Source of the DNA: the human T2T-CHM13v2.0 reference genome, Homo sapiens
Assembly (NCBI RefSeq): GCF_009914755.1
Contig: NC_060935.1
Reading direction: 5' to 3' (one strand)
Length of the DNA: 64,000 nt
Both the position numbers and the translations under genes were made by a program. The notes below the pieces were generated by a model. The model was not told the origin of the DNA. It made no database searches and saw only the letters and a program-made list of their open reading frames with translations. Below are positions 1-64,000 of this stretch, piece after piece (within the stretch, counting starts at the first letter, position 1; each line of letters opens with the position of its first letter).

Positions 1-613
1 TCTGTAGTCTAACAGTTTGGGCTTGATTGTCTTCACCTCTCATCCTGTGTGTCCTTAGTCAATTACTTACCCTCTCTGTGTCTTGTGTCCAGGATAAAGT
101 AGGAATCACAATAGAATGTATTCCATTGGGTTATTCTGAGGTTTAATTACATTACACATCTTAAATGTTTTGTTTAATCCTAATACTTAGTAATTATTTA
201 ATAAATATACTGGCTATAACTATTAAAAATAGAGACAATGCATGTCTCAATTTACTTTACAGAACTGTCAGGTCCAAATTAAATAAATATATATTTATGC
301 CATTTTGATAAATGAAGATTAAGTAAAATGAGATATTAGCATTTAATGTTGCTTTGCATACAGCTATTCTCAGAGCTGGAAGTCTTTCTTACTTTCTGTT
401 TATCTGATATTTTCATTTCTAGGACAACATTTCAAGTATATAGTCACATGGCTTCTGGTTAACTGTTTCCAGTGTCAAGAATCTCTTTATTTTTTGTAGC
501 AACCCATTTCGTTATAGAATACATTAGCTTTTTGCATATTAAATTAATACACATTTCTTTGTAACTTGCACTGATTATTCTTAGTTCTAGCCTTGTTACC
601 ATACCAAAAAACC

Positions 614-640
614 ACAAACAAACAAACAAACAAACAAAAA
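614..640 (+). repeat. (AAAC)n microsatellite
   Basis: acaaacaaacaaacaaacaaacaaaa. Confidence 0.9.
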
Positions 641-653
641 TAACAGCAAAGTG

Positions 654-1181
654 TGTTCTGGGTACTACCGATGTATAACAAACCACGGAACAAGTTTGCA
701 GTGTAAAACAGACACACTGTTTTGCTATTTTGTGGGTGAGGAATTTGAGGAGTGTTCTTTGGGCACACCTTTTGCTCCTTGTGGCATTTCCTGAGAGCAG
801 AGTTGTCCAATATGTTGGATGGACTGGTCTGGAGGGCCTGAGATGGCATCATTCACATGTCAGGTGCATTAGTGAGGATGGACTGAACTGTAAACCTGAG
901 TGTGTATATGTAGTCTTTCTGGCATCTTGGCCTCAGGGTATAGTTGGACTTCTTAAGTGGTAGCTGGTTTAGTTTAGAGCAAACATCTCAACAGCATCAA
1001 GTTACGTGGTCTTTTCTGACCTTCTCTCAGAAGCTACTTAACAACATTCCAAGCTCCTCCATTGGTCAAAGCAGTCAGAAGCCCACTCAGATGAAGAGGG
1101 AGGGGACACAGAACCTGCCTCTTGATGGGAGGAATGTCAAAAAATGTGAATGTGGAAAGGGGCATGTTTTCATACTACCAT
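654..1181 (-). mobile_element. MaLR LTR, MLT1 family (G/H-like), decayed
   Basis: MLT1 antisense hallmarks: 'tgtataacaaaccac', 'tgtgggtgaggaatttgagg', 'ccattggtcaaagcagtca', 'cctcttgatgggagga'. Confidence 0.7.
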
Positions 1182-3784
1182 ACTTGACCTGTCAGCAGGC
1201 CTCTGGCTGAGGGACCTCAGCCCCTAGACAGAACAGAAAAGCCTCTGCTTATGGCACAGAGGTTTACAAAACTCTCTGTTTAGACTGGTGTCCAAGTCAC
1301 AACTTGAGGGGACAGAAAGGTAGTTGCACCTCAGCTGGTCTTCTCTGAATGAATTATCCCTTGTCATAGGGGACTCTGTACAAATGCAGCCATAATTCTT
1401 GTCTATTGAAAAATTAAATCTTCAGAGCAAAGTTGTTTTGACATTGTTCTACAGATAACATTCAAAACCCTGCACAATCTCAATATTATAACAACAAAAC
1501 ACAAACAGGAAATAGAGACACAGACTCGTTTTTTTCTAATCGCAAATAGAAATTATCCTTGCTAATTACAAAGGCTTATAAAATTCCACTGGTGTTTACA
1601 CTTGGCTGACTGCTTCACTGGCAGCAGGAAGCAGTCTGATGTGGAGAGTTGGGTAGACCTTTGCTTCTGATGTCCAGAATCTAGGAATCTGAGCAATCAA
1701 AGCTAGAAACATTTGTGTCCTAAAATATGAGAGTGATCTTTATGGTTACCACATGACAGAAATGACCCACAATGGGACATAAGCTTCCATTTCTCCCTGA
1801 GTTTCTACCAAGGTAGTCTAATTGTCTATGATGAACTGGCATCTTATATTGCTGGTTTGTAGTTGGAATCTAAAAGAAAATTAGGTTAAGCCACAAGACA
1901 CTATTTTAATATGAGTTATATATAGTTTAATGTAAGCCTTATAAATATCATAGATTCATATTTTGTCCATTCTTAGAGAGTTGGCAGGAGATTTATAAAA
2001 AGAAATTTTATAAGTAAAATAAACAGAAAATACATCAATATAAAGAACTGATAGCATCATAAAATTAGAAAGGAAAAGAAATAATGAAGAGAGAAAGATC
2101 GAAAAAAACCCTGAATGACTTGATTGCCTATAAAACTATGTGTAAACTCTTCTATCTGGCATTGAAATTACCTCAAAAATTTGTTCCTTACTCCCCAAAC
2201 TAATTTTCTCCTTACTCTACTATGGGAAGATTTTGTTCCAGCCAAAACTGCTAATTAGCTAGCCACAAAAATGTGTCATGCTTTCCTTCTCTGCCTCCAT
2301 TATCTTCTTTGTGTATCCAAAGCCAAATCTTAACACTCCACTCCAATGCTATTTCTTTAACAAGCTTTGTGTGATCCTCCTGCTTCAGAATAAAAACCTA
2401 CTCCTCAGAGCACCTGAGGCATCTACTTTTAACGTGCTGTCATTTGTATCAGCTGTTTTAATATAAATCTTCTTCTTGTAAGGGCAGTTGCTACTTAGCT
2501 ACACCCTTTGGTCACCATCCAGGTGTTAGAGTCCATGCTGACAGATCTTCAGAGTTTTTAGAAAAGATCAATGTGAGATTTTTCTGTGATTTCCTTTATT
2601 ATTAAATGATGGTTTAATTTAAATAAAAATCACCACCATACAAGCTAAAATACATCTGCAGCACGACAGGATCCTTGGGTTTCCACTTTCAGACCTTTGT
2701 CATAGAGCATCATGTTTGCAGAAAGAAGGAAGAAAAAAAAAGAATTGAGTAAAAACTTCCTTTTCAAAGTCATATAGTCAATGCTTGTGTGTGATTCTGT
2801 TCCCAGGTATATAGAAATCAACCTACCCACCCATGGGTAGAAAATAGGTCTTAATATTTATTAGCTCTTCTAACCACATGGATCTTAATGGGCCATGTAA
2901 TAGGAAGTCCCAGCTGGGACCCGTGCAAGTCCTGTGTTTTATACAGAATGTAAACATCTGTCTAGTTGGAGAGAGAACACGCTCACTTTCTTTATGCCCC
3001 TCATTAACTTTCTGAGGTAGGGTTGATTGTTTCGGAACTTTTGGGTGAATGTGAATATTATACATGACAATTTCATTTATATAGTGTGTAATGTAATATG
3101 CCCGCATAGAGACTATCACATCATGCCTTTCAACCAATCCGCCTACATTTAATATATATTTGTGATATGTATGGCTCAGTGTTTGGTGGTGTAGGCAGAA
3201 ACACATAGGAAGAGGAGAAGACTTACATTAATTGAAAACCTAGTGTGTGCCAAGACATTTATTCTCTTCAACTCATTTTATAAACAGAAAACAGTTTAAG
3301 AATCTCAGATGTTTTGAATAGCATGGAAATATACACATTAAAAATAGTTGACAACACAACAGTGCATTGAATATCATATACCGTGGATGGTACAAATAGC
3401 ATGGATGACAGTAGCTTGCAGCAAGGGGACATTACCTTAGGCAGGATTGATCATGGAAAACTTCATGGAAGAGTTAAGCTTTGGAACTGACTTGGATGAG
3501 GCAATAGAAATAAATCCCCATTTGGCAGTGCAGTGGTTCTAAGAAGTTAGAGGAGATCATCTCTTTTTTCCTAAGAGCTATCTTCTTCAAATGATCGTGT
3601 AGTTTGAAATAATTTCCTAGAACCCAATACCACATTTTATAATGTAGAAAAAATACACATTCTTGAGTAAACTTTAAATTGTTCATATATATGTATATGT
3701 GTAATATACATATACATTTATAGATAATCTGTTCTTCTAATTCTTTTTTAAAGTAAATAAAGAATAAACTAAAAATTAAAAGTT

Positions 3785-4201
3785 CCCTCCCACTGCATGA
3801 TATTTGGCCTGTGTGATCTAATAATGTACGATGGAAGTGATGATGAGTGACCTTTGATCCTGGGTCATAAAGGGAATTGTGACTCCCTTCTAGCATCATA
3901 AAAGGCATTACAGCGTCCACCTTGGTCTCTGGGATCACGCATTAAGGGAAAAGCTATCCATTATGTCATAAGGACTCTTAAGTAGCTCATGTTAATTGAA
4001 TACCTCCTATGTGCCAAGAACTGAGGCCTCCCACCAAGGGCCAGCACTAACTTGCCAGACATGTGTATGAGCCACCGTGTTAGTAGATTCTCCACCTCTG
4101 GAGGAAGGTTTCAGATGGCCACAGCCCCAGCTGGCACCTTGACTGCTTTGGATGCCCCGAGTAAGAACTGCTTAGCTAAGCTGCTCCTGAATTCCTAACC
4201 C
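3785..4201 (+). mobile_element. MaLR LTR, MLT1E/F-like fragment
   Basis: 'aactgaggcctc...gccagcactaacttgccag...ttcagatggccacagccccagctggcaccttgactgc...agctaagctgctcctgaattcctaaccc'. Confidence 0.75.
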
Positions 4202-5302
4202 CTTCTTCTAGAACTTGAAATGAGGTCCTAAAGCACTTGCACAGAAGAGCCACAAAAACCTCAGATAGGGGGCAAGAGAAAGAGGATGGAAGAGCTATTA
4301 AAATTATTTGTTTCTTCACAGTCTTTCCCAGAAATATCTCTGAAATCACATGAGTCTTGGAGGGAGGCTTTGTCCCCTTCCTCTCCTCTGAGTAACTCGT
4401 TGTAGAGCCCAACAGTGCAAGATGTAGGATAATAGGAGGGATTATTTCCAGGGAGTACCAGTAATGATACTGAGCATGAAAATAGTTAAACAGGACAAAA
4501 GAAATACCTCAAACAGATCAATTGGGCAGAGAGCTGATGTACATATAAAAGAATTCCCATCTGGAAACCAGAGGGTTGAAGTTCTGAAGAAAACTTCAGG
4601 GCCCCAGCCAGACAGTGTCTGTCATGCAAAAGGCCTCAGTGATGGAAGGAACAGGAAATGTCATCAAAAACTAATGAGACTGTCAAGTTTCAGCTAGAAT
4701 TAGATAAAAGCCTGCTTCACTTGCAGGGGACAGTCCTAGTTAGAAGATGAGGAGCCAGAACAAAGCTTGAAGAATTGGATGTTTAAGATAGATTTTTAAA
4801 TCTCCTCTTATTCACCTATGCCTTCTATACTACATTTAAGGACAATAACTTCAAAGTACTCAGCAACCCAGAATAGTTGGCATTTCTCTTTGGGGAATGA
4901 CTATTTTAAAAAGGCACCTGGAACCTCCCATTTCAAGGGGGAAAGATCACATACAACTTGAGAAACTGGTGCCCGTATAGGGACAAATTGGGGAAGATAA
5001 TATCAAAGAGAAACAAATGGGAGTTTACATATGCGTGTGTGTGAATTTGACCTGAATATCAGCTTTGCTTTCTAAGCATGCTTGAAAATGTTTGTGGTAA
5101 AAGGATCAGGTGTAAACTTCTTGTTATATATTTTCTTAACATTTCAGATTAAAAGACACATACATGTTCAATCTACTACCTTTGGAATTATCCAATAACC
5201 ACACCAATTTCCTATATAGGACTGAATTTTTCCTAGTCATAAGATGAAGAATGCAAATAGATCATTTACTAGAGGAATGTTAATAGGGCATGTTTCTTCC
5301 TC

Positions 5303-5588
5303 TTTTTTGAGACAGAGTCTCATTCTGTCACCCAGGCTGGAGTATAGTGGCATGATCTCGGCTCACTGCAAATTCAGCCTCCAGTTTCAGGCAATTATTG
5401 TGCCTCAGCCTCCCCATTAGCTGGGACTATAGATGCATGCCACCATGCCCAGATAGTTTTTGTATTCTTTGTAGAGACAGGATTTCACCGTGTTGGCCAG
5501 GGTGGTCACAAACTCCTGGCCTGAAGTGATCCACCTGCCTTGAGCCCCAAAGTGCTGGGATTACAGGTGTGAGCCATTGTGCCTGGCC
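5303..5588 (-). mobile_element. Alu, older AluS (Sz-like)
   Basis: Full dimer in antisense with a short T tract. CATGTTTCTTC occurs on both sides (TSD). Confidence 0.95.
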
Positions 5589-6864
5589 GGCCATGTTTCT
5601 TCTTTTACAATTTGCCTATAAATAGACCACATGACCACATGCTCTCTTAAGGTATTGATGTGCTCATGTTTTATGTACACACACACACACACACCCCTCA
5701 CAGACACATCAGATTTTCATACTAAAAAATCAAGTTTGGAGGAAATTTTAAATTTTAGGCTAGGTTAGATACTACTTGAAATTTTGAAGGGTATTTTAAA
5801 CTCTCCATATACATCCCTGGGGTAAAGCAGTGACAGGGGCCACATTTGCCTTTCTTTGATGCCCTTGGGTCCTCCTTCTGCATCCACAGCTTTCTTCTCT
5901 GTCCTGCATCTCACTCCTCCTGGATACTTTCTATTACTGGTTTCCTCATTAGGACATCTCTGCATTTACAAAGCCCTCTTCTCCCATCAGAAAAAAATTG
6001 TTCTGATCCATCACTACAACTGTTTTTGTTGGAGGCGTAAATTTTCATTTTTTTGAAATTTCCTGTGTCGTATTTGTTGTAGCATGAAGAAAATGCAGTT
6101 GAGGCTTCTCTCCAGTTGCACCTTTTACCACGAAGGCTTATAAATAATATTTTGAAATTCATTTTCTTCCTCTCTTCTTTGTACCAATGATTGAAGTCTT
6201 TTTTCTGGCCATCGTCATCTCTCACCTAGATATGATAATAGCTTCTAAATTTGTCTCCATGACTCTAGACTCTGCTTTCCTTAAATCTGTCTTAGCCCAA
6301 CAGGGTAATCATTGTAAGACTCAAGTCTGATTATGATATTCCCTCAGTTAACATCTTCTGTTATTCCTCATTACCTACATTATAAATACAAACAAAATAC
6401 CTTAATATACAAGGCCTTTTACAGCCTGTTCCCAGCCTACTCTCCCAGACTCATCTTCCTTGACTCCTCATAGCCTCAGCTCTCTCTGTCTTCCCTTGGT
6501 TTCCAGATACTTGAAAGACTCTCCCAACCTTTAAGACATCCTTTGTTCTACAATATACTCAGTTTTTAACTCCAGATATAGATACTGCATTCAGATATAG
6601 AAAAATATGAAAAAATAAAAACTAGATCCCTCCTCTATTTTATATGCCCTGACTCATAGTACCATAGATTGTAGCCATCTCAGAACTGGCAGCAATCCCT
6701 TTGCCAAGTAAGAAAGAGTAACTTTATCAGGTGACTATTATACTATTAATTGATACATTTTCCTCTCATTCTCCTCCTCTGTCACAATTCTAAATTCATA
6801 TATACAAAGTTTCAGTGAAGAACTGGAAAGAAAGCACATGGAGAAGATCACAAAAGTGGACACG

Positions 6865-7183
<319 letters not shown>

Positions 7184-7980
7184 GGGGACATGGGCTGGAC
7201 CAGTGGTATGTTGTATCCATATCCAGGCAGGTGAAGTCTCCACAATTAAAATACTCTTGGTATGACAGAGTCAAGAAAATCCCTGGCAATAATTTATCTA
7301 GAATTCTTAAAAACTTTTCATTCGTTCATAAAATCAGAGAGCCAGGTAATAGATACGGAAGACATTAAGTGGACCAGATTTGCTTTAGAAACAGAATTGT
7401 CCAGCTCTTTAGTTTTAGAACTGAGAAAGAGATTGAGATAACACCCAAAGTCACAGGAGGGAGAGAGAGAACCAATACTAAAAACAACCAATAAGGTTTT
7501 GGTCAGGCAGAATTTACTCTATTTGAAGAAAAATGTAGGAAACAAAAACAAAGTAACTAAAAACATGGGGATAAAGGGAAAACAATATGTAAGGAAAATA
7601 AAGTAGCATTTTATCCTTGAAACCAGGAAGAGAAAGTGCATGCCTTTGAAAATAATCTATTGCAGGAAACAGAATAAAGTATTTTTATAGACAGAAAAAT
7701 TTAATAACAGCAGTATAGGAAACATGAAGAGCAAAATCGCTAAAGTGAGTTAAGATAGAGTATGAATTAATAAGGAAGAATTGCTAGAAAACTAACAATG
7801 AATGAACTTCATTAAATTTTACATTGGAGGAAGTGCACATAATACCACTGGTATTATGCACTGGTTATATGCAGGAGAAACTTGAGCTATTTTAGACTAC
7901 AGAGATGATATAAAAAAGAAAACTATGAGATAGAAGGTACTATTTTTGAATAGATTGGGGGCTTAGTATGTGTCAGGTTT

Positions 7981-8638
<658 letters not shown>

Positions 8639-8679
8639 GGCTTTATATAACATTTGCCTACCAGATATAATTTACATAT

Positions 8680-8815
8680 AATACAATTAATCCTTATAAC
8701 AACTCTATGAGATGGGCACTATTATCTTCTGTAATTTACAGATGAGAAAATTAGAGTTTAGAAGGTTAACTTGTCCAAGCCTACACACATGGCAAGTAGA
8801 ACTTGCCAAAACAAA
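8680..8815 (-). mobile_element. MIR
   Basis: Core 'aatccttataacaactctatgagatgggcactatt...tttacagatgagaaaattagag...aacttgtccaag'. Confidence 0.75.
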
Positions 8816-8859
8816 CCAGTTCCAGGTTAAGGAACTGTAATTAACTATTTTTATTTTAT

Positions 8860-9600
8860 AAAAATCTCTATTGTGAAAGACTAAAACCATACTTGAAAGG
8901 CAAATGACACGCTGAAAAAAATATATGTAATGCCTATGACAACCAAAGACTTGTAATTAGCTATCATAACTATAAAAGAAAAACATGAGGAACATGAATT
9001 ATTTAATAGAGAATGTGGTCTGAGGACATTTATAGACAAATAATAAAAGAAGAAACATAGCCAATTAGCATGCTTTTAGTAAATAGAAACTTTGCTGGTA
9101 ATAAAATAATTCCGAAATAGGCAATTGAAATGATTTGTACATGTTTCAAATCAATAAAAAGGAAAAGAATGGTAATATCCTGTCAGCAAGAGGTGAAGAC
9201 AGAAACACTTCACCTTTATTGATACTGGTAATAAAGATGGGCATATACATTTTTTGGATAGTAATGAACATTGTGAATGGAAAGCCTTTAAAAACTCATT
9301 TGACTTGTGAGCCGAAACACCTTCTATTGGAAATTCACACTTTTACAAGTAGATAATCATATATATTGATTACAGCGTGTTTCCTATTTTCCATACTATT
9401 GTTTATAATAGGGAAAATGGAAAATGTTAAGTATTAAATACACAATGGAGCATTTTTTAATGAAATAAATTTTGGATATTATGAATAAGTTATATCTGTA
9501 TGTTTAGATGGGAAAAATGCTTCAATTACAATATGAGAAAAAATATAGAAAAGCATATATGCTATGATATTCCCTTTTGCTTATTTATGTTTTGTATTCT
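8860..9600 (+). mobile_element. Ancient L1M (ME-like) ORF2 3' remnants
   Basis: A-rich, with degenerate L1 3' ORF2/UTR motifs; boundaries approximate. Confidence 0.5.
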
Positions 9601-10487
9601 TTGCATAAAGGACATGGATTATTCATGTTAAAGTAAATAAAAACATCCCATGATAAGATGATTTAAATGTTAAGCATCATTAGATATTTAGCTTCTTTTT
9701 TTTTTTCAAGGAAAGCAAAAAAAAAAAAAAGTGTCCGACCCCTTAAACGTGCCATACTGGATTGGACCTGGAGGAAGTGTCAGACTTTTCCTCTCTAGGT
9801 TGGCTTTTATAAGCAAAATGATGCAAATTAAGCACTGGCACAGCAACTGGCACATAGTTTATTTCATTATTATTGTTATTACCATTATCTGTATGATAGA
9901 CTATTATATATATGAGTTTCTTAAGGAAAAATTATATATATTAAATATATGATCTTTGATTTAAAAAAATCCCAATAAAAAAGTTTCATTTTTCATCACT
10001 GGAATAGAACAAAGGTCCAGTTCCAAAAGTAGCTTCTTACTTTTCTGATAATACAACTCTAAGTCAATTCCATTGATTGACTTGCTAAGGACAATTAGAA
10101 AACACAGACCGCTGCAGGCCTGTATGCAGAAACTGGAGCCATTCAGAGAATGCAGTCCCTGCCAGAGTTGCCACCTGAGGCTGAGTAGGAGGAGTGGATG
10201 TACCCTGGAAGTCTCCCTTTTCCTGTCCCCTGATTCCTCCTGCCTGTGTCTTCCATGAGTCTAACCCAGTGGGAAGCCAGGTGATACGGGAATTTAGAGT
10301 ACAGTTGTAGGGGAAAGGTCAGAACCAGATCTGAGGGAAAACAGATCCAGAAGCAGCACAGGGAGGCCACAAACTACGTAGGTAGATGCCATTTAGACTT
10401 ATTGGTGGATCGCCATCTTTCAGAAGAGTCTAGGTTGAGGGGTTCAAGGTTAAGAGTGATCCACATATAGAGAGTCTATGGGCCACT

Positions 10488-10611
10488 GGTAGGTTCATTC
10501 TGGTCTGCCTGGAATAGCTTTATTTTATCCTTGTTGTCCTAGTAAAGTTTTAAATAACGCTATCTCCCTCAAAAATGTTCCGCTTTAAAAGATGAATCAA
10601 TCATTGCCCTA
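10488..10611. mobile_element. MER94-like hAT MITE
   Basis: 'ctggtctgcctggaatag...ttgttgtcctag...ctcaaaaatgttccgcttt...tgcccta'. Confidence 0.55.
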
Positions 10612-11446
10612 ACTATAGGAGTTTCTCTCAGATTCTTTGATTATTCTCAAGAGTTCTTCTCTGAAATTGATAGAACTAATGCCAGAAAGAGGATATATAT
10701 GGCCACACTATCTACACTTGGAGACCCTACACAAAATGCAATTCCTTGTATAGTGAGCTCAAGATGCCCAGGAAAGAGTCTATGCAAAAATGGTACTTCT
10801 ACAGTCTAATCGTCATAGGTTACTGCTAGAACATTAAGGTGTAGGTTAAATTTATTTAAATATCTGAAGCTGAAGATCTGAGAAATTAAAATCTTAGTTA
10901 ACCAATGACAATACTTTTTTGTGACAAGGAGCTCTTATTCATAATTGTAGCAAAAACACAAAATATAAAGGAAACAATTTAGCAAGAAATATAATAGATG
11001 AGAAGAGGACAACCTCAGAACTTCTGTGATCAGAAAAAGGCTTTAGTCAAGAAATATCTATTCCTGACTAGAAAAACTCAATGTTCTAAAGTTATTTAGT
11101 ACATAATTATTTGTAATTTGAAATCAATCTCAATTATAATTCAAAGACATTCTAAAGTTTGTTTGCAGGAATATCCTGAAAGTACTTGGAAAAGATAAAT
11201 AATTGAGGAAGACTATGGAGGAGGCTTATACCACCAGACTTTAAAGTATCTTAAAATGTTGTAAAAAATTAAAGCAGGGTATATTAGGAGCAGAAGTAAA
11301 ATTCTGAAAATTTCAGAATGCATTCTATTATATGTAAGAGTATACTACATTTAAAAAGTTGGCAAACATAATCCATAAAATAGTAGGTTATTGAATAAGT
11401 GATAGTGTGAAAAATAGCTAATTATAAAAATAAATTACAAATGTAG

Positions 11447-11737
11447 TGTATTACTTTGCTCAGGTTACTATAACAAAGTAACACAGACTATAAGTTTGTT
11501 TCTCACAGTTCTGGAGGCTGGAAGTTTAAAAACAAGATGACTGGCAATTCTATTTCTGAGGAGGGCTTTCTTCTTCTTCTTAAAAGGGTGCTGTCCTTAT
11601 AGGATTAGGGCCCCACCCTTATGACCTCATTTAACCTTTATCACCTCCTCACTGGCCCCATCTCCACATTAGTTACACTGGGGGTTTAGGACTTCAACTT
11701 ATGAATTTTGTGGATCACAAACATGAAGTCCATGGCG
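11447..11737 (-). mobile_element. MLT1A-like solo LTR, internally deleted, within old L1M debris
   Basis: 'tctcacagttctggaggctggaag', 'ggattagggccccacccttatgacctcatttaacct'. Perfect 5-bp TSD TGTAG at 11442-11446 and 11738-11742. Confidence 0.9.
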
Positions 11738-12789
11738 TGTAGAAAACCTGGCAAATAAAGGTAAAATGCAACTATTAAATTGCTAGAAAAAAAGGTAAAT
11801 AAACATAAGGGCTATTTGGGCTAAAGTTTCACCAGCATTTTAATGTTTACAGTTTTAAAATTAATAAAAACAGAAAATATTTTTAATAGAGTTAATTAAT
11901 TTTTGGCTTCTAAATCCTCATTCTTGAAATTGAGATTTGAATAAATTTTACTTAAATACAAAGTGGCAGTGTAGAACAGAGCCCTCTTGCATTTGGATAT
12001 TTAACTTGGAAATCATAAAGTAAAAGCACACAGAGTTTTTAAATGGCTGTGAAGTAGCACAGGCATTTCTAGGAAAAATATTTTGTTTTTCTAGGAATAA
12101 AATGAAGAAGCAGAAGAAAAAAAATTGATCATTCTTCCTGAAGGAAGTTAAAAACCTTATTTTGAGATTATTAAAATTACTTTGAATTATCGAAGGTACA
12201 GGTTTTTAGACAGAGTTCAAATTAGGATGGTTTCACTGTATTAATAGGTGAAGGTCAAAGAGAAAGGAAGTAGGGTGGGAAAAGGAAATATCCCTCTTAA
12301 TTAGATGGGCTCAAAAGCTGGCCAGAAAAAAAAAATATTAGCATGCAGTTTTGTGAGATGACATGTAAGTACAAGGCAAAACAGTGAATGTTTTAACAGA
12401 GCTAAACTTTTAACTTTAAGGGAGGTCTAATTCTTTATTGCTGTGGTGTCTCTCATACTCAAAAAATGTTTGATATAGCTTTTTGGGAGAGCATTGACCT
12501 CACAGTCTGTGATACATTATCTTGGAAATATTGTCATTGGAAGCAAATATTCACCTTCTGAAGGTTACTTTTTATTTTTGCCTGATGATAAATTCTTCCC
12601 AGACTCCTGCTGATGGATAAAGAGATTGACTAGGCCAGGGAATGCTTGCTTAGGCATGAATGTTTGGTGGACGATGAGGATATTAATTTTCTTCTGTTGC
12701 ATCAAAATTCTGTCAAAGATAATGCTGAGAGAGTAATGTGGTATATTGAATTGTAAGTTCATAATTATTTATCTCCTCTCCACCATTAC

Positions 12790-13700
12790 CTTATTTATGT
12801 GTAGGCATTGGTTTCAAGCTTGGTCATATGACATGGCTTGGCTAATGATATGACTTTTGCCATACCTAAGAGAAGCTTTGAAGGTGCCCTCATGCGTTGA
12901 CACTACCTCTTTAGTTCCTGCCTTCTGCCAAGAATGAACAGCATTTTCATTTAGTGAATGCCTCTTCAGCCTGGGTTCCAGAAGGAGAAGACATATAGAG
13001 TCTACTTGAGCCTAGTCATGTCCAGGAGAGTGGATGAGAGCCACAAAAGCCTATTGTTCTCGTGTTATATGCGCAAGAAGTTTTTATTAACTACTAAGAT
13101 TTTGAAGTTGTAAGCTACTGCACAAAAACTGACCAGCAAAATGAATGGTGCCAGAAGTGGCATAATGCCAAAAAGAACTTTTAAATACAGGACTGATAAA
13201 TATATAGGCAAGCAAACTTAGAAAGGAGGCAGAAAAATGTAGCAATCTATCTTATGCATTGGTAAAACATTTGGTAAAATAATTGCCTGCAATAAGTTGG
13301 AAGACAGAAAGTGCAGCTAATAAACTTGTGACTTTGGGCAAAGAGATACTGAGCAGAATTTTCATAGCATGAGTTGGTTGTCATTAGTGAAATTTGATTA
13401 GATATTACAATAAAGAATGAGCTAAGAGAAGAATTAGCCTGTTTCCAAGGAAGAAGAATGGGAAGAGAGATACTGTAATTCCAACATTCTAGGACTGGCA
13501 GTTGAAAGGCACACAGCTTTCTTATTTGACAGTAAACTATTGTCAAATTAAGACAGTCTCAAGGCAAAGAACCATTTAATGGTGTGACTCTTCCACCTTA
13601 AGACCTCTTGTTGGATCAAGATAGACTCAGAAAATTCTTTCTGTTGGACAAAATGTCTCAAAGACCCTAAATGTGTTGCTATCCCAAGGAATAATGTTAA
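12790..13700 (+). mobile_element. MLT1 LTR followed by MLT1 internal sequence
   Basis: LTR-like 'ggtcatatgacatggcttggctaatg', then MLT-int start 'tggtgccagaagtgg' and 'ggtaaaacatttggtaaaat...ttggaagacagaaa'. Confidence 0.6.
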
Positions 13701-13729
13701 ACTTGAGGTGGCCAAAATTAACTATTGAG

Positions 13730-14045
13730 TAGCACAGTCCAGCAGAAATATATTGCAACCTACCACATATATAACCTAAAATTTTGCTAACCACATTTTA
13801 TGAAGTAAAAAGAAACATGTAAATAATTCAATACATTTGCTAATTTTAAGATATATTAATTCAACATATACAGAATATTATAATTTCTTCATGTAACCAA
13901 TATAAAAATATTAAGACTTCCATTTTTTGTACTTCTTGTTCAATATCAGATGTGTGCTTTATACTTAAATCTCAATTCAGACTAGTCACATTGCAAATGC
14001 TTAATAGCCATAGGTGACTAATGGCTACCCTATTGGACAGCACAG
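13730..14045. mobile_element. MER33 (hAT-Charlie MITE)
   Basis: 'gtaaaaagaaaca', 'atctcaattcagactagtcacatt...aatagcca...ggctaccctattggacagcacag'. Confidence 0.85.
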
Positions 14046-14324
14046 TTTTAGAGAACTGGGAATGTCAGAAAAACAATTATGTGGTTCCTGCAAAGGAAAT
14101 GAATAGAATAACATAGGCCAAGAAAAGGGCAATAAAGTTTTTAAAAGAATTGTATTGCTAGAATGAACTTAAAAAGATTGTGACGATTCTTCAGTTGTAA
14201 ATTGACCTTTCAGACTTCCCATGCCCAGTAAACAGTCTGATAACTGCAATAGATGTATTCCACTGAGATATTGAAGTTGTTTGGTGCCATATCCAAAGCA
14301 AACTAATGCAAGAAATAGTAAACA

Positions 14325-15532
<1,208 letters not shown>

Positions 15533-15576
15533 TAAACATATTTTTTAAAATAGCAAGCTTCAAGATAGGCTTTTAA

Positions 15577-15883
<307 letters not shown>

Positions 15884-16073
15884 ATAGGCTTTTACTACTG
15901 CCAAACCATGCATAGCTCTCTCTCCTGACTTTGTTCTCTCCAACATACGTTTAAAAGTGAAAGCTTACCTCATTACACACCAGCAAAAACTACTATCATC
16001 TTACATTGGAAAAAGCAGAATTCATATCAGAAAGACCTGGATTTCAGTCATGATCTTGCCACTCTTTTAAATG

Positions 16074-17440
16074 CAAGGATACGTTGTGTTATTGTGATTG
16101 GTTTTATTGTGCTTCACAAATATTATTCTTTTCACGAATTGAAGATGTGTGGCAACCCTGCATGGAGCAAGTCTATTGGTGCTATTTTTTCAAATGTGTG
16201 CTCATTTTGTGTCTTTGTGTCACATGTTCGTAATTCTCACAATATTTTAAACTTTTTCATTATTATTGTATCTGATTTTTTTTTTATTCAGTGATTTTTG
16301 GAAGTTACTATTGTGATTGTCTTGGGAGCACCATGAACCATCCATGCCTGTATAAAATGATGAACTTAATAAATCTGTGTGCTCTGACTACTCAACCATT
16401 GGCAATTCTCCCATCTCTCTCTCTTTCTTCAAGCCTTCTGATTTATTCCAACACAACAGTACTGAAATTAGGCCAATTAATAACCCCACAGTGGTTGAAG
16501 TGAAAGGAAGAATCACATGTTTTTTGCTTTAAATTGAAAACTAGAAATGATTAAACTTAGTGAGAAAGGCATGTCAAAAGCTGAGATAAGCTGAAAAGTA
16601 TCTTGCACAAAACATTTAGCCAAGTTGTGAATACAAAGGAAAAGTTCTTGAAGGAAATTAAAGATGCTACTCCAGTGAACACATGAATGATAAGAAAGTA
16701 AAATAGTCCTTTTGCTGATATGGAGAAAGTTGAACTGGTCTGGATAGAAGAACAAACCAGCCACAACAGTTCCTTAAGCCAAAGTGTAATTCAGAGCAAG
16801 GCCCTAAATCTCTTCAATTCTATGAACAATGAGAGAGGCAAGGAAGCTGCCAATGAAATGTTTGAAGCTGGCAGAGGTTGATTGTTTCATGAGATGTAAA
16901 AAAGAAAGCCATCTCCATAACATGAAAGTGCAAACTGAAGCAGCAATTGCTGATTTAGAAGCAGCAGCAAGTTATCCAGAAGATCTAGGTAAGATCACAG
17001 ATGGAAATGGCTACACTAAACACCCAATATTTAATGTAGACAAAACTGTCCTGTATTGGAAGGAGATACTACCTAGGGCTTTCATAGCTAGAGAGGAGAA
17101 GTCAGTGCATGGTTTCAGTGCTTCAAAGGACAGGCTGACTTTCTTATTAAGGACTAATACGGTGTATGACTGAAACCAGTGATCATTTACTCTTCCAAAA
17201 ATCCTAGGGCCCTTAAGAATTAAGCTAAACCTAGTCCTCCTGTGCTCAATAAATTGAACAACAAAACCTGAACGATAGCATGCCTATTTATAGCAATGGC
17301 TCACTGAATATTCTAAGCGCACTTAAGAGAATAGCTGCTTGGAAAAAAAAAGATTTCTTTCAAAATACTACTGCTCATTGACAACGTGCCTGGACACCCA
17401 AGAGCTGTGGTGGAGATGTCCAAGGAGATACACACACACA

Positions 17441-17495
<55 letters not shown>

Positions 17496-18849
17496 TCATT
17501 TATTTATTTATTTATTTGAGACAGAGTCTTGCTCTGTCGCCCAGGCTGGAGCGCTATGGCGCAATCTCGACTCACTGCAACCTCTGCTCCCCGGGTTCAA
17601 GCGATTTTCCTGCCTCAGCTTCCTGAGTATCTGGGATTACAGGCACACACCACCACGCCCAGCTAATTTTTGTATTTGTAGTAGAGACAGGGTTTTACCA
17701 AGTTGGTCAGCTGGTCTCAAACTCCTGACCTTGTGATCCGCCGCCTCAGCCTCCCAAAGTGCTGGGATTACAAGCGTGAGCCACCGTGCCCGTCCAAGGA
17801 TATTAATATTTTCACTCTTGCTGGCACAACATCCACTCTCTAGTCTGTGAATCAAGGAGTTATTTTGACTTTCAAATCTTATTATTTAAGAAATACATTT
17901 CATAAGTCTATAGCTGCCAAAGATAGTGATTTCTGTGATTGATCTGGGCAAAGTAAATTGAAAACCTTCTGTAAAGAATTCACCATTTTAGATGCCATTA
18001 AGAACATTTGTGATTCATGGAAGAAGGTCAAATTATCAACATTAACAAGAGTTCAGAAGAAGTTGATTCCAACCCTCACGGATACTTTGAGAGATTCAAA
18101 ACTTTAGTGGAGGAAGTAACTGCAGATGTGGTGGGAATAGCAAGAGAATTAAAATTAGAGTGGAGCCTGAAGATGTGACTGAATTGTTGCAATCTCAGGA
18201 TAACACTTGAGGAGTGTTATCCTCCTAACAGATGAGGAGTTGCTGCTTATGGATGAGAAAAGAAAGTGTTTTCTTCAGATGGAATGTACTCCTGGTGAAG
18301 ATGTTATGAACATTGTTGAAATAACAACGAAGGATTAACATATTCCATTAACGTAGTTGATAAAGCAGCAGCAGAGTTTGAGAAAATTAAGTCCAATTTT
18401 GAAAGAAGGTTATACTTTGGGGTAAATGCTATCAGATAGTATTGCATGCTGCAGAGAAATCTTTTGTGAAAGGAAGAGTTAATCAATGTGGTAAACTTTA
18501 TCATTGTCTTAGTTTAAGAAATTGACTCAGCCACTCCAACCTTCAGCAACCACCACTCTGATCAGTCAGCAGCCATCAACTTCGAAGCAAGACCATCCAC
18601 CACCAAAAAGATTAGGATTTGAGAAAGTTCAGATGATCATTAGAATTTTTAGAAGTAAAGTATATTTTAATTAAGGTGTGCACGTTGGGTTTTTTAGACA
18701 TAATGCTATTGCACACTAAATAGACTATAGAATAGTGTAAACATAACTTTTATAAGCACTAGAAACCAAAAATTTGGTGTGACTCTATTGTCATATTCAC
18801 TTTATTGCAGTGGTCTGGAACCAAACCTGCAGTATCTCAATTATGCCTG
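16074..18849 (+). mobile_element. Tigger1 (TcMar-Tigger) near-full-length DNA transposon with decayed transposase, interrupted by an Alu
   Basis: Both termini recognisable ('caaggatac...' and '...tatgcctg'). ORF 16829-17173 gives pogo-type transposase residues (SYPEDL..I...GYT...IFNVD.T.LYWK...R.FIAREEKS..GF.ASKDRLT). Confidence 0.95.
17430..17795 (-). mobile_element. AluS (Sg-like) with tail converted to (CA)n(TA)n(TTTA)n
   Basis: Antisense Alu body ~17518-17795. Compound microsatellite 17430-17517. AAGGA(G/T)AT on both flanks. Confidence 0.95.
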
Positions 18850-18870
18850 TGTAATCCTTACACCAGACAC

Positions 18871-19340
18871 TGTTACACTAACAAATTGTTTCACTAATGG
18901 CCTCTTTGTATCTACATGTTTTGTGATTTCTCACACTTTCTCTGGACTTAGTCCTATGACTTTGTTTGGCCAATGGGACATCAGAAAACATAATACAAGC
19001 AGAGTCTTAACAAGTATTTCTATATGGAAGCTTGTTCTCTTGGAACGTGGCCACTATGTAAAGAAGTTTAAGACATGAAGACTGCTAAAGACCCATTGCC
19101 TGGCCTATAGCTCTTTCTAACAATTAAACACGGGAATGAGGCTATCTTAGATCATTTAGTCCAGACAAGCCAACTAATATGTGCAACCACATGAGTGACC
19201 CCTGTCAAGACGAACAGAAGACCTGCCCAGCTGGGCCCATTCCAAATTGCTAACTGGAGAACTATGAGCAAATAAAGTGTTTGTTGTTTTAAGCCACTAA
19301 TTTTGGGGATAATCTTGTTAGCGACTAGATAACCAATACA
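18871..19340 (+). mobile_element. MLT1 (G/H-like) LTR
   Basis: 'tgactttgtttggccaatggg', 'aataaagtgtttgttgttttaagccactaatttt', terminus 'ataaccaataca'. Confidence 0.8.
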
Positions 19341-21347
19341 TAGACTTTAGGAATGTTACTTAACCCCCTTGATCAGTTTTCCTCATCTATAAAACAAGGT
19401 TAATAATATTTACTTTAGTGTTGTAATTCCAGGTAGTGACAGGCATGTAACATACTCTTAAATAAACAGTAACAACCTTTATATTGTTGCCTCTTTTTCT
19501 CTTCTCTCTACCGCCCTCCCTTTTTCCTACTTTTGTTTCCTCTATTGCTCCTTCCTCGCTATTGTCTTCCCAATGACATTCTAAGAAAAACACCATTGGA
19601 ATCAATGCCTAGCCTACCTGATGGCTAAATTGAAGGGGCCCACTTCATTTGGATAAGAAAATTTTAACAATTTGGTATGAAGCTAGCTGCATTACATAAT
19701 AGATACATTTGATTAAAATCTCATTAAATGCAGGGACGAAGGGATACAACTCTCTAGAAGTTCAAATTTGCCTATAGATATTGCACCAGAATCGTCTCCT
19801 AAGTGATGTATTTCTCTGCTAGTCATGTTGTTTCTCAGCAGTGAATTTAAATCTGTGCTTTTGTGTCTAGTCTTGTTTCTATGCCAGAAAAAATTATCAA
19901 TATTTGGCAAAGCCAATAGACTAACCAGACATTCTTTATTCATCCAACTTAATCAAAACTTGTAATCAGTGAATAAGAATCATTTGCCTAAAAAAGAAAA
20001 AAAAAGGAATAAAAATGGGCCTAGGATTGAATGACTCATGCAGGAACTTTATAATTTTGCTCTGTGCTTTATAAAGTAATTTCAAAATCATATGTAATTA
20101 TTTTAAATATTTTATAAGCTATGGTGACTTTTTAATAAGGGTTTCTAATTATCCAATAGAGTTTCTAGAAAGATTTACAGAATATGTAGTATACATATGA
20201 TGAGTCATTTGTCATCCAAAAGCTTGTGAAGAAACCCTTATTCCTAAAAATAGGCCCCCCCTAGATTTGATACTGCCTGTAATTTTTTACTTGAGACATT
20301 TTCTTTTTATATCTCTGACTCCACTTTTGGTAAATCATGATACATAACTATATAAAACATCATATAATCTTAAAAAAGGGGATAAAGATGCCAACTGTAC
20401 CACATCATACACAGTACACTATGCACCAAAAAATTGGACTAGCAAATGAATTTCAGGATGGAGAAGATGAAATCTTCAGTTTTCCTTATCTTTTGCTCCA
20501 GTGTCTCCCACCCTACCCTTGTACCCTCACTTCCTGAAAGTTTATGATTATCTGTTGTACATTGACAACAGGGGAACAACCAATAATTAACATGAGGAGA
20601 AAAGTATTTTTAAAAATGTATTGGAATAAGGCTTTCACAAGAGCATAAGAACTCATTCATACTTGTGAGTCCAAAGAATAAACTCCTAACAATGTATCTT
20701 AACTTTAAATTTCCCTTTTCAGGAGACAAAACCTGATAGGGAGAAACAGAGACATCTCTTAGACTGGCTGTCTTCTGATTACATACCTCACCAACTACAT
20801 GGCAAAATATGGAAACATGAATTAATATAAGAATATAACATAAAATCCATGTAAAAAGATAGATGAATTGCAAACTTGTGCTATTTAACACAAACTTAAA
20901 GAATACCATTCAAAGATGATACTGTGTTTTGTTTTTTGTATACCCTTGTAAGCATATGGAAAAATCCATAGCTTGGATTTGTTCTAGGCTTTGATAAGTT
21001 TTCCAATTATGTTTTCACCAAAAATGTTGTGGTTCAATCTAATTAAGTCAATATTTTAAAATATCTTTTTAAAAACACCTTGGTTTTTGTCCCCCTTGGC
21101 ATAATTCCTTTAAGCAACTTTAAGACATGCTGGGTAACAGACCACATGACCCATATTCATAAGTTAATCCTGAAATACTTGTTCCTGCCCAGAAAATGCT
21201 TTTATGTCACAAGTCAGCCCATAGTCAACACTGTAGAATGATACATAGTAATGGTTAAAAGGCTTTCCAAAATGATCTAGCCCAAATCTCCTAGTTAGTG
21301 TGTGAGAAACTAGTTCCCCAAAACTTAGCACACTTTCCCAAAGTCAT

Positions 21348-21754
21348 TGGTATGGTTTAAATATTTGTCTTCTCCAAAACTCATGTAGCAATTCAATCCC
21401 CAATGTGGCTGTCTTGACAGGTAGAGCCTTTAAAAGGTGATTGGGTCATGAGGGCACTGTGCTCATGAATGAATTAATCTATTCATGGACTGATGGATCA
21501 ATGCGTTTTCATGAGAATGGGGCTGGTGGATCTATAAGAAGAGGAAGAGAGACTTAAGCTAGCACACACAGTCATGGCGTGTGCTGCCTTGGGACTCTGC
21601 AGAGAGCCCTCACCAGCAAGAAGGTTCTCACCAGACGTGGCCCCTTGGCCTTGGACTTCTCAGGCTCTATAACTGTAAAAAATAAATTCCTTCTCTTTAT
21701 AAACTACCCAGTTTCAGATATTCTGTTTTAAACATCAGAAAACAGAATAAGGCA
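21348..21754 (+). mobile_element. MST (C/B2-like) solo LTR inserted in a MIR
   Basis: 'ccaaaactcatg', 'gattgggtcatgaggg', 'ggactctgcagagag...caccagcaagaagg', 'aataaattcctt'. TSD GTCAT/GTCAC. Confidence 0.9.
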
Positions 21755-24700
21755 GTCACACAGCTTTGTAAAGAAAAATAACCACAGAAACCCTCTTGTT
21801 ATAATAATTCATTTAGTCAAGGATAGGCACTTGACTAAAGCTTGGCCAGTTAGGGTAATTTTATATTTCTAGCCACAATGATTGCTTTAGCAATGCTGCA
21901 CTGTAGCAAGTTATAATCACAGTACTTTTCAGAAGCTATACAAACTCTACAAGAGACCCTTTTATTCTGTATGCTGGACTTGAATGGTAGTTGCAGTGCT
22001 ACTGGCAGCCACATTGACACTTCAAGGAACCAGGCAACTGGAAGGAAACTGAAACGACAGATTGTTTGTGCTCCCCAATACTTATATTCTTCCTGATATA
22101 TCCCTGATGATTTCAACTATGTAAGCCAATATATTTCCCATCTTACTGATACATGTGTTTTTTATTGGCTTATAGAAGTTTGAGTTGGGTTTTCTGCCAC
22201 ATGGAAAGTGTCTGGATACATGAACTTGATATAATTTTATTATTAAAATAATGTAGGACTTTCAGGTCTTTTAAACACATTGATGATGATAAAATGTCTT
22301 CGTGTAGAAATCTTTCTTTGTATTTCAGAATTATTTCCCTAAGAGAGATATAAGGGAGATTCTTAATAATGGAGTTCTTAAATGTGAGACAGTCTTACAT
22401 ATAGAATTAATAGACAAAATTTAAAGACTTTTGATACTCATGTTTCAATTACTTTCTGACAATGAGCAAGCTTTATTTCTATCGGAACTATATAGGCTGA
22501 TCTTCCTTATGCAAACTTTACTAGACTTGAATACTACCATTTTGAGAAAAATGCTTCTATGTTGAACCAAAACTGCTATCTTGTTTTCAAAAAAGAAAGT
22601 TATTTTTTAACTATTGCTTTAGTTTTCTTTAAGATGGGTGTTATGAAAATCATAGCAAAATGATTCAGTTCTTAGGAGTTGCAGGTGGGACAAATTATCT
22701 ACCTTTGCAAATGAAGTGTTCCTAACTATAAGGAAGAGTGAATCCATTTGGAATGGTGTAGGGTAGGGTAGAGAGCAAAGAAACCCATCTAAATTGATCA
22801 TTTTTTGGAAATTACATTTTATGTTGAAAGTTATTTAGCACTTGCCTTCTGCTTTGTATAAGAATAACATATATTTGTAATCTGAAAGTAATGGTTCAAA
22901 ATTTTTCTTCTTTTACTTCAAATTACTTACATTCAATAAGTATAAGTAATTCCATTTGAGAACTTTGATGGAAATTAAACTAATAACTAGAAAGCTGTTT
23001 TGAAATATAGAAATAATCCGGACCACTCAAGAATCAGTAGAAACATGTCTTCTGCAAACTTTAAGCACTTCAAAGAGCAAATCAGTTAGAATTCAACATT
23101 CTTTATCATTTAGAGCAAGTTTTATATCCTGATGAGTGAAAATCTATTATATAATTGATAACAAACCTCAATGGGACAGAGGTTGCCAAGTTGTAGGACT
23201 GTCAACATAGTTTTCTATGTGTAAATTTCTATGTGTAATTTTAAGTGGATATCTTGTGTAACCATATAGGGCAGCCTTGCTTCTTGATAAGAGAAAAATA
23301 TCGTAACAATTATATGAGAGATGTTGTAGTCATTTACAATTTTAAGCATACATTAGGTGTAGCACAAACAACCATGGGATAGGTTAAAAATTATTTTCCT
23401 AAATTTACAGGGAAGAGTCTCAAATCTATTTATAACATGCTCAAAATTTCAAAGAGGTATCATATTAGACTAAAGCTCAGAAATCCCCAGGTGGTTGTTT
23501 TTGTTGTTTTAAAGCCTGTTCCCTGCTACATATTATATACTTCATTCTATAGAATTGAGTTATTTAAGAACAAATAAAACATTCCTAATCCTATAATCAT
23601 AATTTTCTAAATGTGAATTTCTTTTTGGTGATGCAGTTTCTGTTGAAATGTTCTTTTTGTGACACTGTCACAGCAGGTAATTATGAACAGAAAACATTGT
23701 CCTTCTATAGGGAACAGAGCCTGTGCATCACCTGATCTAAGCTGGTGTGTTGTGATATTTGAATAAATTAGTAATAATGTGCTTTTTGAAAAACAAGTTC
23801 CATCTTTCCTAAAAGGTAATTTTAAAAATCTCATTTAATAAAAGCTCAGAATGGTTACATTCTCTTTTTTTTTTCAGATACACTGACTTATTATTGAGTA
23901 GGATCATTCTCTGATAATTCTGCACTGAATAATACTCATATTAATATCTTGCTCATCCTCAAACAATAACCATTGTCATGGTAACTACATACCATGGGAA
24001 AACAAATTGTACAAATGAGCTTCTTCCATAATTTTAATTATGCAAATAGAAAATTGAAAGAGTACATTTTAAGGAATCAGTTTCCTATTTATAATTATTG
24101 ACTAACGTAAGTGATTCATGCCATTTTCCATATCACTGTTGATATGTTAAAAATGTTAACATGATTGCATTTATCTGAATTTGTGTTGATGTTCAATACA
24201 GGAAACATTGAAATTTCTCCTTTAATATAGTGCTTTAAAGAACAGTATTAGAGTTTAATTTAGTTATTTTAATCAATTATTCTGTTTTCTGGACTTAATG
24301 CACATAAATTAGGGAGTGACTGTCATGAAACAAATTCTTATTTTTTTTACTGCTCATACAATTGATTTCGTAGTTTGATAGGAAATGTTAGGGCTATTGT
24401 TACAGATTTATTTTTTCATTCTGTTTATTTTTTTTAAAATAACTGGAATATGTGCTGGGTGTTGTTAAGGGTATTCAAATTAAAATCAGATGTCTATCCC
24501 TTCAGAATTTAGACTTTGCTGGAGAGGCAAGATAAAACAACTAAAATACAAGGCTGTATGAACTATTTGCACAACCCTGGTATGAGTAGGACGTGTTGAG
24601 TAAGACATGTACAAGAACATGCTATCAATGTGACAGCTTGCAGATCAGATAACATGTTCAGAGTGGAGACAAGTAGAAAATTTAGGGAAAAAAAAAGATC

Positions 24701-24856
24701 AGTGAAGCCAGTGACAGGGAAGAATTATAAAACTTCACATGAATGGCCTTGACAATTATGGATCATTTCAAATCAATGCATGGTAGGTTATTTTTTTCTT
24801 CTTGTTTTTCTTCAAATGGAGATTTTTCTAGAGTGGTTCAAAAACTCATATAATCA

Positions 24857-25201
<345 letters not shown>

Positions 25202-25299
25202 TCATGATCAGCAATTCAAGTATGTATTAGTGTCATACCTCTTATTGGAAATCTGAGCACCTAAGGGTAATATGGCACAACGCACACACACACATACTC

Positions 25300-26450
25300 A
25301 CAGGAGTCAGGGTGAAAAGAAAGACATAAAGGTGGCATTGTTAAGTGATTTATAGTCTGCCTGATCAGGAAGTGGTATGTTCAGAGCTTTCCTAATAAGG
25401 ATTGCAAAGGCAGCATCGCAGAAGTGAGAGGTAGTAGGAATGGCGAACTTTAGCATGTGCTGAACGTAGCATTCAACTAAAATCAGAGGGTTTGATAAAT
25501 ATTATCTTGAAAAAAAATCATTGAAATTAGCCACTTGGGGTAATTCTGATAATCAAGGAGAAAATGATTAAAAATATTGATGATAGGCAGCTCTTAGTAG
25601 GAAGGTCATGATATATTGAAGATTCATACAGCAAGGCAGAAAATATTGAACATTACTAGAAGATATTATCCTTATGAAAATACATCATAAAAATATAAAG
25701 TATTAAAAAATATGTTCTGGGGAGGGCAGTCTTAAAAAAGTAATTTAGTTCAAGATTATTTAGAGATTTGACAAAATTGATTTGTCATTATAGATATACA
25801 CAGTCTAATGCAAAGGAATGTTTTTAACTGATCAGATTTTAAAAATAAATAATCTAAGGTTGGAAGGAGTTAAATACAATTAAAAATATGGGAAGGGCTT
25901 AAACAATGTCAAGAAAGCAAAGCTAGAAGAATTTGATATTTTCTTAGCATGAAGCAAACAAGAAGATGTTTTGCAATCATGTTTCAACTGAGACAGTGAA
26001 GAAACGTAGGATTGCCTGTGGGAAGATGACATAGTGCTTAAAAATGAGAAAAAAGAAAGTAAAATGAATCAGTTCTTAATCATTGGTAATGATCTTTAAA
26101 CACATAAAAAGAGAATATTTCACTAAGGAGAGAATGAGGCTCAAGTTGTGGGGTATTAGGAAATATCAAGTTCATAAGTTAACTATTTTGGGACCAAGGG
26201 CTTGTAAGAACTAGCAGAAGACATGGAGAAACATTGTCAGTAATCTCTGAAATAATTAAGGAGAAGAGATGTAGTGAAGAAAACAGGGAATTGGAAAATG
26301 TGCAGATGTTGACAGAAGGAGCATGCATTACTAAAATTGCACTTCTGTAAGTTTGATGCTATTCCCTGGTGATGTTCTCATCAGCATTTTAATGTGTGGT
26401 TGGTATACTTTAGGAAAGCAGATAGTGATGGCTATGCATTTACACTGAGG
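25300..26450 (+). mobile_element. L3/CR1 LINE remnant
   Basis: 26205-26380 gives fragments of the CR1 pre-RT motif (ELA..., LSVISE, NV, VSL..FPG). Boundaries approximate. Confidence 0.5.
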
Positions 26451-26519
26451 AAGACTACAGTTGTAAGAAGCTATAGAGAGGCATGGTAACTAAACCTGGG
26501 TAATGCATGCTGGGCAGCT

Positions 26520-27110
26520 TCTTTCCTCCTCAAGCTCAGTATGTCCAAAACTGCAATGTCCTGCCTCTTTTCTTTCTGCATCATATTGATGGCATTGACA
26601 TCTTCCTAATCAATGAGGTTAGAAAACAGGGTGGCATTTGTCATCTTTCTCCTCCATTTTCCACATTTCCCCATCTAAACACTGAAAATCCCCAATTTTA
26701 TATCCTAAACATTTCCCGTATAATTTTCCTCCTTCCTTCTCTGCTCCCCCCAACTTCTCTCATAATCACTGTCATTGAATACTGCTGAAGTTACCAAACA
26801 GATATTACTAGTTTCATTTTTTTTTTGTCTCTCAAAGCCATTATCCTCCTGACTGACAAAGGAATCAGCCTAATATGCAAATCTGTCCTCGTCTTCCTCT
26901 TGGAGGTCACCTTCAAAGGGTCCTTATTGCCTCAATGACAAATTTTAAGTTACTTAATGTGAAAGTAGTGACTTTCATCACTGCCTAATGCTTTGGATTC
27001 AATTTTCACTATCCTCTGCCTCACATTTATATTCCAGAAATATCAAACTGTATATATTTCTCTACACATAGCTTAGAGGATTTTGCTCTGTTCCTTGCAC
27101 TTACAATAAA
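26520..27110 (+). mobile_element. L2 remnant
   Basis: Pyrimidine-rich L2 3' ORF/UTR pattern ('caagctcagtatgtccaaaactg'). Confidence 0.6.
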
Positions 27111-27320
27111 GCAAGTTGGACTATATTAGCATTTGAGCTCTGGAGTTAAAGGGTCTGGTTTCAAATCCTTGCTCTACTACTTATATGACAATATTCACTT
27201 ATTTATGAAACCTCAGGTTCCTCCTCTGTAAATTAAGAATAGTGACATCTTTCTCACCACATTATTTGGAAGTTAAATGAGATCATGCTTGCAAGATGCA
27301 GAGTGCAGTGTCTGGAAAAG
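27110..27320 (+). mobile_element. MIR
   Basis: 'ctctggagtt...ttcaaatccttgctctactactta...cctcaggttcctcctctgtaaa...ttaaatgagat'. Confidence 0.75.
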
Positions 27321-28685
27321 AGAAAATAAAATAGCATCTCTGTCTTCTCTGCTTAGAATTTCTTCTTTTACCTCTGTCTGGAGTATGTCTTCTGATCTCT
27401 GATAATACCTGATGCGTAATTTTATTTTATTTTTCATACCATAACAATTTTTCTCTTTATGCACCTATACCCCCACTGGACTACACACAGGCAAATAAAA
27501 CTATGTCTAGTCATATATTTAGCCTCTGTACATGGTACATTGCCTAGAACTAGGCATTCCGCAGATATTTTTGAATAATTAAATGAATAAATAAACACTG
27601 GAAATGCTGTCCTACAAAAAGGAAGTTGACTTATTCTCTGTTGCACCAGATGACATAATGTTGAAAAGTTGAAAACTATGATTTTTTTCTTTTAAAATGA
27701 AGGATTATGTACCAGCAGCTATGAGAAAAATGTTATTACCTCACTTCTACAAAGAAAAAACTTAGGTTTAAGAAAGGCTAAGCTAGGTTCTTCATGGTCT
27801 TATAGGTAGGAAGTAGAAAGTTTGGCATTTGAGAGCTGATGTGCAATGCCTATGTTTGGATATTTAATGCCTATGCATGAATCTTCTTCTCTATGGCACT
27901 TCCTAGTGTGTAAGGGAGAATTTTTATGGTAATTAAGATTTCCAGCAAATTGTTGGGCTTACTTAGAAAGTCTCCAAGAAAAATTGGAAGACCACTAGAA
28001 ATCAAGTGTCTCTGTTTTAATAACCTCTCAATAATGTACTAAAAAGAATATACAAACTGATAATTTAATGCAACAATTATTCATCCTAAAATAAGTAGAT
28101 GTTAGCCAAGTAGGACAAAAAATGATATATTTGGAGTTTCAAATTGATATAACTTTGTATAGTATGTGATGCCAGCTTTGGCATTAGTGCTTCTAGAGAT
28201 AGTAGACTTGCAGGTAAACTTTATGTTCAAGCACTAGAAATACTTTTTCTCAAAAAATACCAACCTTCATCTGGTAAGTCTTAAGGGAAAAATATCCTTA
28301 AGGTAAAATTAAAGTAAAAATAGGATAAGAAGAACAATTACAAAAACAAAAAGAACAGAATGGCCACACATTTTTTTCTGCTTCCAGCTCAACCCTCTGA
28401 TGCCAATATTATACAAATATAATTTTATCAAGTTATCAATAACATGTCCAGAAAGACAGCATAGAAAGTTGGATTTTAGGAGGAGTAATCCCTGAGATAA
28501 GAAAACACTTATTCTGAAGTCACTTATGAAATAAGTCAGTAGCTTTTATTGAGTCTCATATTTGGGGGTTTATGCACTTCCACATATTCTTTCAATAAAA
28601 GTTGATCTTCAGTAATGAATGGTCTGGTATCACATTACAATTTTTGTCAGAATCATGTTCGGTATTCAAAAACAGGGAGAAATTG

Positions 28686-28848
28686 TAGTGTCTTGCTATT
28701 CAAAGTATGATCTGTGGAGTAGCAGCTATGCATGACCTGATAGCTGTTTGAAATGCAAACTATCAGACTAGATCCCAGAGACACTGAATCAAAATCTGTG
28801 TTTTAACAAGACAGGTTGTTTGTGAACATTAGAAGTTGAGGGGCACTG
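28686..28848. mobile_element. MER5A (hAT-Charlie)
   Basis: 'ctattcaaagt...gaaatgcaaa...actgaatcaaaatctg..ttttaacaaga...gcactg'. Confidence 0.75.
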
Positions 28849-28963
28849 TTCTACAGTACCTGGCTGTTAGAACTCCTACTTTTCTTTCATTCTGTCTAGA
28901 AGTTTCTATTCTATACATGTTTTTCCCACATTTGGTAGATTTCTTCTAGTTTAAAATGAGTTA

Positions 28964-29330
<367 letters not shown>

Positions 29331-29699
29331 AATGTAGTGGGATCTAGGCATGCTGCATGAATAACATAGATCTTTAAGCCTTGTACAGTAGTACACAGAT
29401 TCAAATGCCTATTTTGATATCAGGTCTGGAGCTATATGTACTTGATGCCAATACAAATTGAAAAGAGAAAAAATGCAACGTAAATTTTCCTTGGTATGGT
29501 ATATGATGTCAGGTAAAGTTAAAGATTTCTTTTGTTTTCAGCCTACTTGAGTTGTTAGAATAGGACTCAATGCCATGAGGAATCATGTCACTGTTCTGCC
29601 AAAAAACTATGATACTGCTGAGAAGTATGACTCAGAACTCAGCAGTAAATGGTGCTTCTGACTTTGATCCCTTTGCAGCTTTGAGCGGGCTATGCCATC

Positions 29700-30135
29700 T
29701 GTATCAGTCAAATGCTGGTGTGTAACAAACACATCAAACACAATTTATTAGTTCCTGACTCAATGAGTAAGCAATTTGGACTCATCTCAGTTGAGCAGCT
29801 CTATTTGTCTTGCCTGGGTTCATTCATGTGATTACAGTTGGCTTGTGAATCATACAAGCATTGACTTATCCTGGATAGCCTTATTCATATCTGGCTTTTG
29901 GATGGGTGAATAACATACATGTCTCCAGCAGACTTACTCAAGCATTTTCACACACAACAGTAAGTCCCAATGCACAAGCACTTTTCAAGCTTCTGCTTGC
30001 ATTATGTTTGCTAATATCCCATTAGCCAAAGCAAGTCACAAGGTCAAATGCAGATTTAAGAGGTGAAGATGAATACTCCATCACTAGATAAAATATGCTG
30101 TCAAACGCTATGGCCATTTAAAAAATTTACAACAT
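29700..30135 (-). mobile_element. MLT1 (H/I-like) LTR
   Basis: 'caagcacttttcaagcttctgcttgc...tcccattagccaaagcaagtcaca'. Confidence 0.75.
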
Positions 30136-31056
30136 CATCTCTGTTTTCCAACATAGTAAACAAATTTAACAACCTTGTACCTCTTTCTATGTAAGCATCT
30201 TTCTATTCTTAGGGGAGAATCCCATGTCTCTATTATGAGACAACTATTATGAGACAATTCACATACAATTCTCAGAGCATGGAATATGGCGGGCAGCAGG
30301 GGCCATGACTTTGAGCTGGATCAGAAGAGGGTGCTTTGTTATTTACTCTGCAAATTCCCTTTCCTGCTTTTTACTCTGGGAAATTTGTATTATGAATAAA
30401 ACTCTATTTTGCTTTATTTATTTCACTTCTGTTGCATCAGTAAAATCCACACCTGTTTGTTCTGGCATTGAGAGCAGCTGTCTGGTCTGCAGTAATATTT
30501 CCCACCTGGGTGGCTGAGCTGTCTCTCAGTGGCAGACACCCTTGTCAGCGTTGGTGGAAAAAGAGTTGCTTGGCTAATTTGGGTGCTTCCCTTTGGGCTT
30601 AGTGAAACAGGACAAAACAGGAAGTGTTTGATTCCCAAATTCGTGCCATGAGAAGTTTCCCAAGACACACTGGGTGAGAACAGAGCCAAAGAGAAGGTGG
30701 TGTGTGATACAAAGAGACGACAATAATGGTTGTGAAATATAGGGTAGACAGCAGAATATATTCCAAGGGATTTTGATTGTGTCATGGTAACCATGTGAGC
30801 AAAGCCTCTGTGGTTTATAAAATGGCTAATACCTGATATATGTGAATAAATTGAGATATTATTTTCCTATATTAGACTCTTTGTAGTTGTATCACTGTTA
30901 TATCAAACACACTGTGTATATATGTACATATACATACATATGTACCCACAGACATATTGATTGGAGTTGCAATAATACTAAGGGACTCAGCAGTCGAGTT
31001 TTCCCAGCATTGTGTTAGCGTTGAGGAAAAAACCCATCTCTTAAAGAGTGAGGGGA

Positions 31057-31341
31057 GGCCCAGCGCGGTGGCTTATGCCTGTAATTCCAGCACTTTGGGA
31101 GGCCGAGGCAGGCGGATCATGAGGTCAGGAGATCGAGACCATCCTGGCTAACACAATGAAACCCCATCTCTACTAAAAATACAAAAAATAGCTGGGCGTG
31201 GTGGCGGGCGCCTGTAGTCCCAGCTACTTGGGAGGCTGAGGCAGGAGAATGGCGTGAACCCGGGAGGCAGGGCTTGCAGTGAGCCGAGATAGTGCCACTG
31301 GGTGACAGAACAAGACTCCTTCTCCAAAAAAAAAAAAAAAA
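31057..31341 (+). mobile_element. AluY with a 12-bp right-arm deletion
   Basis: AluY diagnostics. 'gccactg|ggtgacag' lacks cactccagcctg. Perfect TSD AAAGAGTGAGGGGA at 31043-31056 and 31339-31352. Confidence 0.96.
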
Positions 31342-32149
31342 GAGTGAGGGGAAACAGGAAGGTTTTTGAGGTAATACGCTGTTTAAACAGAGGTTTCTGT
31401 GGTTGGATAGATGGCACTGAAGGAGATGTGACAAAGAAACAGTGGTAAATAGGTTCTAGAGTTGGAGAAAGTCAGGACCCCAGGATGTAATGAAAGCTGA
31501 GCTTTATACATAGTTTCCTATTTTCTTGACCTAGTTGAGAACCTCTTGAAACTTTCTATTTAGTCGTTAGTTTCTCTGCCCAGGTATATTTCAGACCCTC
31601 AGTTTAACCTCAGGCACATGACCTTACATAGTTTGTTGATAAATCTTTGTAATTACTGCCCTTTATTTGACAGGTTGTTGTATTCAAATTGCTTGGTCAA
31701 TTTTTAAATATTTCAAGAACTTTGAGGTAATCAGTTTGCCTAAAACGCTAATATATTAGTTTTGCTTTTTTTTTTTTTTTTTTTTTTTTCAAATAGTCAA
31801 CAGAAAACAAAGTTGGAATGAGCTTCCTAAAGAAAAGCTAATTTTCTGCACTGGAAGTAATTGAATTTAAAAAAAAAAAGTAACATTCAAAATATCAGAA
31901 TATTCACATGATTCAAGCATTGAGTAGAAAGTTAGATTAAATATCCTTTAAAAGTTATACCAAAAGTGGTAGTCTGTTATCCACTTGCAAGTTAATGTGG
32001 AAAGAACAGGAATTTTAGACTCAAACAGATCAAAATTGAAACTTCCCCTCTGCTATTAATGGGAAAAAATAGCAGGACTTGGAGAGTGATTCAATATGGA
32101 AAGGCACCAAGGACTGTGCTTCAGTTTCTAATTTGGGAGCTAGGTGGCA

Positions 32150-32930
32150 ATTAGACATTACAAATTCAGCATGTTCAACATAGGAATCCTGGTCTTCTCT
32201 CCACAGTTTGCTCTAGACTCAGTTTTTGTCATCTAAGCTGAAGTCAAATCTATCTTTCTAGTTGCTTAAGTCAAAATACCTGGAAGTCATTTTGACTCCT
32301 CTCCTTTTTCTACATCCTGTATCTAATAAATCAAGTAATTCTTCTACCACTACTTTCAAAATAGATCCATAATCCAACTATTTCAATAGACACCTCTATT
32401 GGTACCACTATGATTTTAGCCATTTTCAGCTCTCCCAAGGATACTGAAATGGCCTCATAACAGATCTCTCTGCTCCTACATTTGATTTGTGCAATTTAAT
32501 CTCAAGCCAGCAGCCAGATTATTGTAAAATTTAAAACAACTCATGTGACTCTTTTCTAACTCTTGCAAAGGCTCTGTATTAAACTGTAGTAAAACCCAAA
32601 GTACTTAAGAAGGTCCTGCCCCCCACCAAGCTCTGTAAACCTCTCCTACTGCTTGTTTACCTTGCCACCTTGTTTACCATGCCACACATCACAGTAGCCT
32701 CCTTTGTATTTGCTAAATGCATCAGGCATGTTCAACAGCAGACTTGGTTACAGCTTTTCCTCTGCTCAACTATTCCTTCCCCCAACCCCTCCCAGATATC
32801 TACTCAGTAACTTTCCAACCTCTTTCAGATTTTTTCTCAGATTTAATCTTCTTAGTGAACCCTCAGTGAGGAATATTGCCACCCTCGCTATCCTCACCCC
32901 AACCAGACTACATCTTCAACACTCTTGATC
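32150..32930 (+). mobile_element. L2 remnant
   Basis: 'caaattcagcatgttcaa...gtcattttgactcctctc...tttcaaaatagatcc...cagcagccaga'. Confidence 0.7.
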
Positions 32931-33916
32931 ACTCTGCTTTTAAGCCCTTATTTTAATCATTGTTTTCTTTTTAACCCTTGTTTGTCAGTGCTATTACTTT
33001 ATTCTTTTATGATGGGGAATATTTTAATCAACTTTACTGAAGTATAATTTCCATTATATAAAACAAACATATGTTAAGTATACCATTTGAAGTTTTGAGA
33101 AATGTAGTTACTTGTGCACCCGTTGTCATAACCATGATAAGAACGTGTGGATCAACTAAGAAAGTTCCCAAATACCTCTAAGCAGTCAAACCTCACCCCT
33201 ATTCATGGCAACTATTTATTACTTATTTGGTCTCTATTCGTTTCATCCATCCTAGATTTTTGTATAAATTGAATCATACACCATATTTATTTTGTGTCTG
33301 TGTTATTTCAATCAGCATAAATTTTTGAGATGTATCTGTGTTCTCACATGTATCAGTTGTTTGATACTTGTTATTGCTAGTTATATTCTATCGTATTAAT
33401 TTTCCACAATTTGTTTTTCCATTTACTTGAAATTTTTCATTTCCATTGAATTAGCATTCTGGTTGTTTCTAGTTCTAAACTATTATGAATAAAGTTGCTG
33501 TGGACAATTTTGTGAGGTCTTAATGTGGATATAAGATTTCATTTCTCTTGAGTAAGTATTGAGAGGTAGTATTGATAAGTTATATGGGAAAAGTGTAGCT
33601 AATGTTACCAAAAAATGCCATATTATTTTTGGAAGTCATTGAGTAAATTTTCACCCTCATCAGCAATGTATGAGTATTGGTTGTTTTACATCTTTAACAA
33701 CACTTGGTATTGCTAATATTTTTAATTCTAAGCATTCTAGTGAGTATGAGACACTACCTTATAGTGGGTTTAATTTGTATTTCATAGTCATTAACTATGT
33801 TGTGCTTCTTTTCAGGGAATTAATGTCCATTTTACACTGTTTTTGTGACGTATCTTTCAAATATTTTGTGCATTTTTTGTGTTGTCTATCTTCATATTAT
33901 TAAATAGTAAAAGTGT

Positions 33917-34363
33917 TGTGATGGTTAATACTGAGTGTCAACTTGATTGGATTGAAAGATACAAAGTATTGATCCTGGGTGTGTCTGGGAGGGTGTTGCA
34001 AAAGAGTTTAACATTTGAGTCAGTGGGCTGGGAAAGGCAGACCCATCCTTAACTTGGGTGGGCACCTTCTAATCACCTGTCAGCCCGGCCAGCATATAAG
34101 CAGGCAGAAAAATGTGAAAAGAGAGACTGGCCTAGCCTCCCAGCCTACATCTTTCTCCTGCACTGGATGCTTCCTACCCTCAAACATTGGGCTCCAAGTT
34201 CTTCAGTTTTAAAACTCAGACTGGCTGTCCTTGCTCCTCAGCCTGCAGACGACCTATTGTGGAATCTTGTGATTGTGTGAATTAATACTTAATAAACTCC
34301 CCTTCGTGTGTATATATATATATTCCATTAGTTCTGTCTCTCTAGAGAACCCTGACTAATACA
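33917..34363 (+). mobile_element. MLT2A (ERVL) solo LTR
   Basis: Termini 'tgtgatggttaatactgagtgtcaacttgattggattg' and 'ctagagaaccctgactaataca'. Internal (TA)n. Confidence 0.95.
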
Positions 34364-34983
34364 GGTACTTTATATATTTGTGTACCAGTGTTTAATCACT
34401 GGTATACAAATATGTGTCCACATAAGTATATATATCATGTATTATAGATGGAAAACATTTTGTCCCAGTCTATGGCTTGCTTTTTTTTCTCTCCTCAAGG
34501 ATGTCATTTGAGGGGCAGAAATTTTTAACTTTAATGGAATTCAATGTATCCTTTTTAAAAATAGTTAATGCTTTCTGTTTCATCTTTTAAAAAAATCTTT
34601 GCCTAACACAAGTTGTAAAGATTTTCTCTTATATTCTCTTCGAAAGATGTATAATTTTAACTTTTATATTTAGGTGTATGTTACTTTTAAAGTTAAGTTT
34701 TGTGCAGAATGTGAGACAGGGATCCAAGTTTGTTTTTCATACAAGTATCAGTTTGACAGCATGATTTGTTGAAAAAACTATACTTTCACCATTAAAATTT
34801 GTTAGCACCTTTGTCAATCAATTGACCCTGTATGTGTGGATTTATTCTTAGATTCCTTATTTTTTTTTCCACTGATTCAGCTTTACACCCATGTAAGACT
34901 GTCTTGATGGCCTTAAAATCACAGCTTAACTTCCCTTTCTTTCTTTCTTTTTCAAAATTTTGTTAGCTATTGTGAAGTCTATA

Positions 34984-35225
34984 AGCTATACTTTTCCCAT
35001 ATAACTTACCAATACTACCCCTCGATACTTACTCAAGAGAAATGAAAACTTATATCCACATTAAGACCTCTACAAAATTGTCCACAGCAACTTTAATCAT
35101 AATAGTTTTGAACTAGAAACAACCAGAATGCTAATTCAATGGAAATGAAAAATTTCAAGTAAATGGAAAAAACAAATTGTGGAAAATTAATACAATAGAA
35201 TATAATTAGCAATAACAAGTATCAA
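34984..35225 (+). repeat. Inverted duplicate of 33361-33600
   Basis: Manual alignment shows 11 differences in ~242 nt (~95%). Flanked by direct repeat TGAAGTCTATAAG. Confidence 0.95.
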
Positions 35226-35794
35226 GTTGAAGTCTATAAGAGAAATTAACAAATTCGTTTATACATTTTAGAAGTTGGTTGTATTCCTCAGAATTTTCTA
35301 CAGCGTTAATCATGTAATATATGAATAGAGACTGATGTACATCTTCCTGTCCTAACAATGCTTTTCTACTTCTTTTTCCTATTTTATTACATTTCCAGTA
35401 AAATGTTTAATAAAAATGGTAAAATATTTAATAAAAATGGTGACAATAATTCTCCATTATTCAATTCTTCATTATTGAGTGTATTACCTGTTGTTATTTC
35501 TTTAAATGCTGTTTATCAATTTAAATACGTTTCTGTTTCTAGTTTGCTTAAAGTTTTTATCATGAATGGGTATTGAATTGGAGACGATTATTTGAATATA
35601 ATAGTTCTGTTATGGCAGTTAATTGCATTGAGTGATTTTAGAATATTGAATGAACCTCGGGTTGTTGAGATCAATTGCACCAAGTCATGATGCATGCTCC
35701 TTTTATATTTATGTTTATTTTATGGTCCAGCATATGGCTTATCTCAATGAACATTCCCTATAAGATTAAAATGTTTTAGTTTTTGTGTTTAATC

Positions 35795-36104
35795 TTTTTT
35801 TTTTTTTTTTTTTTTTTTTTTGAGACGGAGTCTCGCTCTGCTGCCCAGGCTGGAGTACAGTGGCACGATCTCGGCTCACTGAAACCTCTGCCTCAGAGGT
35901 TCCAGTGATTCTCCTGCCTCAGCTTCCCAAGTAGCTGGGATTACAGGCACCCACCACCATGCCTGGCTAATTGTTGTATTTTTAGTAGAGACAGGGTTTC
36001 ACCATGTTAATCCGGCTGGTGTGTGGAACTCCTGACGTCAGGTGATCCGCAGGTCTCGGCCTCCCAAAGTGCTGGGATTACAGGCATGAGCCACCGTGCC
36101 CGGC
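35795..36104 (-). mobile_element. AluSx-like
   Basis: Long T tract plus antisense dimer. Perfect TSD GTGTTTAATCTTTT at 35785-35798 and 36105-36118. Confidence 0.96.
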
Positions 36105-37124
36105 GTGTTTAATCTTTTATAAATAGTCACGTTACTGAGAGTGTTGTTTAAATATTTTACATCTTTACTGATTTTTTTATCTACTTTTTCATTAAATACT
36201 AAAAGAAGGGTGCTAAAATCTTCATCTATGTTTGTAGATTTATCTAGTTCTCTCATTAAGCCTGTGAAATTTACTTGATAATTGTAATGGGGTGTATTCC
36301 TATTTTGAATTGTTTTGTCTTTTTGATAAATTTATTTATCATTATAAAATGTCCTTTTTTAATCTCTTGTGCTAATCTTCATTTTATAATCTACTGCTGG
36401 TATTAATAGAAACACCATGCCAGTTCTTTTTTAATGTATCTATGCCATTATATTTTAAGTGGATCTGTCATAGACAGCATATAGTTCAGTCTTGCTCTTT
36501 TATTACATCTGACTTTTTTCATTTTATTTATTCTTAGTCCATTTACATTTGATGTAACCATCAACATCGTAGTGCTTAAGTTGCCATGTTGGTACTTATT
36601 TTTCACTTGTCCCTTCATATTTCTTCTTATTTTTTTGCCCCTTCTTGACTTCCTTAGGTTAATCAATTTTTTGTTTGTTTTTCGTTTCATTTTCTGTACT
36701 TGTTTTGGTGTTTCCTCATTTTATTATTTGCCTTGGGGCTCACAGTTTGCATTCCTAACTTACTGAAGGCCATTCAGAGTAAATATTATTTACCACTTCA
36801 CATTTCACACTTTACACTTGACACTGTATGATTTCCACTTATTACTGCACACTTCCCACTTAAATAGTATACTTCTATTTATCCACTACACTTCATTTTT
36901 GATATATTGAAGTTATATCTTTTCCTTCTCTATCTGTTACAAAATCTGTCTTACCAATATTGTTCTTTCTGCTTTAAACAATCACCTTTTAAATAGATTA
37001 CTAGGACAAAATGTCATTTACATCGACTTGCTTGTCATGTTCTGTGTTCTTCATTTCTTCCTATAGATCTAATTCTCTTACTAGTAACTATTTTCCATGG
37101 TTACTGATAAAAAATCAGTAATCT

Positions 37125-39800
37125 CTGGGTCTGTAGTTTTCTCATGTTTTATCTGGTTTTGGTATTAGGGGAATGCTGGCTTCATAGAATGAGTTAGGAA
37201 ACATTCCCTCTTCTTCTCTCTCTGAAAGAGATTGTAGAGAATTAGTGTAATTTATTCCTTAATATTCAGTATAGAATTTATCGGTGAACCCATCTAGGCT
37301 TGGTGCTTTTTGTCTGGTAGATTGTTAAGGATTGATTCAATTACTTTAATACATATATAGTCCTATTTAAACTATTTCTTTTTGTGTGAGTTTTGGCAGA
37401 TTGAGTCTTTCTAGAAATTGTTCCATTTCATATAAGTTACCAAATTTGTGAGCATAAAGCTGTTCATGTTATTCATTTATTATCTTTTCAATGTCCATGG
37501 AATCTTTCAGGATATTCCACGTTTTATTTCTAATAATTAGTAATTTGTATTCTCTCTGTTTTTTTTAGTTAGCTTGGATAGAGGCTTATCAATTTTATTT
37601 ATCTTTTCAAAGAACCAGCTTTTGGTTTTGTTGGTTTTCCTTTATTGATTTCCCATTTTCAATTTCATTGATTTCTGTACTATTTTTTATTATTTATTTT
37701 GTTCTTGACCCTTTTATTATCATTTTGTATCCCTCTGTATCCCTGATAACTTTGTTTTCCTTATTCTAAAATTTTGATTTTTAGTATTAATATTTCTGAA
37801 ATTAATATAGCCACTCCCGGTTTTTGAATTAGTGTTAGCATGGCATATCTTTATCAATTTACTTTTAATATATATGTGCCTTTATATTTAAACTGGGTTT
37901 CTTGTAGATAACATATTATTGTGTTTTCTTTTTTGATCCACTTTGAGAATTTCTGTTTTTTATTCATTTATTAAACCATTACTGTTCAAAGTGATTATTG
38001 ATATAATTTGATTAATATCTACCATATTTGCTACTGTTTTTCATTTGTTGCTCTTTTTCTTTGTTCCTATGTTTGTCTTTCACTCTTATTCTGCCTTTGG
38101 TGATTTTAATTGAGAATTTTGTTATTGTTGTTGTTGTTTCAATTATTTTTCTTTTTGCTTTTCATGTTTGGAGGTTTCTATTCAGATATCCTCAAGCTCA
38201 GAAAGTCTTCCTCAGTTGCGTCCAATCTACTAGCAAGACCATCAGTGGTAGTCTTCATTTCTGTTACAGCATTTTTTTTTCTCTAGCATCTCTTTTTGGT
38301 TCTTAGAATCTTTATAACATCTCTCTGCTTACATTGCCCATCTGTTATTGAATGCTGTGTACTTGATTCATTAGAAACCTTATCATATTAATGAAAGCTT
38401 TTTTAAATTTCCAATTTGATGATTGCAATATTCCTGATATCTCTGAGGCTGCTTCTGATGCTTGTTCTGTCTCTTGAAGCTCTGTGTGTTTTTGTGTTAT
38501 TGTTGTTGGTAGTGGTTGTTTTTCTTTTGGCATTTAGTATGTCTTGGAATCCTTTTTGACTGTCAGACATGATGTACTGGGTAATAGGAACTGCTATGAA
38601 TAGGTCTTTATTAATGTGGTGATAAAGTATGGGGAAGAGGAAGCACTATATAGTTCTGTAGTTAGGCCTCAGTCTTTTGGTAAGCCTGTGCCCCTGAACT
38701 ATGAGCTTCACAAGGGCTTAGTTTTTTTCACTCCATAGTTGGGACAGAATAGGTAGAATGAACTGAAATGGGTATTTTTCTGCTTCTAAGTAGAATGAAA
38801 AAGCCACCTGGAATTGAGTACTTCTCTTCCTCCAAGTCAGTTCCGGTCTGATAAAACCCAGCAGGTCCGGCTCTCATTAAATATTGTCTCCTGAGTTCAG
38901 ACCTCGCTAACAACAAGATGTTCTGGCATATTTTAAAATGGTTCCTTTTCTTCTCTCCCTGGCAGAAACAGGAGATTTTTCTCCAGTATGTACTGAAAAA
39001 TATTCGTCAAGCTTCTGAAAGTAAAACAAAAGAGCAGGAGTCTGCTTATGACTGGGTCTCCCTGGAGTTTTTCCCCACTCAGTCGCTTCCACAGTGAGCC
39101 TCCAGCAGTTTGTCAATGACAGTTTAGGTTTTCCTACCTCACCTGGGCACTGTTTTCTGCAAAGGTTTCTACTTGTGAGTTTCTACTCTGGTAAGTTGGG
39201 ATTCTCTGGACTCATCTGTCTCTCCAGTTTGGAAGGCAGCAATTTTCCCTGTGACCTCACTTATCTTCCATATCTAAGAACAGTTTTTGATTTTCAGTTT
39301 GTTCAGCATTTCGCTTGTTGTTTGGACAGAGTGGCAACCTCTAAGATCCTTACGCGGCTGACCAGAAACCATTAACAATCATTTGTACCGTTTTTCCCCT
39401 TTGTGCAGTTTTGTTGTATTTTTGTTGTTGTTTTTCTGCTGCTTCTGTAATTTTATTTTTTCGGTAATTTTTTGTTTTCGGTAGTTTGAGTATAATTTCC
39501 CTAGAAACAGCCTTCTTGTATTTATCCTGGGCAGAGGGAGAGTCCAAAGTCCGTGGCAGGTTTTCTGTGAGTTCTTGGCTATGGGTTCACCCACACTTCA
39601 GCTCCCTCCCTCCTCTCCAGTGTCCTGCCTGCAGACTTTATCCACTTCAGTTGCCCTCACATTGATTTCTGTCTCCTTATGTGAATAGTACTTCTACACT
39701 CTGTTTTGATTCTACGTTACTAAGCCACAATAAGAAACATTCCTGAGGCAGAGATTCTGGGTAATAAGGAGACTCTGTAGTTAGTTTCTCTGCTCTCAGA
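37125..39800 (-). mobile_element. Old L1M ORF2/ORF1/5'-region remnants (probably several fragments)
   Basis: 'ggttttggtattaggg..atgctggcttcatagaatgagttagg', 'ttttcaaagaaccagctttt'. ORF1-like ISREIILKL at 39350-39547. Confidence 0.75.
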
Positions 39801-39808
39801 GTTCACAG

Positions 39809-42217
<2,409 letters not shown>

Positions 42218-42329
42218 TAATGTCTGAACACATTTTCTCATAAATATTGTTCTCTTTTACTTTGGAGGTGAATTTGTTACCAATTATTTTACCATAGTCA
42301 GGAACAAAAACTCCTCTCCCATCCTGGCA

Positions 42330-42530
42330 CTAGTTTTAATGTATATGGCACCTATCACCATCCATCCTATGCAGTTGACTTAATTACTGTATTTATTGTA
42401 TAATGTCTTTATCTAGGTATTACAGTACCTACAGGAGAGCAGGTCTTTTTGTTTTATTCACTGATGCATCCTAAGTGCCCAGCACAGTGTGGGACATGTC
42501 TCCCAAGTAAGCACTCACTTGTTGAACAAG
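42330..42530 (+). mobile_element. L2 3' end
   Basis: 'tttgttttattcactgatgcatcctaagtgcccagcacagtg...gcactca..tgttgaa'. Confidence 0.7.
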
Positions 42531-44162
42531 TGTCCCAGTGATGATGTAGATGTGAAATGCATTATCCAGTGCCCCTGAAATCATTCAAATTACCCAGTGC
42601 TATAGCCAGAAAAAGTTCTAATTGTTCAATTCAATTCTATCAGGCAAAATGCTTTGGCTATTCTAAGAGTTGGAGCAGACACCATAATAATAGCTAAAAT
42701 ATTTGTATATTAAAACAGTATACATCACTTTGTTTTTTCTATCATGTTGTCTCTGGAGATTTCCTAATGAGAACTGAAATTAGAATAAATGTGGGTTAAA
42801 CTAAAGTTTATAGATCTTGCCACTAGTAGACCACATATGTTATATGTCTGAAAGCATATATATTCTTTTTGAAAAAATAATGTAATTCAAATAATCATTT
42901 CTGATAAAGATACCCAGGGTTTTATGCTTGTAGGAGGCCAATATTGGCTCTCAAAGATGTAATAAGTTATTTTATTTTCTCCAAAGCTTTCATGGCCATT
43001 TTTGGATCTGTGTATAAATATATAACATATGTATATGCTGCATATCCGAAGTCATTATTGTAGGTCCTTAGAAGAGTAATCCACAGTATAATAGAGAGAT
43101 AAAGGACTAAAATATTATATCTTAATAAATAAAAGCAACTTACTCCACTTCTGGAAAATAGAAACAACAATAACATGTATAACACTTTAGCTATATGATA
43201 TAGCCTGTAAGAAGATTTAAAAAATATATATATAAAACCTAACTTTTATCCACATTCTATATAGTTGATATTAAATCTCACTTTATGGGTGAGAAAACAG
43301 GTGTATCTTCTGTAAAGTTACCTATATCCTAGGTAGTCAAGAAAGGATTTGAGTTTAGGTCTATTAAGGCCCTGTACCTCCATGTTTCCTGAGTTAAAGC
43401 CATTTAAAAACCATGAAAAATTGTAGGCTCATTTTTTAAAAAACTAAATTATTTCCTATAATCACCAACAGTACATACTGAGGAATTTGTTACTAAACCA
43501 AAATGACCACCTTCCTTCAGACAGCACATGCAATTTAGGGAGAGATGTGTAAACATTAGCAGTTTAGAAATTTCTAAGGTAGTTATAAGTGGAAGCTTCA
43601 TGACAAAATATTCTCAAACTATATTAATTGCAAGAATATTTAGAGTAAAAAGATAAATATGCATCATAAAGCAATTTTAAAGATTAGGATTATTATATAA
43701 TTGTTTTAATCACAAATGATTTGAAGTGATTTTCTGTCCTCCCCTGGAATCTTCTTCGGCAATTTCAAGAACCATCTTTCTCCGTACTTCCTTAGGTGAT
43801 GAAGTATGTATTTACTTAAGAATCATCCTGAAGAAACAAAGATTCACTTACTTTTTATCTACTTAACATTGCCAATACTGCATTTATCAGTTCTATTTCA
43901 CCATGGAAAGCAACTGTTACAAGAGACTGGTTTAACTGAAATTTAGAAGAATTGTAGTTCCTGTAGTTTTTTCTTTCTTTCTTTGTTTTTTTTGGCAAGA
44001 CACCAGAATATCTTATTTTAGCTTTAGGAATGGCTGTTAACTTACTCAAATTTAATCATTTGACACGCTAACTTTTTTTTTTATAGTCCCTGAAATAAGA
44101 ATGAACAAAACAGCTCTTCTTTCCATAATTGCCTTGTAATTACTTTGTTAGCTTTAGGCATT

Positions 44163-44274
44163 TACATTTCATCAACTACAGAAGTAATTACATAATCCTC
44201 CTTGTCCCTTAAATTCTATACATTTCATCAACTACAGAAGTAATTACATAATCCTGCATGTCCCTTAAATTCTA
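44163..44274. repeat. 56-bp tandem duplication (2 copies, 2 mismatches)
   Basis: tacatttcatcaactacagaagtaattacataatcct(cct/gca)tgtcccttaaattcta x2. Confidence 0.95.
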
Positions 44275-44641
44275 TTTGTTTTGTTTGGCTTCTTTTGTTA
44301 CAACTTAATCTCAAAGCCATTGCACATACAGACAGTGAGTGAGAGAGAGAGAGGGAGAGAGAGAGACAGAGGACCATCCAATGCCATTTTTCCACTTAAT
44401 GAATCATTTCCTCTGTCAGCTTTTTGGTATTAATTTTCAAACAGTTTTCTTTCCCATCAGTTGGTCCATAAAACTAGTTCACAGTGGCAAGATTAGGACA
44501 ATTTTATCTTTCTGAGTTTTTTTTTGGGGGGGCTAGGTTAGTATAATGATATAGTCCAGATAGATTTATAGTATAAATCCTCTAGCTTAGTTTAGTATGG
44601 ATACTCTTGTTGCATTGGTCATGATCATCATTGTCTCAAAC

Positions 44642-44800
44642 TAGGGCTAGATTCTTAGGTGTGCTACCTGCATAATCTCACAGGGTTCTGTGCTTGCATT
44701 AATGCTCTACTATTGACATTTTGAAATTCTTAATAATTTTTGAGCACAGTCTATATTTTCATTTTTGTACGGGGCCTCAAAAATTATGTAGCCAGTTCTG
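44642..44800 (+). mobile_element. MER91A-like hAT MITE
   Basis: 'taatgctct...ttgaaattcttaataatttttga...ttttcatttt...aaattatgtagccagttctg'. Confidence 0.75.
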
Positions 44801-46437
44801 TCATAGACACACACACACATAACTAAATGTTATGCTATTTTGTTTATGTCATTAAGCTAAGCATTATTTAAATTGGATTTTTTAAAAACTCAAGCTGTGT
44901 TGCTCTTAAACCTATACTGTGGATTGATAAATAAATATTTCAAACAAACAAATGGCTTGCAACCTACAATCTCACCCTTGCTTGATAAATCAGTATTATA
45001 GGTCTAGTAGGAAGGATGAAAGGGAGAGAGGAAGGGAGAAAGGGAAGAGAGAAGGAGAGGATGGAAGAAAGGAAGGAAGAAAGGAAAGCTGGTTGCCTTT
45101 ATTTTGTCTAACATACTCATAGATAAGTGAAAAGAGTCAACAATATAAATGAACATGTTAGGCTTTTACACATAGCTTTAATGCTCACATCAAGTAAGTG
45201 GCCTGAGATATTTTTAAATTTTTATTCCAAGTCAGCCGGTAAAAAGCCTTTTCACATTAAGAGCTTTTTTCTATGTACTAATAATAATTTAGTGAATTAC
45301 AATCTCCATATCCTTTTAATGAGTTCCTTGTACTCATGTTGTATTATAGCAAACATTTACTTTGCATTTTTTTACTGTATTCAGTTATACTTATAGTGTT
45401 TCATAAGTGCTGACTGAGACATACAAGCAAATTTGTACATTTTTTTGATTGTTTTTCCCTTGTCTCTACCACTGTTCTTAGTACCTGTTCTGCATCTGAA
45501 ATGCATAACCCAATTTTCGTTTTTCACAAATTCTCTAAAATTTTCTAGTGCACGTAAGTGGGGATTATATTCACAACTTCTGGGAAATAAACTTCAAAGT
45601 ATGTGCATAATCTTGCTTGTGAGATAGAGATATATATATATATATATACACACACACATATATATGTATATATATCTTACAGAGGGAGCAGAGTGGGATC
45701 TATATAGGTATAATAATAACTGTACTATCTTTTCTTCTATATTTGCAAGATAGATTAAGTACGTTTCATTTATGTGCCTCAGATACCTTAAGGAGTTGGG
45801 AGATGATAGAAAGCTAAGACTAGTTTGGCTCATAAAATTTTAAGATATTCTATTGACTTGATGTTGCCTTTTACTAAAAAGGATGAAAAGTTATTATGCT
45901 ATGTCTTAAGGCTGACTTGAGAAGTTGAAAATTTGCCTGAAGCTTTCCTAGGGCAGGCCTTTTTTTCTGCATTATATTATCTTCTCCAATATCTTTCAAT
46001 TTCTAATCCTATTGTCGTAACAGACTATAATGATCTCTTTGGGAAATTCCAGCGTATGATTCTCTCTATTTCTCTCTTTCTATACAGACATCCTAACCTA
46101 TCACACACATATATATATATATATATGAGAGAGAAAAGTGGGGGTGGCAGCCATACCCTCTAAAAAACAATCATTAAAATTTTAAAATAATTAGTTTTGC
46201 CTGCAGGCAAGATAGAATAACAGAACTGGATTTCACTACTTTTATGAAAAAGAGAAAATAAAAACAGATAATATATACCACAATGAATTTTAAGTGAAGT
46301 TCAAGTAAGAGTGATCTCAGGATGTGGAAACGAAACAGGTGATTTATCTAGTTTATTGCCAAAAGGTAGTTTACAGGCATATAGCACAATGAGGAGGAAC
46401 CCAGGGGGAAAAATAGTTATATTTTTCTTCAATTTGA

Positions 46438-47275
46438 TGTTGAGATCTCTCTTTGAACAGTGACTTTAAACTCTAGCCCTGCCTGGACAAGGCTCCAGGG
46501 AATTTGTTCTGTTGATGTTTACAGTGTGCCTTTCACAGGATACGTCTTTATCCTGGCGAATGGCCTAGTGCCTAAGTGTTCCACCTGTGACCAGGTGTCC
46601 CTCTTATAGGAAACTTGTTTACATTGGCAGATGACCATGTGGCTCTTGTCTGACCTGTATCTAATTTATTCCTGCCAAGACAGACACTGTCTAGGAAAGG
46701 CTTGACCAGGAGGAATGTTAGGTCTGGGTGTGTTGGTCCTGTGAAACACAGAGGAGACAATGCAACAAAAATACGTGAAATAACATAATCAGTTTATTAC
46801 TCACAGATTCATGAGAGAGGAGAAGTACTGATAAAAGCTGATGGGAAGGTCTCAAGGGCAATGGGCTCAACCAGCAGGTGAGGAGCCAGGGAGAAACAGA
46901 CCACTGGGTCTGTGGGGTCCACAGCATTCCCCCACACAGGTTTCCCGGGGAGTTCTAATTGGCGGGTTTAGAACAAGCAGGAGCAAGTTTCATGAGGTCA
47001 TAGTGTGACTGAGAGTGGTTACTGTAGCATATCTGTGTAATCCATGAGGGGTATTAGGGTCACTGAATGAGTCAAGTAGGCTGAATTTATGTGCGCAAGG
47101 AGGTGGTCACCAGGAGGCAGCTGAATAAGGCAGAAGTGTGTACTGACCACATCGTGGAACTGAGAGGAGGCGAACTGGAAACTGTCAAAGGTGGCTAAGC
47201 TGTGCTTCTGGGATAAGAAAGTTTAACCTAGATTCAGGATGCATGCACAGGCAACACAAAATGAATTATAACAGT
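46438..47275 (-). mobile_element. ERVL-class solo LTR (MER54/MER74-like)
   Basis: 'ggaaacttgtttacattggcagatg...gtggctcttgtctgacctgt'. Elevated GC. Inserted in an L1M 5' region. Confidence 0.65.
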
Positions 47276-47279
47276 CCAT

Positions 47280-48435
<1,156 letters not shown>

Positions 48436-51131
48436 TAAACTTGCATTCTCATTTTCAATATTTGCATCTTATGTTACTTTATCTTTACTTGACCAGCATT
48501 TAAAGAAGAATATTCAATAATAGTGGTATTAATGGGAAAACTATCATGTTTTTATAAATATAATTTTTTTCAGTCATACCGAGTTCAACTGTATTTGACA
48601 TTTTCTCTTTTATTTATAGGTGATTAAATCAAATCAATCTTATACAAAGTATCTTAGATAATGAAGTTGACCTTATTATTCTATGAATAATATTAATTCT
48701 GTAGCCAAAGTCAGCTATATGTTCATGAATTGCTGGATTAAAGAAAATGACCTTTCATTGTGAACTATAATTAGGATTGTTAGATAAGAACATATAGATG
48801 AGTATATTTGCTATGTCAACTGTTGTGAGAGCTTCTGTATAATACTCAGGAATTTTCCTGAAATTTAAAACTTGGGGGTTACTGTGAATCTCTGTTGTAT
48901 ATTTGAGTCTAGATTTTCTAGGAGTGCAAATTTGTATTAATTATTACATTCATTTAATCATTCATTCATTTGTAGCATGGTATTGTGTTCCTAACTTGCA
49001 CATTTTGTTGTAATCAAGTATATATTAAATTCTGGGCAGAGTTCAATACCTCCAGGATAGTGCATTGTGGTTTCTTGCTCAAATGCAGTTGTTTCATTCC
49101 AACTGGATCAGTTTCACAGCATAGATCAAGTAAGCCCCCAGCTGAATAATAGAATGGTACGTTTGAAAGTCTTTTTATTGTTTAAAAAGCCCATGTTCAA
49201 ATAAAGCAAAAACAATTACTTATATACTTCTGGAATCTGTAAATAACCAAATGAAGGCTATCTTATTGCTTTATGTATGTATCCTGCTAATTTTGCAAGT
49301 ATAATTGTACTGCACAACCTGTGTACTCAAATGACCAATCAGATTAAGTAAAAATAACATATTAAAATGACAAAGCACATAACTAGTGGCACTGAAAGAA
49401 ACGTGAAGAAGACAGATGTGAACAAAAACACTTATGGCACATAGTTCTAGCAAAGATATTTTGAAAGAAAGATACACATACATGAGCACACACAACATGT
49501 ATTCCAACAAAGACATTTATGATGCAGAATATGTAGATTTAATAAGATGAATTGAGAGGCAGATCATATAGATTTGCAAGCACACTGTGTTTTCTTCATG
49601 GAAAAAGAAGCCTGAGGACTTTTCTTACATTCATACTGTTTTAAATTACAAGACTGGCTTGCCACCATTATAATTACCCATTTCAATGTTGTCCCAATTT
49701 ACTTTTGTATCCCCATGACTTCCCTCCACATCTGAATAAAACCACTCAGTCCAGGGCTTTGGAAACTTCCCACAGAACAGTCTCCTCTACTCCCATCTTC
49801 CCTGTGATAATATGACAGGTTTATCTCTCACTACATCCACTATTAATTTTCAGTTCTCATTATTATATCTTTAATTCTATCTTACCCATTTATTTCTAGT
49901 TCTTTACAATTTCTCTTCCCAGTTACAAACCATTATCTCCTTTTTATTATGATTTTCCCCCTAATCATCTTCTATTATCTCTTATTTTAGTACTTGGCTT
50001 TCCCTCTTTGATGTCTTTTGGTTTGAACTTCAGGTAATTTGACCCTTTTTGTTACTTCTTTGACTTATCATAGATCCATTGTCTATTCTCCTTATTTTTT
50101 TCATCTTTCATCTTTTTCTATATATTGAAATTCATACAATGGTATGGTTTAGCTGCAGCCGGCAGGGTGATGAGCTGTGGAGAGCTGTCAGAAAGTGAAC
50201 AAACAGGCTTTTATGATAAAAGGTCGAAGTAGAGCACACATGAGGTTAAAAAATAAAAAGCTTCTATTATAGGATTTAGGGAATTGAATGTACATGACAT
50301 GATTCCAAAAAAAGGGGGAAAAATACATTGAGTAGGTAATGACATCATGACAAGAGGAAAGCACTATTTATCTCATCAAAGCTTAGTGAACTTAAATGCT
50401 AAATCACACAAAGCATGTGATTTAAAACTATTTTAAAATAGTTTGTGGGAGATTAGATCAGAAACCCAACATTTGAAGTCTGTATGCATAGGCCAGAAGC
50501 ACCGGGTGTTGGAAATAGCATCTGACCTGGGGAGCAGGAGGCTTCACCACTTGTTTAACCTTTTTTCTTTTGACTTTTATTTTTTTCCTCTATAAAATGG
50601 AGTTAATAGAACATATTGCCATAGTTATAGATCCTATAGTCATAGACTTTTGTTCAACCTTATGAGTGGCAAGCTCTAGAAGAAAGGTTAAAAGTTTCTA
50701 TTCATACGTTCTTGAACTTAGGTAGGTTTAGCTCCAAATCTGGTGCTGTTTATTACTATGCTCAACTGCCTCAGGTTCCATATATTAAAAAAAAAATTCA
50801 CTATACACACTTAAGCATTTAATTAAAACTCGGGAGAGTAAAATAAATTATTTTGAAAAAATATGGCAACTCTTATTAAGAACCCTAACGTATAGTTCTT
50901 TTGGCTCAGTAATTTTATGTCTAGAATTATATCCAGAGGAAAAAGCCCAAAATATAGGCAAAAGACTTTAATACAAAGATGTCCAATGCAGTGTTAGCTG
51001 CAGCTGGCAAGGCATTTAAAAAATAATGTAAATATCCAATTGTAAGGAAATAGTTAAATAAATTAACATAAATTCATACGGCTGCCATGAAAACTGTTTG
51101 AGATGAATTCTAACATTAAAATATAAATTTA

Positions 51132-51479
<348 letters not shown>

Positions 51480-51589
51480 TTACATTATGTAAAATGTTCT
51501 TTTAACATTATGTAAGTAATAGGTCTTAAGTGTCAAAATATTTAGAAAACAACTGAAAGGTATATATCTAAATATCATAATGGTGGGAT

Positions 51590-51850
51590 TTTGATCCAAG
51601 GGTACAAACTTTCAGGTATAAGATTAATAAATTCTGAAGATCTAATGTACAGGATGATGGCTGTACTTCATAATAATGTATACTTGAAATTTTCTAAGAG
51701 AGGAGATCTTTTGTGGTTTTCATCAGACAAAACATGGTCACTATGTGATATGACCACTATGTTAATCAGCTTGATTGTGGTAATCATTTCACAATGCATA
51801 GGTATATCAAAACATTCACACTATACACCTTAAATATATTTAATAAAAAG
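51590..51850 (+). mobile_element. L1MA9/MB-like 3' end
   Basis: 'gggtacaaactttcag.tataag...gatctaatgtacag...gcttgattgtggtaatcatttcacaatg...aataaaaa'. Confidence 0.85.
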
Positions 51851-53204
51851 TATAATTGTTTTAGCAATCTAGATGGTTTTCGGTATTTCTATTCTGTATT
51901 CTCTAAATTTTCTATAATAAGGTTAATTGTCTAATGGAGAAGAGTAGCATATGCTCTTTCAGTACATCTAATATAGCTTCTTAGGAAATTCCCTGCATTC
52001 TTTTTACATGGCATGATTATATTTCTGAAGATCAAAGTAGATGACCAATATCCTAGAGCAGTAGCTATAAAACACAAATTAAACCAAACTCAATCAAATC
52101 CCCAAATAGGCACATTTCTCTTATCTAAGGGACTATACTTATTGCCATAAATTTGATATTTTATCATCTCATTGCCTATTATATTTTATAAGAAATATTA
52201 AATTAATTGCTCTTATCTGGAATTTGATTTTCCTAATTATGGTTCCACCTGGAACCTGGTACTTGGCAGCCAGGTCTTTTCTCTAGCTAGCATTTTTTCC
52301 TTAATTCTCATCACATTTCACTATCCCCATTTCTCAGCCAAGGCAAATCGCTTATTTTCTGAAGCATTTTTGTGGATAGAGTTCTGTCTTTCTTGAACCT
52401 GTTACCTCTCCAGGTTAAAGAATTCTGGATGGTTCATTGTTGTAATATCTTTTCCTGAAAAACAAATCATTAAATGCAGTGTTATGGGGTAAAATCACTT
52501 GAAAGATGTGGAGGGAGAATAAAGTTTACATTACTATTATTCCAAGTGACATGGAACATTGAAAATGAAAATTGAGGGATTTTTTGGTTCTTATTTACTC
52601 TGATACTAATCAAAAGTTATGGTTACCTTGGCAACTCTCTAAGCAAGTGATCATCTAGGTGGGAACAGAGCCGTTACTTTACTCTCTTGTACTCTGCCAC
52701 GGAGCCAGGGAAAATTAAATTATGTTAAGAATAGATGACATTCTCCATGCCTTTGGTAGATGGCTTTAAAATAACATAATTTCATTTTTCGCACCATTTT
52801 CTGAAGTCATAACTTTTTCCTCTTTTTTTCTTAAATGACCCAACAATTCAAAAAAAGCAACTACATTAGAAACATTAGAGGATTTCATAAAAGCTGCGTA
52901 AAAAGAATAAACTGATTGAGATGCTATCAGAAACATTTCAAACTCTTCTCCAAAATCAAAATTGGGTTCGCTGTATTTAAAAATGCCTAGGGGGATGTTA
53001 CTCATTATTATTATTTTCAGCTCACTGACTTCTAGTAACGGGGAAAGGCATGGAATGGTGGAAATGGCTGGGGTTTTAAGATCACCCTACTATGAAACTG
53101 AATATTCTGCAGAATTTAGAGATGTTGGCCAAAACACTATGCCTTCTGAGCCATGTTTCCTCATGAGTAAAATGAAATGAAGGTGCTCTCAGGTGGTGTT
53201 AAGA

Positions 53205-53405
53205 ACCTTGCTATTCAAAATGTGGTCTTCAAGTGTGCTCCAATGGCACCAGCATTATGTGTCCATTTATTGAGAAAAGCTTCCAATGCAGAGGCCAGCT
53301 TTAACTCAACTCGAGATGTATTACATTTCCCAGATGTAATTAATCATAATCTGCATTGCAACAAGGTTCCCGGGTGATGCACATTATAACGTGAAACATA
53401 GTGAT
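53205..53405. mobile_element. MER5A-like
   Basis: 'cttgctattcaaaatgtggtc...aatctgcatt..aacaag.ttcccgggtgatgcacatta'. Confidence 0.65.
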
Positions 53406-56400
53406 GGAGATCCTTGTATCATATCCTGGCTCACCACAGGTGCTCAAAAACTGATCATCACCGTTCTCCATCCACTTAACAGACATAACTTTACCTTGGC
53501 TTCAAACACTAATAAGTCCTGTTTTGAAGGCTGCATTAAAAACCCAAGCAGCTATCATTCAACTTCTGTTGACATTATGGGTTTCTGTTCTCTGTGGTTG
53601 AACACTTTAGCATCAAACCCAAAATGTGCTTAATAAGTAAAAATATATGCATCATTATTTAATTTAAATATTCAGGTTTTGGAGGTTTTTACAACATATT
53701 ATATTTCAATCTAAATAGTAGGCATTAAGTGAACATATTTATACTAAAATCACAAATATTTGAGAAGTAGTTAAAAAATGAGATTTTTTTTGGATAAATT
53801 CGAAAGAGACAGTGTTTGTGGGTTTTGGGGTCACATTTCAATCCTGCCTTTGGCTACCTCTAACAGGTTACTTGCTACCATCTATAAAAATGTAATAGTA
53901 ACAATATGTCCTACCTAATCCAGGTCAGTGGGAATAGCGTTACATCTTCCCCTCTGTTACTGTGTTTAGAAATAATCGAGTTTTAGATGGACATTTGTCT
54001 GCATGGATCCATGTACAAATATGTGAAAATTTTTTCACTACATAAAATTACCCATAATCTATCATTTGTTACCTCTCATTACGAGGATTAGAAAAAAAGT
54101 TTGAATTATTGAAAATATAAATGTATATATATATACACACATACATAGTTTCAAATAAATTATTAAAGTGTTCCCAAGTAGAGATCTTCAGGGATCTGTT
54201 TTAACGAAAACTGAAGATGAATCTGTAATTATCAATTATGCATATTAAAATTTTATTTTTTTGGAATGGTTTATGCTTTCTGTCAAGCTTGCCTCACCTA
54301 AGTGATAACAGGATTTTTTTCTCACTGGGTTAATGCTGGTGACAATCTATTATTTCACTCTTCTACTTGCCTGTTGTGAGCAGGGGTGTCACCCACAATA
54401 AAAGATGTTGGTAAATGTTGAAGTATCCATAAAAACAAGATAAACATATATCAAAGTAGCACAGACCTTAGAAATCTTTTTTTTCTTTTAACCTATCCAG
54501 TAATTGAGAAAAGTTTGAAGTGCACAGTTCGACCCTCCTAAAATTCTCTCACTTTCCAAATAAGTAGAGTACAAATTTATTAACCTGTAAGTTAGAAAGC
54601 TGGGTAGTCATTTTCTTCACCAAGAAATGATGAATATATATTATATAGTATAGACCCTTAAGCACTTATTTTTCTTGGCAAAAATCTTGCATTGATTCAG
54701 ATGCTGTGGTTTGTGGCCCTTATACAGAGTCCTGTGAACTTGACTAGGACATTTAGCCTCTTTCAGCCTGTTTTCTAGTAAGGCAGGGACTTGTCTTATT
54801 CACTTCTGTACCTCAGCGGCTAGAAGGGTAACTATCAGAAATATTTGTCGAATGAACAAAACTATAAAATCTGCTGTGTGCAATTCTTCACAGTAGAGCC
54901 AACTGGAGTTGACCCATCACACTAATAGCCCCAATTGTTGGTTTATAGGCCTGCTAAAATACTGTTCCCCTCAGCTCTGGGGACAGTTGCCAGGGCCTAG
55001 GGTGGCTAGAACTCGGGGCAATCTCTCCCCAGCTGTTATCTAGCTTTTCCATTAGCTCAATAGCTACACTAATGAAGTATTCTCATTTTCTATGTATGCT
55101 ATGGCATGAATAAAGTTGGAAAGCCCTTCTTTAGAGGAAGAGTGATAAACTCAAAATGTCCATATAAACTAGGCAGGTAATTTGAGAGAAGCAAGCCTGG
55201 TGTAAGTGCCTGCTAGCTGCTGCTAACTGAAATTGGTTGTAGAAACTTAAGTACTGAAGGTATGAAACGTGAAAGTGTAGTATAGAAAACAAATACCATG
55301 GAATTATAATATATGACATTTTTAATTTCAGTTGTAGAAGTATTGGCCTCTGAATCTTACAGAATTAGACTGCCATACTTCTGCTTATTGAGCTTATCTC
55401 CTGATCCTTCACCCTTTTTGGTCTTCATCTTTCTACCATGCTCCCCCCTTTTTTTTTATTACCAATTAGATTTTACCTCTCTTGCTATTTCAAGTGTAAA
55501 TCCACACACAGCTTTAGGTTATAATTTTGATTTTGTGGCTTTTATTTCATGATACCACAACTCCTTTTCTGCCATCTTTTATTTACATGCCTATAAAGTA
55601 CCAGGCAATATACTAAAGTATAGAGAAAATGTGATCAATATGGTATGTTCTGTGTTTTGATAAGCAGGAGACCATACAATAAACCTTTAATTGAAATTAT
55701 AATAAACTTTGATGTAGCACTATCTGGGTATGAGGAATTATTCTAAGCATTTTTTCATTTGTTATCTTACTTCATTCACATGAAAAACATGTTGAGACTT
55801 TATGTGCTAACTTAAATTTGTCAAATTCTACCATAGGAATGCCAGACTTCCAAGACAGTAAATTCCAAGATGCTGGGCAGTCTTGATAAATTCCCATTAT
55901 ATGTTCTAACTTCATATACCTAGCCTCCCTTCCATTCTTCCTCTCTTTCTCTTTCCAAATCCACAGCTACTTCACAGGCACAATCTATGCATTTTTAAGG
56001 GTTTGTTGTGGTTCAGATATGGCATACTTCCTATTTTAAAGATGTCAGAAAATCTCAAGATATACCACTATGAATGTGCGCATGTGCATTTGTGTGTATA
56101 CACAAATAAACTGTAATGTATTAAGAGCTATCTATGAAACAGGAGTTCTGCCAAGGGTATCTTCACTTCTCACACCAGCCCTGCAAGGCAAGAAATATAA
56201 TCTCCATTTCAAAAATGAGGTTAAGAGGAAGCAATTTGTCCAAGATCACATAGCCACTGAATTTTAAAACTTAGATTCATACTCATATGTGTTTGACTTT
56301 AAAATCTACACTTTTCTTCATTGCCTCTCCTTTACTTATAGTAATTTAGTCCAACCGTTCATCTGATGCTCATAACCCATATGCAACTTCACTGACAAAT

Positions 56401-56819
56401 GGTTAAACAGTTAATGCCTTCAAAACAGAAGTGACAAGGTTCCTATTTAATCAAAATGAAACAGACACTGTGGCCTGCTCTAAGCTTTGAAAGTTAAAGT
56501 CTCATTAAGTTGAAATATGTTTAAAATTAAAACCTTTCCTCCAGTGAAGATGACTCAGATTCTGTCCCTTGAACCATGTAGAATGTAGAATTTGCTTGCT
56601 CTTTTCTTTTCTTCTCTTTTCTTTCTTTCTTTTTTTTTTTTTTTTTTTTTAACAATTCTTCCCCCAAGCTTTCTCTTTTCCAAAAAAGCTGCACTTGGTT
56701 CCTCATCTGGTCTTCATGGTGCAGTTTCAATTCTCATCCCTATGCCTGTTTCTTTCTTAACATGCCTGAAATGAATATATCCTGCATGGTCAGCTCAGCC
56801 AGTTCTCCATTCTCTTTCT

Positions 56820-57335
56820 TCTGGTTACAGGTTTGCTCCACCCTATATTCTACACAGCCACTGGCCACAAGACTGATCACATGACCAAATCCTAGCCAAC
56901 CACATTGTTCCATCTCCCTGACAATAGTGATTCGGTGAAAGGTTTTTAAATGACTGCAGCATAGTAATCAGAGCTTTTCTCAGGAATTTCTATCTAAATG
57001 TTAGGTGAAAGGAAGTTTACTCTGTCAGCTGAAACAGCTAAGCCAAGACTCTTTAGTGGTCATGCTTCCTCCCAGTAGTGAAGGCCTATATGAAATAAGA
57101 AAGGGTAAGGTCAACATGCAAGGAGAAGCAGTGATAAACAGAAATGAGAGACTGAAAACAAACAGAGAGACTGAATGGCTCCGAAATCCTGGTTCCATTC
57201 CTAAAACTCAGGTTTAAGCAATTTTTTTCTTCAGGTAGGTAGATTATCTGAGAACTCTTCTTAGCAGTGTGAGCCAAAAAAAATCCCTTTCTTGCATGTG
57301 AAGTTTCTGTCGTTAACAAAGGAAAGAATCCTGAC
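56820..57335 (+). mobile_element. MLT1 (J/K-like) LTR
   Basis: 'cacatgaccaaatcctagccaac', 'gtgagccaaaaaaaatcccttt', 'aagaatcctgac'. Confidence 0.6.
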
Positions 57336-59689
57336 AGATGTATTCCACATTAAGGTGTGATGCCTGGGAACTGAAAATACTGTAAGGGGAAGCATGCCAC
57401 CTCCCTTCAGCTACTTTTATTCCACAGTATGACCTAAAAATCTTTTAATTTTTTAGCAGCCATGTCAGCACTACTGACTCTCATTGAGTTTGTTAATGTA
57501 TAAAATCACCATGAATTTCATATTTAATCTGACATACTAATACGATTAGATTCTTTGAGAGTCTAATTCTGTAATTCAACGTATTTTTTTTCTTCCAGCT
57601 GCATGTAATTTGCAAATTTAAACTTCCTGTCTATAGCTTTGTGACCTTGAGCAAATCTCTAAATATCTTTAAAATTTGAAGAATATCTATCTTATTGGTA
57701 ACTGTGAGAATAAAGTTTATGCCAAGCAATTTCCTCAATGCCTAGCACATAGCAGTTGCTCAAACGTAGTAGTGGTAATTTTTAAAAAGAAAGAAGCTAA
57801 AGGAAGAGGTCTTTGGAAAACAGCAAAAATCTGTGCTCTAATATTTAATCAGTTCATTAATTAGAATCATGAATATGGTTGTTTAGGCCCTTGCAGATAT
57901 ACTTCCCTATATGTCATTCAGGTTATCTTCCTTTTGTGACTGTGACAAATACCTGGCTAAATCCAGATGGATGTAATCCACCTTTTTCAAACTCTTGTTC
58001 AAGGGGGAATGAAGTCAGTCTGACCTGACTCATTCTTCTTAAACTCATCCTGCTGATTTCTGTTTCCACTTCCAAATGCTTACAAACTGTTACTTTAATA
58101 GTCTGCTATTCAATTGTGCTTAACATTTATTTCAAGCTTGTAAATCACAAGTCATAAAGTTTGTGTGTGGCTAATTACAATCCCTTTTAAAAAGAACTAC
58201 CACTGTATCTGTAGCCTTGTGGCACAAAACCCATTTTATCATGTTTCAAGACCACTGGAAGCAGAATAGCAGTTTCAAACACAAGTCTTTAGTAGCCTGA
58301 AACATAACTTCACAGAACTCTGCTGGGCACTTTTCTATAATTCATTCAACTACTCGTAATGGGAAGTCTTTCTTATTGATAATGTTCATTATACATCTTA
58401 GTCCTAACACACACAAATTAGATATATACATACATAAATATGTGAATATATACAATGTTATAAGTTAATAAAAATATAAAATATACCACATAGTACCAAC
58501 ATTTTAAGTTTTGTTTATTACCCATGCTCTGAAAATTGGTGTACATGCATCTGAAGCTATAAATATTATTTGCTGCTATTTCCCAATTGGTTTCATGTAC
58601 GAATCACTGGGCACCACCTACACTTCGTTCTCATATCAGGCCTGCAGCCCTCCCTAATAGCAATCAGTTTCATAGCTCTGTCTCTGTTTTTTTTCTTTCC
58701 CTTCCACACTTAATTTAATAATTTGACTGTGCCAGATAGAGTTTAAACAAATTAATTCTGTCCTGCTCTCAGGCAAATCACTCTAACTTAGCTTGTTGAT
58801 GCTTTACCTTACAGGCATTTAAATTCATACAAGGTAAGATATAGTTAATTATGATAAATAATTTTTTTCATTCAACAGAATAATTATTCATATTCCTTGG
58901 CAGTTCTTAATTTATTAGTCTTCCTTAAAAACTATTGCTTTAAAACTTCTTTGGGCTTTTCTTTGTTGAATCACAAAATTCTGCTTATGTAGCTTGAACT
59001 CAACAAGCCTTATTAAATTAGAGGAAAAAACACATTGCCAATCTCTATCAAGGCTAGGTGCTTCAGATATATATATATAAAAAACAATATTTAATTGTTC
59101 AGGGAACTTTAGCTAAACCCACATTTGAAAGCTAGTTGGGAAAAAATAAAATTATCATCCAAGAAAGCCAGTTTTAAAGTTATCATAAAAAGAATTATGA
59201 TAACTTTCTCCTGCCTATTAGACTGTGTGGTTTTTCCCTTGCCCTCTCAGGTAACCTGCAATTCAGGATAATTGCAGTTGCCCCTCATTATCCTCTTTGT
59301 GTCTTATACTTAGGCTCTATGCTTGCTCATCTCCATCTACCCCTCCCCAACCCAGCTTAGAGGTGGGTGTAGTTGAAGTGCTACTCATTGTCGTTGTTTG
59401 GAGGTCTGGAATATATATCCATGTTCTTTTTTGTTTAGTTTTAATACAGTTTAACTAAAACATCAAATACAAAACACAGAGTATCAACCTGTAGAACTTA
59501 CCTACAAGTTAACTAGAAAGAAAAAAAGAAAAAGAGATGTTATTGAGGTGTATTTGTTTCCTTTCTAAAAATCTAGAGTTTTTTGAGTGAGTGAATAGAA
59601 ATACTAGGAAAGATAGTATTTAATTTTTACCTCTTTCCCCCCAAATATCCTTTCTGAATTCCATTTTCTCTTCTAGACTTAAATCCCAT

Positions 59690-60245
59690 TTTTCTTACCA
59701 TTAGTAGTAAACAAATACTCTGGGTTCCCTCACAACTCTTATCCCATTTTCTGGTTAAAGAGCCCTGATATTGTTTTGGGAAAGTACCACATTTCCATTC
59801 TCTCAGCCTATAGGATTCAGACATACCTTGGACAGAGAAATGGCTTACCTCTGGCCATAGAGAAGAGTACAAGAATGAACACTTGACCCAGGTTGGTCAT
59901 TTTAGAGCCTGGTACCGGGGGCTTCTGATAGATGGAATGGGAAAGAAGCTTCTTTTCATGCAGTTGCTGAGAACATATGATGAAATGCTGGAGACTTTGA
60001 CATCCGTTCTGCCAGCAACAGGAAGTATACAGTCTATAAAGGAAGCTCATGCAGACTAAGGCATAGCCAAGAACCTAAAAGAGCAAGTCTAGATACTGGT
60101 GACAACTTTGGAGAACACGTATTCAGTTGTTCCCAAAATCAATCATTGCTAAGAAATTTTAGCTACATCACATTAAAGCTTGTTTTTGCCCAAATCTGTG
60201 GAGATGGAAAGTTTCCTATCTCTCACAAATGAAAGAGTCCTGCCT
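59690..60245 (+). mobile_element. MLT1 (K-like) LTR
   Basis: 'agagccctgatattgttttggg', 'cacttgacccaggttggtca', 'aaatgaaagagtcctg'. Confidence 0.55.
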
Positions 60246-60569
60246 AAAACATCATTTCCCTCCAAAAACATCTCTTCAATTCACTCAGCACTGAAAAGCA
60301 TATCATTTAACTGCCATCTGTTCCACATTGTAAAAAAAAAAAGGTTACTTCAGACTTGTCTGTCTCTATTGCCTCTTCTTGTTGACCTTACTCTCACATC
60401 ATATTATTATTTATTTTTACTATGTTCCCTATATCCTCAAAAGTTATTGGCATGATAGTAGGCACTTTTCTACATTTCTGTATTTCTTGTATAGAAATTT
60501 TCACCCATACTGTCTGTAGCTCAGTATGTATTTACTAGGAGTTATTTGTATTGATTAGATTGACATATC

Positions 60570-60898
60570 CTTCTTTTTTTAGTTGTATAAAATTAAAGGC
60601 TATAAGTGCAGTTTTGTTACATGGATATATTGTGTAGTGGTGAAGTTGGGCTTTTATTGTAAACATCAGCAAAATATTGCATATTGTGTCCATTAAGTAA
60701 TTTGTCATCCCTCAACCCCTCCCACCTTCCTACGCTTCTGAGTCTCCAGTGTCTATTATTCCATACTCTTTGTCCAAATGTACACATTATTTTGCTCCCA
60801 CATATAAGTGAGAACATGCAGTATTTGACTGTTTCTGAACTGGGTCATTTAATATAATGGCCACCAGTTCCATCCATGTTGCTACAAAAGACGTAATT
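60570..60898 (-). mobile_element. L1MA 3' end fragment
   Basis: 'gttacatggatatattgtgtagtggtgaagt', 'gctcccacatataagtgagaacatgcagtatttg', 'gttccatccatgttgct'. Confidence 0.85.
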
Positions 60899-61934
60899 TA
60901 ATAGATATATGTGAAATCTGGTCATTAATTCTTACCTTTAAGCTTACTGAAAAGATAAAGGCCTAGTAAGTTGAGACTGGAATTAAAATGAATATCTTCA
61001 TTATGAGTGAGAGAGACTTCAGAAGCACAGTGCCCTAAATATCAAGAGATGGCTCTTCCTCACCTGCTAAGTCCTTAACATTTGTATTTTGTCCAAAATT
61101 AATTTTTAGAGTACTAAAAGGATAACAGTTTATTGATATATGTTTTGAACTTTAAATCTCATTGTGTATCCAATAACAAATTGCTTGTTATTGTTAATAG
61201 TTATTTTAGTAGAATAAAGGGGTCTATATATTATTAGTTATTTAGTAGAATAAGGGGGTCTCTCTCTATATATATATCTCACACTTTTCCTTGAGACATA
61301 TTCTTTTTCTCTTCTCTCCCCTTTTTCTTCCTCCTTCTCCTTCTTTTTGTTGCTTAACCTAAGGAGGTACTTTCTTCCAAAGAGTCTTCCTTAAATATGC
61401 ATTGTATATAAAAGGAAAAAGCAAGTTCCTGTAAAAAACAAATGGTGAAACAGCAGTATTTTTCCTATTCGTATTTTAAATTCTGCATAATTTGGATCTC
61501 AATGAGCTGGTATCATATACAAACAGCCTGGACCCTTGAGATGTACTAAAACAAAGAAAATTTGCTCACATTATGATTGTTAATGGATGACTTAGTGTAT
61601 GACAAGGATTCTTTACAATACAGTGAAGATAATTATAATTGAAGACACAAAGCAAAACCTGCTTCAGCTAGGAAATTCTTCAGAGGCACATGTTATTTTT
61701 ATGGATCTCCTCAGGAAGGGGCAGGCCATGTCAATAACTAACATTTGCTATTAAAATATGAAGTAATCAAATAATATCAACCTTCAGGGAAATATGTTTA
61801 ACTGCTTAATCAAGTTTTGCTTTAAACATTTTCCCTAAAAGTAAGAATGTATCATTTTTAAAATCCTGAGGCAGTTTGTAAAGTTGGTTAATGGGTAAGG
61901 AAATGTTAAGGGAACCACATTTTTTAAAGAATAA

Positions 61935-62284
<350 letters not shown>

Positions 62285-62522
62285 TCATTGTATGTAAATT
62301 ACGACAGCAAATTAAGTCCAGAAAAAACATATAAATGAAAGGAATAAGAAGAAAAAATAGTTGAGATGAATAGGATGAAAAATTAAGTGAAAGTGTGGCA
62401 AAATATATTTATTTAGTGGTATGAAATGCAGTCCCTTGTGGGAAGGAAGAGTTTAGATAGAAATCTAGAGAAAAGGGAAACAGGAATACATTGTATTTCT
62501 CGTCAACCTATGTAAAAGATAC

Positions 62523-62905
62523 TGTGATGAGCCATGATGATCTCCCTTCAGGACTGCAGGAATTATGCCCCCAGCTGGCAGCTCTTAACTGTGAGTCCTC
62601 TCTAGAAATTGCCTAGGCTGGAAAGGGTTCCCTCAACCTCAAGGTAGTAAGAGCCTGTATCCCATGATAAGTTGACTCGACTCTAACTCCTTGATCCAAT
62701 GCAAGCCGACTCTGGAGGACTGCTCTAGTTTCTCTGTGGGGACAGCTGTGGCGTTTGTCAAGACTGAATCAATTTCTATCTGCCCAGTTCTGCTTCCTTC
62801 CTGTCTCTTCCCCTCCACAGGTGCTGATACTGAAAGTGTCCCCAAATAAATTTTACCTCAAACTCTACCTCAGGGTCTACTTCCTAGAGAACTCAGCTTG
62901 TAACA
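62523..62905 (+). mobile_element. LTR16-like (ERVL) solo LTR
   Basis: TG...CA termini, 'ctgcccagttctgcttccttc', 'ccacaggtgctgat', 'aataaa', 'ctcagggtctacttcctagagaac'. Confidence 0.75.
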
Positions 62906-62944
62906 ATCTGTGAAATTATTCCTTTGGTTGCTAATGGTTGTTGA

Positions 62945-63140
62945 GTAAATATTATTTGTTAGGGACCATGTATGTGTACTCTCTACATGGATTATGTCAT
63001 TTGATCTTCCCAACCCACAAGGGATGTACTATTATTGTCCACAGTTTTCAGCTGAGGAAACTGAACTATAGTGAGGTTAAATCATTTGTTCTAGGTCTGT
63101 GGGTGAGAAAAGTTGGAGTTTGGAGCTGGAGTCTACCACA
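62945..63140 (-). mobile_element. MIR
   Basis: 'tcatttgatcttcc...gatgtactattatt...tttcagctgaggaaactga...gaggttaa'. Confidence 0.75.
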
Positions 63141-63789
63141 CTGTCCAGGGAACTCTACAGGGAGACCAAGTTCCTAACAAGGAGGTAATGAGAAAGCTTT
63201 AGGAGTATTGACCCTACAGCGGGAAAGAGTCAACATTCAGGAAGAAATGTAGAGTCAAATTTAAATAGGCGCTTGTAACTCTCTTTGAATTCAAAACAAT
63301 TAAGGGCAAAAGTTGAACAATAATTAATAAGAATATCTAGTTCTGTCTGAAATTTAGAGATTTTAGTTTTTAAATCTTGAAATATAGTCTTCTTCTGAGG
63401 CTACTTCAGGTGATGACTTTTAATAGAAATATTAATTTCTAATATAACAATGTAGGCTTTTTAATTATAAAATTTAAGGTTTGAGGTAGCATCTAATCTA
63501 AAAGAACTCAGAAATGTTATCACTTAGTTTATCTCAGTATTATCATCTGCTAGAGAAGAAAAGGTTTCTTTTTTAAAAAATAAAATTTCCTTAATGTATC
63601 CTTCTAAATATAATATGTAGTTATGATTAAAAACAGATGGAAATATAAGGTCTCAGAAAATATAAATTTTGTTATGCTTTTTAAAAATATTTTAATTGTT
63701 TTTATTTTAATTGTTTTTTCTTTGTTTAATTCTGTCATGTTTATTCTTCTCCATATCCCAAGTGCTCTCTAAAGAAAAAATAGCAGTAG

Positions 63790-64000
63790 TACTACCAGGA
63801 TTTCCTCCTTCCAATGTATCCTCTCTTGAGCAGTGACTCAATTTCTTGCTCGGAAATGGTGCCCCCAGCCATTGGTGGCTCAGGTTGAAAATGTGAGTCA
63901 TCTCTGATGTCCGTCTTTACCTCAGACCCCACTTCTGGGCATTGTAAAATTATTAAAAATATATCCAGAGCTTTACTATTTCTTATTACTTCTTCCCCGC
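63790..64000 (+). mobile_element. L2 remnant running off the window end
   Basis: 'aaatggtgcccccagccattggtggctcagg...gagtcatctctga...aaaatatatccaga'. Confidence 0.6.

What the first reader, a model, noticed from the sequence alone, without database searches (positions are those of the whole stretch)
33361..35240. 240-bp inverted templated insertion with a 13-bp target-site-like duplication and no poly(A)
Seen: 34984-35225 is the reverse complement of 33361-33600 (11 differences in ~242 nt). It is bracketed by TGAAGTCTATAAG at 34973-34985 and 35228-35240, and the left junction shares AG (AT(A/T)AGCT) with the donor. There is no A-tail. The ~95% identity is far above what two independent ancient L1M copies would show, so this is a local copy from 1.4 kb away. 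The host L1M also appears to skip several hundred bases at this point. Inference: a staggered break repaired by template switching to nearby DNA, or by reverse transcription of a local nascent RNA. If transcribed, the pair would form a ~240-bp non-Alu dsRNA stem looping out the MLT2A LTR.
Basis: partly seen in the sequence, partly recalled or inferred. Interest (0 to 1): 0.72.

Follow-up and report, generated by a model that had tools for sequence, protein, structure and literature searches.

The report
Inverted local copy inside old L1
A 243-base stretch of an ancient L1 element was copied backwards into the same element 1.4 kb away, most likely by a DNA-copying slip during replication or break repair roughly 10-40 million years ago; it is a clean but ordinary example of a known kind of mutation.

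Summary
Window 34981-35225 is the reverse complement of 33361-33603, with 233 of 245 columns identical. It is bracketed by an exact 13-mer at 34973-34985 and 35228-35240. There is a 2-nt filler and no A-tail.

In the whole genome the next best match is 81% over 93 nt, so the copy is local. The donor sits collinear in a minus-strand L1. The copy is inverted and out of place.

About 390 L1 consensus positions are missing at the insertion site, within roughly 25 nt. The site lacks the marks of L1 endonuclease and reverse transcription. An Alu 560 bp away shows all of them.

Best reading: a DNA-templated template switch of the FoSTeS/MMBIR or fold-back repair type. It probably produced the deletion, the inverted copy and the 13-bp duplication together.

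The event is younger than the LTR between the arms. I estimate its age at roughly 16-19 My (using recalled rates).

The arms could form a 243-bp RNA duplex. Whether they are transcribed or edited was not testable.

This is a known kind of mutation that is unusually long and long-range. Interest is low to moderate.

The parts
33361..33603 (-). Donor arm. A native piece of the host L1 (antisense on the + strand), matching positions about 5370-5600 of an intact L1 used as a ruler (L047).
   Evidence: Window 33200-33916 aligns collinearly to L047 5089-5626 (nhmmer). tblastn places ORF2 aa 1140-1231 here on the minus strand.
33347..33372 (.). Small palindrome (10-nt arms, 6-nt loop) at the donor's left end. 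Copying stops in its loop, at 33361.
   Evidence: Read. The DNA fold of 33340-33380 gives a hairpin of -4.6 kcal/mol. A role in ending the copy is inference.
33917..34363 (+). Solo LTR-like dispersed repeat lying between the arms.
   Evidence: All 39 other scored places in the genome match at 86-90%; 38 of them reach to within 10 nt of both ends of the 447-nt query (one starts at position 7). 4146 candidates were found and 40 scored.
34364..34972 (-). Host L1 segment A. It matches L047 from about 4446 to about 5010, ORF2 aa about 855-1046.
   Evidence: nhmmer: window 34874 corresponds to L047 4573. The profile of 21 L1 copies aligns from window 34974 at node 511. tblastn finds aa 946-1046 at 34434-34736.
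34973..34985 (.). Left copy of the exact 13-mer TGAAGTCTATAAG. Its last 5 nt overlap the donor homology in 4 of 5 positions.
   Evidence: (D17).
34986..35225 (+). Inverted templated copy of the donor. The homology can be traced from 34981.
   Evidence: 95.1% over 245 columns. It is the best match in the genome by a wide margin. It aligns to ORF2 aa 1169-1231 on the + strand, opposite to the host L1.
35226..35227 (.). Two filler bases (GT), matching neither the donor nor the target.
   Evidence: Junction strings.
35228..35240 (.). Right copy of the exact 13-mer.
   Evidence: D17.
35241..35704 (-). Host L1 segment B. It matches L047 from about 3548 to about 4055, ORF2 aa 556 to about 724. About 390 consensus positions between segments A and B are absent.
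   Evidence: nhmmer: window 35290 corresponds to L047 4014. The profile alignment ends at window 35252, node 123. tblastn finds aa 556-674 at 35390-35704 and nothing for aa 675-945 in 30000-39000.
35785..36118 (-). Internal control, not part of the event. A minus-strand Alu with a T-run and a 14-bp target-site duplication, GTGTTTAATCTTTT.
   Evidence: (D14). The implied nick is TTTT/AT.

Best explanation
This is a DNA-templated template switch during replication or break repair, of the FoSTeS/MMBIR or fold-back synthesis kind.

A + strand 3' end that finished in ...ATAAG at 34985 left its template. It paired with CTAAT at 33599-33603 on the + strand 1.37 kb behind it. That stretch could have been exposed as lagging-strand template, or as the end's own resected tail folded back.

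The end was extended for about 240 nt, as far as 33361, which lies in the loop of a small palindrome. It was then released. It was rejoined, with two extra bases, 13 nt upstream of where it had left, and this re-copied the 13-mer.

The loss of about 390 L1 positions at the same spot is most simply part of the same event: either a further switch from the same stalled site or resection of the break.

Shown here: the local inverted copy, the direction of copying, the junction sequences and the co-located deletion. Inferred: the enzymology, the order of the switches, and that it was one event rather than two. The confidence given is for a DNA-templated local switch; that the deletion belongs to the same event I hold at about 0.5.
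For: - The copy is local. Identity to the donor is 95% over the full length, against 83% or less over 190 nt or less for the other 38 scored places.
- The donor is collinear in its L1, while the copy is inverted and displaced.
- The left junction has 2 nt of exact microhomology (AG), or 5 nt with one mismatch. The right junction has a 2-nt filler. Passages of PMC8421209 describe both features for MMBIR-type templated insertions.
- In the four-point model this event has point 4 upstream of point 1. PMC7954356 reports such events (passages).
- The only large internal loss seen in this L1's ORF2 lies within about 25 nt of the insert. A serial-switch or resection model explains that. A clean target-site duplication does not.
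- None of the L1 endonuclease or reverse-transcription marks are present, although an Alu 560 bp away shows all of them.
- Polarising the differences with 13 outgroup L1 sequences puts about 5-6 changes on the donor lineage, 3 on the copy and 2 ambiguous. The junction-overlap mismatch at 34983 is not counted. This fits a faithful copy followed by neutral decay of both arms.
Against: - The right junction has no microhomology and two extra bases. That looks more like end joining than annealing-primed synthesis.
- The template is 1.37 kb away and the copied stretch is about 243 nt. Both lie outside the ranges in the surveys I read. Templates there lie within 100 bp (PMC8421209), and the copied stretch has a median of 12 nt and a maximum of 128 nt (PMC7954356). 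Those limits are partly set by the search designs.
- A 13-bp flanking duplication is also what a staggered cut filled in on both sides would give.
- I could not place the 13-mer's native position in the L1. Against shuffles the z-scores were 1.6 and 0.9, and other L1 places score as well. So the link between deletion and insertion rests on about 25-nt resolution and is post hoc.
- No ancestral (empty-site) sequence was available.
Confidence: 0.7

Rival explanations
1. Two separate events. An older internal deletion of the L1 came first. Later, a staggered double-strand break with 13-nt overhangs, filled in on both ends, was patched with a copy of nearby DNA, made by synthesis-dependent repair or captured as a free fragment.
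For: The exact 13-bp duplication directly abuts the insert on both sides. The filler bases at the right junction are typical of end joining. Passages of PMC5110952 describe break patches with microhomology and non-templated bases.
Against: It needs the break to fall within about 25 nt of the only large deletion seen in about 3.8 kb of ORF2. I estimate that chance at about 2%. The class 2 patches described in PMC5110952 lack flanking duplications. I know of no nuclease that gives 13-nt staggers apart from L1 endonuclease, and its site preference is not met here.
Confidence: 0.15
2. Reverse transcription of a local RNA at a nick or break. The enzyme could be L1 ORF2p or another reverse transcriptase. 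The template could be the + strand primary transcript of LINC02742, in whose intron the locus lies. The primer would be the + strand 3' end ...ATAAG, pairing with CUAAU in the RNA.
For: A 13-bp duplication is within the usual range of L1 target-site duplications; that range is recalled and comes from no call. According to the hub's annotation, the sense needed for priming from 34985 is the sense of LINC02742. PMC5110952 reports that break patches were enriched for transcribed sequences and reduced by reverse-transcriptase inhibitors (passages).
Against: There is no A-tail, and no AATAAA near either end of the insert. The implied nick sites are TTCA/CA or TAAG/AG, against TTTT/A (consensus as given in PMC5110952). 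The Alu 560 bp away shows what a real event of this kind looks like here. A donor 1.4 kb away on the same molecule is what DNA template switching predicts, not what trans RNA capture predicts. Target deletion together with a flanking duplication is not the usual outcome of this route.
Confidence: 0.1
3. An ancient structure kept similar by gene conversion. This would be an old inverted L1 piece, from twin priming when the L1 inserted or from a second L1 insertion, whose arms were later homogenised.
For: Inverted repeats can undergo gene conversion; this is general knowledge and comes from no call. If so, the age estimate would be only a minimum.
Against: L1 sense sequence continues on both sides of the inverted piece, with ORF2 aa 1 to about 724 beyond it. 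The piece is therefore not at the 5' end, as twin priming would require. It is not a 3'-terminal L1 fragment and has no A-tail. The exact 13-mer flanks would be unexplained. Homology ends sharply at both borders.
Confidence: 0.03
4. Assembly artefact.
For: None found.
Against: The arms differ at 12 positions. By outgroup comparison, changes have built up on both arms. The junctions are clean.
Confidence: 0.01

Closest known systems
Template-switch mutations under the four-point model (Loytynoja and Goldman; Walker et al. 2021, PMC7954356; passages read)
   Same: An inverted copy of nearby sequence is inserted in one step and creates an inverted repeat. Events in which the return point precedes the departure point are reported, and these give a short duplication.
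   Different: Here the copied stretch is about 243 nt, against a median of 12 and a maximum of 128 in their gold-standard set. The template is 1.37 kb away, against tens to hundreds of nt. The event is also accompanied by a loss of about 390 bp.
MMBIR-type templated insertions (MMB-TI; Osia et al. 2021, PMC8421209; passages read)
   Same: These are inverted copies of a nearby template with microhomology or 'microhomeology' at the junctions. Several consecutive switches can make up one event, and such events persist as germline variants.
   Different: Their search covers only templates within 100 bp and insert sizes up to read length. One junction here has a filler and no microhomology.
Small inverted triplications, DUP/INV/DUP (Lei et al. 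2026, PMC13334657; passages read)
   Same: The layout is two flanking direct duplications around a central inverted fragment. Flank sizes range from 7 bp to over 10 kb, and the inverted fragment has a median of 160 bp. The authors attribute them to replication template switching or fold-back.
   Different: The flank here is only 13 bp. The spacer to the template is about 1.37 kb, against a median of 30 bp. Those events were described in cancer genomes and a yeast mutant, not as a fixed germline event.
Templated sequence insertion polymorphisms, classes 1 and 2 (Onozawa and Aplan 2016, PMC5110952; passages read)
   Same: A copy of genomic sequence is inserted while the donor stays intact. A flanking duplication is the class 1 trait. 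Microhomology and extra bases are class 2 traits.
   Different: The donor here is local, not distant. The event lacks the poly(A), polyadenylation signal and TTTT/A site of class 1, and has the duplication that class 2 lacks. It fits neither class.

Membership tests
L1 ORF2p-mediated insertion (TPRT; class 1 templated insertion) | Flanking target-site duplication of at least 5 bp | tested here: met
   Exact 13-mer on both sides (D17).
L1 ORF2p-mediated insertion (TPRT; class 1 templated insertion) | Poly(A) tail at the 3' end of the insert, with a polyadenylation signal upstream | tested here: not met
   Neither end has an A- or T-run, and no AATAAA lies near either end. The neighbouring Alu has a T-run.
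L1 ORF2p-mediated insertion (TPRT; class 1 templated insertion) | Nick at a 5'-TTTT/A-3' type site | tested here: not met
   The implied nick sites are TTCA/CA or TAAG/AG, depending on orientation. The Alu control gives TTTT/AT. The consensus is as quoted in PMC5110952.
Class 2 templated insertion (break patch) | No flanking duplication; microhomology, small deletion or non-templated bases at the junctions | tested here: not met
   Microhomology and a 2-nt filler are present, but so is a 13-bp duplication.
Template-switch mutation / MMBIR templated insertion | The insert is the reverse complement of nearby sequence on the same chromosome, and the donor is retained | tested here: met
Template-switch mutation / MMBIR templated insertion | Microhomology or microhomeology at the switch junctions | tested here: inconclusive
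   The left junction has AG exact, or 4 of 5 positions. The right junction has none, plus a 2-nt filler.
Template-switch mutation / MMBIR templated insertion | Template within the same fork or within about 100 bp, and a short copied stretch | tested here: not met
   The distance is 1.37 kb and the copied length about 243 nt. Those limits are set by the published searches, not by the mechanism.
Template-switch mutation / MMBIR templated insertion | The ancestral sequence shows the change arose in one step | not testable with these tools
   No primate orthologues or other human assemblies are held.
L1 twin-priming inversion | The inverted segment forms the 5' end of the L1 insertion and adjoins the sense part in L1 coordinates | tested here: not met
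   Sense L1 (ORF2 aa 1 to about 724) continues beyond the inverted piece. The piece is ORF2 aa 1169-1231, set between about aa 855 and about aa 724.
Small inverted triplication (DUP/INV/DUP) | Two direct flanking duplications, a central inverted fragment and a short spacer (median 30 bp) | tested here: inconclusive
   The layout is met (13 / 243 / 13). The spacer to the template is 1369-1377 nt.

The most novel reading that the evidence does not exclude
The copy was made from RNA. In this reading, a germline break or nick in the L1 was repaired using the nascent + strand transcript of the surrounding lncRNA intron as template. The RNA would have been reverse-transcribed from an internal microhomology without any poly(A). 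That would make this a fixed example of local RNA-templated repair, one that also built a 243-bp non-Alu double-stranded RNA stem into the same transcript.
Probability: 0.1. Interest if true: 0.6.

Novelty: new member of a known kind. Interest (0 to 1): 0.25.

Why it matters
This is a well-resolved, fixed example of a long, kilobase-range template switch: about 243 nt copied from 1.37 kb away, with a flanking 13-bp duplication and a co-located deletion.

Events of this size fall outside the search windows of the surveys I read. This locus hints that such events are under-counted.

It also shows how repair can build a long, near-perfect inverted repeat that is not made of Alu elements. The longest perfect run is 62 bp, and the predicted RNA duplex is -359 kcal/mol. 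If the surrounding lncRNA intron is transcribed, that repeat could be a substrate for RNA editing or double-stranded RNA sensing.

No gene, exon or annotated regulatory element is touched, according to the hub's table. The biological consequence is probably nil.

Tried and rejected
- A Pfam family recalled for the L1 ORF2 tail (PF08333) is not in the library. I used RVT_1 instead to find an intact L1 as a ruler.
- Sizing the L1 skip from individual old L1 copies gave inconsistent values, from none to several hundred bp. Those copies carry their own insertions and deletions. I replaced this with an intact-L1 ruler and a 21-copy profile.
- I tried to decide whether the 13-mer is native to the A side, the B side or the deleted part of the L1. 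By eye it fits three places at about 10 of 13 positions. The shuffle test was not significant: z = 1.6 with 21 of 300 shuffles as good, and z = 0.9 with 55 of 300. Other places score as well. I therefore dropped a detailed switch-by-switch reconstruction.
- The idea that the GT filler plus TG was copied from the palindrome loop (GTTG) rests on 4 nt and was not pursued.
- Rfam found no RNA family in 32500-36500 at gathering thresholds.
- The LINC02742 literature search found 6 papers. I saw only the listing, and no title concerned this locus.
- No primate orthologues, other human assemblies, RNA-seq or editing data are reachable with these tools. Dating by an empty site, polymorphism and A-to-I editing therefore remain untested.

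Full report
**What is there.** The window is human chr11 (T2T-CHM13), inside the span of the + strand lncRNA LINC02742 with none of its exons (hub table). The repeat finder reports three adjoining inverted-repeat pieces between 33361-33603 and 34981-35225. It also reports an exact 13-nt direct repeat, TGAAGTCTATAAG, at 34973-34985 and 35228-35240. A gapped alignment joins the pieces into 245 columns with 233 matches, 10 mismatches and two 1-nt gaps, or 95.1%. The last five bases of the left 13-mer (ATAAG) overlap the donor homology (ATTAG). At the other end two bases (GT, 35226-35227) match neither donor nor target. Neither end has an A- or T-run.

**Is it more than chance?** Across the whole window, exact 13-mers repeated at spacings of 150-399 occurred in 86 of 15,928,125 tests. 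Most of these fall in two low-complexity runs. The only one at spacing 255 is this pair.

**Is it local?** I searched the whole genome with the copy. Of 284 candidates, 40 were scored. These were the site itself (100%), the donor 1.4 kb away (95% over 1-242) and 38 others at 69-83% over 70-190 nt. The best of those by score was 81% over 93 nt. The flanking L1 pieces likewise have no close relative elsewhere. The 39 other scored matches to the piece before the insert are 66-78% identical, and those to the piece after it are 70-90% over 47-176 nt. This is a copy of the neighbouring sequence, not a second independent L1.

**Host element and direction of copying.**
- I took one L1 copy with an open 1283-codon frame as a ruler (locus L047, ORF2 at 1882-5709).
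- tblastn puts the host L1 on the minus strand. ORF2 aa 1219-1231 lie at 33383-33421, aa 1140-1186 at 33534-33674 and aa 946-1046 at 34434-34736. Further on, aa 556-674 lie at 35390-35704, aa 333-532 at 37127-37714 and aa 1 at 38025.
- The copy matches aa 1169-1231 on the opposite strand.
- nhmmer shows 33200-33916 collinear with L047 5089-5626.
- The 33361-33603 arm is therefore native, and the 34986-35225 arm is the displaced, inverted copy.

**The LTR between the arms.** A discrete dispersed repeat lies at 33917-34363. All 39 other scored places match it at 86-90%, nearly all over its full length.

**The deletion at the same spot.**
- On the ruler, window 34874 corresponds to L047 4573 and window 35290 to L047 4014.
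- A profile built from 21 rows, 6 of which span the whole interval, aligns the B side up to window 35252 (node 123). It aligns the A side from window 34974 (node 511).
- About 390 consensus positions (ORF2 aa about 724-855) are therefore replaced by the insert, its two 13-mers and about 11 further nt. The six spanning copies all contain the missing stretch.
- No other large internal loss of ORF2 showed up.
- I tried to decide where the 13-mer is native. By eye it fits three L1 places at about 10 of 13 positions. The shuffle test is not significant, and other places score as well. That question stays open.

**Age.**
- Excluding the junction overlap, there are 6 transitions and 3 transversions in 238 sites, giving K2P = 0.039.
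- With substitution rates of 1.0-1.2 x 10^-9 per site per year, this gives about 16-19 My. The rates are recalled and come from no call. Plausible rates give a range of 9-39 My.
- The LTR copies differ by 10-14% from this one, and L1 copies by 24-35%. The duplication is therefore younger than both, and the LTR already lay between donor and target when the event happened (inference).
- I polarised the differences with 13 outgroup L1 sequences. About 5-6 changes fall on the donor lineage, 3 on the copy and 2 are ambiguous. The junction-overlap mismatch at 34983 is not counted. The copy carries no excess of errors, and both arms have decayed since.

**Mechanism.**
- New + strand sequence after 34985 is the complement of the + strand at 33603 to 33361. 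A + strand 3' end ...ATAAG therefore paired with CTAAT (33599-33603) and was extended on the + strand behind it.
- That is what happens when a leading-strand end switches to the lagging-strand template, or when a resected 3' tail folds back on itself.
- Copying ends in the loop of a small palindrome at 33347-33372 (-4.6 kcal/mol as DNA).
- The end then returns 13 nt upstream of its departure point, with two extra bases. In the four-point description the order of points is 3-2-4-1. Events with point 4 before point 1 are reported in great apes (PMC7954356, passages).
- Consecutive switches, microhomeology and persistence as germline variants are described for MMBIR-type templated insertions (PMC8421209, passages).
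- A DUP/INV/DUP layout with flanks from 7 bp upward is described for small inverted triplications (PMC13334657, passages).
- The co-located loss of about 390 bp fits a further switch from the same stalled site, or resection of a break. I favour one complex event, but two events are not excluded.

**Why not retrotransposition?**
- PMC5110952 (passages) lists the marks of L1 ORF2p-made insertions: a target-site duplication, a poly(A) tail behind a polyadenylation signal, and a TTTT/A target.
- Only the first mark is present here. The implied nick sites are TTCA/CA or TAAG/AG.
- A minus-strand Alu at 35799-36104, about 560 bp from the insert, serves as an internal control. It has a long T-run and a 14-bp duplication at 35785-35798 and 36105-36118. 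Its implied nick is TTTT/AT.
- An RNA template is not excluded. The + strand sense of LINC02742 is the sense that priming from 34985 would need. The 1.4-kb proximity and the deletion speak for DNA.

**Consequences.** As RNA, the two arms co-fold at -359 kcal/mol, against -77 +/- 4.5 for 20 shuffles. 233 of 243 donor bases are paired, and the longest perfect run is 62 bp. The loop would be 1377 nt and would contain the LTR. Whether the stretch is transcribed or edited could not be tested. Rfam finds no known RNA family here.

**Verdict.** The event belongs to a known kind of mutation, template switching in replication or repair, but it is longer and longer-range than those in the surveys I read. 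No annotated function is affected.

Noticed in passing
window 35785-36118: A minus-strand Alu with a T-run of about 24 nt and a 14-bp target-site duplication (GTGTTTAATCTTTT). The implied nick is TTTT/AT. It is a textbook L1-mediated insertion inside the same old L1 and served as a control.
   Followed up: yes
window 35398-35439: A 21-bp tandem duplication, 95% identical (D8), inside the L1 reverse-transcriptase region. It is probably replication slippage.
   Followed up: no
window 32652-32685: A 17-bp tandem duplication, 94% identical (D10).
   Followed up: no
window 36119-37126: About 1 kb separates L1 ORF2 aa 556 (35704) from aa 532 (37127). The Alu accounts for only about 330 bp of it, so another inserted sequence probably lies here.
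   Followed up: no
window 34741-34756 and 35215-35230: A 16-nt direct repeat, 88% identical (D13), links the end of the inverted copy to a place 230 bp upstream of the insertion site. A related 18-nt match (D11) links 33341-33358 to 34736-53. Whether these guided a switch or are chance is unknown.
   Followed up: partly
window 33917-34363: Copies of the LTR-like repeat between the arms are only 10-14% different from this one. This repeat is therefore much younger than the L1 it sits in.
   Followed up: partly
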